From the NCBI GenBank assembly GCA_027486335.1, contig JAIXPK010000571.1, positions 1-55,096 of the forward strand: 55,096 bases of DNA, in the 5' to 3' direction. This document shows, one piece after another, positions 1 to 55,096 of this stretch. The stretch comes from Verrucomicrobiaceae bacterium. Lineage in GTDB: Bacteria; Verrucomicrobiota; Verrucomicrobiia; Verrucomicrobiales; V1-33. The translations under genes and the position numbers were made by a program. Positions within the stretch are counted from its first letter, which is position 1. The number at the start of each line of letters is the position of its first letter. The notes under the pieces were generated by a model. The model was not told where the DNA came from. It searched no databases and saw only the letters and a program-made list of their open reading frames with translations.

Positions 1-43
1 CTGCGGGTACAAGGTATTTGATCATGGTTTTCGTTGTTTTCAT
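1..43 (-). CDS. possible 5' end of a gene running off the left edge (MKTTKTMIKYLVPA...)
   Basis: ATG at 43 opens a frame to the window edge with a signal-peptide-like N-terminus; too short to verify. Confidence 0.25.
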   Translation of the reverse strand, partial: MKTTKTMIKYLVPA

Positions 44-47
44 GTCT

Positions 48-560
48 GAAAGGAATTTGCTTTTCGCGGGTGGCGTCGCCGGCGGGACGGGGAACGGGGA
101 GAGAGGGGGTCTGGGGGGAAAGAGGGGCGGAAGAAGGTCGAAATTTGCGGGAAGAATGATGAACCGCACGGAGACAGAGGTTCCCGACGGCTGAATTCGG
201 CCGCTGGCATAGCGTATCCGCCTAGTTCATGGTGAATTTTGGTGACGCTTGAGCCTACCATCCCCGACCACCTTGCCAAGGTATTTATGGCAGCGGGTTT
301 TGGGTTCATTTCGCCGGGTTGCTTCTAGCCTGTTGCCTCGGTCATCAGGTGTATTCCAGGACGACAGTGCGCCCGTCTCCGCGATCGATCTCCGGGGCTT
401 TCCAGCCTGTGCCGGTGGTGTGGTCCCAGATTTCGGGCGAGTCGGTTGGGGATTCGTCGTTGTCGGCTGGAATCCAGGCTCGGATGGCCTGCCAGGGAGG
501 TTCGATGGGCTCGAAGGTCTCGATATCGAAAGGCAGCTCCGGCGGTGGTGGGACACTGAC
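48..560 (-). mobile_element. possible 3' remnant of an IS91-family (rolling-circle) element
   Basis: Start-less frame 560-345 reads VSVPPPPELPFDIETFEPIEPPWQAIRAWIP...WKAPEIDRGDGRTVVLEYT*, recalled as similar to PVC IS91-like transposase tails. About 280 bp downstream is AAAAGCAAATTCCT (64-51), recalled as an IS91-like end. From memory only. Confidence 0.35.
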
Positions 561-894
561 CCGTCTTGCGAGCTGAGCACAGTAACTTCTGTTCCCTGCA
601 CTTCGATCGTGGATCTGAGTGGCTTTGCATGTGCTCGCGGGAGTATCAGGGACAGGATCTCTTGAATCTCAATGTCCGTCGCCCACCAGCCCATAAATCC
701 CCGCGGTTTCCGGTACATAACGCGAGCCGCTGCCAACTGCGATGGCTTCCAGTTCACGCATTGCGCTGGAGCTGAGGTGTTGCCATTCCGCTTCGCATCC
801 CATCCAGACGACGTTCGTCTACGGACGCAGTTCACCGAGGAAACGAGCGTGTCTCAGTTCAGCTTCACTCGCCAGGCGGCCCCCTTTGCAACCT

Positions 895-1194
895 TCATTC
901 CGTCGGGTAGTCACCGTCCCCGACCTCAGTCGCCTCCCGCTGTTCCCGCCCCGCTTCTTCACTCCCCGCACGCACCAACCTCTCCGCATCCGTCTCCTCA
1001 CTCTGCGCCGGCCGCTTAGGCACCTGGTGGCCGGCAGCATCCACCGATTCATCCCACACCGTCATCTCCGCCGTATCCAGACTAACCTCCGGCACCGGAT
1101 TCCCACCGCCATTCGTCGCCGCATCTTCCATCACCTGATCATTCAGCGCCCCGGAATCAGGCAACCCATCCGTCGAATCCATCAGCATCTTCAT
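895..1194 (-). CDS. small acidic hypothetical protein
   Basis: ~99-aa D/E-rich ORF with G-ending codons like the other minus-strand core genes; ATG at 1194 chosen. Confidence 0.5.
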   Translation of the reverse strand: MKMLMDSTDGLPDSGALNDQVMEDAATNGGGNPVPEVSLDTAEMTVWDESVDAAGHQVPKRPAQSEETDAERLVRAGSEEAGREQREATEVGDGDYPTE

Positions 1195-1301
1195 AGACCC
1201 ACACACGGCCCCGCTCTCCCTGCCCGCCTATAGGGTCTACATCCCAATCTGACGCACCGCCCATCGTCAGTCTGTGGCTTGCCTCACCGCTGTGTACTTC
1301 G

Positions 1302-1349
1302 AACTGAGCGGATGTGATCGAGCGCATCAGTTCGGGCGAGATGCCGCCG
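1302..1349 (+). pseudogene. tiny relic of a planctomycete cytochrome c domain gene
   Basis: Reads N-*(TGA)-ADVIERISSGEMPP, matching W-x-x-V-x-D-[KR]-I-x-x-GEMPP of the DUF1592 genes in this window, with TGA at the Trp position. Confidence 0.5.
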
Positions 1350-1524
1350 GGGTGCGGCGCGGGGTGGACGCCTTCCGCGATGCTGCTCTTGACTATGTCC
1401 AGGAGGGCTCGACCAAAACTGGCATCGATCTGGTCGTCGCATCGATATCAGCCCGACGCCATACCGCATATCTGTCGAACAGACTAGCTTTTGCCCGAGC
1501 AAACGAACCCGAACACCCCCGGAC

Positions 1525-2073
1525 ATGAACCCAAGCAACAATTACATCGCCGTTCTTACCCTCGTCTTCACGCTTCTCGCCAGCGCCTTCATGGCGCGTG
1601 CCGAGAACCCAGCCGACTTCACTGTCGAGTCCGCACTGGATGGCCCGGGGTTCCAGCTATCCAAGCAGCGCGGTAAAGTTGTCGTCCTGCACTTCCTGCT
1701 GAAGACGGAGTGCCCTTTCTGCATCAAGCACACGCACGACTACGCTGCACTCGCGGCAACCACCCCGGAGGTCGTCCACCTCTTCCTCAAGCCGGACAGC
1801 GTCGCTGAAATCAAGGCCTGGGCCGGGAAGCTCAGCAAAGAAGACCTGAAAGAGCTGCCCCGGATTTATCGCGACCCGGAAGCCAAGCTGGCGACGGAGT
1901 TTGGTATTCCCGACGGATACAAGTTTCATGGGCAGACCGTGCATTTCCCCGCGATGGTCGTGCTGGATGGTCAAGGGAAGGAACTGTTCCGCTACATTGG
2001 CAAAAACAACACCGACCGGATGAAGCCCAAGGACTTTACGGTGAAATTGGCCGAGGCGACAGCGAAACAATAA
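1525..2073 (+). CDS. secreted thioredoxin-fold redoxin (AhpC/TSA, TlpA-like)
   Basis: Signal peptide; F-x-LS-x-x-RGKVVVLHF then CPFC (CxxC); FPAMVVLDGQG cis-Pro region. Confidence 0.85.
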   Translation: MNPSNNYIAVLTLVFTLLASAFMARAENPADFTVESALDGPGFQLSKQRGKVVVLHFLLKTECPFCIKHTHDYAALAATTPEVVHLFLKPDSVAEIKAWAGKLSKEDLKELPRIYRDPEAKLATEFGIPDGYKFHGQTVHFPAMVVLDGQGKELFRYIGKNNTDRMKPKDFTVKLAEATAKQ

Positions 2074-2125
2074 CCACCGGGGAACGAGCGCCTCGCCATT
2101 CTCGCCCTGACGAAACGATTCAAAG

Positions 2126-5100
2126 ATGAAACCCACGACCCTTCTTATCAGCGCTTTCGCAGCGCTGGGTCTCGTCACTTCATCGCTTGCCGATGTGCCC
2201 ATTTCCTATTCCGTGCCGCGCGACGGCCGCACCTCGCTCGCGATTTATGACCACGAGGGCCGCATGGTGCGAACGATTCTCACCGGCAAACCCCTAGCGA
2301 AAGGTGACCACAGGGAGACATGGGACGGACTCAACCGTTACGGCAACGCGCTACCGTCGGGTGATTACACCTGGAAAGTTCTCTCCACCGATGGTCTGCG
2401 CGCAGAGTTCATCACCCAAGTCGGCCAAAACGCGGATCCGGTTTGGGAGCGGGCGACGGGAAATCACCAGGCCCCGAGCGCCGTGGCCGTGGACGCCACG
2501 GGTTTGTATCGTTTGGGGGCGGTGAATGAGGGTGCCCATTGGGGCGTAAAGACGGACCTCGAAGGACGGCATCTGTGGACGAGTGACCGTTGGGCCAAGG
2601 ATCCGTGGGTGCAGGAAACCGCCGCCGTGACGCTGGTGGGCCAACGGTTATTCGAACTGATGCCAAATGGCGACGTGTACGGCTACGATGCAACGACCGG
2701 CCGCGTCTTCACCGGCGGCGACCGGGATCCGAAGCCATGGATGCTCCGCTGGGAGGGTTTCCAGCCGCCGCCGGATGTGAAAGACGAGCAGCGACTCCGA
2801 CTCAATGCGGAACAGAGTCCGCGCGACCTCGCCGGCGATGCGGCGAACGAGTTGCTGGTCGCCGCTTATCCGCAACATGACGCGCTGGCATGGTTTAGCG
2901 CCAAAAGCGGTAACCTTGTCGACAAGGTAAAGGGAATCGCGAAGCTGACGGGTGTTGCCGTGGCGAAAGACGGGACGGTGTTCGCCATCTCGCAGGGCGC
3001 GGTCGTCGCATTGACGCGGGAAAGCAAAACACCCCGCGAAGTCATCGCCGCGGCCAAGTTGCAAGCCCCGTGGCGACTGTGCGTGAGTGCGACGTCGGGC
3101 GAAATCTTTGTCGCCGAGAACAGCGATCTCGCCAGCTGGGGCGAGAGCGACTCGCGGCATCATCAGGTGAAGCGATTCTCGGCCGTCGGTGCGCTGTTGA
3201 TGACCTATGGTCAGCCGAAAGGCCGCAGCGACGGCGCGTACGTGCCGACGGATTTTCGCGGACTGACGGACATCGAAGCGGATCACGAAGGCGGCTTCGT
3301 CGTGACGGAAGGAAGGGCCCAGCCGCCGCGCCGGTCGGCCCGCTTCGACGCCGCGGGCAAGCTGCTCCGCGAATGGTTTGGCGCGCAGCATTACGGCGTC
3401 ATCGTCTGCCCGGAACCTAACGACCCGCGTTATGTCTGGTTCCGCGCCAATGCGGACCGGCCGGGTCTGGTGCGCTGCGCGGTGGACTACGCGGCGAAAT
3501 CATGGCGAGTCGTGGAGGTGTATCAGGACGTGTTCGGGGCGAACCCATTCGCGGAAGCGCCGATGGTGCCGTATCTCTTCGCGCACGGCGGGCGCATCTA
3601 CATCCACGGCGGCGGCGTGCAGCCGAGCGGGCTTTCCTTGAGCATCTATGATCCCGTCGCCAGGCGCATCCGGCCCTGCAACGCCAGCGGCAAGCACGAT
3701 AAGCGCACGTATCTTTGGAACGACCTGAACGACGACGGACTCGCCAGCGACGACGAAATCCAATGGCTGAACCGCAACAAGCTGGGCGGCTCCGTGATGC
3801 CCGCCGACCTGACGCTGCTGACCACCTCGACGGCGAGCGACTACAGCCCCGGCCCGGTGCTGAGGCCCTCGCGTTTCACCGCCGGAGGCACGCCGGTCTA
3901 TCTGTTTGCCGAGGGGACAGAGTATGAACCGTGGGCGGAAAACGGATGGAAGAAATATCCGGGCGATTTCCGTCAGGCGGCGGACGGTAGCTGGTTCGCC
4001 TGCTTTGCTGAAGGGGCGAGCAACCCGCACGAGGGCGCGGAGTCGCACGGCGCATGGTATTACAATTCATGTTCCGCCATCGACCGGTTGGTGAAGTGGG
4101 ACAAAGACTGGAAGCCGCTCTGGAGCGTCGGCCGGCACAGTCCCGACAACGACCACGAAACCGGTTCCACCGCGATGGCGCGCGGCCTGGTTGGACTCAC
4201 GCACGGCTGCATCGTGTGGGGCGATGCCTCCGATGAAGAAACCTGCCGCCCGACTGTGTGGACCGAGGACGGCCTTTACGTCGACGAACTCCTGCGCGTG
4301 CCGGTGGACAATGTGCCGAAGGAGAAGCACGGCGAGGACAATACTAACGAATATCCGCAAGGCCACCTCTTCACCGACCCAGCGACGGGCGAGACGTTCT
4401 TCTATGCGCTGAACTCCGGCGGCGGCGCGCCCATCTATCGCATCACAGGCTGGAATGGCTGGCATCGCGCAAATGGCAAGATCACGCTGGCTTCGGCAGC
4501 GACGGAGGTGGCGAAACGCGACGGCATCGGTTTGAAGGCCGAATACTTCAACAATGCGGACTGCTCCGGCGAACCGGCGCTCACCCGCACCGACAAGCTC
4601 ATCTATTTCAACTGGGGCAAAAGCTCGCCGGACACAACGATCACCTCCGACATGTTCAGTGTCCGCTGGACCGGCACCTACGAAGCCACGACGAGCGAAG
4701 ACACGCGCTTCGAGCTTCGCGGCAACTTCCCCTGGAGGGACAAAGGCGCACCGCTCTGGTCGCGCCTCTGGCTTGGCGGAGAACTCATCTTCAACTCCAA
4801 GCCCCGCCAGGACAAAGGCAACTCGACCTACGACGCACTGGAGCGCAGCAGCCTCGGCACCGTCAGCGTGAAGCTCCGCGCTGGCGAGCGCCTCGACCTG
4901 CGCATGGAGTGCGGATTCAAGAAGGGCGAAGCAGCCATCGCCCTCAATCACGACACGCCTAGCCTCGACCGCCGCGCCGTGCTGCCCGCCTTCCTGCACC
5001 CCGAACCGGGACCGAAACGAAAGCTCGAATTCCCAGTGCAGAAGCGGCCAGAGCTCATCGCGGAGCTGAGCTTTGAGGAAAAGGACGGCGCGCTTTCATG

Positions 5101-5639
5101 GAGCAACGCCGGGGGCGATGTCTTTGGCCGTCTGACTGGCAACACCCGCCGCGTTCCCGGCAGGACCGGCGGCGCCATTGAGTTCGAAGCCAAGGGCGCG
5201 TTCAAACCCGCGCTGTTCCCCATCGATGAAGAACTCCGCCTGCCCGACACCGACTACACCGTGGCGTTCTGGTTCAAGACGACCGCGCAAAGTCTCCGCC
5301 TCTGCGAAGCGCTACTCCAGCTACAACAACCGCTGGAGCGACCACACCGTTTCACTTGATCAGGGAAAGATTCGTTTTCAGCTCCAAGGGGACGAAGCCC
5401 TCGAAACACTGGCCACCTTCAACGACGGCGAATGGCATCAAGTCATCACCACGGTCGGCCCCGGCGGTCAGCGCCTGCACGTGGACGGCAAACTCATCGC
5501 TACCGGTAAACTCACCAAACGCACCTCCACCAGCAACCGACTTGGCCTCGACCTTGGCCCCGGCAGCGGCGAGGGCATCGTCGCGATGGATGAACTGCGA
5601 GTCCTTGGCCGGGCGCTTCCCGTTGAAGAATCACGGTGA
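2126..5639 (+). CDS. large secreted protein: FlgD-Ig, NHL/beta-propeller, PA14, LamG; frameshifted near 5307
   Basis: SLAIYDHEGRMVRTI...WDGLN (FlgD-Ig); GLKAEYFNN...FNWG...FSVRWTG (PA14). LamG starts in ORF 2126-5359 (YTVAFWFKT) and finishes in frame 5178-5639 (NDGEWHQV...LHVDGKL...MDELRVLGRAL). Confidence 0.8.
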
Positions 5640-5676
5640 TGAGCATAGAAATCCGGCACGACCCAATGAGCGCTCC

Positions 5677-8061
5677 ATGCTACTGAAGCCAATACTCGTG
5701 GCCGGCTTTACCGCTGTCCTGAGCGGAGGCTTTCCGGCGTTTGCGGCTGGGCTGGATGTGGCGGTGCGCCCGTCCGTCAGTTTCTACGACGACATCAAGC
5801 CGGTGCTGGCGGTGCATTGTTACAAGTGTCACGACGGAGAAAACCCGAAAGGAGGGTTGCGGCTCGACACATTGACCAACTCGCTCGCGGGCGGAAAGTC
5901 CGGGGATGCCGCCATCGTACCGGGCGCTAGTGCGCGCAGTGAATTGGTGCGGCGCATTTCGTTGGGCGAGGGCGATGAAATGATGCCGCCGAAGGGCGCT
6001 CGGCTCACGGAGGCTGAGATGGCGCGCATCCGGCAGTGGATCGACGAGGGAGCGAAGTGGCCGGAGCGCGATGATTACTGGGCCTTTCAACCAGCGAAGG
6101 AACCACCGTTGCCCGAGGGCATGGCGGTGAATCCTATCGACCGCTTCATCGACCGCGGATTGGAGGCAGCGACCATCAACCCACTACCGCAGGCCGATGC
6201 GCGCACGCTGCTGCGCCGGGCGTTCTTCGATCTCGTCGGCGTTCCGCCAACACCGGAAGAGGCGCAGCGCTTCCTTCGCGACAAATCTTCCGACGCCTAC
6301 GAAAAGCTCATCGATCGGCTGCTGGCGGACCCTCGCTACGGCGAACGCTGGGCGCGGCACTGGCTCGATATAGCGCGCTACGGTGAGAGCGACGGCTACG
6401 AGGACGACAAGGTGCGTCCACACGCCTGGCGTTACCGCGATTACGTCATCCGCTCGCTCAATGCCGACAAGCCCTACGACCGTTTCGTGCAGGAGCAGAT
6501 CGCCGGCGATGAACTCTGGCCGGACAATCCCGAGGCATGGGTTGCCACCGGCTTCGCGCGGCTCGGCTCGTGGGATGGCATGTCGAAGGAACCCGCGCAG
6601 CAGCGGCAGGATTTCCTGAACGACGCGACGGATGCGGTGGGCGCGGCTTTCCTCGGCGTCACGCTAGGCTGTGCGCGTTGCCATGATCACAAGTATGATG
6701 TCATCACGCAGCGCGATTACTACCAGGTCCAGGCATTCTTCGCCGGCGTGCAGCGCGAAACCCGCGAGGCGCAGGGCCCATTGCACGAACCGCGGTTCGT
6801 GACCGCTGCGTTCAAGGCCGACAGTGCCGGGCTCGCGCGGCTGATAAGCGAACGTGACGAGCTGCTTCGCGTCGCACGCAAGGACTTGGAGAAGAAACGC
6901 GCTGACCAGCTGGAGAAGAAGAATGTCGAGGAAGATGCGGTGAAGGCGCGGGTGGAGAAGGCGCATCCCGGGCAGTTGGGTAAACTCAACGACGCCATCA
7001 CGGCGATTGAACTGCGCATGCGTTTTCACGAGCCGAAGATCGAGGCGATCTTCCACGGCGATGGCCCGAAGAAGATTCCTCTGCTCAAAGGCGGCGAACT
7101 GGCGCGCCCCGGCGAAGAAGTCGCTCCGGGATTCATCGCCGCGATGTTGTCGCCCGGTGAATCGGCATCGCCGGAAGGCAAACGTGCGACGCTCGCCCGC
7201 TGGGTTGCCTCGCCGGAAAACTCGCTCACGGCGCGCGTGCAGGTGAATCGCCTGTGGCAGCATCATTTCGGCGCGGGCCTCGTCGCCACGCCGTCGGACT
7301 TTGGCCGCAATGGCAAGCGCCCGGCGCATCCCGAACTGCTCGACTGGCTTGCGCGCGAGTTCGTGCGCAATGGCTGGAGCCTTAAGAAAATGCACCGCCT
7401 GATGATGACGAGTGCTGCCTACCGCCGCGCTGCGTCGCCTGCTCCCGCTGCTTTCGCCAAGGACCCGGAGAACAAACTGCTCTGGCGCATGAACCGCCGC
7501 CGCCTTGAAGGCGAGGCCATCCGCGACACCATCCTAGCCGTGAGTGGCACGCTGAATCCCGCGATGGGCGGTCCTGGAGTTTATGCGCAACTGCCCAAGG
7601 GCGTGAACGTCGAGTTCCCCAACAACGACAAGGAACTGAGCTGGGGCACTGCCACCGCTGACGACAACTACCGTCGCAGCATCTACCTCTTCCAGCGTCG
7701 CAGTCTGACTTTCCCGCTCATGGACGTCTTCGACGGTGCGCCGATGAACCAATCCTGCGCCGCGCGCCCGCAGACGACGGTCGCGCCGCAAGCCCTCGCG
7801 CTCTTCAACGGCGAGTTCACCCGTGAAGCCGCCGGCCATTTTGCCACCCGCCTGCGCCGCGAAGCCGGCAACGATGTGCCTAAGCAAATCGAACGCGCCT
7901 TCCAACTGGCCTTCACCCGGCCGCCCAGCAACGTCGAGCGAGTGACGGCGCTGAAGTTTCTTCAGGTACAAACCGCAACCCGCCATGCGGACCCCACCGC
8001 CGCGCTCGTCGACTTCTGCCACGTCCTGCTCAACGCCAGCGAACTCATTTACCTGGACTGA
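5677..8061 (+). CDS. planctomycete cytochrome c + DUF1549 + DUF1553 (PSD1) protein
   Basis: CYKCH, KGGLRLD, NPIDRFI, YGERWARHWLD, CARCHDHKYD, RVQVNRLWQHHFG, HPELLDWLA. Start moved to ATG 5677, which gives a signal peptide. Confidence 0.93.
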   Translation: MLLKPILVAGFTAVLSGGFPAFAAGLDVAVRPSVSFYDDIKPVLAVHCYKCHDGENPKGGLRLDTLTNSLAGGKSGDAAIVPGASARSELVRRISLGEGDEMMPPKGARLTEAEMARIRQWIDEGAKWPERDDYWAFQPAKEPPLPEGMAVNPIDRFIDRGLEAATINPLPQADARTLLRRAFFDLVGVPPTPEEAQRFLRDKSSDAYEKLIDRLLADPRYGERWARHWLDIARYGESDGYEDDKVRPHAWRYRDYVIRSLNADKPYDRFVQEQIAGDELWPDNPEAWVATGFARLGSWDGMSKEPAQQRQDFLNDATDAVGAAFLGVTLGCARCHDHKYDVITQRDYYQVQAFFAGVQRETREAQGPLHEPRFVTAAFKADSAGLARLISERDELLRVARKDLEKKRADQLEKKNVEEDAVKARVEKAHPGQLGKLNDAITAIELRMRFHEPKIEAIFHGDGPKKIPLLKGGELARPGEEVAPGFIAAMLSPGESASPEGKRATLARWVASPENSLTARVQVNRLWQHHFGAGLVATPSDFGRNGKRPAHPELLDWLAREFVRNGWSLKKMHRLMMTSAAYRRAASPAPAAFAKDPENKLLWRMNRRRLEGEAIRDTILAVSGTLNPAMGGPGVYAQLPKGVNVEFPNNDKELSWGTATADDNYRRSIYLFQRRSLTFPLMDVFDGAPMNQSCAARPQTTVAPQALALFNGEFTREAAGHFATRLRREAGNDVPKQIERAFQLAFTRPPSNVERVTALKFLQVQTATRHADPTAALVDFCHVLLNASELIYLD

Positions 8062-8064
8062 CCT

Positions 8065-9495
8065 ATGCATTCATCAGATGGAACTCACCCCATCACGCGC
8101 CGCCGATTCATCGGAACGAGTCTTGCCGCCTCGGCGTTCATGCCAGGCTTCAAGGTCTCGGGCGCGGACCCGCATTCGTTGCTCGCACCGAAGGTTCCTA
8201 TGCTGCCGCCGAAAGCGAAGTCGATCATTCTCATCGTCACGCAGGGCGGGATGAGTCAGATGGACACGTTCGATCCGAAGCCGGAACTGGATAAGCATGA
8301 CGGCAAGACACTAACGCCGGAGATTCTTCCGGGGTTGGGAGAGGTTAAGACGTTCTTCGGGGGCAAGGACGGTTCGCCCTTGATGCGAAGTCCCTACAAG
8401 TTCGCCAAACACGGCCAGTGCGGGATGGATGTGTCGGAACTCTTCCCGCACATCGCCGGGCGCGTGGACGACATGTGTTTCGTGCGGTCGCTCACCTGCG
8501 ACAGCAACAGTCACACGCCCGCGCTCTTCCAGATGAACACGGGCACCATTCAGCAGGGATTTCCTTCGCTCGGGTCGTGGCTGCTCCATGGACTCGGCAG
8601 TGAGAATCCCGACCTGCCGGGCTTTTGCGTGATGGTGCAGAAGAACGCGCTGGTGAACGGCGGGCCAGCAAACTGGGGCGCAGGATTTCTCGGCGCGACC
8701 TATCAAGGGACGTATCTGCGCAGCGGCACGACACCGATCCTGCACCTTGAAGCGCCCGCCGACTTTCCGCCCGCCGCACAGCATGGCAGCATGGAGCTTC
8801 TTCGCACACTGAACCGCGAGCATCTGCGAGGACGCGAGGACGACGCGAATCTCTCGGCACGCATGGCCAGTTACGACCTCGCGTTGCGCATGCAGGCGCG
8901 CATGCCCGAAGCCGTAGACATCTCGAAAGAGACCGAGGAAACGCGGCAGCTCTACGGCCTTGACGATCCCGACACCGAAGACACCGGCCGCAAGTGCCTG
9001 CTCGCGCGACGGCTCGTCGAACGTGGTGTGCGCGTCGTGCAGGTCTATAGCGGCTCGTCGCAGTGCGGCGGCGCGTGGGACGCACACAGCGGCCTCAAGG
9101 ACGGCCACCGCAAATGCGCCAAGTGGATCGACCGCCCCATCTCAGGCTTGCTGCAAGACCTTAAGCGCACCGGGCTCCTCGGCCAGACGCTGGTTGTGGG
9201 CCTGAGCGAGTTCGGACGCATGCCGATCTCACAAGGCGGCACCGGCCGCGACCACAACCCTGGCGCGCAGACCATCTGGCTCGCCGGCGCCGGCATCAAT
9301 CCCGGCACCATCGTCGGCGCGACCGATCCGCTCGGCTACCGCTCCATCGAGTCGCCGTATCACATGCGCGACCTCCACGCAACCCTCCTGCGGCTGATGG
9401 GCCTCGATGACATGCGGCTCACGTTCTACTTCAACGGCCGGAATTACCGGCTCACCGAAAACGGCGGTCAGATGATTCATCAGGCGCTCGCATGA
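8065..9495 (+). CDS. DUF1501 protein (sulfatase-like fold, Tat signal)
   Basis: TRRRFI Tat motif; GGMSQMDTFDPKP; LLARRLVERGVR; WDAH; EFGRMP; GRDHNP; directly follows the DUF1553 gene. Confidence 0.93.
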   Translation: MHSSDGTHPITRRRFIGTSLAASAFMPGFKVSGADPHSLLAPKVPMLPPKAKSIILIVTQGGMSQMDTFDPKPELDKHDGKTLTPEILPGLGEVKTFFGGKDGSPLMRSPYKFAKHGQCGMDVSELFPHIAGRVDDMCFVRSLTCDSNSHTPALFQMNTGTIQQGFPSLGSWLLHGLGSENPDLPGFCVMVQKNALVNGGPANWGAGFLGATYQGTYLRSGTTPILHLEAPADFPPAAQHGSMELLRTLNREHLRGREDDANLSARMASYDLALRMQARMPEAVDISKETEETRQLYGLDDPDTEDTGRKCLLARRLVERGVRVVQVYSGSSQCGGAWDAHSGLKDGHRKCAKWIDRPISGLLQDLKRTGLLGQTLVVGLSEFGRMPISQGGTGRDHNPGAQTIWLAGAGINPGTIVGATDPLGYRSIESPYHMRDLHATLLRLMGLDDMRLTFYFNGRNYRLTENGGQMIHQALA

Positions 9496-10530
9496 TCCAG
9501 CCCTCGCATCGTGCCTTTCGACGTGGAGAATCCATCTGCCTCGATGCCCAGCCGTTGGAGCATGGAGACTTAGAGATTCGCTAGCGGGCAATTGTTCTTC
9601 GTGTCGAAAGCAATGTGCTGGCCGTGCTTGAATCCGCCGCCGGCGAGGAGCACAGGGAGGTTGGCGTTGCTGTGCGTGTTGGCGTCGCCTATCACACTGC
9701 CAAAAAGCACCATCGTGCGGTCGAGCAGCGTTTCGTTTTCCTCCTTTGTCCCGGCGAGCGCGGTGAGGAAATCGCCCAGCGCGGCGAACTGCGCCTCTTC
9801 CTTCGCGCGCAGGTCGGTGATGACATCGGGCCGGCCACCATGGTGCGTGATGTAATGAATCACCGTCGTATCAATGAAGAGCGAGATGACGCGCGTGCTG
9901 TCCGTCTCCAGCGCGAGCTTTATCACGTCGAGCATCAGCCTCGTCTTCGCCACGAACTCGCGCGCGTCGTCGATGTCATCCGGTGCCTGCGCAGCGACGA
10001 CGGGCTTGGGCTTGTGTTCCCATTCTTCCGAGCTGTGCAGGCGGCTCTCCAACTCGCGCACGGAGGTGAGGTATTCGTCCATCCGCACCTGGTCGCTTTT
10101 GGAAAGCGAGCGGTTCAGCCGCTTCGTTTGGTCGCCGACGAAATCGAGCATCGAGCGCCCCTGCCGCAGCGCCTCGACGTTCGCCGCGACCTCCTCCGGC
10201 CTGCCCTGGGCGAAGAGCCGCTGAAACAATTTCTTCGGGCTGCGCTCGGACGGGATGGGCGCGCCGCTGCGGGTGTAGCTGAGCGTCGAGCCTTAGTTGC
10301 TCATCGCGAGCACGAGTGACGGGTGGCGCGTGCGGTTGCCGATTTGCTCGGCGGCCAACTGGTCGAGCGACACCCAGTTTCTAAATCCGCCGCGCTCCGG
10401 GTGCGGGGTGCCCGTGATGAAACATTTCTCCGTCGCGTGACCGCCGGTGACGCCCGGATGACTGACGCCGGAGAAAACCGTGAACTGCCCGCGATGCGCC
10501 GCGAGCCTATCGAGATACGGCGTCGCCGCG
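9480..10530 (-). pseudogene. DUF1552 pseudogene: 5'-truncated, two in-frame TAA stops
   Basis: One frame reads [23 protein letters not shown]...SLDQLAAE...AMSN*GSTLSYTRSG...HYITHHG...CPLANL*VSMLQRLG...GTMRGL, with stops at ~10293 and 9570; no Tat N-terminus. Confidence 0.88.
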
Positions 10531-10599
10531 CAGGAAAGTGCGGCGATTGAGCGCGGGCGAAAGGGTGATGGATGTCATGCGGGTGTTGAATTGAGAAGA

Positions 10600-11164
10600 T
10601 TACCTGGCAGGCGGCGCGGCATCAGGAATCTTCATTTCCACCCCGCGTTTTTTCAGCGCGGCTTCCAGCGCTGCACGGTTGGTTTGTTCAGCATCCACGA
10701 GCGCGACGATGCGCCCGTCTTTGAAGTCCACCGTCGCCGCCGCGACCCCCGCAATATTGAAAATACTCTCGTAAGCCGCCAGCCCGCACGCCGGGCAATC
10801 GCAGCCCACGACGGCGATATCAATGCGCGCGAACTTGTCCTTCCGCGTCGCGATGCGCGGGGCGACGCCGATGGTGTGGCGCGTGGCGTTGCGGAGCATG
10901 TCGTTGAACCGCTCGACGACCCTGCTCCGGCTTCGTGTCCTTGAAAGCCACCGTCGCATCGTAGGCGAGCACCGCCTCCGCGTGCTCGAAGTCCACGCTC
11001 ACCAGCGTCACGCCCGGCAGCTTTTCCATCGCCGCGCGCAAGGCCGCCTCGCGCTGCGGGGAAAAGAGTCCCGTGATGCGATGCGTGGTGGTTTCAGGCT
11101 TCGACTCATCGGCAGCTTGGCCGAAGGCAACCAAGGCGAGTAGTAGTGCGATGAGCGGTATCAA
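10600..11164 (-). pseudogene. secreted two-HMA-domain metal-binding protein, frameshifted at ~10921
   Basis: N-half in 11164-10920 (signal peptide, LPGVTLVSVDFE); C-half in frame 10959-10600 with GCDCPAC and GVAAATVDF; one extra G in CAG-G-GTC. Confidence 0.75.
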
Positions 11165-11233
11165 TTGTGACTCGGAAGAAGGGATTCAAAGAACCGCAGT
11201 CGTTAGGTTTGGGAAGATCATAATTGATGTCGG

Positions 11234-12502
11234 TCAGGCCAGTTCCGAGAGGACGCCGGTACTGCTACCAAACGAGTCGGCGGCGATGCCCATCTGGCGG
11301 AGCATGCGGACGTAGAGATTGGAGAGAGGGTAGTTTTTCTGGCGGTCAAAGGCGACGTGGCCTTGGTGTTTATAGCCACCGCCGGCGAGGAGGACAGGGA
11401 GATTGCTCGATGAGTGGGCGGAGCCGTCGCCCATGTTGCTGATGGAGAGAACCTGCGTGCTGTCGAGCAAGCTGCCGCCAGCTTCGGGGGAGTCGTTGAG
11501 CTTTTGCAGGAGACCTTGCAGCAGCCGCATGTGGGCTTCTTCGTAGAGGGCGACTTGCTCGACTTTCGCAGGCGATTGGCCGTGATGCGAAGCGTCGTGT
11601 TCGCCGAGTTGGGAGCCGGGAACAGTCGGGGCCGGGAGTTGCTCCGGAACCCGGCAAACAATGACCCGCGTGGAGTCGGTCTGCATCGCCAGGTGGATGA
11701 GGTCATACCATTGCTTCGTCTGGCCGACCCATTCGTTTGGATCGCTTTCCGCCTTCGCATCGACGCGCGGTTTTGGTTTGGCGGCCCACTCTTTTTCCTG
11801 CGCTAGGCTTTGCTCGGCCTCGCGGATGGAGGTGGTGAGGACTTCCATGCGCTGGCGGTCGGCGGAACTGATTTCGCGGTTCAAGGCGCGGAGTTGGTCG
11901 CGCATGCCATCAAGGATGCTTTTGCCGTCGTCGAGTCGTCGGAGTTCGCGGGCGATTTCATCGGGCGTGCCGTCCACGAAAAGCTGAGTGAAAAGTTGCG
12001 CGCGATTGCGCTGGCCGGGCAGGGCGACGCCTTTGCTGTTAAATGAAATCGCCGGTCCCAGCAGCAGGTAGGGCACGCGCGTTTGCCCGCCGACGTGCTG
12101 CGCCGCGAGCTGGTCGAGCGTGATGTCGAGGTGCATGTCGTCCATGCGTTTGATGTTATCGGGATGCACGCCGTTGAGCAGCGCGAACTCGGTGCGGTGA
12201 TCGTTCGGATAGCCGAGGTGCGACATTCCGGAGAAGACGGTGAACTTGCCGCGCTGCGGTTCGAGGATCTTCAAAAGCCGCGGTGCATCGTAGTCCAGCC
12301 CTGCTTTTTCGGGGAAAAAATACGGCGCATACGTGCCGAGCGGGCGGTCTAGGATGACCATGCGGCGCGGGGTCGCGGCGGCGGCGGCGGCGCGGCCAAA
12401 TGGGCTCATGGCATCGAGCAGCGGCAGTGCGAGGGTGGCGGCCCCGGCCTTGAGGAAGGTGCGGCGGTCGAGATGGCGTTTCGGGATGTGCAGAGTGTTC
12501 AT
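11234..12502 (-). CDS. DUF1552 (HxxSHH) protein, Tat signal
   Basis: LDRRTFLK, ALPLLDAM, EHDASHHG, NLPVLLAGG, PLSNLYVRML. Confidence 0.92.
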   Translation of the reverse strand: MNTLHIPKRHLDRRTFLKAGAATLALPLLDAMSPFGRAAAAAATPRRMVILDRPLGTYAPYFFPEKAGLDYDAPRLLKILEPQRGKFTVFSGMSHLGYPNDHRTEFALLNGVHPDNIKRMDDMHLDITLDQLAAQHVGGQTRVPYLLLGPAISFNSKGVALPGQRNRAQLFTQLFVDGTPDEIARELRRLDDGKSILDGMRDQLRALNREISSADRQRMEVLTTSIREAEQSLAQEKEWAAKPKPRVDAKAESDPNEWVGQTKQWYDLIHLAMQTDSTRVIVCRVPEQLPAPTVPGSQLGEHDASHHGQSPAKVEQVALYEEAHMRLLQGLLQKLNDSPEAGGSLLDSTQVLSISNMGDGSAHSSSNLPVLLAGGGYKHQGHVAFDRQKNYPLSNLYVRMLRQMGIAADSFGSSTGVLSELA

Positions 12503-15033
12503 TGGTTCAAAAAGGCGCGGCTCTGCACGAGTTCGACGATGAGCGTGCGAAGGCCGTAGTTACTGGGTTTGGCGGCGGTGAGGATCTGTTCGAGCACTTC
12601 GCGGTCGGCGAATTGGATGTCGGTGCCGGTGCCGTAGGTGAGCAGTTTGCGGGTGACGTTGCGGGCGATTTGCTCCGGGTCGCGCAGGAGCGCGCGCTTG
12701 TATTCGGCGAGGTCGGCGAAGGTTGCTCCCTCAGGCGTAATGCCGGAGGGATCGACTGCGGCGGTGAAATAAACGTGCTTCTTCTCCGGGTAATTCGGCA
12801 GCGGCAACAGCGTGCTTTTCCCGCCTTCCAATCCGAGTGGCGAGCGGTAACGTTCGCGGTAGCCGCCAAGCACGTCGTAGTTCTCCAGCGCGAAGCCCGG
12901 CGGATCGATCTGCGCGTGGCAGTTTGCGCATGCAGGCAGTGCGCGATGTTTTTCGATTTGCTCGCGCAGGGTGGTCGCGCCACGGATGTCAGGCTCGATG
13001 GCGGGCGTGTCCGGCGGCGGTGGGCTGGGCGGGCGACCGATGATGCGCTCCAGCATCCAGACGCCGCGCTTGATGGGCGAGGTGTAAGTGCCGTTCGCGG
13101 TCGCCTTCAAAATGCTAGCGTGAGTGATGACGCCGCCCCGGTGATAAGCGGGGACGAGCGGCACTTTGCGAAACTCGCAGCCATCCACGTCGGGGATGCC
13201 GTAGTGTTTCGCGAGGCGTTGATTGAGCATCGTCCAGTCGGAGTCCACGAACTCGGTAACACTGCGATCCTTCGCGAGCACCTCGCGGAAAAAGCTCTTC
13301 GTTTCCGCCGCGAGCGACCAGCCGAGTTCGTCGTCGTATTCGAGATACTGCTCGTCGGGTTTCATCGTCAGCACCTTGCGAAGGTCGAACCATTCGCTGG
13401 CGAAATTCTCCACGAGCGCCTCCGCCCGCGGGTCTGCGAGCATTCGCTTCACTTCCGCGTGGAGCGTCTTCGGCTGGCGCAGTTCACCCCGCGCGGCGAC
13501 GGCGAGCAGCGCGGCATCCGGGGGCCCGCTCCACAGGAAATACGCGAGCCGCGTGGCGAGCGCGTGGTCATTGAGCGGACCGGGCGGCGCGAGGTGGAAA
13601 AGGAAATGGGGCGAGCACAGCGCTGCCTTGTAAGTGGAGCGCATCGCCTCCGCGAACGGCACGTCGCGAGCGAGCCGCTCGTGCGCGAAGCCGACGTAGT
13701 ACTCCGCCGTCTCCTCCCTCACCGGCCCGCGAAACGCACGCGGCAGAAACGCGCGGATGAGCCGCTCGGCGTCTGCCTTCGCATCCGTCGTCACCGGCAC
13801 GAGCGGGTTGCTTTGGAACTGCTCGGGCTGCCACTTTTGCCAATCGTCTTTCGGCGCCGGATTGCCCGCCGCGCGTGCTTCCGCGTGCGTGCGCGGCTCC
13901 AGCGGCAGATCGCCAAAGAGCAACTTGTGTCCGGCTGACGGCCATTCCCCGAGCGGGCCTTCGATTTCAAAACGATGAATCTCCAGCCCGCGTGCATTCT
14001 TCCAATCAGGCGGCGTGTCCTTTTCATCCGGAAGCGTTTGCAATGTGTAGCCGCAGACGCCGATGCGGTGCTCGCTGCGCCGGCCTGACACATGAACGAA
14101 CACTTCAATCGTCGCCGGTTTGTCCGCAGGCACATCGCGATACTCGATGATATGCCGCAAATCCGTGGCCCCCTGCATCCACTCCCAGCCGAAGCGCACG
14201 GGCAGCGGTTTGCCGCCGGTATTGCGCGCGGCAGCGGTCAACCGCACACGATAGTGGCCAGGCGTTCTGGCGGCTTCGCGCGGCATCACGTTCAGCTCCC
14301 AGTGCTGCTGCGTCTGGTGATATAGCACCGCGATTTCGCCCTCCGCCGCTGCACCGCGCGGGACGTGTTTGCGGTTCCCTTTCACCTCGCGGTCAAACCA
14401 CTCACGCCCCGTAAAACTCTCGCGGAACTCCCGCTTCGTGCTCGACGTGATGACCGCGTCCAGCGCCGCATCCGCCGCACGCTGATACGCCACGAGATGC
14501 GCGGGAGAAACCGTCAGCGCCGAGGCGACCGTATCGAAACCGCCGACCGAGCCATCCTCCGGCAGCAGCTCTTTCACATGAACTGCCACGCCAAACAACT
14601 CGCGCAAGGTGTTCTCGTATTCCGTACGGTTCATCCGGCGCGACGGCACACGACCTTCCACCTTTTGCCGTTCCAGCGAAGCCGCCTGCAACTGCGACCC
14701 GAGGTAACCTGTCACCGCTTTCACGTCCGCCGCTGGCGGCCGTTCCTTTTTCTTCGGCGGCATCTCGCCGCTCGCGATCTTGTCATGCACACGCACCCAC
14801 GCGGCTGCCGCCGCCGCATCGCCAAACTCGGGCTTCAAAGTCTCCAGCGAGAAGTCCCCCTTGGGCTTTTCACCCTCATGGCAATCAATACAATGCGCTT
14901 CGAGAAATGGCTGCAACGCGGCGCGATCATCTAGCGCAAAGGTTCTGGCCGCCGGGAAAATGGCGGCGAAGATGATGAACCGGGTTCTCATAAAGGTTGC
15001 GGAGCACAGCAGTGCGGTGATGAGGCGTTTCAT
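12499..15033 (-). CDS. DUF1592-family cytochrome c protein (DUF1587/1595/1592/1588/1585)
   Basis: CIDCH, GEMPP, RRMNRTEYENTL, LATRLAYFLW, TSPIKRG, CANCH, GFALENYD; 4-bp overlap with the DUF1552 gene. Confidence 0.93.
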   Translation of the reverse strand: MKRLITALLCSATFMRTRFIIFAAIFPAARTFALDDRAALQPFLEAHCIDCHEGEKPKGDFSLETLKPEFGDAAAAAAWVRVHDKIASGEMPPKKKERPPAADVKAVTGYLGSQLQAASLERQKVEGRVPSRRMNRTEYENTLRELFGVAVHVKELLPEDGSVGGFDTVASALTVSPAHLVAYQRAADAALDAVITSSTKREFRESFTGREWFDREVKGNRKHVPRGAAAEGEIAVLYHQTQQHWELNVMPREAARTPGHYRVRLTAAARNTGGKPLPVRFGWEWMQGATDLRHIIEYRDVPADKPATIEVFVHVSGRRSEHRIGVCGYTLQTLPDEKDTPPDWKNARGLEIHRFEIEGPLGEWPSAGHKLLFGDLPLEPRTHAEARAAGNPAPKDDWQKWQPEQFQSNPLVPVTTDAKADAERLIRAFLPRAFRGPVREETAEYYVGFAHERLARDVPFAEAMRSTYKAALCSPHFLFHLAPPGPLNDHALATRLAYFLWSGPPDAALLAVAARGELRQPKTLHAEVKRMLADPRAEALVENFASEWFDLRKVLTMKPDEQYLEYDDELGWSLAAETKSFFREVLAKDRSVTEFVDSDWTMLNQRLAKHYGIPDVDGCEFRKVPLVPAYHRGGVITHASILKATANGTYTSPIKRGVWMLERIIGRPPSPPPPDTPAIEPDIRGATTLREQIEKHRALPACANCHAQIDPPGFALENYDVLGGYRERYRSPLGLEGGKSTLLPLPNYPEKKHVYFTAAVDPSGITPEGATFADLAEYKRALLRDPEQIARNVTRKLLTYGTGTDIQFADREVLEQILTAAKPSNYGLRTLIVELVQSRAFLNQ

Positions 15034-15776
15034 GGTGTTTGGAAAAGGCGGCTTTGCACCAGCTCGTGCAGCAGCGTGCAGATGCCGCCGCCTTGCTTTT
15101 GTGAGCGGGCGACAATGCCGGCGATTTCATCGCGGTCACTAAAACCAAGGTCGCGTCCCATGGAGTAGATGGCGAATTGCTGCGCGAGATTCTTCAAGAG
15201 CTGCGGCGTGTCGGCGGCGAGCAGGGTCTGGAAGTCGGGGTAAAGTTCTTTGTCCGGGTCGTTAGCGGCGATGGCACGCAATTTCAGCCACTGGCCGGGG
15301 AAATCCTCGATGAACCGCTGGAAACTGGCGTCCTTGAGCATCCGCTCGACTTCATCGTGCAGCGACGCGCGGAGTTTGCCGGAGGCGGCGAGTTCCGTAA
15401 GCCGCGCATCGGGAATGGAGTTCGACAGGAAACAGGAAAGCCGGCAGGCGAGCGCGTGGTCATCAGGTTTCGCGTCCGGCTCCACATGATAGAGCAACTT
15501 CGTCACCGCCGCCGCGTCCCCCGCCGCCGGCCGCGCTTTCCTCTTCGGCGGCATCTCGCCGGACGCGATCCGGTCATCCACCCTCACCCATATCGCGAAC
15601 GCCTCCGCAGCGGAGAACTTCGGCTTCAGCGCCGTGAGGTCGAGTCCGCCCTTCTTTTCGTCTCCATCGTGGCAGTCGTAACAGTGCTGCCCGATGAACG
15701 ACTGCCCCCGCACATCCGCGCCATCACAGGGAATGATGAGAACGAGGACGGACGCGGCGAGTAAATTGGCCCACAT
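15030..15776 (-). pseudogene. internally deleted DUF1592-family gene (248 aa)
   Basis: Cytochrome domain (CYDCH...GEMPP) joined directly to a DUF1592 part (LACRLSCFLSNS...GQWLKLR) and then to the C-terminal part (LLHELVQSRLF). Middle domains and the second CxxCH are missing; conserved YFLW reads CFLS. Confidence 0.75.
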
Positions 15777-15985
15777 TGCAAATCTCTCTATAAGCGTAGG
15801 AGATCGCCGTCAAGGTCGCTCGCAAAGTCATCAAGAGCGGTGGAATGGGCCGCTTCAGGTGTTAGCCCGGACACACGGCGATTTTCGATGATGGTGCGGA
15901 CCATCCCCTGTGACGTGGCAACGTCGAGGTCATCACCCGGATACTCCTCTCCGAACGCTCAGTCGAAGTCAGTCACAATCACGGA

Positions 15986-17851
15986 TCACTTTCCCTGACG
16001 GTCAGGGAAACCGACGTAAGGCAGCGTGTGGCCTTCCCCCTTGCGGATGACCTTCTTCTCCCCGCCGCGGGTCTCCTGCACCAGCGTTTGAAACGGATCG
16101 CCGCTGTAGCAGACTTCGGCAAAGAACGCGAAGAGGGACGCATTCTCGCTGACAAACATCGGCGCGAGCTTGCCTGCGGTCGTCGTGTAGCTGAAGCCGC
16201 CAATGATTTCGCTGCGTCCGCCGCCGAGCGTTTGGACAAGCGTTCCGCCGCGCTCGGTCTTGTAGCCTAGCACCCACGCGGTGCCGCCGTCGTTGAGGAA
16301 ATGAGTGCCCTCATTCTCGATGTTGAGCTGCCGTGCGAAGACGCGCTGATTCTTGATCGAGAGTTCGTGGCCGGCGACGTCCTCGAAGAAAATCGTCCCG
16401 CGTCCCCTGCTGAAAATCTGCGTGCCAATGCTCCGCAGGATCACCGTGCGGTCCGTGGTGTTCTCGATGCCGCTGCCGACGTTTGCGAGATGCTCGAAGG
16501 TGACCTCGCCGCCTGCGCCTTCGATGCGGAAGGCGCGCGGGGACTTTTTGACGTAATCCACCTGCCCGCCAACCCCAAGGACGCGCTGCACCTTGCCGCG
16601 AATGATGACTGGCTTCGACAGCGCGTAATGTCCGGGGAGAAAGAGGGTCACCGCGCCGGAATCCACGGCTTTCTGGATCGCATCGGAGGCATCGCGTTCA
16701 CCGTTCGGATCTGCGCCGAAAGCATCGGCGACCGCCCACTTCTTCGGATCCTCACGCAGCGGCGCGGGCGTCTCCTCTACAGGCAGGCGCAGCGAACCCG
16801 ACCCACCCGGGAAGGCACGGGTCGGTGGGTGCGAAAAATACTCCGCGACCTTCGGCCCGGCACTTCCCGGCTTGTCCTCGCCGCTCACGCGCAGCGCCGC
16901 GACCCAGTCTGGCGTGGACACATCGCCGACAGCACGGCCATACCCGGTCGTCGCCACATCGCGCAGCATCAGGCGACCGCCATTGTAGTTGATCACCGCG
17001 GGAACCTTCGCTGCCTCGCCCTTTCCCGTGAGGGTGGAATCCACCAGACAGAGCGAGCCGTAACTGCGCACCGCCGGCACGGAATTCTCGCTCCGCAGAC
17101 CGCGGATGGCGACGCTCTGACCTTCGTTGTCGAAACCAAACTGTGTCTGCCCGCGCAGCGTCAGGTGCTCGAACGTCTGCCCGTTCACCGCTCGTGACGT
17201 GGCCACACCACGCCGAAACCCGCGCACTTCAACCCTGCTCACGAAGAGCGGCCCATTCATGTCTCGATGACCGAGATCAAGCCCCACCTCGCCCGCACCA
17301 TCCTCGGAGACAATCAGGCAGTCGCGCACCGCACCGTAGTTGTTGGCATAAAACTGCAGCCCGATCGCACCGGCATTCTTTGAGCCGACATCGAATGTCA
17401 GATTCTCCACATAATTGTGAAACCAATCCGCCGAGCCAAAGCCGCCGCACCACATGATCGCCGCCGGCTTGGCCGCATCGCTGAAGGTGCCGTCCTTCAA
17501 ACGCAGGATGCTCTGGTCGCGGTGCTGGCCGCACAGCATCGTGAATCCCCAGTTGTCCCGGCCTTTCCACTGCTTCGGCCATGTCAGGGTCCGACTCACG
17601 ATGTAGGTCCCCCTCGGAAAATAGATCATCCGGTGCCGCCCGACATTCTCGTTGAGCGCCCGCTGTAGCGCATCCGTGTCGTCAGTCACGCCATCCCCCT
17701 TCGCTGAATATGGCGGCTGTTTGACATCAATCACATAGGGCGATTTCGGATAACGCTGCTCGACGACCGGAGCAGCACCGGCCGAAAGACCAGTGGCAAA
17801 CATCACCACCGCCGCGAGAAACCCGAACAATCTGAAACAAGATGGCCTCAT
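15986..17851 (-). CDS. secreted pectate-lyase-3 / GH28/GH55-like beta-helix protein
   Basis: Signal peptide; AKGDGVTDDTDALQRAL...IYFPRGTYIVS, and a second FGADPNGERDASDAIQKAVDSG...LFLPG repeat. Confidence 0.85.
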   Translation of the reverse strand: MRPSCFRLFGFLAAVVMFATGLSAGAAPVVEQRYPKSPYVIDVKQPPYSAKGDGVTDDTDALQRALNENVGRHRMIYFPRGTYIVSRTLTWPKQWKGRDNWGFTMLCGQHRDQSILRLKDGTFSDAAKPAAIMWCGGFGSADWFHNYVENLTFDVGSKNAGAIGLQFYANNYGAVRDCLIVSEDGAGEVGLDLGHRDMNGPLFVSRVEVRGFRRGVATSRAVNGQTFEHLTLRGQTQFGFDNEGQSVAIRGLRSENSVPAVRSYGSLCLVDSTLTGKGEAAKVPAVINYNGGRLMLRDVATTGYGRAVGDVSTPDWVAALRVSGEDKPGSAGPKVAEYFSHPPTRAFPGGSGSLRLPVEETPAPLREDPKKWAVADAFGADPNGERDASDAIQKAVDSGAVTLFLPGHYALSKPVIIRGKVQRVLGVGGQVDYVKKSPRAFRIEGAGGEVTFEHLANVGSGIENTTDRTVILRSIGTQIFSRGRGTIFFEDVAGHELSIKNQRVFARQLNIENEGTHFLNDGGTAWVLGYKTERGGTLVQTLGGGRSEIIGGFSYTTTAGKLAPMFVSENASLFAFFAEVCYSGDPFQTLVQETRGGEKKVIRKGEGHTLPYVGFPDRQGK

Positions 17852-17871
17852 GCCCTCAGTGTGACCATCCC

Positions 17872-17891
17872 AGATGACATGAACATGACAG
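17872..17891 (-). promoter_or_regulatory. OmpR/PhoB-type direct-repeat box CTGTCATGTTCATGTCATCT
   Basis: Two TGTCA half-sites 11 bp apart, 20 bp upstream of ATG 17851, in the divergent gap before the response regulator; 18/20 identical to the box at 22797. Confidence 0.7.
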
Positions 17892-17984
17892 CGAGAGCGA
17901 ATTCTCTGCCCAGACAGTGATCCAGACGCAAGCCGTGCTTGCTCAATGCCTGGATATCATCAACAACTCGCACACCATCTCTCC

Positions 17985-18662
17985 ATGCGCCTGCTCATCA
18001 TTGAAGACGACCCGAAGCTCGCGCCGCTGCTCGCCCGCGGCTTGCGCGAGGAAGGCTTCGCGGTCGATGTCTCGGGCGACGGCGATGACGGCGCCTTGCG
18101 GGCCGTTGAGCAGGACTATGATCTCATCGTGCTGGACGTAATGCTGCCGGGACTTGATGGGTTTGAAGTACTCGAACAGCTGCGCACGAAAGGCAGACGC
18201 ACGCCCGTGCTCATGCTCACCTCCCGTGGTTCCGTGCAGGACCGGGTGCGCGGCCTCAACGGCGGCGCAGACGATTATCTGAAGAAGCCCTTCGCCTTTG
18301 AGGAACTGCTGGCCCGCATTCACGCGTTGCTCCGCCGCGCCGCTCCCGAATGCGATGCACGACTGCGCGTGGATGACCTCTTCCTCGACCCCCTCGCGCG
18401 CATAGTGACGCGTGGCGGACACGTCATTGACCTGACCGCGAGGGAGTTTTCCATTCTCGAATACCTGCTTCGCCACGCCGGCCGCGTCATCTCCCGCACG
18501 CAGCTCTCCGAACACGTCTGGGACGAGAACTTCGATGCCATGAGCAATGTGATTGACGTCACAGTCTACCGGCTGCGCGAGAAAATTGACCGCAAGGGCG
18601 CGGCTCTCGTGCATACCGTTCGCGGCGCTGGTTACGTGCTGCGCGACCCGGCAAAGTCATGA
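17985..18662 (+). CDS. OmpR-family response regulator (CusR/CopR-like)
   Basis: MRLLIIEDD, LDVMLPGLDG, GADDYLKKPF, LTAREFSILEYL, HTVRGAGY. Confidence 0.95.
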   Translation: MRLLIIEDDPKLAPLLARGLREEGFAVDVSGDGDDGALRAVEQDYDLIVLDVMLPGLDGFEVLEQLRTKGRRTPVLMLTSRGSVQDRVRGLNGGADDYLKKPFAFEELLARIHALLRRAAPECDARLRVDDLFLDPLARIVTRGGHVIDLTAREFSILEYLLRHAGRVISRTQLSEHVWDENFDAMSNVIDVTVYRLREKIDRKGAALVHTVRGAGYVLRDPAKS

Positions 18663-19999
18663 ACCGCGACGAACGCCGCCTCATCCTCTACAGCTCGCTG
18701 CTCATGCTGGCGCTGCTCGCACTAGCCGGTGTGTTGTTGCGCAACTACGTCGCCAGAACCCTCGTCGCCGATGCGAACGTCCAGACGGCTTTCCTCGATC
18801 TGGCGCTGCGTGACCGCTCACGTTATCTGGCAGAGACGCTCCAATCCGATCGCCAGCAGGGCCGCTGGCCGGAGAATCTCGCGGACATCCTCACCCGCAA
18901 TCACGCCGACTATAACCGCGACATCTTCATCCAGGTGTTTGAGGCGGACGGAAGGCTGGCCGCAGCCTCGGTCAACACACCATCCGGAACCACCCTCTCG
19001 CCAAAGGCGCAACGTGTTGGCAGAGAGGAACTGCACTGGCTCAGCGACGAAACGAAAGGAGCCGACGGGCGGACGCTGCGGTTGGTCACCTATCCGATCT
19101 ACATTGGTGCTCCGGATGATCCGAAGGCACAGGCGCTCGGCTTCGCACAGGCCGGCCTGACCCTTCCGGATGCGGCCCGTGCCGTGTCCGTTTTCACATG
19201 GACCATGATCCCGGCCCTCGCGGGATTCGGCATCCTGTTTGTCATCGCCCTCCGCGCCGCCGTGGGGGCAGCGAGCCATCGCCTCCGCCGCGAGGCCGCC
19301 TCACTGAACGCATCGCAGCAGCGCTTCATCGGCGACGCCGCCCACGAACTCGGCACGCCGCTCGCCATCCTGCGGGGCGAGATGGACATCGCGCTCCGCC
19401 GCGAACGGAGCGCCGAAGATTACCGCGCGGCACTGGTCAGCTGCCGCGAGGAAATCGAGCGCCTTTCGGGACTCTCGGAAAACCTCCTGACACTTGCCAC
19501 CGCCGATGCCGGCCAGCAACTGGTGCAACCCGCGCCATGCGACGCCGTCGAGATCGCAAGGGCCGTGCATCAGCGTTTCGCCAGGTTCGCCGCCGGGAAG
19601 GATATCGCCTTCACCCTCGCTGCTCCCGAATCCCTGCCGTGGTCGGCCGACGCCGTGGCCGTCGGACAAATTCTCGGCAATCTCGTCAGCAACGCCCTGC
19701 GCCACACGCCCCCCGGCGAAAGCGTCGCGCTCACCGTTGCCCGCGAATCACACGCCATCGTGTTTCAAGTCACCGATACCGGCGAAGGCATTCCCCCTGC
19801 GCATTTGCCTCGGATCTTCGAACGCTTTCACAGGGTGGACAAAGCCCGCTCACGCGCCGGTGCCGGAGCCGGCCTCGGCCTAGCCATCGTCAAATCCTTC
19901 GTCGAGGCACACGGCGGCACCGTCGCGGTCACAAGCGAAGTCGGCAAAGGCTCCACCTTCACCTGTCGTTTCCCCGTCACTGTTTCCGGAGCCTCCTGA
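18659..19999 (+). CDS. sensor histidine kinase
   Basis: Two hydrophobic segments; H-box AAHELGTPL; N-box NLVSNALRH; DTGEGI; GAGLGLAIV; 4-bp overlap with the regulator. Confidence 0.93.
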   Translation: MNRDERRLILYSSLLMLALLALAGVLLRNYVARTLVADANVQTAFLDLALRDRSRYLAETLQSDRQQGRWPENLADILTRNHADYNRDIFIQVFEADGRLAAASVNTPSGTTLSPKAQRVGREELHWLSDETKGADGRTLRLVTYPIYIGAPDDPKAQALGFAQAGLTLPDAARAVSVFTWTMIPALAGFGILFVIALRAAVGAASHRLRREAASLNASQQRFIGDAAHELGTPLAILRGEMDIALRRERSAEDYRAALVSCREEIERLSGLSENLLTLATADAGQQLVQPAPCDAVEIARAVHQRFARFAAGKDIAFTLAAPESLPWSADAVAVGQILGNLVSNALRHTPPGESVALTVARESHAIVFQVTDTGEGIPPAHLPRIFERFHRVDKARSRAGAGAGLGLAIVKSFVEAHGGTVAVTSEVGKGSTFTCRFPVTVSGAS

Positions 20000-20012
20000 G
20001 GAAACGACGAAC

Positions 20013-22640
20013 TCACGGTCTCGCAAAAAGCGGGCTGGCAATGACCGCCGCGAGCAGGCTCCGTACCCCATAGCCGCCAGGCCGAGCCGCCAGCAGAATC
20101 CGCTCGACTTCCGCTCGGTCCGCAAAGCTGACCTCCGCACCGGTGGCGTAGGTAATGAGATGCCCCGCAAAGGCGCGCGCAAGTTTGTCAGGCTCGGCCG
20201 CGAGTAGAGCGCGGAGTTCGCGGATGTCCTTGAACGGGCTACCATCCGGCATCACTCCAGTGCAGTCGACTGGGCGGTCCACATGATACTCGATGCCGCG
20301 TCCGTGAATCGCCGGGCGCCCTGCGGATCCGGCGGGAGCATTCGGCGCACCGCGCACGCGATAGGCCTCGCGCCACCCGCCCGTGACATCGAAACTCTCC
20401 AGCGCAAACCCATAAGGGTCCATCTTCACATGGCAACCGGCGCAGGTGGCGTTGCGCTTATGTTTCTCCAACTGCTCGCGGATCGTGGTCGCACCCCGAG
20501 TATCCGGCTCGATGGCACCGGCATCCGGCGGCGGCGGGGTCGGGACAATTCCCATGACCTGCTCCATCACGAACGCTCCACGCTTCACCGGAGAAGTCGT
20601 CGTCCCATTCGCCGTGACCTTGAGCACCGCTCCCTGCGTGAGAAACCCGCCACGCACGCTGTCCGGGGGCAGCGGCACACGGCGCAGTTCGAATCCACTA
20701 ACACCATCAATCCCATAATGCCGCGCCAGCGGCTCATTGATCATCGCGAAGTCCGACTGCACAAAATTGGTCACACTGAGGTCCTCGCTCAGAAGTTCCG
20801 CGAAAAACGCACGCGTCTCCGCCAGCATGGATTCCATCAGCCACGGCATGAACTCAGGGTAAAGCTGTTTGTCCGGCGGGTTGCTCTCCAATTCCCTCAT
20901 CCGCAGCCACTGACCCGTGAAATCAGCCACAAAGCGCGCAGACCGCGCATCGCGCAGCATCCGTTCCGTCTGGGCCCGAAGCACGTCCTGCTTCGTTAGG
21001 TCGCCCTTCTCCGCAAGAGCCAGCAGTTCCTCATCCAGGAGCGAGGACCACAACAAGGCACTCAGCCGCGAGGCCACGAGAAACTGTTCCCTCGCCAGCC
21101 CCGGCACGAAAAACTCCGGCGCACTGAGCACCCGACGATACGCCGACTTCATCGCATCCTGAAAATGCGCACCGCCCAGCATCCGCTCGCGCACCAGCGC
21201 GGCGTACGGCTCCACCTCCGCGTCCGCGATCGTCCGGCGAAAAGCCCGCCGCATCAGCGCCGCCAGCAGCCGCCGCGAGTCCTTGTCAGGCTCCGCGCTC
21301 ACGACATGAACCGCCACGCGCTTCGTACCATTCTCGCCATAAATGTCCTCCGGATACGAGCCGTGCATGCCGCGCGGCCACTTCTGCTGCACCGGCTGCG
21401 GCACACCGCTTTCCTTCGTCCAGAGCTGCACCGGCAAATCGCCAAACAATGCCCGCTGGCTCGCCGGCGGCCAGGCGTCGTGCAGCGGGCCCTCGATTTC
21501 AATCCACTCGATGGCCAACCCGGGACACGGGAGCGGCGGCCCTGGCGTGTTCTTGTCATGCGGGAAATCACGCACGTTCTCCAGCGAGGCCATCACGAGC
21601 CGCAGGTTGCTGTCCGTCCCATGCGTGTGCCCGTCGCTTCTCGCGAGCCACATTTCGAATTCCGCCACGCCCGCCTTGTTCGCCGGCAGTCCCTTCGTGC
21701 CAAAATGCTCGCCCGTGCTGTGAATCCCAAGGCCCAACGCGCCCGTCCGATCCGTCGCCACCGCCTTCGTGCCATCCCATGCAAAGCTGTAGCCCGACAC
21801 CCGCACCCGGTGCCGCCCTGACAACACCGGCGCAATGGACGTCAGCGAAAAACGAAAGTCTGCATCCTCGTGGCGGAAGAATCCCAGCGCCGTGGCATGC
21901 GGTTCGTCATCCACCAGCTTCCAGAAACCCTCGTCGCGGAAAGTCGGATCGCGCTCCAGCCCGATGAGCGGCACAAAACTCCGCTGCCCCACACTGAGCA
22001 CCACCGGAGGCTCGGCCTCGCGCCCTTCGTGGCGATTGTTGTCCCACGGACGGTAGCCGTATTTGAAAACCGGCGGCTGCTCCACAAACGCCGGCGTCGC
22101 TTCATTCAAAGCCACATCCACCGCCGCAAGGTAAGCGTCCACATGCACGAACGACACATCCAGCGCCGCCGCCGCGCGGTCAAAGCCATGCGACTTCCCA
22201 TCCGCCGGCAAAACATGCTGCACGCGCAGTCCCGGCAGCTCCACCAGATCGCGCAGCGCATTCTCAAACTCACCGCGCGACATCCGCCGCAGCCCGCCGC
22301 GCCCATCCCTAACCTGACGCGCCGCATCCACTGCCGTAAGTTCCTTCCCCAACGATTCCAGATAACCCGCCGTCGCCACCGCGTCCGGACGCGGCTTGTC
22401 TTTCGGCGGCATCTCTCCGTCACGTATGCGGTCATGCACTTTCACCCACTGCGCAAATGTCTCCGCATCGCTGGAAATAGCGGCCAGCGCCGTCAGATCC
22501 AACCCGCCCTTCTTTGTCTCGGCATCGTGACAGGAAACACAGTGCTCATCAAGAAACTGCCCCGCCTCCGCCGCTGCCAGCGCACCGCATAGCAGCGGCA
22601 AAAAGACGAAACAGGAAAGCAGCGGCAGTCGTGGAGGCAT
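20013..22640 (-). CDS. DUF1592-family cytochrome c protein
   Basis: CVSCH, GEMPP, RRMSRGEFENAL, ASRLSALLWSS, TTSPVKRG, CAGCH; ATG 22640 gives a signal peptide. Confidence 0.92.
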   Translation of the reverse strand: MPPRLPLLSCFVFLPLLCGALAAAEAGQFLDEHCVSCHDAETKKGGLDLTALAAISSDAETFAQWVKVHDRIRDGEMPPKDKPRPDAVATAGYLESLGKELTAVDAARQVRDGRGGLRRMSRGEFENALRDLVELPGLRVQHVLPADGKSHGFDRAAAALDVSFVHVDAYLAAVDVALNEATPAFVEQPPVFKYGYRPWDNNRHEGREAEPPVVLSVGQRSFVPLIGLERDPTFRDEGFWKLVDDEPHATALGFFRHEDADFRFSLTSIAPVLSGRHRVRVSGYSFAWDGTKAVATDRTGALGLGIHSTGEHFGTKGLPANKAGVAEFEMWLARSDGHTHGTDSNLRLVMASLENVRDFPHDKNTPGPPLPCPGLAIEWIEIEGPLHDAWPPASQRALFGDLPVQLWTKESGVPQPVQQKWPRGMHGSYPEDIYGENGTKRVAVHVVSAEPDKDSRRLLAALMRRAFRRTIADAEVEPYAALVRERMLGGAHFQDAMKSAYRRVLSAPEFFVPGLAREQFLVASRLSALLWSSLLDEELLALAEKGDLTKQDVLRAQTERMLRDARSARFVADFTGQWLRMRELESNPPDKQLYPEFMPWLMESMLAETRAFFAELLSEDLSVTNFVQSDFAMINEPLARHYGIDGVSGFELRRVPLPPDSVRGGFLTQGAVLKVTANGTTTSPVKRGAFVMEQVMGIVPTPPPPDAGAIEPDTRGATTIREQLEKHKRNATCAGCHVKMDPYGFALESFDVTGGWREAYRVRGAPNAPAGSAGRPAIHGRGIEYHVDRPVDCTGVMPDGSPFKDIRELRALLAAEPDKLARAFAGHLITYATGAEVSFADRAEVERILLAARPGGYGVRSLLAAVIASPLFARP

Positions 22641-22796
22641 TGGGAAGGTGATACACCACAAGAACGCGATCTGCCTGTACTCCTTTGTGTAACCCGCTCG
22701 CACCTCCCTCAATCGTCGCACTGCCATTCCACCGGCGAGCTCGCCGGTAACCTCTCCGCTGCCCTTCATCATCCGGGCGAAAACAATTCCCGCCGC

Positions 22797-22816
22797 CTGT
22801 CACGCTCATGTCATCT
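22797..22816 (+). promoter_or_regulatory. OmpR/PhoB-type direct-repeat box CTGTCACGCTCATGTCATCT
   Basis: TGTCA half-sites 11 bp apart, 22 bp upstream of ATG 22839; 18/20 identical to the box at 17872-17891. Confidence 0.7.
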
Positions 22817-22838
22817 TCGCCGCGCAGGATGGGTGCGC

Positions 22839-25232
22839 ATGAAGACGCTAAAATCCCTTGCCCTTCTCTTTGCCGCCGCGTTCCCCGCCAACGCATTCTC
22901 CCAATCCGCCGGTGCCGCGCCATGCTGCACCGTGCAGGCGGTCGGCGGACGCTCCGCCGTCGATTCCGGCCGATGGAGCTCGCCAGCAACATGGGGCGGC
23001 ACGCTGCCCGCAGCCGGTGCGCGTGTCTCCATCCCGGCAGGAATGGATGTCGTCCTCGATACCAATCCTCCGGCCCTCAAAGCGCTGTTCGTGGAAGGAA
23101 AGCTCCGCATTGCGCCACGCGATACGCAACTCGCAGCGGACTGGGTCATGATTCACGGCTTGTTCGAGGCCGGCACCGCCGCCTCGCCCTTCAAGCATCG
23201 CCTCACCATCACGCTGAATGGGAAGAACAAGACAGAGAACGTCGTCTGCTCGGGCATGCCCATGGGCGCAAAATTCGTGAGCGTGATGAACGGCGGTCGC
23301 CTCTCGCTGCACGCCCCGCCAGCCACAGCGTGGTCCCGCCTCGCGGCTGACACGACTCCCGGTGCGCGACAGATCATCGTCGCGGACGCGCGTGGTTGGC
23401 AGCCCGGCGATACGATCGTGATCGCCCCGCGCGTCGCCAAGCGCGGGCAGACGGAGAAGCGCGTGCTCCTCGCAGTGAACGGCAGCACGCTCACACTCGA
23501 CAAGTCACTGAGTTTTCACCACAGCGGCACCATGCCAGTAGTCGACGGTCGAACCCTCGACATGCGCAGTGAAGTCGGACGGCTCGATCGTCGCATCGTC
23601 ATCCAGGGCGACGCCGACTCGACAAACCTCAAATTCGGCGGACACGTCATGATCATGGCCGGTGGCTCGGCACAGGTGGACGGTGTCGAACTTCGCCGCA
23701 TGGGCCAGTTCAACAAGCTCGGACGCTACCCCTTTCACTGGCATCTCCTCGGCGATGCCCCCGGCCAATACCTTCGCAATTCCTCCGTTCATTCATCATT
23801 CCAACGAGGCGTGGTCATCCACGGCACTCGGCAGACGCTGGTGGAAAACAACGTCGTCTTCGACACTCCCGGCCACAACTACAGCATCGAAGACAGCACC
23901 GCGACGGACAATCTTCTCCATAACAATCTGGCACTCGAAAACCGCGTCATCAGCCTCACGGAGGCAACCCTGCGCGAACAAGGTGACAATCAGGCCGCCA
24001 ACTTCTGGATTCGCTCGGCGCGCAACACTTTCACCGGAAATGTCGCCGCGGGCTCCATGGCGAATGGCTTCTGGTACGACCAGGTGACCGACGGCCCAAC
24101 GGTCTTCCGCGGCAATACCGCCCACTCCGGCTACGCCCTCAGTATCCTCACCGACTTCGTCCGCGACGCCGGCCTGCTCGTGACGAACGTCGGTGAGCAT
24201 CGGCTCGAGTTCAGCGACTCGCTCTTCTATCAGAACGTGAACGGAATCTGGCCAAACGAAAACGGCGCGATGAACTTCAAAAACATCGCCTTTGCCGACC
24301 ACTGGCGCGGACCGGCGATGACCATGGATACGGTCGGCGAGAACACGGTCTTTGAAGACAATCTCTTCGTCGGCAAAACACGCGAGCCAGTGAAAGGCGA
24401 GGTCAACAGCACCGACTCTCAGAGCGTGCCGCCCGCCATGCTCATCCAGTACAGCGGCCTCGCCGACGTCCGAAACCCGGTCTTCGCTAACTACGGAGAC
24501 TCGTCGCTCCTCAGTGCGAACGACATCCTTCTCGAATGGCAGGCACAGTTTTTCCTCAGCGGCGTACGGCTCATCGGTACAGCCCCGGGCGGACGCAGTT
24601 TTCACGAACAAACCCTCACCACTCTGCTCGACACATCGTACGGCCAGCCCCCCGGAACCTATGTCTTTAACAAGCATCCACAGCTCGCGCCCGCGGACAG
24701 TCAGGCGGTAATCCTCGGCGAAGATGGAGAAACCTATTTGAGAATGCCGGAACGATTTGGCTACTCACTGCTGCGCACGGAAGTGCTCGGCGGCGACTAC
24801 TTTTCGCAAAGCTGGCACCAGCCCGGATTCCAAGCGCTGCGCAGCGACGGGATGCGCTTCACCGATGGCGAGAACGATCAGTTCATTGACGGCTTCTGTG
24901 TCATCTGCGGCGGGCGCTATCGCTACGCGCTGGAACAGGCGCCGCCGACAGCGACGTTCTTCGTGCGACTCGACGACATGGGCCCGCACATGCCCGCAGG
25001 CATCGCGCAGTCCGTCATCTTTTCCATCCCGCTCGACGCCGCGCCAAAGAGCGTCGCCCGCATCGATGAATTGAACGATGAAACCATTCCCGCCCCACCC
25101 GCCGCCCGGCTCACCGCCGCGCCAAGCATGGCCGCGTTCTCCGCAACCCCGCACGCCAGTTACTTCTATGATCCCGCCGCCCGCCGCCTGCACCTCCAGG
25201 CCGACGCCCGCTGGCTCGTCATTTCACGCTGA
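22839..25232 (+). CDS. secreted G8-domain + parallel beta-helix protein (CEMIP/TMEM2-like architecture)
   Basis: SGRWSSPATWGG...VSIPAG...VVLD (G8); EVGRLDRRIVIQG; FGGHVM; MGQ...LGRYPFHWH; RGVVIHGT; GNVAAGS. Confidence 0.88.
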   Translation: MKTLKSLALLFAAAFPANAFSQSAGAAPCCTVQAVGGRSAVDSGRWSSPATWGGTLPAAGARVSIPAGMDVVLDTNPPALKALFVEGKLRIAPRDTQLAADWVMIHGLFEAGTAASPFKHRLTITLNGKNKTENVVCSGMPMGAKFVSVMNGGRLSLHAPPATAWSRLAADTTPGARQIIVADARGWQPGDTIVIAPRVAKRGQTEKRVLLAVNGSTLTLDKSLSFHHSGTMPVVDGRTLDMRSEVGRLDRRIVIQGDADSTNLKFGGHVMIMAGGSAQVDGVELRRMGQFNKLGRYPFHWHLLGDAPGQYLRNSSVHSSFQRGVVIHGTRQTLVENNVVFDTPGHNYSIEDSTATDNLLHNNLALENRVISLTEATLREQGDNQAANFWIRSARNTFTGNVAAGSMANGFWYDQVTDGPTVFRGNTAHSGYALSILTDFVRDAGLLVTNVGEHRLEFSDSLFYQNVNGIWPNENGAMNFKNIAFADHWRGPAMTMDTVGENTVFEDNLFVGKTREPVKGEVNSTDSQSVPPAMLIQYSGLADVRNPVFANYGDSSLLSANDILLEWQAQFFLSGVRLIGTAPGGRSFHEQTLTTLLDTSYGQPPGTYVFNKHPQLAPADSQAVILGEDGETYLRMPERFGYSLLRTEVLGGDYFSQSWHQPGFQALRSDGMRFTDGENDQFIDGFCVICGGRYRYALEQAPPTATFFVRLDDMGPHMPAGIAQSVIFSIPLDAAPKSVARIDELNDETIPAPPAARLTAAPSMAAFSATPHASYFYDPAARRLHLQADARWLVISR

Positions 25233-25276
25233 TTCAATCGACCGCATGGTGCAGGGCAGCCGGGAATTCATTGGCA

Positions 25277-26563
25277 TCACGCGAACTCAAGTCCTCGCAA
25301 TGTACCGGAGGCACCCGCAAAGCTCCCGGCTTCGAGACCCATGCGTTGCAGCAGCGAAACGTAGAGTGTCGCAAGGTTCTGATTGCTCTTCCGGTCGAAG
25401 GCGAGGTGCTGGCCGTGCTTGAAACCGCCACCCGCGAGCAGCACCGGAAGATTGTCGTTCGAGTGCGCATTGGCGCTTCCCATGTTAGTCCCGAAAAGCA
25501 CCGACGTGTTCTCCAGCAACGCAGCGCCATTCTCCTCAGCGCGGCGCAGGCCGCCGAGAAAGCCAGCGAGCGCCCGAAATTCCGCCTCTTCGATCTTCCG
25601 CAATTCAGAGATCGTTTCCTCGCGGCCGCCGTGATGGGTGAGTTCGTGGATGTTCGACTTCACACCAGGAATGGTTCTCGGCGTCACACTCGCAAGGCTG
25701 ATGCAGAGTGTCACGATGCGCGTAGCGTCCGTTTCCAGCGCGAGGCGCGCGAGATCGAGCATTGATTCCAGATGCGCCGGCAGATCGTTCCGGTCCTCAA
25801 TCTCCTTCGGCTGCGGCACGGTGGTCTTCGGCTTGGGAACGCTCAGCCAGCCCTCGGCGGCCGCCAGTCGCTTTTCAGCATCGCGCACCGCAGCAGCAAA
25901 CTGCTCCAGTCGGTCGCGGTCAGCGGCACTCACGTTCTGCTGGAGCCTCTTGTATTGCCCATGCAGTCCATCAAGCAGGCTGCGATCCTCTTTGAGGCGG
26001 AGCACCGCCGCCGCTTTGCCTTCGGCAGAATCCTCAGCAAAGAGCTGCTGATAGAGCTTCACCGGACTGGATATCGGCGGAATCATCGACCCACTGCGCG
26101 TCCAAGACAGACTGAGATTGTCAGAGCCAACCATCAGCGGAAGCGAGGGAAATCGCGTGGCCGCGCCAAGCTGCTCCGCCATCACCTGGTCAAGCGAAAT
26201 ACTGTTCTTGAAGGATCCACGACTCGCGCCCGGCGCGCCCGTGAGAAAACTCATCTCCGCCGCGTGCCCGCCATCCACGCCCGGCAGCGAAACGCCCGAA
26301 AGCACGGTCAGGTCCGCCCGGTGATCCTTGAGAATATCAAGATAGGGCGTCCCGCCATAATCGCGCCCGGCCTGCTCCGGAAAGAAAAACTGCGGCAGGA
26401 TTCCCTGATTCGTCATCAACCCGACAAATCGCCGCGGCACCGGCGGCGCAGCAGCCGCTCCCAGCCGCGGCGACATGCTCTCAAGAATCGGCAGCGCAAG
26501 CGTCACACCTGAGGCACGCAGGAAATGTCGGCGGCTCAGCGGGGTGCGGGTCACGATGTTCAT
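25277..26563 (-). CDS. DUF1552 protein, Tat signal
   Basis: LSRRHFLR, ALPILESM, NSISLDQ, HELTHHG, GSANAHSNDNLPVLLAGG. Confidence 0.92.
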   Translation of the reverse strand: MNIVTRTPLSRRHFLRASGVTLALPILESMSPRLGAAAAPPVPRRFVGLMTNQGILPQFFFPEQAGRDYGGTPYLDILKDHRADLTVLSGVSLPGVDGGHAAEMSFLTGAPGASRGSFKNSISLDQVMAEQLGAATRFPSLPLMVGSDNLSLSWTRSGSMIPPISSPVKLYQQLFAEDSAEGKAAAVLRLKEDRSLLDGLHGQYKRLQQNVSAADRDRLEQFAAAVRDAEKRLAAAEGWLSVPKPKTTVPQPKEIEDRNDLPAHLESMLDLARLALETDATRIVTLCISLASVTPRTIPGVKSNIHELTHHGGREETISELRKIEEAEFRALAGFLGGLRRAEENGAALLENTSVLFGTNMGSANAHSNDNLPVLLAGGGFKHGQHLAFDRKSNQNLATLYVSLLQRMGLEAGSFAGASGTLRGLEFA

Positions 26564-26743
26564 GCCGAAACATGCGCCTCAATGCGCCAACCTGCACCCG
26601 GTTTTCACTGCCCGTTCGAGTAGTGTCTCTCAGTGCGCCCCTCAATCTCGTATGGCTTGGGATGCCCCCCCTTGCTGCCGCGTCCGCCGACGGCAACGCA
26701 ATTCATCTCGCCGCTCACCTCTGAGGCAGGAAGGATCGCCCAA

Positions 26744-28639
26744 TCACTGACCAAGCGTGATGGGATTAGCCGCTTCAAGTGCCAGCGCGGCTTTGCGCCG
26801 CTGTTCGATGGCGGCGCGGACGGTTGGCAGTGACGTCGCGATGTAAACGGCATCCCGGCTTTGGGTGTCATCAATGACCACTCCGTCTCCGGCGCGATGC
26901 CACTTCGTCTCATGAATGCCGTCGGCGTCCACGCGGAACACATCATCCGCACCACGGAGCCATGGAGGAAGCGCGAACGTGAACTGAACGGCGCGCGGCG
27001 GGCCGAACTTGAACACCTTTTCCTTCTCGTCGGCAATGTAGGCAGTGTCATTAGCAAATAGCACCGCAGCATCGGGCGCTGCAATCGACGCAAGATCCCA
27101 GTCGGGCGAACCATCGCGGGTGCGGCGCTCGAATCGATACGCATCGCCTTCGAGCAGAAATGGTTCGAGCATGCGGATCTCCCGGCCAATCCGGCTGATG
27201 GGTTCCCAAGTGTCAGGAAACTTGAGTAGCGATTTCTGGCTGAGGTTGAACCAATAAAGCGAGGTGATGCCGGTGGAAATGGCGTGCATCGCCTGAGCCC
27301 GCAATTCGTCTGGTGTCGGCGCGCGCCGGGACCTTCCGCCGTCAAGCCAGCCACCACGCCATCCGTCGTGGGGGCCCTGGGACCAAGCGGCGCAGGGTGC
27401 CGGGCGATTGAGCTCACGCAACGAACGACACAGGTCGCCGATGGTCTCCAGTGGTGCACCCCAGCGGATCCGGCGCCCGCCCCATCGATCGTATCCGGAC
27501 CATGCGTCCGCTGCAGGTGCGACCACACGATACGCATCAAAGTGTGGATAGTCGGATAGCCCCGCATACCACCGCCACGTGCGCTCGTCGCTGAGGGTGA
27601 CCGAGGTGGCGAGGCGACTGATTCGATATGGCAGCAGCTTGTCGAAAACCTCTTGAGGTGCCATGGCCCTGCCTCCCCCGAACTGAGGTTCGCCAAGAAA
27701 CTCGACGGCGTGGATCTTCGGCAGCCATTCATCCGTGTCCCATTTCTCCAGCGGCCAGAGGCGGTTGAAGAGCTTGAGTGGATAGCGGTCGTAAAGCGCC
27801 GGGTTGTCCGTGTAGCCCGCGATGTGATCAATCTGCCCTGCGTTCACGTGCAGATGACTCAGGAGCTTGAGATAGGGTTCGCTTGTGAGCGCATCATTCA
27901 CCCAGCCTCCGCTGATGTCGAAGGTCTCCCGTTTGATCCTCAGATGCGCCCAGAGCGGACCGGCAGTGGTGCCGAGTTCCAGCGCGGCGAATGTAAGCGG
28001 CAGTTTCGGGACGCGCAGCCTGATGAATCCTTTCTCGCCCGGCGGCACGATCATCGATACCGTCACCGGATTCTGTGGCCAGAGCACCTGCCTCTCGGTT
28101 CCGGCTTTCGGCAGCCAGAGGCGCAGCGACGTCGCCTTCAGTTCCTGCGCAGATTCGTTGGCAACGTGCAACACAATGGTGTCCGGCCGAACCGATTCAT
28201 CGCTGGAGAGAAAGGTCACCGCGGAAATCCAGTGCTGCGGAGCGGTCACTGGGATCGTCACCTTCCCTAGCCCCTCCGCCGCAAGGTCGAATGCTTGTCC
28301 CGGACCCCAGCGGGACGTGCGGCCATTGAAGGACCAAACGCTGAGTGCCCCCTCCTGCCCCCGCACCGCAGTGCCGAGGTCGTGCCAAGCCCACTCACCG
28401 GTCGCCAGCAATTCGGCAGGCGTGCGGCCGTCAAACCTTGCAGGCCCAGCCGGCCCTTTGACATAAATCTGCACCCGCGCAGAAAGGTCAGGGTCTCGCG
28501 GACTGCGGTAACGCATCGACTCCACTATCCCGTGCGGGATGACCGAGGTGCCTGCGACCTCAGCAGCGCACCCTGACGAGACCGCAAAGCCCAGAGCAAT
28601 CGACGCAAGGAGCAGACGGGGCAGAGAAAGAACGTTCAT
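26744..28639 (-). CDS. secreted hypothetical protein, possibly with a glycoside-hydrolase-like C-terminal barrel
   Basis: 631-aa ORF with signal peptide, Trp-rich; no family confidently recognised. Confidence 0.7.
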   Translation of the reverse strand: MNVLSLPRLLLASIALGFAVSSGCAAEVAGTSVIPHGIVESMRYRSPRDPDLSARVQIYVKGPAGPARFDGRTPAELLATGEWAWHDLGTAVRGQEGALSVWSFNGRTSRWGPGQAFDLAAEGLGKVTIPVTAPQHWISAVTFLSSDESVRPDTIVLHVANESAQELKATSLRLWLPKAGTERQVLWPQNPVTVSMIVPPGEKGFIRLRVPKLPLTFAALELGTTAGPLWAHLRIKRETFDISGGWVNDALTSEPYLKLLSHLHVNAGQIDHIAGYTDNPALYDRYPLKLFNRLWPLEKWDTDEWLPKIHAVEFLGEPQFGGGRAMAPQEVFDKLLPYRISRLATSVTLSDERTWRWYAGLSDYPHFDAYRVVAPAADAWSGYDRWGGRRIRWGAPLETIGDLCRSLRELNRPAPCAAWSQGPHDGWRGGWLDGGRSRRAPTPDELRAQAMHAISTGITSLYWFNLSQKSLLKFPDTWEPISRIGREIRMLEPFLLEGDAYRFERRTRDGSPDWDLASIAAPDAAVLFANDTAYIADEKEKVFKFGPPRAVQFTFALPPWLRGADDVFRVDADGIHETKWHRAGDGVVIDDTQSRDAVYIATSLPTVRAAIEQRRKAALALEAANPITLGQ

Positions 28640-28660
28640 GGATGATCTCTCCGCCCGAAA

Positions 28661-30088
28661 TCACTGCCGCCCATGCCTGTACACCCAAACGCGGTCAGTC
28701 ATGCCTCCGTGCACCACCAGCACATTCAGTCGCGGGTCGAAGTATCCCTTCGGCTGAGCCCAGTACTTTCCGGCTCCATAGTCCGACGGCGGACAACCGT
28801 CACCAACCGGCGTCACCAGTTCCCACTGATTCGTCGTCAGTGAAAACACCGCCACCCTGCCCTCCTTATTGCCGTCCGTCAGCAGAAACACATCGCTCAC
28901 ACTGTCGTAGGCGAACATGGTCTTCGCATCGTGACACTCCATCGGAATGGCATCATTGAGCCGCGACCACTCATTCTTCACAACATGATAGGCAAAGGTC
29001 GAGGTTCCGATCACCGCGACCATCGTTTTGTGCTTGGGGCTGTAAGCCGTTTGCTGTTCCTCGGTCGGAGCCACCTTGTCCCGAAGCACCAGCGTGTCGA
29101 TCTTCTTCCCGCCATTGGGCTTGAGTTCCGTCCACTCATTGCTCACCACGTCCCACGACCACATCCCATAGGCATGCGGCGAAACATTCTGCGCAGCCAC
29201 GTAATAGATCACCCGTTTCAGCTCGGGAATATAGCACATCGTTGCCCCCATTCCCTCCATGTCCGGCATCGCACCACTCTTCGGGCGCTTGTGAATGATC
29301 CACTGCTTCTTGTCAGGATCGAACATCCAGATACTGCTGTAGGACTTGTCAATCTTCCGGTCGACCTCCGTCAGCGGAACCCCCGTGTACAGGCTCTCCA
29401 GCACCGCCGAATCCGTCGGCGACGCCCCCGTCCCATGAATCATCACGCGCCGATTCGGTTCGTAAACCAGCGTGTCCCACGTATGCACCGGCAGGATCGG
29501 CCCGCCGTGTGTCGTCGTGAAGTAACCGTCCTTGAGCACCACGTTCGCCTTCCACCACGGACGAACTTCCTCAAACCGTTTCCTCTCCTCCGCCGTCATC
29601 GTCGCATCCGGATTCGCCCGCAGCCGTCTCGCTAGGAAAAGCAGCACATCCTTCATCGGCCCGTGATTCCCCCCATCAGGCTCAAAGATCATGTGCCACG
29701 TGTTCGATCCAAGATGGTACTCCCAGACGTCGTTGGACCGGATCGTCTGATGATCGCCCCCATGATAAAGCGCCGTCTGCCGCTCAGGAGCGTACGCCAT
29801 CCGCATCGTGTACCCACGCGTCACCGGGCCAACGGTCTGACACCCGTAAATGTCACTCTTCGCATCAACCTTGAACTTCGGAAGCGCTAGCGCCGTCCGG
29901 TCCCCAAGGCCCGCAATCGCCTGAATCACCGCCGGTTCATCAACATACGGCAACCGCCCTTCCTTCGGCCCCTCCGCCATCACCATCGCCCCGCTGACAA
30001 TCAGGGAATGACATACCCCCGCAAGAATCGCGCGAGCCAGCCCGCCGCGGTGCACACGTTCCAGCTTTGTGAATAGGATTGCCCTCAT
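28661..30088 (-). CDS. secreted Kelch-like beta-propeller protein
   Basis: Repeated NDVWEYHLGSNTW / IWMFDPDKKQW / WSWDVVSNEW / FAYHVVKNEW blades; start at 30088 is uncertain. Confidence 0.7.
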   Translation of the reverse strand: MRAILFTKLERVHRGGLARAILAGVCHSLIVSGAMVMAEGPKEGRLPYVDEPAVIQAIAGLGDRTALALPKFKVDAKSDIYGCQTVGPVTRGYTMRMAYAPERQTALYHGGDHQTIRSNDVWEYHLGSNTWHMIFEPDGGNHGPMKDVLLFLARRLRANPDATMTAEERKRFEEVRPWWKANVVLKDGYFTTTHGGPILPVHTWDTLVYEPNRRVMIHGTGASPTDSAVLESLYTGVPLTEVDRKIDKSYSSIWMFDPDKKQWIIHKRPKSGAMPDMEGMGATMCYIPELKRVIYYVAAQNVSPHAYGMWSWDVVSNEWTELKPNGGKKIDTLVLRDKVAPTEEQQTAYSPKHKTMVAVIGTSTFAYHVVKNEWSRLNDAIPMECHDAKTMFAYDSVSDVFLLTDGNKEGRVAVFSLTTNQWELVTPVGDGCPPSDYGAGKYWAQPKGYFDPRLNVLVVHGGMTDRVWVYRHGRQ

Positions 30089-30179
30089 AGTCCCACCACT
30101 ATGGAACCCAGAGACCACTCCTTCAATCTCAGGAATCCAACCCGACCACGCCATCCAATTGCACCCGCCCATCATCTCG

Positions 30180-30678
30180 AGCTTTCCCCCGCGGAAACGC
30201 CATGCACCGTACCCCCGTGCCTCCAACCGCCGTCCCAGCACCTTCACCCGCCTGCCCTCAATGCGGCGGCTCCATCGCCGTCACCCCGCTCGGCCCTCAG
30301 TGCCCGCAATGCCTCTTCGCCTCCATCGCCGGAGACGCCATCGAACCTCCCTCCGGCAGCCGCAGTTTCGGCGAATACGAACTCCTCGATGTCCTCGGCC
30401 GCGGCGGCATGGGCGTCGTCTACCGCGCATGGCAACCCGCCCTCCAGCGCTCCGTCGCCCTCAAACTCCTCCTCGCAGGCCCCTTCGCCTCACCCGATTT
30501 CGCCCGCCGCTTCCGCCGCGAAGCCCAGGCCGCCGCACGCCTCCGCCACCACGGCATCGTCACCGTCTTCGACCTCGGCGACTGCGACGGCCAACCCTAC
30601 TACACCATGGAACTCATCGAGGGCAGCACCCTCGCCGATTCCGTCCGCTCCGGTCTCCCCTCCCCCGCCACCGCCGCC
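30180..30678 (+). repeat. ~500-bp direct repeat, copy 1 (kinase 5' region)
   Basis: Near-identical by eye to 32639-33140. Confidence 0.95.
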
Positions 30679-30816
30679 CACGCCGCCGAATAACAAGCCA
30701 CCGCCGCCACAAAACGCCTCGTCCCCAACGCCGCTTCCGCACTCCCACCCATCCCCGGTGGCCTGCCCCCCGGCGAAGCCGTCGCATCCATCGTCGTCAC
30801 CACTAGCCCGAAATGA
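30202..30816 (+). pseudogene. deleted/chimeric copy of the Ser/Thr kinase gene
   Basis: Kinase N-lobe only (LGRGGMGVVY, VALK, YYTMELIEG), then jumps to sequence matching 33794-33826, has TAA at 30691, and ends with an unrelated in-frame tail to TGA 30816. Confidence 0.88.
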
Positions 30817-30855
30817 ACCGCCGTCCCCCCTGAGAGACAGCCTTCCCACCACCCC

Positions 30856-32472
30856 ATGAAAACCATCTTCCTGGCCCTTCTCTTCGCCCTCCCGGCTGCC
30901 GCCGCCGATCGGGTCGCCCTCGTCATCGGGAACACCATCTACGATCCTGCCAAACCGAAAGGCACGGCCCCGAATCTCATCACCGCTGACAACGATGCGA
31001 AGGCTCTCGCCGTGCTTTTGGAAAAAACCCTCGCCTTCAAAGTCATCCTGAAAACCGATGCGGCCCTCAATGACATGGCCGATGCAGTGGAGGAATTCAA
31101 AGCCGAAGCCGCGTCCGCAAAAGTCGTCCTCGTCTTCTATGCGGGCCACGGCATCGAGAGTGCCTCGCTAGGGGATAACTTCCTGCTCCCCGTCCAGGCG
31201 AAGCTGGTAAAGGAAGCTCACCTGAAAACCGAAGCATACCCGCTCAAGACTCTGCTGTCCGACGTCCAGCAGCTCTCCGCCGCCACCCGGCTCGTCATCC
31301 TCGACTGCTGCCGGAACAATCCCCTCGAAGGCAGGGCATGGTACGACGCGGAACGCCCCCAGAACGAATACGGCCGCGGTCTCGCCGCCGTCGATTCCAA
31401 GGCGCTTGACCAGTCCACCATGGTCGTGTTCTCCGCCGCCCCGGGAAAACCGGCCAAGGACCGCCTTCTCACCACGGACCTCCACAGCCCATTCGCCGAA
31501 GTACTCATGGCGAAACTCATGGAGTCCGGCAAAAGCTGCGCCCAGATCTTCGGCGAAGTCGAGGAAGCCGTGTTCCTGAAAACCAGCGAGCAGCAACGCC
31601 CGAAAACGTTCCTCAATGGCAATCTCGCCACGTTCACTAGCTTTGTCTTCCGCCCAGGAGGCGGATCGCCTCAGCCGGATGCCGCCACAACCTTCACCAA
31701 TTCGCTGGGCATGAAGTTCGTCCCAGTGCCCGGCACGGAGGTGCTCTTCTGCATCCACGAGACCCGCAGCAAGGATTACGCCGCCTTCACGGCCGACGGG
31801 AATCGTGGTTACACCATGAGAGGGGACAATGCGGAGGAGTGGATGACCGGAGATTTCAGTAAAGTTCCCGTGGGCCGTGGTTCCGGAGAGAAGGCAGAAC
31901 AAAGCGACCATCCAGTGGCCAACGTATCGTGGCTCGACGCCATGGCCTTCTGCGACTGGCTCTCGAAAAAAGAGGGGAAAACCTACCGTCTCCCAACGGA
32001 CCGGGAGTGGAGCGTGGCGGTCGGCATCCCGCAGGAAGGTAACGGGACGCCCAAAGCACTCGATTCCAAGATTGCCGACGTGTATCCATGGGGCGGCGGT
32101 TTCGTGGCGGCTTCCATGCAGGGGAACTATGGGGACTCTACCGCCGAGGCGAAGGGAACCGGGCTCAGCTTTATCAATGGATACCGCGATGGATTTGCCA
32201 CCACGGCACCGGTGATGAGTTTTCCGGCGAACAAGTTCGGACTGTACGACATGGGGGGAAATCTATGGGAATGGTGTTCCGGATGCTTCGACGGGACAGA
32301 TCCCACCGGGAAGTACCGCTCGCTGGCGGATTCCCGCATGGCGCGGGGCGGGTCGTGGCTCAATTTTGATTCCTCGGATCTGCTCTCCTCGTGTCGCATC
32401 TTCGGTCGTCCCTCGCTTCGAAGCGGCAACCGCGGGTTTCGCGTGGTGTTGGTTGGGCGGTCCGGCGGCTAG
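30856..32472 (+). CDS. secreted caspase-family (peptidase C14) protein with C-terminal FGE-sulfatase/CLec domain
   Basis: Signal peptide; RVALVIGN; FYAGHG and ILDCCRNNP catalytic dyad; FTNSLGMKFVPVP, HPVANVSW, YRLPTDREW, GLYDMGGNLWEW, RGGSW...GFRVV. Confidence 0.93.
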   Translation: MKTIFLALLFALPAAAADRVALVIGNTIYDPAKPKGTAPNLITADNDAKALAVLLEKTLAFKVILKTDAALNDMADAVEEFKAEAASAKVVLVFYAGHGIESASLGDNFLLPVQAKLVKEAHLKTEAYPLKTLLSDVQQLSAATRLVILDCCRNNPLEGRAWYDAERPQNEYGRGLAAVDSKALDQSTMVVFSAAPGKPAKDRLLTTDLHSPFAEVLMAKLMESGKSCAQIFGEVEEAVFLKTSEQQRPKTFLNGNLATFTSFVFRPGGGSPQPDAATTFTNSLGMKFVPVPGTEVLFCIHETRSKDYAAFTADGNRGYTMRGDNAEEWMTGDFSKVPVGRGSGEKAEQSDHPVANVSWLDAMAFCDWLSKKEGKTYRLPTDREWSVAVGIPQEGNGTPKALDSKIADVYPWGGGFVAASMQGNYGDSTAEAKGTGLSFINGYRDGFATTAPVMSFPANKFGLYDMGGNLWEWCSGCFDGTDPTGKYRSLADSRMARGGSWLNFDSSDLLSSCRIFGRPSLRSGNRGFRVVLVGRSGG

Positions 32473-32530
32473 GCTCCTACCCTTTGCCTTTTTACCTTTC
32501 TTTGCCTTTGGCTCCGCGCAGCAGCGGAAA
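32344..32530 (+). other. putative DGR variable region plus downstream pyrimidine tract and hairpin
   Basis: Between RGGSW and GFRVV the usually Asn-templated positions are varied codons ending in C/T; followed by CCTTTGCCTTTTTACCTTTCTTTGCCTTTGG and TCCGC-GCAGCA-GCGGA. Confidence 0.6.
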
Positions 32531-32638
32531 AAATCTGGGAAATCCGCGCTATCACAAATAGGCACGCGGCACTGGCGTCGCAACGCACACCAACCGGTGA
32601 TTGAACACGGTCCGCGAACCACCCGCGGGCCATTCTCC

Positions 32639-33140
32639 AGCTTTCCCCCGCCGAAACGCCATGCACCATACCCCCGTGCCCCAACCGCTGCCAGCACCTT
32701 CCCCTTCACCCGCCTGCCCACAGTGCGGCGGCCCCATCGCCGTCACTCCCCTCGGCCCTCAGTGCCCGCAATGCCTCTTCGCCTCCATCGCCGGAGACGC
32801 CATCGAACCTCCCTCCGGCAGCCGCAGCTTCGGCGAATACGAACTCCTCGACGTCCTCGGCCGCGGCGGCATGGGCGTCGTCTACCGCGCATGGCAACCC
32901 GCCCTCCAGCGCTCCGTCGCCCTCAAACTCCTCCTCGCCGGCCCCTTCGCCTCTCCCGATTTCGCCCGCCGCTTCCGCCGCGAAGCCCAGGCCGCCGCCC
33001 GCCTCCGCCACCACGGCATCGTCACCGTCTTCGACCTCGGCGATTGCGACGGCCAACCCTACTACACCATGGAACTCATCGAGGGCAGCACCCTCGCCGA
33101 TTCCCTCCGCTCCGGTCTCCCCTCCCCCGCCACCGCCGCC
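32639..33140 (+). repeat. ~500-bp direct repeat, copy 2
   Basis: Near-identical to 30180-30678. Confidence 0.95.
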
Positions 33141-36100
33141 AGCCTCCTCGAAAAAACCTCCCGCGCCGTCGCCCACGCCCACCAGCAGGGCGTCCTCCAC
33201 CGCGACCTCAAACCTTCTAACATCCTCCTCACCGCCGACGGCGAACCCCGCGTCGCCGACTTCGGCCTCGCCCGCTTCCCCGACGCCCCCGACGACCCCC
33301 AACTCACCCTCTCCACCAGTCTCCTCGGTTCCCCGGCCTACATGGCCCCGGAACTCGCCACCGGCCAACCCGCCACCACCGCCTCCGACATCTACGCCCT
33401 CGGAGCCGTCCTCTACGAACTCCTCACCGGCCGGCCACCCCACCTAGGCAGCAGCCCGCAGGAAATCCTCTCACACGTCCGCGATTCCCCCATCGTCGAC
33501 CCTCGCCGCCTCAACCCTTCCCTCCCCCGCGACCTCGAAACAGTCTGCCTCAAATGCCTCGACCGCGACCCCGACCGCCGCTACGCATCTGCCTCCGCCC
33601 TAGCCGATGACCTCGACCGCTTCGCCCGCCGCGAACCCGTCCTCGCCCGCCCCGTCAGCGCCTTCGGCAAGACATGGCGCTGGTGCCGTCGCTACCCGGC
33701 CCTCGCCAGCGCCCTGACACTTTCCGCCGCCGCACTCGTCGCCGTCGCCATCGTCCTGGCAATTTCCTCGCAACACCAGAAGCGCTCCGCCGACGCCGCC
33801 CGCGCCGCCGAAAAACAAGCCACCGCTCAGCTCCACGCCTCCCTCATCGATCAAGCCCGCGCCGCCCTCCTCTCCACCGACGGCAACCGTCGCTTCCAAT
33901 CCCTCAATCTCCTCCGTAAAGCCAAAGCCCTCGCGCCCTCACCGGACATCGAACGTCTCGCCCTGGCCGCTCTCGCCATCCCCGGCCTCCGCCTCGATCA
34001 AACCCACAACGCCGGCCCCGACGCCCTCCCCCACCCAGCCCCCCTCGGCAACGCATGGTCCGTCCTCTCACACTTCCCCGATCACAGCTCCGTCCAGATC
34101 TTTTTCCCTGACAACTCCCCACCATCCTCGCCTCTCAACCTCCCTCCCGCCCGCGAATTCTCCCGCGCCCCGCTCTCCCCGCTCCTCTCCATGCTCGCCT
34201 TCGAGGGCCGCGACCAATCCCTCCGCGTCTTCCGCCGCTCCGACCAAGCCTGCATCCTCACCGCTCCCCAAACCCGCTGGGCCGCCTTCGCCCCCGACGA
34301 ATCCGCCATCCTCGGCTTCAAAGACGGTAAACTCCTCCGCTTCCTCCTCCCCTCAGGCCTCCCCGACCCCGCATGGTCATCCCCTCGCGCCGACCCGCTC
34401 CTCTACACCCCCCTATCAGAAGTCGTCTTCTCCCCTGACGGCAAATCCCTCGCCACCGCCGGCTCCCAGCGCTCCGCACAACTCCTCGACGCCGTCACCG
34501 GCCAGCGGCTCTGGCGCACCCGCATCCCCGGCAATATCCACTCGTTCGCATGGCACCCTCAGCGGCCAGTCCTCGCCATCATCTGTCAGGACGAAATCGT
34601 CTTCTGCGACGCCTCCTCAGGCCTCCGCACCGGCGGCTGGTCCACCCGCGCCACCGGCGATGTCCTCACCGCCGCCTTCAGCCCCGACGGCCACCTCCTT
34701 CTCACCGCCGGTTGGGACGGCATGGTTCGTCTCCACGACTGGGAACACGCCACCCTCCTCGCCGCCACCCCAGGCATCGGCTCCACCGCCACATGGTCAC
34801 AGGACGGCCTCGGCGTCCTCATCGCCGACACCAACTCGCTCTATCAATGGACCGCCCTCCCCGGCACCGGCCTCTCCACCCTCGGCCGCAAATCCCGCGC
34901 CCGCGCCGTCGAAGCCACGCTCCAATCCTTCGCCTTCGATCGCTCCAGCCGCTGGCTCGCCATCATCAACGGACCTTCCATCGAATGGTGGTCCGCCGAC
35001 GGCCGCCGACGCATGGCCTCCATCCCCTCAGGCCCTGTTTCCTCACTCGCCTTCCACCCTAACGCCGATCTCCTCGTCGTCTCCTCACCGTCCGGCTTCG
35101 CAGGATACCCATGGCGCGAATCCAACAACTCTCTCCTCATCGACCCCGCCCTGACGCTCTGGTCCGGCGGCGACGCCAAACTCTTCTCCTTCAACCCCGA
35201 CGGCTCACGCGTCGCCACATGGTCCGCCTCCCGCTCCCAGCCAGGCAGCGTCCGGCTCCGCTTCCTCCGCACCGGCAACCCATGGCAAGTCACCGCCACC
35301 ACCGATGTCTATAACACCGGCCGCGGCCCGCGCTGGAGCCCCGACAGCCGCTTCATCGCCGACCACTCATGGCACGGCCCCTCCGTCCAGGTCTGGAACC
35401 CGGACGACGGCTCCGAAGTCTTCGGCGGCCCCGTCTCCTCCTCATGGAGCGGTGCCCACTGGTCCCCGGACGGCCTCCTCTGGTCCGCCACCACCTACGG
35501 CGAATCCACCTTCTCCCCCGGCTCGTGGACCGCCTCCCCACTCTCCCCTTCCCCACTCGGCCTCATCCACGCCGCCGCCTTCTCCCCGCTCGGCCTCAAA
35601 GCCACCGCACCCGGCGACCTCGGCGACCTCGCCCTCGAATCATGGCCCGCCCGCCAACCGCTCGTCACATGGCGCCCCGCCCCGGACACCGTCATCCATT
35701 CTCTAGCCTTCTCTAATGACGCCCGACGCCTCGCCATGTCCACCGCCGATGGCCACATCCGGCTCTGGAACCTCGCCGCCTCCGCCGCCGCCCTCCACAA
35801 CGCCGGATTCTCATGGACCGGCCCACCACTCTCCATCCCTAACCTCCCAGAAATCCCTTCCGCCGCCTCCGTCTCCACCCACCCGCCTCTCCCCATCGTC
35901 CCCTCGCCCCCACGCGACCCCGCCACCCCGCCGGAATGCCTCGACCTCTCCCCCGTCGCCAATCTCCAGCTCTCCACCGCATGGTCCAGCGATCCTCTCG
36001 ACCCCAACGCTCCGACGTGGGGCTTCGGTCAACTCTCCCCCGGCACCCACCGCTGGCACGGCATCCCCTTCGACGTCCGCTCCGCCATCCGCCTCGCCGG

Positions 36101-36515
36101 CGGCGGTCTCCTCCTCCGCAATCCCTCCCTGCCCCTCGCCACCAGCATCCCCATCACCAACCTCAAGGCCTCCCGTCTCCACTTCGCCATCGGCTCCATC
36201 ACCGATACCGACGCTGCCACCGTCATCGGTCACCTCATCGTCCACCACGCCTCCGGCTGGCGCTCTGCCATCCCCCTCACCTCCGGCGAATGCGTCAACG
36301 GCTCCCTCCTCACCACCGACGAAGAACCCATCCTAACCGCCCCCTCCCGCATCGGATGGCAATCGCCCGCACCCAGCCTCCCCAATCACCGCACGCTCAT
36401 CTACCAGTCCTCATGGGTGAATCCATGGCCCGCAGAACCCATCACCGCCATCACTTTCTCCTCCACCATGGAAACCGGCGGCCCCATCCTCTTCGCCATC
36501 ACCTCCGAACCCTGA
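32661..36515 (+). CDS. Ser/Thr protein kinase with TM segment, WD40 propeller and C-terminal beta domain
   Basis: CxxC-CxxC N-terminus; GRGGMG, HRDLKPSN, DFGLAR, YMAPE, DIYALG; WD40-like FSPDG/AGWDG/IRLWN. Confidence 0.93.
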   Translation: MHHTPVPQPLPAPSPSPACPQCGGPIAVTPLGPQCPQCLFASIAGDAIEPPSGSRSFGEYELLDVLGRGGMGVVYRAWQPALQRSVALKLLLAGPFASPDFARRFRREAQAAARLRHHGIVTVFDLGDCDGQPYYTMELIEGSTLADSLRSGLPSPATAASLLEKTSRAVAHAHQQGVLHRDLKPSNILLTADGEPRVADFGLARFPDAPDDPQLTLSTSLLGSPAYMAPELATGQPATTASDIYALGAVLYELLTGRPPHLGSSPQEILSHVRDSPIVDPRRLNPSLPRDLETVCLKCLDRDPDRRYASASALADDLDRFARREPVLARPVSAFGKTWRWCRRYPALASALTLSAAALVAVAIVLAISSQHQKRSADAARAAEKQATAQLHASLIDQARAALLSTDGNRRFQSLNLLRKAKALAPSPDIERLALAALAIPGLRLDQTHNAGPDALPHPAPLGNAWSVLSHFPDHSSVQIFFPDNSPPSSPLNLPPAREFSRAPLSPLLSMLAFEGRDQSLRVFRRSDQACILTAPQTRWAAFAPDESAILGFKDGKLLRFLLPSGLPDPAWSSPRADPLLYTPLSEVVFSPDGKSLATAGSQRSAQLLDAVTGQRLWRTRIPGNIHSFAWHPQRPVLAIICQDEIVFCDASSGLRTGGWSTRATGDVLTAAFSPDGHLLLTAGWDGMVRLHDWEHATLLAATPGIGSTATWSQDGLGVLIADTNSLYQWTALPGTGLSTLGRKSRARAVEATLQSFAFDRSSRWLAIINGPSIEWWSADGRRRMASIPSGPVSSLAFHPNADLLVVSSPSGFAGYPWRESNNSLLIDPALTLWSGGDAKLFSFNPDGSRVATWSASRSQPGSVRLRFLRTGNPWQVTATTDVYNTGRGPRWSPDSRFIADHSWHGPSVQVWNPDDGSEVFGGPVSSSWSGAHWSPDGLLWSATTYGESTFSPGSWTASPLSPSPLGLIHAAAFSPLGLKATAPGDLGDLALESWPARQPLVTWRPAPDTVIHSLAFSNDARRLAMSTADGHIRLWNLAASAAALHNAGFSWTGPPLSIPNLPEIPSAASVSTHPPLPIVPSPPRDPATPPECLDLSPVANLQLSTAWSSDPLDPNAPTWGFGQLSPGTHRWHGIPFDVRSAIRLAGGGLLLRNPSLPLATSIPITNLKASRLHFAIGSITDTDAATVIGHLIVHHASGWRSAIPLTSGECVNGSLLTTDEEPILTAPSRIGWQSPAPSLPNHRTLIYQSSWVNPWPAEPITAITFSSTMETGGPILFAITSEP

Positions 36516-36519
36516 CAAC

Positions 36520-38703
36520 TCACCGCTTCCGCCCGCCCGCCGCCTTCTTCCCGCCCTTCCCGCCCTTCCCGCCCTTCCGGTAACTCACGGGCTGCACCGC
36601 CGGCAACCCCGCCCCGCTCTGCAATTCCCGGATCTGATCCCTCAACAACGCCGCCCTCTCAAACTCCAGCGCCGCACTCGCTTCCATCATCTCCACCTGC
36701 AATTGCGCCACCACCTCCGCCACATCCTCATCCCCGCCACGCTCCGCCACCTTCCCATCCGTCCCCTCCGTCGCCGCCATCTTCAGAGTCTCCTGCATCT
36801 TCCGCTGCACCGGCATCGGCACCAATCCCCGCTCCTCATTGTACGCCATCTGCATCCGCCGGTGATAGGTCGTGATCCCGATCAGCGCCTGAATGCTCTT
36901 CGTCATCACATCCGCAAACAAGATCACCTCCCCATTCACATGCCGCGCCGCACGACCCGCCGTCTGAATCAGGCTCGTCTCGCTCCTCAGATACCCTTCC
37001 TTGTCCGCATCCAGAATGCACACCAGTGACACCTCCGGCAGATCCAATCCCTCCCGCAGCAGGTTGATCCCCACCAGAATATCAAACTCCCCAGCCCGCA
37101 GCCCCCGCAAAATCTCCACCCGCTCGATCGCATTCACATCACTGTGAACATACCGCACCCGAAGATTCACACCCCTCAGATAATCCGTCAGATCCTCCGC
37201 CGTCCGCTTTGTTAGCGTCGTCACCAGCACCCGCTCCCCTCGCTCCACCCGCAACCGGCACTGCTCGATCGTCTCGTCAATCTGCCCCTTCAGCGGCTTC
37301 ATCGTGATCACAGGATCCAGCAATCCCGTCGGCCGGATGATCTGCTCCGCAATCAGCACTTTCCCAGGCGTAACCACATCAAACGTCTCCACCGGATCCG
37401 CCGTCCCCGAAATCCGCGGCGTCAGCGCAGGCACCGTCTCCCCTTCCCCGATCCTCGCCCTCAGATGCGGAATATACCCCTCATTCCCCACCACGCTGTT
37501 CTCCACCTCAAACCGAGCCGGCGTCGCACTCACATACAATATCTGCCCGGTCCGCGCCATGAACTCCGAAAACCTCAGCGGCCGGTTGTCCAGCGCACTC
37601 GGCAACCGGAACCCGAACTCCACCAGTGTCGACTTCCGGCTATGGTCCCCTTCATACATGCCGCCAATCTGCGGAATGCTCGCATGACTCTCATCCACAA
37701 TCAGCATGAAATCGTCAGGAAAGAAATCCAGCAGCGTGTACGGCGTCGCCCCGGGCTCACGCCCCGTCAGATGCCGGCTGTAATTCTCAATCCCCTGACA
37801 AAACCCCATCTCCCTCATCATCTCCAGATCATAATCTGTCCGCTGCCGGATCCGCTGCGCCTCCAGAAACTTCCCCTGCTCCTCAAACCACGCCACCCGC
37901 GCATCCAGTTCCTCACGAATACTCGTCTGCGCCGACCTCAGCTTCTCCGCCGCCGTCACAAACTGCTTCGCCGGATAAAACGTGAACGCCTCCACCACCT
38001 CCCTCGTGTTCCCAGTCAGCGGATCAAACACACTCAACCGGTCAATCTCATCGCCGAAAAACTCCACCCGCACACCGTCATTCTCCAGGCTCGCCGGCCA
38101 CACCTCCACCACATCTCCCCGCGCCCGAAACCTCCCGCGCTGAAACGCAATGTCATTCCGCTCATACAGCAGATCCACCAGTCGCTCCAGAAAATGCTCC
38201 CGCCTCATCTCCATCCCGCGCCTCACCGGAAACATCGCGTCCGCATAATCATCCGGTGACCCCAACCCGTAAATACAACTCACACTCGCCACGACTATCA
38301 CATCCTCCCTCGTCAGCAGCGCACTCATCGTGCTCAGCCTCAACCGCTCAATCTCGTCATTAATGCTCGAATCCTTCTCAATGTACGTGTCACTCCGCGG
38401 AATATAAGCCTCCGGCTGATAGTAATCAAAGTAACTCACAAAATATTCGACCGCATTCTCCGGAAAAAACTGCTTCAGCTCCGAATACAACTGCGCCGCA
38501 AGGGTCTTGTTGTGACTCATCAGCAGGGTCGGCTTCCCAGTCTCCGCCACCACGTTCGCCATCGTGAACGTCTTCCCCGACCCAGTCACCCCCAGCAGGG
38601 TCTGATGCTTGTTCCCAGCCCGCACCGACTTCACAAGCTTCGCAATCGCCTGCGCCTGGTCCCCGGACGGCGGATACGGTGAATGAAGTCGGAACGATGC
38701 CAC
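36520..38703 (-). CDS. uvrB: excinuclease ABC subunit B
   Basis: QTLLGVTGSGKT, HNKTLAAQL, FVSYFDYYQPEAY, VDESH, GINLLREGLDLPEV, QTAGRAAR, LEFERAALLRD. Confidence 0.98.
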   Translation of the reverse strand: MASFRLHSPYPPSGDQAQAIAKLVKSVRAGNKHQTLLGVTGSGKTFTMANVVAETGKPTLLMSHNKTLAAQLYSELKQFFPENAVEYFVSYFDYYQPEAYIPRSDTYIEKDSSINDEIERLRLSTMSALLTREDVIVVASVSCIYGLGSPDDYADAMFPVRRGMEMRREHFLERLVDLLYERNDIAFQRGRFRARGDVVEVWPASLENDGVRVEFFGDEIDRLSVFDPLTGNTREVVEAFTFYPAKQFVTAAEKLRSAQTSIREELDARVAWFEEQGKFLEAQRIRQRTDYDLEMMREMGFCQGIENYSRHLTGREPGATPYTLLDFFPDDFMLIVDESHASIPQIGGMYEGDHSRKSTLVEFGFRLPSALDNRPLRFSEFMARTGQILYVSATPARFEVENSVVGNEGYIPHLRARIGEGETVPALTPRISGTADPVETFDVVTPGKVLIAEQIIRPTGLLDPVITMKPLKGQIDETIEQCRLRVERGERVLVTTLTKRTAEDLTDYLRGVNLRVRYVHSDVNAIERVEILRGLRAGEFDILVGINLLREGLDLPEVSLVCILDADKEGYLRSETSLIQTAGRAARHVNGEVILFADVMTKSIQALIGITTYHRRMQMAYNEERGLVPMPVQRKMQETLKMAATEGTDGKVAERGGDEDVAEVVAQLQVEMMEASAALEFERAALLRDQIRELQSGAGLPAVQPVSYRKGGKGGKGGKKAAGGRKR

Positions 38704-38831
38704 AATCTCTGATCAGTTCCCTCCCCCATCCCCCCGTTCCCCCACCCACTCAACAAGGAAACCTCCACCCAAAAGCTTCTCCTTGCACCCGCCCCACTCC
38801 AGTGCTCTCTACCCTCGCAACTGCATCCCCT

Positions 38832-38917
38832 GCCGGAATGGTGGAATGGTAGACGCTACGGATTCAAAATCCGTTGCCCGCAAGGGCGTGTGGGTTCGAG
38901 TCCCACTTCCGGTACCA
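38832..38917 (+). tRNA. tRNA-Leu(CAA)
   Basis: Acceptor stem GCCGGAA/TTCCGGT; anticodon arm ACGGA-TTCAAAA-TCCGT; long variable arm; GGTTCGAGTCC; encoded CCA. Confidence 0.96.
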
Positions 38918-39096
38918 CCTCCTTCTCCCTCGCGTCCCGGTTGCGCTCCCCCATTGCCGTCGCCATCAGTACCCAAGGCCCGCAAAGTCGCGGTACCCGT
39001 CGTCCTCACTCTCGTGCGGGTTCGTGTCCCGCCTCCCGCTCAATTCGCACCGCTGGCCCACCTCGCTGCCCCAGCCCTTCCCATACACCCCTTTCC

Positions 39097-40785
39097 ATGT
39101 CCGCCTCACGCCCCATCTTCTCCCGTAGCGACCGCGTCGTCGCCATCGTCGGCCGCCCCAATGTCGGTAAATCCGCCCTCTTCAACCGCCTCGCCGGCCG
39201 CCGCATCGCCATCGTCCACGACCGCCCCGGCGTCACCCGCGACCGCCTCTCCGCCAGTCTCAAAGACGCTTCCTTCCCCATCTCCATCATGGACACCGGC
39301 GGCATCGGAGCCACTCTTGACGACGACTTCGGCACCATCGTCCGCGCCGAAGCAGACATCGCCATCACCGCCGCCGACCTCATCGTCTTCGTCGTCGACG
39401 CCCTCTCCGGCATGCACCCCATCGACCAGAGCGTCGCCGAAAAACTCCGCCGCCAGGGCAAACCCGTCATCCTCGGCATCAATAAAGCCGACGACCCAAA
39501 ACACGATCTCGTCTCCGCCGATTTCGCCCGCCTCGGCTTCAAAACCGTCCGCAGCTTCAGCGCGGAACACGGCCGCGGCATCCCCCAGCTCATCGACGCC
39601 ATCGAATCCACCCTCGGCCCACCCGCCGAACCCGCAGACCCAGACGCCGAAGACTACGACCCCAACGCCGACCCGCGCTGCGTCCGCCTCGCCATCGTCG
39701 GCCGCCCCAACGTCGGCAAATCCTCCCTCTTCAACGCCATCCTCGACGACGAACGCGCCATCGTCAGCGAAGTCGCAGGCACCACCCGCGACGCCGTCGA
39801 CTCCTTCTACAACCACCGCGGCCACCCGTTCCTCCTCATGGACACCGCAGGCATCCGCCGCCAGGCCAAGGTCGATGACGCCGTCGAATCCTACTCCGTC
39901 CGCCGCGCCGAACGCAGCATCCGCCGCGCCGACATCGTCGCCCTCGTCGTCGACGCCGCCCGCGGCGTCACCGCCCAGGAACGCAAAATCGCCTCCATCA
40001 TCGTCGAAGAAAACAAACCCTGTCTCATCGTCGCCAATAAATTCGACCTCTACCACCCAGACGGCGAAATGAAGGCCCGTCTCGAGGAACTCGAATCCCA
40101 CGTCCGTCGCGAACTCTTCTTCCTCCACTACGCCCCTCTCGTCGCCGTCTCCGCCAAATCCCGCGACCGTCTCGGCAAAATCTTCGGAGCCGTCGACAAG
40201 GTCCGCGCCGCCAGCGACTCCCAACTCGGCACCGGTGCCTTCAACCGCCTCCTCCAGGAAGCCATCACCCGCACCCCTCCACCAGCCATCGGCGGCAAAC
40301 GCTTCAAACTCTTCTACGCCACTCTCGCACGCGAAGAAAAACAACGCCCCATCATCGCCCCGCGCCTCGTCCTCTTCGTCAATCACGAGAGTCTCATGAC
40401 CCCAACCTACCGGCGCTACCTCGAAAACACCGTCCGCGCCCAGATGACCTACGAAGGCCTCCCCATCCGCTTCGATGTCCGCGAACGCGAACAACGTAAA
40501 GCCCGCCGCACCGAAAAAGACCCTCACGTCAGAGACCCGGACGAAGACGCCGCCGCCTCCCACGACGAGGCCTCCACCAAAGACTCCCCCAACACCCGCC
40601 GCAGCAAGGGCCCCGCTCGCACCGCCCCGCGCCCGTCCCGCAAACAGGCCGCCGCTCGCGACGCCTCCTCCGCTCGCAAAACCCCCAAGAAAAAACGCCC
40701 TTCCTCCCAGAAGGTCCCCAAATCCCAGCGCCGCGACCGCGCCAAAAAGAAAACCGCCCGCCGCGGCGCAGGCCGCAACCGCTAA
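39097..40785 (+). CDS. der: ribosome biogenesis GTPase Der (EngA) with basic C-terminal extension
   Basis: Two GRPNVGKS P-loops, DTGG/DTAG, NKAD/NKFD, KH-like domain; start at ATG 39097. Confidence 0.97.
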   Translation: MSASRPIFSRSDRVVAIVGRPNVGKSALFNRLAGRRIAIVHDRPGVTRDRLSASLKDASFPISIMDTGGIGATLDDDFGTIVRAEADIAITAADLIVFVVDALSGMHPIDQSVAEKLRRQGKPVILGINKADDPKHDLVSADFARLGFKTVRSFSAEHGRGIPQLIDAIESTLGPPAEPADPDAEDYDPNADPRCVRLAIVGRPNVGKSSLFNAILDDERAIVSEVAGTTRDAVDSFYNHRGHPFLLMDTAGIRRQAKVDDAVESYSVRRAERSIRRADIVALVVDAARGVTAQERKIASIIVEENKPCLIVANKFDLYHPDGEMKARLEELESHVRRELFFLHYAPLVAVSAKSRDRLGKIFGAVDKVRAASDSQLGTGAFNRLLQEAITRTPPPAIGGKRFKLFYATLAREEKQRPIIAPRLVLFVNHESLMTPTYRRYLENTVRAQMTYEGLPIRFDVREREQRKARRTEKDPHVRDPDEDAAASHDEASTKDSPNTRRSKGPARTAPRPSRKQAAARDASSARKTPKKKRPSSQKVPKSQRRDRAKKKTARRGAGRNR

Positions 40786-40802
40786 CACGCTTCCCCCCTC
40801 AC

Positions 40803-40842
40803 AAAAAACCGCGGCCGCCGGGATCTCTCCCCGCGGCCGCGG
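40803..40842 (-). terminator. intrinsic terminator for the 40866-43862 gene
   Basis: Stem CCGCGGCCGC...GCGGCCGCGG followed by T6 on the minus strand, between convergent genes. Confidence 0.75.
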
Positions 40843-40865
40843 CCATTTCATCCTAGCGCTTCAGC

Positions 40866-43862
40866 TCAGTTCAATCGCTTCACACGGTAGAACAGCGACC
40901 CCGCTCCCGCAGGCGCCGTCGTGTCCGTATAGCTCGTCGTCCCAGCCTGACCTGCCACCGTCCCCGGCAGCGTCGTCCACGATCCAGGCGTCGTCCCGCG
41001 CTGAATCTCATACGTCCCGCCCACCACCGACTCAAACGTCAGCGCCACACTACCAGGCGTCGGCACCGCAATCGTCAGCACCCGGAACGCCGGAAACGCC
41101 GGCGGCATCAGCGACACCACCCCGTTCGTCTTGATCTGCTCAATCGTCGCCGCCGAAAGCGAATCGCGGAACACCGCCACATCGTCAATCCGGCCCGTGA
41201 AGTAGAAGTTCAACCCGTCGTCCTGACCAGCCCCGATGTGCAGCATCTCACTCTCCGTCGTCCCGTTCGGACTGTACAACGGCGCCGTCCCAGTCGCCGT
41301 CGCCGCAACCAACCCATTCAGATACAGGGTCTTCGTGTTCGTCAGCGCATCGTACACCAGCGCAACATGCACCCACTCCCCAGCCGTCACCGCAGGCCCA
41401 TTCAGCGTGCTCCAGCCCGGATCCCCGTCCCCCGTCCAGAAGCTCCACGAACCACCATTATCATTGTACAGAATGTACCCGTGCGTCTGCACCCCGAACT
41501 GATAGTCGTCACGGCTCGTGATCGGCGACGCAAAATTCCCGCCAGCCGTGTCCGGCAGTGTCCACATCGTCACCGTGAAACTGTCAGGATTCAACTCCGG
41601 ACTGAACGGCACATCAAACCGCGAGAACCCGTCAAACTGCATCGCCCCACGCGTCGCAGCATTCGCACCCTCAATCGGCAGCGGCGTCCCAGCCGCCACC
41701 CCGTCATGCCCGTTCCCCGTCGCATCGCGCCCGTCCTCATCCAATGGCCACCACGCAGCCAGCGGATTCGCCACCACCACCTTCGCCACCACCGGAATCA
41801 CCACGCTCGGGCGCAGCGGATCATTCGACGTCCCCCGCAACACCGCACGGAAAATCCCGTCCTTCCCGCCACTGTCCAACCCAAGCACCAGATTCGCCGT
41901 CGACTTCGCTGCCACCGGGCTCGGGTTCGTCACCACACTGAAACTCGCCGCCTGCGGCCCCGTAAACGAGATGTCAGTCAGACTCAATCCTAGCGTCTCA
42001 CCCTCGTTCCCCACCACCACAGAAAACGGCTGCACCCCAGTCACCACCGGCAGCGGCCCCGCTGCAATCGTCGCCGCAATCGCCAGCGAAGGATTCTGCA
42101 CCACCCCGTCCAACCGCACCGTCGTCACAGGAGTCAACGGATCATTGCTGTTCACCGTGAACGTCGTGTCGAAGATCCCAGAAGTCGTCCCAGGCGTGAA
42201 CGTGTACCCCACCACTCCCGTCGCCCCAGGAGCCAACGTCGCAGGAAATGACGTCACCGTCAGCAGCGACGCATTCGCTCCACCTGGCACCACCGACGCA
42301 ATATTCAATGTCCGCGTCAGCCCCGCATTCGTGATCTCAAACGTCCCCGTTACCGCCGCTCCCTTCGTCGTCACCGGAATCGTCTTCGGAGCAGACACCT
42401 GCGGATCCACCGTCGGCGTCACCTCAAATGCCACTTCCCCAAAACCAACCCGATCCCCACCAGGCGCAATCCCCGTCGGCCCATGGTTCGTCAACGGCGT
42501 CAACTCAACATACCGCGCACGCACCAGTCGCCCGAACCCAATGCTCTGACGCTCCAATGCCCCGAACGGCAGCACCAGCTCCGGCGCATACCCAATCGAT
42601 AGCCCAAACCCAGTCGGACCATCCGCCGCAGTCGCAAACCGCAGCCGGAAATCCTTCATCCCATTCGAATTCCCAGTCGAATACCCCCACAAACTGATCT
42701 CCGCAAGCAACCGATCCTCGCCAAGATCAATCGTGAACACCGGCGACGGAACCGGCAACGGCTCAAAATAATTGCTCGGAAATCCCCACGGCGCATTCGT
42801 CACCCACAACATCACATCACCGCCACCAGGCAGCGCATTGTGCGGAGCCAGCGCATCAAACCCGACCGCAGGCCCCTGAATCAGGTTCCCCTCTGGAAAC
42901 AAATCCGTCCCCTGCGTCGTCCCCGTCAGCGACAAGATCGGATAAAACTCAGACGGCTGCTGCACCCGCACCGTCACAACTTCCGGCGACGCCGGATCAT
43001 TGCTCGCGATCGTCATCGTCGCCTCCATCTTCTTAGGCTGCCCCGCAGGATTCACCGTGATCGTCAGCGCCCCCGTCTCCAGCACCCCCAGCGGTCCAGG
43101 CAGCGACTTCACAGAAAACGCCGCCGCATTTGCTCCACTGAACGTCGCACTCGTCACCACCAATGGCGTCAACCCACCGTTCCCCACCGTCACCACAAAA
43201 TCCTCAGGACCTCCCGTGTTCGCATAAAACGTCGCCGTCGCAGGCGTGTCTAATGTCGCATTGGTCGAGACCTTCCGATCCTCAAACGCAATTTCCCCAA
43301 GCCCCACACGGTCCCCTCCAGGCCCGCCACCAGGCACCTGGAAAAAATTGTCCGTCGGCACCAACTCCACATACCTCGCCGTCACCACCTGCGAAAACGC
43401 AAGGCTCTGCCGCGGGGTCTGCGGCCTCGTGATCGTAAACGTCGGATTGTACCCCACAGACAACCCAAACCCGTTCGGCCCGTCCGCCGCCGTCGCAAAC
43501 CGCAGCGAAAACATCATCGCCCCATTCGCATTCCCATCCGAATACCCCCACGCACTGATCTCCGTCAGCTCACGGTTCTGCCCCAAATCGAACACCAATC
43601 GCGGCGACACCGCCGGCAACGGATTGAAATAATCCCCACTCCCCCCATTCGGCGCATTCGTCACCCACGTCTGCCCGCTCGTCCGATTGTGCGGCTCTAC
43701 CGCCTGAAACCCAATCCCAGGCCCCTCAATCAATCGCACCGCAGGAAAAAAATCTGTCGCCGATGTCGCCGACGTCACCGACGTGATCGGAAAAAAGGTG
43801 TCCGCCTGCACCGCTCCCGCGGCCAGCAGCGCCAGCATGGCTGATATTCGTTTTAGCTTCAT
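40866..43862 (-). CDS. secreted multidomain protein: two discoidin-like modules, three Ig-like (ASH / choice-of-anchor D) domains, LamG
   Basis: Signal peptide; duplicated module (FDLG...EIS-x-WGYS...RFATAADGP...ARYVEL...GGDRVG); SNDP repeats; LamG (AWWPLDE, WVHVALVYD, LYLNG, FTGRIDDVAVF). Confidence 0.85.
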   Translation of the reverse strand: MKLKRISAMLALLAAGAVQADTFFPITSVTSATSATDFFPAVRLIEGPGIGFQAVEPHNRTSGQTWVTNAPNGGSGDYFNPLPAVSPRLVFDLGQNRELTEISAWGYSDGNANGAMMFSLRFATAADGPNGFGLSVGYNPTFTITRPQTPRQSLAFSQVVTARYVELVPTDNFFQVPGGGPGGDRVGLGEIAFEDRKVSTNATLDTPATATFYANTGGPEDFVVTVGNGGLTPLVVTSATFSGANAAAFSVKSLPGPLGVLETGALTITVNPAGQPKKMEATMTIASNDPASPEVVTVRVQQPSEFYPILSLTGTTQGTDLFPEGNLIQGPAVGFDALAPHNALPGGGDVMLWVTNAPWGFPSNYFEPLPVPSPVFTIDLGEDRLLAEISLWGYSTGNSNGMKDFRLRFATAADGPTGFGLSIGYAPELVLPFGALERQSIGFGRLVRARYVELTPLTNHGPTGIAPGGDRVGFGEVAFEVTPTVDPQVSAPKTIPVTTKGAAVTGTFEITNAGLTRTLNIASVVPGGANASLLTVTSFPATLAPGATGVVGYTFTPGTTSGIFDTTFTVNSNDPLTPVTTVRLDGVVQNPSLAIAATIAAGPLPVVTGVQPFSVVVGNEGETLGLSLTDISFTGPQAASFSVVTNPSPVAAKSTANLVLGLDSGGKDGIFRAVLRGTSNDPLRPSVVIPVVAKVVVANPLAAWWPLDEDGRDATGNGHDGVAAGTPLPIEGANAATRGAMQFDGFSRFDVPFSPELNPDSFTVTMWTLPDTAGGNFASPITSRDDYQFGVQTHGYILYNDNGGSWSFWTGDGDPGWSTLNGPAVTAGEWVHVALVYDALTNTKTLYLNGLVAATATGTAPLYSPNGTTESEMLHIGAGQDDGLNFYFTGRIDDVAVFRDSLSAATIEQIKTNGVVSLMPPAFPAFRVLTIAVPTPGSVALTFESVVGGTYEIQRGTTPGSWTTLPGTVAGQAGTTSYTDTTAPAGAGSLFYRVKRLN

Positions 43863-44121
43863 AGAGTTGTTTGGTGGTGGATGGTCGATTTCAGCAGATG
43901 GGTTTCAGCAAAATCCGAACGGCCGCTACCTGCGTCCATTCCGATCCGCTTCGCCCCACTGCCGCAGGAATAATGCCTCAGACACCGATTTTCCCGCAAG
44001 CTTTCTCCACCTCCACTTCGCCCCCCTCGCCACCCGGAAAAAGTTCGCACAGACCGCAGAAACCACTTGCAATCCCTCGCTTCTGAACGATTGGATTGGC
44101 CCGCCGGAAAACGGCCGGAGT

Positions 44122-44196
44122 GACCTCTTCGTCTAGCGGTTAGGACATCGCCCTTTCACGGCGAGTGCACGGGTTCGATTCCCGTAGAGGTCGCCA
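44122..44196 (+). tRNA. tRNA-Glu(TTC)
   Basis: Acceptor stem GACCTCT/AGAGGTC; anticodon arm TCGCC-CTTTCAC-GGCGA; GGTTCGATTCC; encoded CCA. Confidence 0.96.
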
Positions 44197-44255
44197 CTTT
44201 CTTCACCGAGTGGCCACAACCCCAACGCACTAGGCTGCGTTTGAGCACACCCCCC

Positions 44256-44278
44256 GTAGCAAGGGCGTCCCGCCCTTG
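44256..44278 (+). repeat. GTAG-type REP-like palindrome
   Basis: GTAG-CAAGGGC-GTCCC-GCCCTTG: GTAG followed by a perfect 7-bp stem, intergenic; single copy seen. Confidence 0.5.
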
Positions 44279-44367
44279 TCTCCGATTAAGCCAACCGCCA
44301 CGCACCACCTCCCCATCGGCCCTGTCTTCGACCACGCGCCGACCTAGGGACGTGCTCCCGCACGTCA

Positions 44368-45150
44368 TCACCCCCCCAGAAACCCAGTCAGCGGACTCGT
44401 CGCACTCGCCGCATCCCCAACCATCGGCAACCCAGCCTCCCAAGCCTCCCGCCCAGCCCTCACCGCATCCCGAAACGCCCGCGCAATCCGCACAGGATCC
44501 CCCGCCGCCGCAATCGCCGTATTCACCAGCACCGCGTCCGCTCCCATCTCCATCGCCTCCGCCGCATGACTCGGCGCACCCAGCCCCGCATCGATCACCA
44601 CCGGCACACTCGCCTGCTCAATGATGATCTCAATCTGCCGCCGGGTCTCAATCCCACGGTTCGTCCCGATCGGCGACCCTAACGGCATCACCGTCGCCGT
44701 CCCGATGTCCTGCAACCGCCTCGCCAGCACCGGATCAGCATTGATGTACGGCAGCACCGTGAACCCCTCCCGCACCAGCACCTCCGCCGCCTTGAACGTC
44801 TCAATCGGATCCGGCAGCAGATACCGCGGGTCAGGATGAATCTCCAGCTTCACCCACGCCGGCAACCCAGCCGCCACCGCCAGTCGCGCCAGCCGAACCG
44901 CCTCCTCCGCCGTCTGCGCCCCGCTCGTATTCGGCAGCAGCAAGTACCGCCGTCCATCAAGGTGCTCCAGAATGTCCGCAAACGGATCGTTCCCACCACT
45001 CAAATCCGCCCTCCGCAACGCCACCGTCACAATCTCCGTCCCGCTCGCCTCCAGCGCTTCCTTCATCAACCCCGGCGACGCAAACTTCCCAGTCCCGGTC
45101 ATCAACCGCGACCCGAACGCCCGCCCTGCAATAGTTAGTGTCTCAGCCAC
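44368..45150 (-). CDS. thiG: thiazole synthase
   Basis: [62 protein letters not shown]; GTG start at 45150 inferred. Confidence 0.96.
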
Positions 45151-45158
45151 AGCAGCAC

Positions 45159-46010
45159 TCAGATACAAACCCGACGGAACAACTCATCCAGCGGCAGCTG
45201 AATCCCTATCAGAAAATCCCCGAACTCCGCAAACCGCGCACTCACTTCATCAAACCGCATCTCATACACAATCGACTTAATCTGATAGGTATCGTGCGCA
45301 AACAGCGTCACCCCCCACTCATACTCATCCAATCCCGTCGACCCCGTGATGAGCTGCCTCACCTTCCCGTGATACTTCCGGCCCGTGATCGCATGCCCGC
45401 CCATCAGCTTCCGCCGCTCCGCAAACGGCAGCGCATACCAGTTGTTCCCGTCATTCCGCCGCTTCGACATCCCGTAAAAACAGAATACCGGCCAGTCCGG
45501 CATGTTCGGATACACCCGGTCCTGCCGGTACTTCGACATGTGCTGATGAAACACCGCCATCTCCGCCTCAAACTCAGGCGTCCCCGCCGCAAAACCCTTC
45601 TCCGCCGTAATCTTCGCCCCCTGCTCCTCCTCCGTCATCGAATACTCCGTCCACTCCGTCATCGAAAAATACGAATACACCGGACTCAGCACATCCGCCC
45701 CCATCGCCAGCGTCAGCCGCTTCTCAAACGCATTCGCCGTATTCAAATCCGGCGTCAGCAGCATGAACCCCAGATCCGCCTTCGGACTCACCATCGAAAA
45801 ATGCAGCACCTGCGTCTGCGGCATCGCCCGATACTCCTGCACCAGCTTCGTCAGCTTCGTCTTCGCACGCATCTGCTCGTCGCGCCCCATCGCCTCCCAC
45901 TGCGACCGCTCAATCCGGTAAAATAAATGCAGCACATGCCAGCCTTCCTGCGGCACCAGCGCCGGGGCCTTCACTGCAGCAGTTTTAGAAAGAGAAACAG
46001 GATCACTCAC
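45159..46010 (-). CDS. chdC: coproheme decarboxylase (HemQ; chlorite-dismutase superfamily)
   Basis: [65 protein letters not shown]; GTG start at 46010 inferred. Confidence 0.8.
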
Positions 46011-46172
46011 AGCTTTGTTCTTGGTTTGCGGGGATTCACCTCCTCTCTCCGGGTGCCGCCGCCGCTCTGCAACCGTATTAGACGCGCCTCCCCTTCTTCT
46101 CCCCATCCCCTCCCCCTCCGCCAACCCGGCCCTTTTCCACCCGCCCCACCCGTGCCACCCGTTCCTCTTCCC

Positions 46173-47075
46173 ATGACCCACCCCCAACTCTCGGCCATCC
46201 TCTCCTCAGGCGCCGCCATCGATCTCTCTCCACACCTCCGTCTCCGCTTCTCCGGCTCAGACCGCCTCCGCTACCTCAACGGCCAACTCACCAACGACGT
46301 CGCCAAGGCCTCCCCAAACCTCATCCTCCCAGCCGCCGTCACCAACCTCAAGGGCCGCCTCGAAGCCATCGTCCACCTCCACTCCTCCCCAGACGCCATC
46401 TTCCTCGACGCCCCAGCCTCCCTCCGCGACTCTCTCCCTCCTCGTCTCGAAAAATACATCATCGCCGACGATGTCGCCGTCGACGATCTCTCGGACTCCA
46501 CCTCTCTCATCCACATCGCCGGTCGCTCCCCAGTCCAACTCACCCCTCTCCTCTCGGAAACCGAACACGCCATCGCCCACCCGCGCTTCGGCATCCCCGG
46601 CACCGACATCTGGTCCACCCCAGACCGTCTCGAGTTCTGGCTCGCCCAATTCCCCGCCCTCTCCCCATCCGACGCCGCCAACCTCATGGTCCTCCACGCC
46701 ATCCCCGACTGGGACCGCGACCTCTCCGACGGCATCCTCCCACCCGAGGCCCGCATGGAATCCACCCACATCGACTACCACAAGGGCTGCTACATCGGCC
46801 AGGAAGTCATCAGTCGCATGCGCACCGCCGGAAAAACCAACCGTCTCCTCGTCCCCGTCCGCATCCCCGACGCCATCCCCTCCCAAGGCTCGCAACTCTT
46901 CCTCCCGGACGCCCCCGACTCCCCAGTCGGCACGCTCTCCAGCACCGGCCCCCACCCCGACGGCGGCGCCATCGCCCTCGCATGGCTCCGCCGCGACGCC
47001 GGCCCCGGCCCATGGTCCTGTCTCCCCCCAGCCCCACTCGCCGCTCCTCCTTGTCTCGCCTCCCGCATCAGCTGA
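46173..47075 (+). CDS. YgfZ/GcvT-family folate-binding protein
   Basis: GSDRLRYLNGQLTNDV, LEKYIIADDV, signature KGCYIGQEVISR. Confidence 0.9.
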   Translation: MTHPQLSAILSSGAAIDLSPHLRLRFSGSDRLRYLNGQLTNDVAKASPNLILPAAVTNLKGRLEAIVHLHSSPDAIFLDAPASLRDSLPPRLEKYIIADDVAVDDLSDSTSLIHIAGRSPVQLTPLLSETEHAIAHPRFGIPGTDIWSTPDRLEFWLAQFPALSPSDAANLMVLHAIPDWDRDLSDGILPPEARMESTHIDYHKGCYIGQEVISRMRTAGKTNRLLVPVRIPDAIPSQGSQLFLPDAPDSPVGTLSSTGPHPDGGAIALAWLRRDAGPGPWSCLPPAPLAAPPCLASRIS

Positions 47076-47123
47076 CGCCCCTTCCTCCTCTTCCCCTCTC
47101 CACCCTTCACTCCCTCCCATCCC

Positions 47124-48197
47124 ATGACCAAACGCTGGAAAATCGCCGGTATCAACTTCGACCACTTCCACATGGGCGACCTCCTCCGCATGGCCCACAA
47201 CCACCCGGACGCCGAAATCACCGCCATCTGCGACCCCGACCCCGCCCGCATGGCCGACGCCCAGCGCAATTTCAACCTCCGCGACGACCAGCTCTTCACC
47301 GACCCCGCCGCCTGCCTCGACGCCACCCGCCCGGACCTCCTCATCCTCTGCCCAGCCGCCGCCCGTCACGCCGAATGGGTCGAACGCGTCGCCCCATGGG
47401 GCATCCCCGTCATGGTCGAAAAACCCTTCGCCGCCTCCGTCGCCGAAGCCGACCGCATGATCGCCGCCATGGCCGCCTCCAACGCCCCGCTCGCCATCAA
47501 TTGGCCCATCTGCTGGGTCCCCGCCCACGCCACCGCCCGACGTCTCGCCTCCGAAGGCCTCATCGGCACGCTCTCCGAAGTCCACTACTACGGCGGCAAC
47601 CGCGGCCCACTCTACCACGGCGCTGACAAAACCGAAAAGGAACCCTCCACCGCCGACAAGGCCGCCTCATGGTTCTACAAAGCCTCCGAAGGCGGCGGCT
47701 CTCTCCTCGACTACCTCGGCTACGGCGCAACCATCGCCACATGGTTCCTCAACGGCATCGCCCCACTCGAGGTCACCTGCGTCACCGCCGCCTCCGAAGG
47801 CCTCGAAGTCGACGAACACAGCATCACCATCGCACGCTATCCCTTCGGCCTCTGCCGCTTCGAAACCCGCTGGGGCACGTTCACCGACCCATGGACCCAT
47901 CAGCCCCAACCCAAGTGCGGCTTCATCCTCAAAGGCTCGGAAGGCACCATCGCCTCCTACGACTACGAACCCTCCATCCGCGTCCAGACACGCTCCCGAC
48001 CCGAAGGCTTCGATGTCCCCGCCGACTCCCTCGCCGCCCCCTTCCGCAATCCCGTCGAATACCTCATCCACTGTCTCTCCAATCACCTCCCCATCGAAGG
48101 CCCACTCTCCACCACCACCTCCCGCACCGGCCAACGCATCGTCGACACCGCCTTCCTCAGCGCCCTCCAGAAAAAAACGCTCCCGCTCGTCCCCTGA
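47124..48197 (+). CDS. Gfo/Idh/MocA-family oxidoreductase
   Basis: Rossmann-like N-terminus, VMVEKPFA, GGGSLLDYLGY. Confidence 0.9.
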   Translation: MTKRWKIAGINFDHFHMGDLLRMAHNHPDAEITAICDPDPARMADAQRNFNLRDDQLFTDPAACLDATRPDLLILCPAAARHAEWVERVAPWGIPVMVEKPFAASVAEADRMIAAMAASNAPLAINWPICWVPAHATARRLASEGLIGTLSEVHYYGGNRGPLYHGADKTEKEPSTADKAASWFYKASEGGGSLLDYLGYGATIATWFLNGIAPLEVTCVTAASEGLEVDEHSITIARYPFGLCRFETRWGTFTDPWTHQPQPKCGFILKGSEGTIASYDYEPSIRVQTRSRPEGFDVPADSLAAPFRNPVEYLIHCLSNHLPIEGPLSTTTSRTGQRIVDTAFLSALQKKTLPLVP

Positions 48198-48338
48198 CGC
48201 CCCACCCACGTTCCACAACCGTCCAGCAACACCGGATTCGGGAAACATTCGCGGACCCGCTTCCCGTAGACACCCGCCCCTCCCCGTGCTCCCTCACACC
48301 CCAGCACGTCTCCCAACCGCTCCCTTCCCCAGCACAGC

Positions 48339-51300
48339 ATGCACTCAATGATCAAATGGTTCGCCCGCAATCACGTGGCCTCGAACCTCCTCATGTGGCT
48401 CATGCTCCTCCTCGGAGCCTTCCTCGCATGGAAAAAAATCCCCGTCGAATACTTCCCCGAAAACGAACCCGACGAGGTCCGCGTCTCCATGTCCTACCGC
48501 GGTGCCACCCCCGCTGAAGTCGAAGAAGGCATCGTCATTAAACTCGAAAACGCCGTCCGCGACCTCCCCGGCATCCGCGAAATCCGCAGCTTCTCCTCCG
48601 AAGGAAGCGGCGAAATCGAAATCGAAGTCGAAAAAGGCAACGACCCCCGCCAGCTCCTCGACGACATCAAAAACCGCGTCGACGCCATCAATACCTTCAC
48701 CGCCGACATGGAACGGCCGGTCGTCGCCCTCAACCAGCGCACCATGTCCGCCGTCACCGTCATCGTCGGCGCTGACATGTCCGCTCACGACCTCCGCAGG
48801 CTCGGCGAAACCGTCCGCGACCAGCTCACCATGCTCCCTGGCATCACCCTCGCCAATCTCCGCGGGGTTCGCCCATACGAAATCTCCATCGAAATCGCCG
48901 AGGAAAGTCTCCGCCGTTACGGCATGTCCATCGCCGATGTCTCCGCCGCCATCCGCCGCAATAGCATCGACATCCCCGCAGGTGGCGTCAAAACCGCCGC
49001 CGGAGACGTCCTCCTCCGCACCAAGGGCCAGGCCTACCGCCGCGACGAATTCGAAAACCTCGTCCTCCGCGCCGAACCCAACGGAGCCCGCGTCCTCCTC
49101 AAGGACGTCGCCACCATCAGCGACGACTTCAACGAGGACCCGCTCTACTGCATCTACAACGGTAAACCCAGTGTCTTCGTCCGCGTCGAACGCACCGGCG
49201 ACCAGAACCTCCTAACCGTCACCGATTCCGTCAAGGAATGGATCAAAACCGCCGGCGACCGTCTCCCCGCAGGCGTCGAACTCAGTCTCTGGCGCGACAA
49301 CTCCCGCCCAGTCCGCGAACGTCTCTCCTACCTCCTCTGGAACGGTCTCCAGGGCGGTGCCCTCGTCTTCATCACCCTCGCCCTCTTCCTCCGCATCTCC
49401 TTCGCCTTCTGGGTCGTCCTCGGCATCCCCATCGCCTTCGCCGGCGGCCTCATCGTGATGCACTACCTCGGCTTCACGATCAACATGTTCAGCCTCTTCG
49501 GCTTCATCGTCGTCATGGGCATCATCACAGACGACGCCATCGTCGTCGGCGAATCCGTCTACAGTCACGCCAAACTCGGCAAATCCCCGGAAGACGCCGC
49601 CATCGAAGGAACCCTCGACGTCGCCACCCCAGTCACCTTCGGCGTCCTCACCGTCGTCGTCGCCTTCCTCCCCCTCCTCGTCATGACCGGCCGCTGGGGC
49701 TCCTTCTTCGAACAAATCCCCGTCGTCGTCGTCCCCGTCCTCCTCGCCTCTCTCATCGAAAGCAAACTCATCCTCCCCGCCCACCTCTCCTCCATCCGCT
49801 GGGACCGCAAACCCTCACGCTTCGGCCGCATCCAGCAGGGCATCGCCGACTGGCTCGACTCCTTCGTCGTCCAGAAGCTCTACCTCCCGATGCTCAAGGT
49901 CGCCATGGAGCACCGCTACGCCACCCTCGCCCTCTTCATCGGCATCCTCGCCATCAGCTTCGGTACCCTCAAAGGCGGTCACCTCAAATGGGTCCCCTTC
50001 CCCCGCTTCCAGTCCGACTCCGTCTCCGGTCAGCTCGAAATGAGCCTCGGCACCCCCGCCCACGTCACCGAGGCCCACATGCGCCACATGATCGAAACCG
50101 CAGGCACCATTCAGAAGAAGTACCTCAACGCCTCCACCGGCCGCAGCGAGGTCATGAACATCATGGCCGTCATGGGCTCCATGGGCGCTAGCATGGCCCG
50201 CGTCGGCAGCTCCGGCGCTTCCCACATCTGCGAGGTCGTCCTCGAACTCCCACCTCCCGAAGAACGCACCATCGACACCGAAGCCCTCAAAAGCGAATGG
50301 CGTAAACTCATCGGCGAAATCCCCGGTGCCCGCGAACTCCGCTTCCAGGACTCATGGGGCACCGGCCGCCCACCTCTCGACATCCAGATCAGCGGCCAGG
50401 ACCTCGCCGAAATGCTCGCCGTCTCCGAAAAACTCCAGGAACACCTCAAAACCTACGACGGCATCAACGACGTCTACGACGACTACGCCACCGGCAAACA
50501 GGAAATCCAGATTGTTAGCGTCAAACCGGAAGCCGAAGCCCGCGGCGTCACCCGCGAAATCCTCGCCCGTCAGCTCCGCCAGGCCTTCTTCGGCGACGAA
50601 GCCCAGCGCATCCAGCGCGGCCGCGACGATGTCCGCGTCATGGTCCGCTACCCCAAAGACGAACGCACCAGTCTCGACAATCTCGAGAAAATGCTCATCC
50701 GCGCCCCCGACGGCTCCGAAATCCCCTTCTCCTCCGCCGCAGAATTCCGCTTCGGCCGCAGCCCAACCTCCATCCGCCGCTTCAACCGCGCCCGCGTCAT
50801 CCACGTCCTCGCCGACATCGACCAGAAAGCCGCAGACATCATCGCCGTCCGCGCCGCCATCGACGCCCACCTCAAGGAGCTCGTCCGCGAATACCCCTCC
50901 CTCACCCTATCCATCGAAGGCGAAGCCCGCGAGGAACGCGAATCCTTCGAAACGCTCATCTGGGGCCTCGTCTTCGTCCTCTTCGCGCTCTACACGCTCA
51001 TGGCCATCCCCTTCAAGAGCTACTGGCTGCCCCTCATCATCCTCCTCGTCATCCCCTTCGGCTGGATCGGCGCAGCCCTCGGCCATCTCATCAAGGGCAT
51101 GGCCATCTCCTTCTTCTCGGTCCTCGGCATGCTCACCCTCAGCGGGGTCGTCGTGAACGACAGTCTCGTCCTCGTCGATTACGTCAACAAATGCCGCGAC
51201 GAAGGCATGTCCGTCCCGGACGCCGCTCGCGCCGCAGGCACTTCCCGCTTCCGCGCTATCTTCCTGACAAACCTCACCACCTTCGCAGGCCTCGTCCCCA

Positions 51301-51506
51301 TCATCTTCCAGGGCACGCTCAGCGAGAACTTCCTCAACCAGATGTCCATCAGCATCGCCTTCGGGGTCATGTTCTCCTTCACCGTCACGCTCTTCCTCGT
51401 CCCCATCAATTACCTCGTCCTCGACGACATCAGCCGTCTCCTCGCCCGCCTCCGCGGCCCATCCCCCGCCCCCCACCAACCCGCCTCCCCTGCCTCCACC
51501 GTCTGA
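48339..51506 (+). CDS. RND efflux permease (AcrB family)
   Basis: 1055 aa, two TM clusters, GIITDDAIVVGE, GVVVNDSLVLVD, RFRAIFLT. Confidence 0.95.
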   Translation: MHSMIKWFARNHVASNLLMWLMLLLGAFLAWKKIPVEYFPENEPDEVRVSMSYRGATPAEVEEGIVIKLENAVRDLPGIREIRSFSSEGSGEIEIEVEKGNDPRQLLDDIKNRVDAINTFTADMERPVVALNQRTMSAVTVIVGADMSAHDLRRLGETVRDQLTMLPGITLANLRGVRPYEISIEIAEESLRRYGMSIADVSAAIRRNSIDIPAGGVKTAAGDVLLRTKGQAYRRDEFENLVLRAEPNGARVLLKDVATISDDFNEDPLYCIYNGKPSVFVRVERTGDQNLLTVTDSVKEWIKTAGDRLPAGVELSLWRDNSRPVRERLSYLLWNGLQGGALVFITLALFLRISFAFWVVLGIPIAFAGGLIVMHYLGFTINMFSLFGFIVVMGIITDDAIVVGESVYSHAKLGKSPEDAAIEGTLDVATPVTFGVLTVVVAFLPLLVMTGRWGSFFEQIPVVVVPVLLASLIESKLILPAHLSSIRWDRKPSRFGRIQQGIADWLDSFVVQKLYLPMLKVAMEHRYATLALFIGILAISFGTLKGGHLKWVPFPRFQSDSVSGQLEMSLGTPAHVTEAHMRHMIETAGTIQKKYLNASTGRSEVMNIMAVMGSMGASMARVGSSGASHICEVVLELPPPEERTIDTEALKSEWRKLIGEIPGARELRFQDSWGTGRPPLDIQISGQDLAEMLAVSEKLQEHLKTYDGINDVYDDYATGKQEIQIVSVKPEAEARGVTREILARQLRQAFFGDEAQRIQRGRDDVRVMVRYPKDERTSLDNLEKMLIRAPDGSEIPFSSAAEFRFGRSPTSIRRFNRARVIHVLADIDQKAADIIAVRAAIDAHLKELVREYPSLTLSIEGEAREERESFETLIWGLVFVLFALYTLMAIPFKSYWLPLIILLVIPFGWIGAALGHLIKGMAISFFSVLGMLTLSGVVVNDSLVLVDYVNKCRDEGMSVPDAARAAGTSRFRAIFLTNLTTFAGLVPIIFQGTLSENFLNQMSISIAFGVMFSFTVTLFLVPINYLVLDDISRLLARLRGPSPAPHQPASPASTV

Positions 51507-51584
51507 TTTTCATATCAGTCGAGGGCGGATTTTGTATGCACGGCCGCCTTGCCGCACCACGTCTCTCCCCATATCCATTACACC

Positions 51585-54500
51585 ATGCAGAAGTTCCTCC
51601 TCCTCTCCGCAGGCCTCCTCGCCGCCTCTCCAGCCGCTGCCCAGCGGCTCGAAGTCCTCTTCCTCGGCGACAACGGCCACCACGAACCCGCCGAACGCTT
51701 CCCCCAGCTCCTCAAGGGCCTCGGCCCCCTCGGTGTCAATCTCACCTACACCAGCAGCGCCGATGACCTGAACCCTGACACCCTCGGGCACTACGACGCC
51801 CTCATGGTCTACGCCAACATCGACGCCATCACCCCTCCCCAAGAAAAGGCCCTCCTCGACTACGTCCGCAGCGGCCACGGCTTCGTCCCCCTCCACTGCG
51901 CCAGCTACTGCTTCCGCAATTCCATGCAGGTCGTCCAGATGATCGGCGGCCAGTTCAAAAGCCACGGCACCGGCACGTTCAATACCTCCATCACGGACCT
52001 CAACCACCCCATCATGAAGGGCTTCAAACCCTTCGAAACATGGGACGAAACCTACGTCCACCACCTCGGTAACCCAGACCGCGTCATCCTCCAGAAACGC
52101 GAGGAAGAACCCTACACATGGGTCCGCTCCGAAGGCAAAGGCCGCGTCTTCTACACCGCCTACGGCCACGACGCCCGCACCTTCGCCAACCCAGGCTTCC
52201 ATGACCTCGTCTTCCGCGGCACGCTCTGGGCCGTCGGCGACGACCGCGCCGCCAAGTTCACCGCATGGAAACCAAAACCCTTCGAGTACTCCGCCGAAGG
52301 TCAGGTCCCTAACTACGAGCGCCGCAACCCCGCCCCGCAGCTCCAGCTCCCCCTCCCCGTCGAGGAAAGCCGCAAGCACATCCAGGTCCCCGCTGGCTAC
52401 CGCCTCGAAACCATCGCCACCGAACCGCTCATCTACAATGTCATCGACATGAAGTGGGACGAGCTCGGCCGCCCATGGATCGTCGAAACCAAGGACTACC
52501 CCAACGTCATCAAAAAACAGGAGGACGGCAGCGACCGCATCTCTTTCCTCGAGGACTCCAACGGCGACGGGCTCATGGATAAATCCACGGTCTTCGCCGA
52601 CAAGATCAACATCCCCACCAGCATGGTCTTCGCCAACGGCGGGGTCATCGTCAGCGCCGCCCCGGACACCATCTTCCTCAAGGACACCAACGGCGACGGC
52701 AAAGCCGATGAACGCAAGATCCTCTTCTCCGGCTGGGGCAAGGGCGACACCCACGCCGGCCCTAGCAATCTCCACTACGGCTTCGACGGCTGGGTCTGGG
52801 GCTGCGTCGGCTACTCCGGCTTCGGCGGTGTCGTCGGCGGCGAAGAACACCGCTTCGGCCAAGGGGTCTTCCGCTTCAAACCCGATGGCTCCAAACTCGA
52901 ATTCCTCGGGCCCACCTCCAACAACACATGGGGCTTCGCCTTCAACGAAAACGGCGATGTCTTCGGCTCCACCGCCAATAACCAGAGCAGCTTCTACATG
53001 CCCATCCCCCTCACCGCCGCCAAAGGCGTCGAAGGGTTCGAAATCTATGACCGGCTCCCCGGCATCGATTCCAACAAGCGCATGTGGACCATCATGGATA
53101 AACTCCGCCAGGTCGATGTCTTCGGCGGTTACACCGCCGCCGCCGGCCACGAAATCTACACCGCTCGGCGCTTCCCTCAGGAAACATGGAACCGCATGGC
53201 CCTCGTGACCGAACCCACCGGCCACGTCGTCTACCGCGCCATGCTCAAACAGGAAGGCACTCACTTCACCGCAGAAAACGGCTGGAACCTCATGGCCGGC
53301 GCCGACGAATGGGTCGCCCCAGTCCACGCCTCCACCGGCCCCGACGGAGCCGTCTGGGTCAGCGACTGGTACTCGTTCATCGTCCAGCACAACCCCACGC
53401 CTAGCGAAAACAACGGCGGCTTCCGCGCCACCAACGGTCAGGGCAACGCCTTCGTCTCCACGCTCCGCGACACCGAACGCTGCCGCATCTACCGCATCGT
53501 CCCGGAAAACTCCAAGGCCCCCGAAGCCCTCAAGCTCTCCAAGGACCAGCCCGCCACCCTCCTCGCCGCCCTCAAATCCGATAACCTCCTCTGGCGTCTC
53601 CACGGGCAGCGGCTCCTCATCGAACGCGCCCAGCAGGACGTCGTCCCACAACTCCTCGAACTCCTGGCCGACCAGTCCACCGACGCCATCGGCATCAACG
53701 GCGGCGCGCTCCACGCGCTCTGGTCACTCCACGGTCTCGGCGCTGTCCAGGGAGGCAATCCCGCCGTCCAACGCGCGGTCCTCGCTTCCCTCAAGCACCC
53801 GGCTCAAGGCGTCCGCCGCGCCGCCCTCAAGGTGCTCCCACGCGACGAAGCCACCGTCGCCGCCATCCTCGAAAATCAGCTCCTCGCTGACAAGGAACCT
53901 CTCGTCCGTCTCGGCGCACTCCTCGAACTCTGCTCGCTCCCGCCTTCCGCCCCAGCCGGCGCGGCCATCTACGCCATGAAGGCCGATAAGACAAACATGG
54001 AAGACCGCTGGATCCCCTACGGCCGCGCCCTCGCCGCCACCCACCACGCCGAGGGCTTCCTCGCCGCCGCCCTCAAGGACGAACCCTCCGCCGACGCCCC
54101 CAAAGAAGAAATCAAACCCGTCGAAGCCCCCAAGAACCTCATCAACAACGGTTCCTTCGAATCCGTCGACGGCAAGCTCCCCACCGGCTGGCAAGTCCGC
54201 ACCTACTCCGGTTCCGCCTCCCACGAGGTCGTCGATGGCGGCCGCAATGGCGGCAAGTGCATCCTCATCAACTCCGCCAACGGCGCAGACACTAGCTTCC
54301 ACTTCGACCTCGATCTCGACCAGAACTGCGACTACCTCCTCACCGGCTGGGTCAAAACCGAGGACTTCAAACTCAAAGGCGGCCAGGGCGCCATGATCCA
54401 GCTCCACATGCTCAACGGCAAACAACCGACCTCCAAAAAACTCAAGGGCACCAACGACTGGACTCAACTCGAACTCCGCTTCTCCTCCGGCCGTCAGCGC

Positions 54501-55096
54501 GAGCTCTCCATCAACTGTCTCTACGCCGGCTGGGGCCACGCCACCGGTAAAGCATGGTGGGACGACCTCAGTCTCGTCAAACTCGGCCCCTCCAAAGGCG
54601 GCGCAGCCATCGCAGGCCTCGAAGACGTCAACTCTCTGGTCGCTCAGAACCTGAACGCCTTCACCCCAGCCGACGCCCTCAAACGCGTCGCCACCCTCGC
54701 CGACGCCAAACCCTCCGCCCTCTCCCGCGCCATCAAAACCGCCCTCACAGGAGCCAAGGCCGGTGCCGCCACCGTCGAAACCGAAGAGGAACTCGCCAAA
54801 ACCCACCAGATCATCCGGGTCAAATCCACCATCGGTACTCTCCAGTACGACGTGAAAGAGTTCTCCGTCAAAGCCGGTCAGCCAGTCGCCATCGTCTACG
54901 AAAACCCCGACCAGCTCCAGCACAACCTCATCGTCACCTCCCCAGGCTCCTACGACCGCATCGGCGCTGAAGCCGATAAAATGATGGCCGCCCCGGACGG
55001 TCTCGCCCGCTCCTACATCCCAGACGTCCCAGACGTCCTCGCCAAGAGCAAGCTCCTCGACCCCGCTGGCAAAGCCATCATCAAATTCACCCCGGA
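51585..55096 (+). CDS. ThuA + PVC membrane-bound dehydrogenase propeller + HEAT + CBM-like + cupredoxin-like protein (partial, runs off the edge)
   Basis: Not in the ORF track because it has no stop in the window. MQKFLLLS signal; LEVLFLGDNGHH; GFVPLHCAS; GRVFYTAYGH; GRPWIVETKDYPN; DTNGDGKAD; DTHAGPSN; GPDGAVWVSDWY; NLINNGSFE; YENPDQLQHNLIV. Confidence 0.9.
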   Translation, partial: MQKFLLLSAGLLAASPAAAQRLEVLFLGDNGHHEPAERFPQLLKGLGPLGVNLTYTSSADDLNPDTLGHYDALMVYANIDAITPPQEKALLDYVRSGHGFVPLHCASYCFRNSMQVVQMIGGQFKSHGTGTFNTSITDLNHPIMKGFKPFETWDETYVHHLGNPDRVILQKREEEPYTWVRSEGKGRVFYTAYGHDARTFANPGFHDLVFRGTLWAVGDDRAAKFTAWKPKPFEYSAEGQVPNYERRNPAPQLQLPLPVEESRKHIQVPAGYRLETIATEPLIYNVIDMKWDELGRPWIVETKDYPNVIKKQEDGSDRISFLEDSNGDGLMDKSTVFADKINIPTSMVFANGGVIVSAAPDTIFLKDTNGDGKADERKILFSGWGKGDTHAGPSNLHYGFDGWVWGCVGYSGFGGVVGGEEHRFGQGVFRFKPDGSKLEFLGPTSNNTWGFAFNENGDVFGSTANNQSSFYMPIPLTAAKGVEGFEIYDRLPGIDSNKRMWTIMDKLRQVDVFGGYTAAAGHEIYTARRFPQETWNRMALVTEPTGHVVYRAMLKQEGTHFTAENGWNLMAGADEWVAPVHASTGPDGAVWVSDWYSFIVQHNPTPSENNGGFRATNGQGNAFVSTLRDTERCRIYRIVPENSKAPEALKLSKDQPATLLAALKSDNLLWRLHGQRLLIERAQQDVVPQLLELLADQSTDAIGINGGALHALWSLHGLGAVQGGNPAVQRAVLASLKHPAQGVRRAALKVLPRDEATVAAILENQLLADKEPLVRLGALLELCSLPPSAPAGAAIYAMKADKTNMEDRWIPYGRALAATHHAEGFLAAALKDEPSADAPKEEIKPVEAPKNLINNGSFESVDGKLPTGWQVRTYSGSASHEVVDGGRNGGKCILINSANGADTSFHFDLDLDQNCDYLLTGWVKTEDFKLKGGQGAMIQLHMLNGKQPTSKKLKGTNDWTQLELRFSSGRQRELSINCLYAGWGHATGKAWWDDLSLVKLGPSKGGAAIAGLEDVNSLVAQNLNAFTPADALKRVATLADAKPSALSRAIKTALTGAKAGAATVETEEELAKTHQIIRVKSTIGTLQYDVKEFSVKAGQPVAIVYENPDQLQHNLIVTSPGSYDRIGAEADKMMAAPDGLARSYIPDVPDVLAKSKLLDPAGKAIIKFTP

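What the first reader, a model, noticed from the sequence alone, without database searches (positions are those of the whole stretch)
30856..32530. Caspase-CLec gene that looks like a remote DGR hypermutation target
Seen: an intact His/Cys caspase dyad fused to a C-terminal FGE-sulfatase domain. The last exposed loop reads tgg CTC AAT TTT GAT tcc tcg GAT ctg ctc tcc tcg TGT cgc ATC TTC GGT CGT ccc tcg CTT cga AGC GGC AAC CGC ggg ttt cgc. The capitalised codons fit positions that are Asn in typical templates (RGGSWNN...NRNN...NRNNNxGFR), and all end in C/T; 8 of these 25 codons end in T, unusual for this GC-rich DNA. A CCTTTG-repeat tract and a hairpin containing a GC-GCA-GC triloop follow the stop. 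Established: DGRs randomise template adenines (AAY to NNY) in the C-terminus of CLec/FGE domains and use a downstream hairpin for targeting. Inference: this is a diversified ligand sensor coupled to an exported caspase-like protease, driven in trans because I found no RT or template repeat here.
Basis: partly seen in the sequence, partly recalled or inferred. Interest (0 to 1): 0.82.

Follow-up and report, generated by a model that had tools for sequence, protein, structure and literature searches.

The report
Frozen DGR variable region, caspase-lectin gene
This exported caspase-like protease carries a binding domain whose tip bears the marks of a diversity-generating retroelement, but this genome holds no such element and the tip no longer varies.

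Summary
ORF 30856-32472 (+) encodes 538 aa: a signal-peptide-like start, Peptidase_C14 with the His98/Cys152 dyad, and an FGE-sulfatase (C-type-lectin) domain.

Its last 141 nt (32334-32474) are homologous to genuine DGR variable regions. A same-genus genome (G011) and two same-family genomes (G033, G023) hold RT + Avd + template repeat. Their VRs differ from the TR only at TR adenines (0 of 90-93 other sites). Both G033 targets are caspase-FGE fusions. All 13 window codons aligned to TR Asn codons are NNY. The 16-nt VR end and the 3' flank match those of real VRs.

The claim of hypermutation in trans is not supported. The 93%-complete assembly shows no DGR RT, no G011-type Avd and no template repeat. 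The VR is identical in a second genome with 96.6% DNA identity over 2534 aligned nt. It is also identical in contigs from four studies that carry SNPs just upstream. Two of those runs each have a contig lacking the 96-nt 3' flank.

Verdict: an orphan, frozen VR (about 0.75). It is a new member of a known kind and of moderate interest.

The parts
30856..32472 (+). Caspase-FGE gene, 538 aa, stop TAG at 32470-32472
   Evidence: ORF list and translation. Pfam Peptidase_C14 + FGE-sulfatase. Against the G001 orthologue, 22 codons differ synonymously and 13 non-synonymously, as expected for a gene under purifying selection.
30856..30906 (+). Signal-peptide-like N-terminus (MKTIFLALLFALPAAAA, then DR)
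   Evidence: Read from the translation. No signal-peptide predictor was run, so this is an inference. The same layout occurs in the cassette-linked caspase-FGE targets of G033 and of metagenome locus L052.
30910..31605 (+). Peptidase_C14 (caspase-like) domain, aa 19-250; His98 codon at 31147-31149, Cys152 codon at 31309-31311
   Evidence: Pfam 2.2e-28. H98, G99, D150, C152 and R153 are invariant in 30 of 30 caspase-FGE proteins. The model matches the MALT1 caspase domain 3v4o_A with target-normalised TM 0.80.
31768..32448 (+). FGE-sulfatase / C-type-lectin-fold domain, aa 305-531, without the catalytic Cys pair
   Evidence: Pfam 1.4e-35. PDB sequence hits: SUMF2 1y4j 6e-16, FGE 2aft 1.9e-13, TvpA 2y3c 3.3e-4. 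In the alignment to 2aft, N503 and D508 sit where FGE has residues 336 and 341 (entry titles 'C336S mutant' and 'C341S mutant').
32334..32474 (+). Segment homologous to the DGR VR/TR repeat (orphan variable region)
   Evidence: It is the only match in the own genome to the G011 TR (66% over 149 nt, E 1.6e-15). It aligns in register with G011 VR1, VR2 and TR.
32359..32433 (+). Formerly mutable core: 13 NNY codons (aa 502-504, 508, 513, 515-517, 521, 523-526) at TR-Asn positions
   Evidence: Codon table and statistics. Mismatches to three real TRs are 19-22 of 27-30 at TR adenines and 18-29 of 90-93 elsewhere. There are no differences from G001 or from contigs of four runs.
32459..32474 (+). VR 3' end, IMH-like (GGTCCGGCGGCTAGGC), spanning the stop codon
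   Evidence: Identical to the ends of G011 VR1 and VR2. The TRs of G011, G033 and G023 have A where every VR has the T of TAG. It is the only exact copy in the own genome.
32475..32530 (+). 3' flank: pyrimidine-rich CCCTTTGCC.. tract and short GC hairpin (32513-32528, 6-nt loop)
   Evidence: Aligns with the flanks of 5 cassette-linked VRs and 7 other VR-type genes. Folding is not better than shuffles. X13 and X10 each have a contig that skips 32472-32567.
30175..30680 (+). Upstream copy of a roughly 500-nt direct repeat (5' end of a Ser/Thr kinase gene; truncated ORF 30202..30693)
   Evidence: Repeat families D1 and D3, 94-97% identity, spacing 2459-2462. Seen also in the BLAST against G001. 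Pfam: partial Pkinase.
32634..33140 (+). Downstream copy of the repeat; start of the kinase-WD40 gene 32601..36515

Best explanation
The gene encodes an exported caspase-like protease joined to a non-catalytic FGE-type C-type-lectin domain. The ligand-binding tip of that domain (aa 502-526) was written by a diversity-generating retroelement of the lineage still present in related genomes. In this lineage the cassette (RT, Avd, template repeat) is gone, or was never linked to this copy. The variable region is now an ordinary, fixed coding sequence under purifying selection.

Shown:
- homology of the VR, its 3' end and its flank to real VR/TR pairs;
- the NNY codon footprint;
- hypervariability of exactly these sites among near orthologues;
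- no cassette found in the assembly;
- invariance of the VR across strains.

Inferred:
- that an ancestral cassette diversified this very gene, rather than the 3' module having been grafted on;
- export of the protein;
- the working model that ligand binding by the lectin tip positions or activates the protease.
For: (1) Real DGRs with this VR type exist close by.
- G011:C159 (same genus) has target1, RT (RVT_1 66.7 bits), Avd-like ORF, TR and target2.
- G033:C59 and G023:C640 (same family) have RTs 65-67% identical to it, with a TR and VRs.
- VR versus own TR: 12-21 of 27-30 mismatches at TR adenines and 0 of 90-93 at other sites, in all 5 pairs.

(2) Both G033 targets are Peptidase_C14 + FGE with signal-peptide-like starts, as is the cassette-linked target in metagenome locus L052.

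(3) Window VR versus the three TRs: 22 of 30, 19 of 28 and 19 of 27 mismatches at A sites, against 20 of 90, 18 of 92 and 29 of 93 elsewhere (Fisher p 1e-6 to 6e-4). All 13 of 13 TR-Asn positions are NNY. The 16-nt VR end is identical to G011's and the flank is homologous.

(4) P0001 versus P0003-5: 1-2 of 13 N-sites identical, while the caspase domain is 96-97% identical. Residues that NNY cannot encode (K, E, Q, M, W) make up 9 of 234 at the N-sites of 18 close homologues, against 619 of 3600 in the 200 aa upstream.

(5) No cassette was found in G000.
- RVT_1 gives one sub-threshold hit, which is a Drt3a/Drt3b fragment.
- A profile of 14 DGR-type RTs run over 60,108 six-frame ORFs hits only that fragment.
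- tblastn with the G011 RT and Avd finds nothing (best E 4.4 and 1.5).
- No repeat of 32200-32560 turns up even with 7-nt words.

(6) The VR is frozen.
- There are 0 differences across 32315-32464 against G001, with 96.6% identity over 2534 nt.
- There are 0 differences in the VR in contigs of 4 runs from 4 studies. Two of them carry 4-8 SNPs between 31782 and 32314.
Against: - The assembly is 93% complete and lies in 573 contigs. A cassette on an unbinned or unassembled contig cannot be excluded.
- Only Logan contigs could be laid, not raw reads, and contigs drop rare variants. Low-frequency VR diversity is therefore untested.
- The FGE half has few SNPs overall between G000 and G001: 7 in about 700 nt. 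Zero in 150 nt is therefore not significant on its own.
- The VR 3' end is intact and all 13 N-site codons are still NNY, so the sequence itself shows no decay.
- One PF05635 (Avd-family) ORF exists elsewhere in the genome, at C432, with an internal TAG. It is unrelated to the G011 Avd by tblastn. No RT was found there by the genome-wide RT searches; I listed its neighbouring ORFs but did not annotate them.
Confidence: 0.75

Rival explanations
1. It is an active remote target. A DGR cassette of this population lies outside the assembled bin (an unbinned contig, plasmid or phage) and still rewrites 32359-32433 in trans.
For: Remote targets are an established DGR mode (passages of PMC7517822, and PMC8144416). 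The VR 3' end is identical to that of an active-looking relative and the flank is present. The genome is incomplete. Near orthologues differ at the N-sites, so activity was recent.
Against: - No RT, G011-type Avd or TR was found in G000.
- G001 (94% complete) has no RT by RVT_1 or by the G011 RT protein. Its only match to the G011 TR is a paralogue's VR at 70% identity.
- The VR is identical in G000, G001 and the contigs of four studies.
- X13 and X10 each have a contig lacking the 96-nt flank.
- No TR-like partner turned up in 401 genomes of the order. The best non-orthologue match was 79%, but only 2 candidates were scored per genome.
- No close relative of this RT lineage was found in viral contigs: the best of 7 loci was 38% identical.
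Confidence: 0.13
2. The VR was never diversified in this gene. The FGE-VR-flank module was written at a DGR locus in a paralogue (for example a DnaJ-FGE gene) and reached the caspase gene by recombination or gene conversion, already fixed. This is a sub-case of the orphan reading.
For: The FGE domain is far more diverged than the caspase domain in the same proteins (77-79% against 96-97%). P0001's FGE domain is as close to the DnaJ-FGE paralogue P0011 (202 of 249) as to its own orthologues (191-193 of 244-249). In the FGE tree, caspase-linked and other rows mix inside one clade with 100/99 support. A 500-nt duplication brackets the gene.
Against: Inside that clade P0001/P0002 group with the caspase-linked P0005 (95/90) and the rest is unresolved, so the tree does not require a swap. 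P0003-5 each have different N-site residues on near-identical caspase domains. That is most simply explained by diversification in place.
Confidence: 0.1
3. It is ordinary loop variability of FGE domains and the DGR-like pattern is coincidental.
For: RGGSW...GFR is the general FGE-family scaffold. Other FGE paralogues in this genome share it.
Against: - There is nucleotide-level homology to TR/VR pairs, including the VR end and the flank.
- 13 of 13 codons are NNY.
- K/E/Q/M/W are depleted at the N-sites: 63 of 1222 against 3806 of 18746 in 94 homologues.
- The other 21 FGE C-termini printed from this genome lack the VR-type C-terminus and IMH-like end. Only three tandem domains on C147 carry an LSSS/DSSS-like stretch in the scaffold.
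Confidence: 0.02

Closest known systems
DGR loci of G011:C159 (same genus), G033:C59 and G023:C640 (same family), found here
   Same: The VR scaffold is the same (RGGSW-x4-..-LLSS-x-R-x4-P-xx-R-x4-GFRVV). The VR end GGCGGCTAGGC and the pyrimidine-rich flank with a CCGC-NNN-GCGG hairpin are shared. The G033 targets have the same architecture: signal peptide, caspase, FGE.
   Different: Those loci carry RT, Avd and a TR within 3 kb of the VR, and their VRs differ from the TR only at adenines. The window gene has none of these within reach or in the assembly. It also differs from every TR at 20-31% of non-adenine sites.
Cyanobacterial orthocaspase-CLec variable proteins, remote VPs and 'VP homologs' (Vallota-Eastman et al. 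2020, PMC7517822; passages read)
   Same: An N-terminal orthocaspase-like peptidase is grafted to a C-terminal CLec domain with the VR at the 3' end. That paper also describes paralogues lacking TR homology as 'VP homologs'.
   Different: The phylum is different: source names of homologues say Verrucomicrobiae, Verrucomicrobiaceae and Prosthecobacter. This protein has a signal-peptide-like start, whereas that paper predicts most cyanobacterial VPs to be cytosolic. Its supplementary tables could not be seen.
TvpA, Treponema denticola variable protein 1 (PDB 2y3c); FGE-sulfatase-type CLec1 targets, category b of Wu et al. 2018 (PMC5758913; passages read)
   Same: An FGE-subclass C-type-lectin fold without formylglycine-generating residues, with the VR at the C-terminus. 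P0001 aa 449-530 match 2y3c at E 3.3e-4.
   Different: TvpA has a cassette and no protease domain. The sequence similarity is weak.
Bordetella phage BPP-1 target elements: IMH and hairpin/cruciform (Guo et al. 2011, PMC3240598; passages read)
   Same: A GC-rich VR 3' end that differs from the TR end by a few bases, with an inverted repeat downstream of the VR.
   Different: The described hairpins have 7-10 bp stems and 4-nt GRNA loops, 4-34 bp from the VR. The window has a 4-5 bp stem and a 6-nt loop about 40 nt from the VR end. In BPP-1, shortening the stem by 2 bp or lengthening the loop by 2 nt abolished function.
Formylglycine-generating enzyme (human SUMF1/SUMF2; true FGE paralogues in this genome at C114 and C158)
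   Same: The fold and Pfam family are the same.
   Different: FGE has the Cys pair (CxxxxC, visible in C114 and C158). P0001 has N503 and D508 at those positions, and both are templated VR sites.

Membership tests
Diversity-generating retroelement system (functional, in this genome) | DGR-type reverse transcriptase | tested here: not met
   RVT_1 gives one hit at 19.8 bits, below the cut-off of 29.6, and it is a Drt3a/Drt3b fragment. A profile of 14 DGR-type RTs finds only that fragment among 60,108 ORFs. tblastn with the G011 RT has best E 4.4. The assembly is 93% complete.
Diversity-generating retroelement system (functional, in this genome) | Template repeat matching the VR except at adenines | tested here: not met
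   There is only a self-match for 32300-32560. blastn with 7-nt words finds paralogue hits only upstream of the VR. The G011 TR hits only the window VR.
Diversity-generating retroelement system (functional, in this genome) | Accessory protein (Avd) | tested here: not met
   The G011 Avd has homologues beside the RTs of G023, G033, L052, L069, L071 and L110, with a weak partial match in L080, but none in G000 (best E 1.5). One unrelated PF05635 ORF with an internal TAG lies on C432.
Diversity-generating retroelement system (functional, in this genome) | Ongoing VR variation between or within populations | tested here: not met
   There are 0 differences in the VR against G001 and in contigs of 4 runs from 4 studies. 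Rare within-population variants are not testable with contigs.
DGR variable-protein lineage (VR-type FGE/CLec target, by descent) | VR homologous to VR/TR of a bona fide DGR, with mismatches enriched at TR adenines | tested here: met
   Mismatches are 19-22 of 27-30 at A sites against 18-29 of 90-93 elsewhere, versus three TRs. Alignments are in register.
DGR variable-protein lineage (VR-type FGE/CLec target, by descent) | NNY codons at templated Asn positions | tested here: met
   13 of 13. Across the family, non-NNY residues are depleted at these sites.
DGR variable-protein lineage (VR-type FGE/CLec target, by descent) | VR 3' end (IMH-like) distinct from the TR end | tested here: met
   GGTCCGGCGGCTAGGC at 32459-32474 equals the G011 VR ends. 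The TRs have A in place of the T.
DGR variable-protein lineage (VR-type FGE/CLec target, by descent) | Downstream hairpin/cruciform (7-10 bp GC stem, 4-nt GRNA loop, 4-34 bp from the VR; PMC3240598) | tested here: inconclusive
   The published form is not present. A 4-5 bp stem with a 6-nt loop sits at the position of the CCGC-NNN-GCGG hairpins of related real VRs. Folding gives z -0.13. The stem is invariant, so there is no covariation to count.
C-type-lectin / FGE-sulfatase fold | Pfam FGE-sulfatase match and fold similarity to FGE and TvpA | tested here: met
   123.6 bits. PDB sequence hits. Foldseek matches to FGE structures have target-normalised TM 0.48-0.57. Model mean pLDDT is 78.
Formylglycine-generating enzyme (catalytic) | Active-site Cys pair (human C336/C341) | tested here: not met
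   N503 and D508 align to those positions. The residue numbering comes from PDB entry titles.
Peptidase C14 (caspase/orthocaspase) | His/Cys catalytic dyad in a p20-like fold | tested here: met
   The AGHG and DCCR motifs are present, and H98 and C152 are invariant in 30 of 30. Pfam 100 bits. MALT1 caspase domain, TM 0.80. Activity itself was not tested.

The most novel reading that the evidence does not exclude
Orphan VR-type genes like this one are not dead ends but standby targets. They keep the VR 3' end and flank intact, so a compatible cassette arriving by horizontal transfer (or one held by only part of the population) could resume rewriting them. The cassette is sporadic in this genus. 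Of the 4 searched relatives in the genus that hold a VR-type match to the window's VR (G001, G002, G011, G013), only G011 has a full RT of this lineage, and G002 keeps an RT remnant. VR-type genes outnumbering cassettes would then reflect a cassette that comes and goes over a persistent repertoire of exported caspase-lectin and DnaJ-lectin sensors.
Probability: 0.12. Interest if true: 0.6.

Novelty: new member of a known kind. Interest (0 to 1): 0.35.

Why it matters
It shows that a DGR footprint can be recognised from sequence alone in a gene that has no cassette nearby. It also shows that such a footprint is not proof of present hypermutation. Surveys that detect DGRs only through an RT next to a VR, as noted in PMC8144416, would miss genes of this kind.

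In this Verrucomicrobiaceae-like group the finding extends the exported caspase plus C-type-lectin target architecture beyond cyanobacteria. It also documents stages of cassette loss:
- G011 has a full cassette;
- G002 keeps only an RT remnant;
- the window's genome has none;
- some strains have lost the VR flank as well.

If the frozen tip still binds a ligand, the protein is a natural, selected output of a diversification run. That makes it a candidate for finding what such caspase-lectin sensors recognise.

Tried and rejected
- The weak RVT_1 hit on C541 was followed up. It consists of Drt3a/Drt3b defence-RT fragments, not a DGR RT.
- The PF05635 ORF on C432 is unrelated to the lineage's Avd, and no RT was found there by the genome-wide RT searches. 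I listed its neighbouring ORFs but did not annotate them.
- DNA folding of eight VR flanks gave no energy better than shuffles. Only one of the eight reached z -1.76, so I make no structural claim beyond positional homology.
- A terminator or promoter scan of 30000-33000 gave nothing usable behind the gene.
- I tried to obtain the DNA of the 80%-identical orthologues P0003-5. The metagenome scan returned only paralogues (L048 and L049, no RT on their 7-10 kb contigs) and more distant loci. Whether those orthologues sit beside a cassette remains open.
- I tested for domain swapping of the FGE module with a tree. It was unresolved inside the key clade.
- G001:C282 holds only a tandem pair of DnaJ-FGE paralogues with no TR.
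- G011:C473 matched the TR at 73%. It is an FGE gene whose 3' end runs on like a TR flank, not a clean remote VR, and I did not resolve it.
- RNA evidence: none of the 20 holder rows is on record as RNA, so expression is untested.
Full report
WHAT IS THERE. The ORF 30856..32472 (+) encodes 538 aa. Pfam finds Peptidase_C14 at aa 19-250 (2.2e-28) and FGE-sulfatase at aa 305-531 (1.4e-35). The N-terminus, MKTIFLALLFALPAAAA followed by DR, reads as a Sec signal peptide. That is an inference from the sequence, because no predictor was available. H98 (in AGHG) and C152 (in DCCR) are invariant in 30 of 30 aligned caspase-FGE proteins. An AlphaFold model (mean pLDDT 78) matches the MALT1 caspase domain (3v4o_A, target-normalised TM 0.80). 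It also matches FGE structures (TM 0.48-0.57).

By sequence the C-terminal domain hits SUMF2, FGE and, weakly, the Treponema DGR target TvpA (2y3c, E 3.3e-4). In the alignment to human FGE, N503 and D508 occupy the positions of the catalytic cysteines 336 and 341 (numbering from PDB titles). The domain is therefore a binding module and not an enzyme. True FGE paralogues with CxxxxC exist elsewhere in the genome, at C114 and C158.

THE OBSERVATION. The quoted codons are exact. The stretch W501..R529 has 29 codons, of which 9 end in T. In the rest of the gene 12% of codons end in T (P=0.006). All 15 capitalised codons end in C or T. The CCTTTG tract and a small GC inverted repeat follow the stop. 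The hairpin is weak: a 4-5 bp stem with a 6-nt loop, and the flank folds no better than shuffles (z -0.13).

IS IT A DGR VARIABLE REGION? Searching relatives with the protein and with RVT_1 turned up a canonical DGR in a same-genus genome, G011:C159. It has the following parts:
- an FGE target with VR1 at 3236-3376;
- a convergent RT of 356 aa (RVT_1 66.7 bits);
- a divergent Avd-like ORF;
- a TR at 5017-5157;
- a second FGE target with VR2.

RTs 65-67% identical to this one lie in two same-family genomes, G033:C59 and G023:C640. Each has a TR and VRs about 295 nt apart. In all five VR/TR pairs the mismatches fall only at TR adenines: 12-21 of 27-30 adenine sites, and 0 of 90-93 other sites. 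Both G033 targets are Peptidase_C14 + FGE proteins with signal-peptide-like starts. So is a cassette-linked target on a metagenome contig, L052.

The three TRs translate to RGGSW-NNN(D)..N-LLSS-(N/Y)-R-NN(N/D).P..R-N(N/D)N(N/I)-GFR.

The window's last 141 nt (32334-32474) align in register with these repeats. They are the only match to the G011 TR in the own genome (66% over 149 nt, E 1.6e-15). Against the three TRs the window differs at 22 of 30, 19 of 28 and 19 of 27 adenine sites. At other sites it differs at only 20 of 90, 18 of 92 and 29 of 93 (Fisher p 1e-6 to 6e-4). All 13 codons aligned to G011 TR Asn codons are NNY (P=8e-4). Six of them end in T (P=0.003).

The VR end, GGTCCGGCGGCTAGGC (32459-32474), is identical to the ends of G011 VR1 and VR2. 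In G011, G033 and G023 the TR has A where every VR has the T of the stop codon. The 3' flank aligns with the flanks of 5 cassette-linked VRs and 7 other VR-type genes. The shared parts are CTCCTACCCTTTGCC, TTTTTACC, and then (C/T)CCGC-loop-GCGG. Relative to them the window and G001 carry a 3-nt insertion that turns the triloop into a 6-nt loop.

Near orthologues confirm the footprint. P0003-5 are 96-97% identical to P0001 in the caspase domain but share only 1-2 of the 13 templated residues. At these sites, residues that NNY cannot encode (K, E, Q, M, W) make up 9 of 234 in 18 close homologues. The background is 619 of 3600. In 94 homologues the figures are 63 of 1222 against 3806 of 18746. 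For the 94-homologue count I dropped P0001 and P0002. Another 25 of the 121 held proteins did not match the fixed-length scaffold pattern. Related sequences are not independent, so these P values overstate the case.

IS IT BEING DIVERSIFIED NOW? The own assembly (5.8 Mb, 573 contigs, 93% complete) gives the following.
- No second copy of 32300-32560.
- No repeat over the VR with 7-nt-word blastn. The only hits are paralogue matches to the conserved GLYDMGGNLWEW region.
- One sub-threshold RVT_1 hit, which is a fragmentary Drt3a/Drt3b defence RT.
- Nothing else with a profile built from 14 DGR-type RTs against 60,108 six-frame ORFs.
- Nothing by tblastn with the G011 RT or Avd.
- No other FGE paralogue with this VR-type C-terminus and IMH-like end, among the 21 other C-termini printed. 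Only three tandem domains on C147 carry an LSSS/DSSS-like stretch.

G001 has a 98%-identical orthologue and is 94% complete. It has no RT by RVT_1 and none by the G011 RT protein. Over 2534 aligned nt the two genomes differ at 85 alignment columns (74 substitutions, the rest gaps), with none between 32315 and 32464. Within the gene, 22 codons differ synonymously and 13 non-synonymously.

Contigs from four runs of four studies cover the VR. X3 and X5 are identical to the window throughout the gene part that was laid. X10 and X13 carry 4 and 8 differences between 31782 and 32314 but none in the VR. X13 and X10 each have a contig that skips 32472-32567, which is the whole 3' flank.

A DNA search with 32326-32500 in 401 genomes of the order found matches in 13. 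The best match other than the orthologue was 79% (a G001 paralogue), and none looked like a template. Only two candidates were scored per genome. The RT lineage has no close relative in viral contigs: the best of 7 loci was 38% identical.

Caveats. Contigs hide rare variants. The FGE half has few SNPs anyway, 7 in about 700 nt. A cassette could also lie in the missing 7% of the genome.

DISTRIBUTION. In the family search with the G011 RT, 18 of 38 genomes had some match at E<=1e-10. Only G011, G023 and G033 had matches at 65% identity or more. G002 (same genus) keeps just a 73-residue C-terminal RT remnant, convergent with an FGE gene. That gene still has a VR-type end and flank. G001 has three VR-type genes and G013 at least one, with no RT found. 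Orphan VR-type genes are thus commoner than cassettes in the genomes searched.

HOW IT MOST LIKELY WORKS. The shown and inferred steps are listed under the best explanation. My reading is as follows. An exported caspase-like protease is tethered to a lectin-fold binding domain. The tip of that domain was randomised at 13 or more positions by adenine-specific mutagenic retrohoming in an ancestor, and one variant became fixed after the cassette was lost. I give this about 0.75. The route may have been loss of the cassette or grafting of an already written module, and the tree does not decide between them. An active remote target remains possible, at about 0.13.

WHAT IS KNOWN. I read passages only of the papers below, and their supplements were closed.
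- FGE-sulfatase-type CLec targets are the largest target class in Wu et al. 2018 (PMC5758913).
- Orthocaspase-CLec variable proteins, remote VPs and 'VP homologs' without TR similarity are described for cyanobacteria (PMC7517822).
- Caspase-like effectors near DGR targets in multicellular bacteria are described in PMC10907252.
- The hairpin requirement is described in PMC3240598.
- Metacaspase plus FGE-sulfatase architectures appear, by a search listing only, in PMC3501461.

I did not find caspase or peptidase mentioned in the main text of PMC8144416. My two searches on this topic returned no paper on verrucomicrobial caspase-FGE DGR targets or on orphan VRs. That is weak evidence of absence from print.

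VERDICT. The DGR origin of the segment is well supported, but present trans-hypermutation is not. It is a new member of a known kind, with interest about 0.35.

Noticed in passing
window 30175-30680 and 32634-33140: A direct repeat of about 500 nt (94-97% identity, spacing about 2460) brackets the caspase-FGE gene. It is the 5' end of the Ser/Thr kinase-WD40 gene 32601..36515. The upstream copy is a truncated 163-aa kinase ORF (30202..30693). In G001 the upstream copy is present, but the downstream gene diverges after about 60 nt.
   Followed up: partly
window 32472-32567: A 96-nt deletion polymorphism removes the whole VR 3' flank. It is seen in one contig each of runs X13 (depth 11.5) and X10 (depth 4.9).
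   Followed up: no
G000:C541 (L002) 1074-2295: A low-GC islet holds fragments of a DRT type 3 defence system: 226 aa of Drt3a and the C-terminal 205 aa of Drt3b, apparently degraded.
   Followed up: partly
L042 (G033:C59) 3285-4958: The divergent avd-RT pair is inverted relative to G011 and G023, so the TR lies downstream of the RT on the opposite strand. Both VRs nevertheless differ from the TR only at adenines.
   Followed up: no
L045 (G002:C47) about 2215-2650: Only the last 73 or so residues of a DGR RT remain, convergent with an FGE gene that still has a VR-type end and flank. This looks like a cassette caught in decay in the same genus.
   Followed up: partly
L128 (G011:C473) about 1660-1900: An FGE gene has a C-terminal region matching the G011 TR at 73%. 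It then reads on, without a stop, into sequence resembling the spacer downstream of the TRs of G011 and G023. It may be a second, degenerate template or a fused remnant.
   Followed up: no
P0001 vs P0003-P0005 (proteins): Within the same protein the FGE domain is 77-79% identical outside the templated sites, while the caspase domain is 96-97% identical. P0003-5 also carry a linker insertion of about 30-40 aa that P0001 and P0002 lack.
   Followed up: partly
L029 (G011:C159) 5240-5485 (-): An 81-aa ORF lies between VR2 and the TR. It has no homologue in the other loci or in G000 by tblastn.
   Followed up: no
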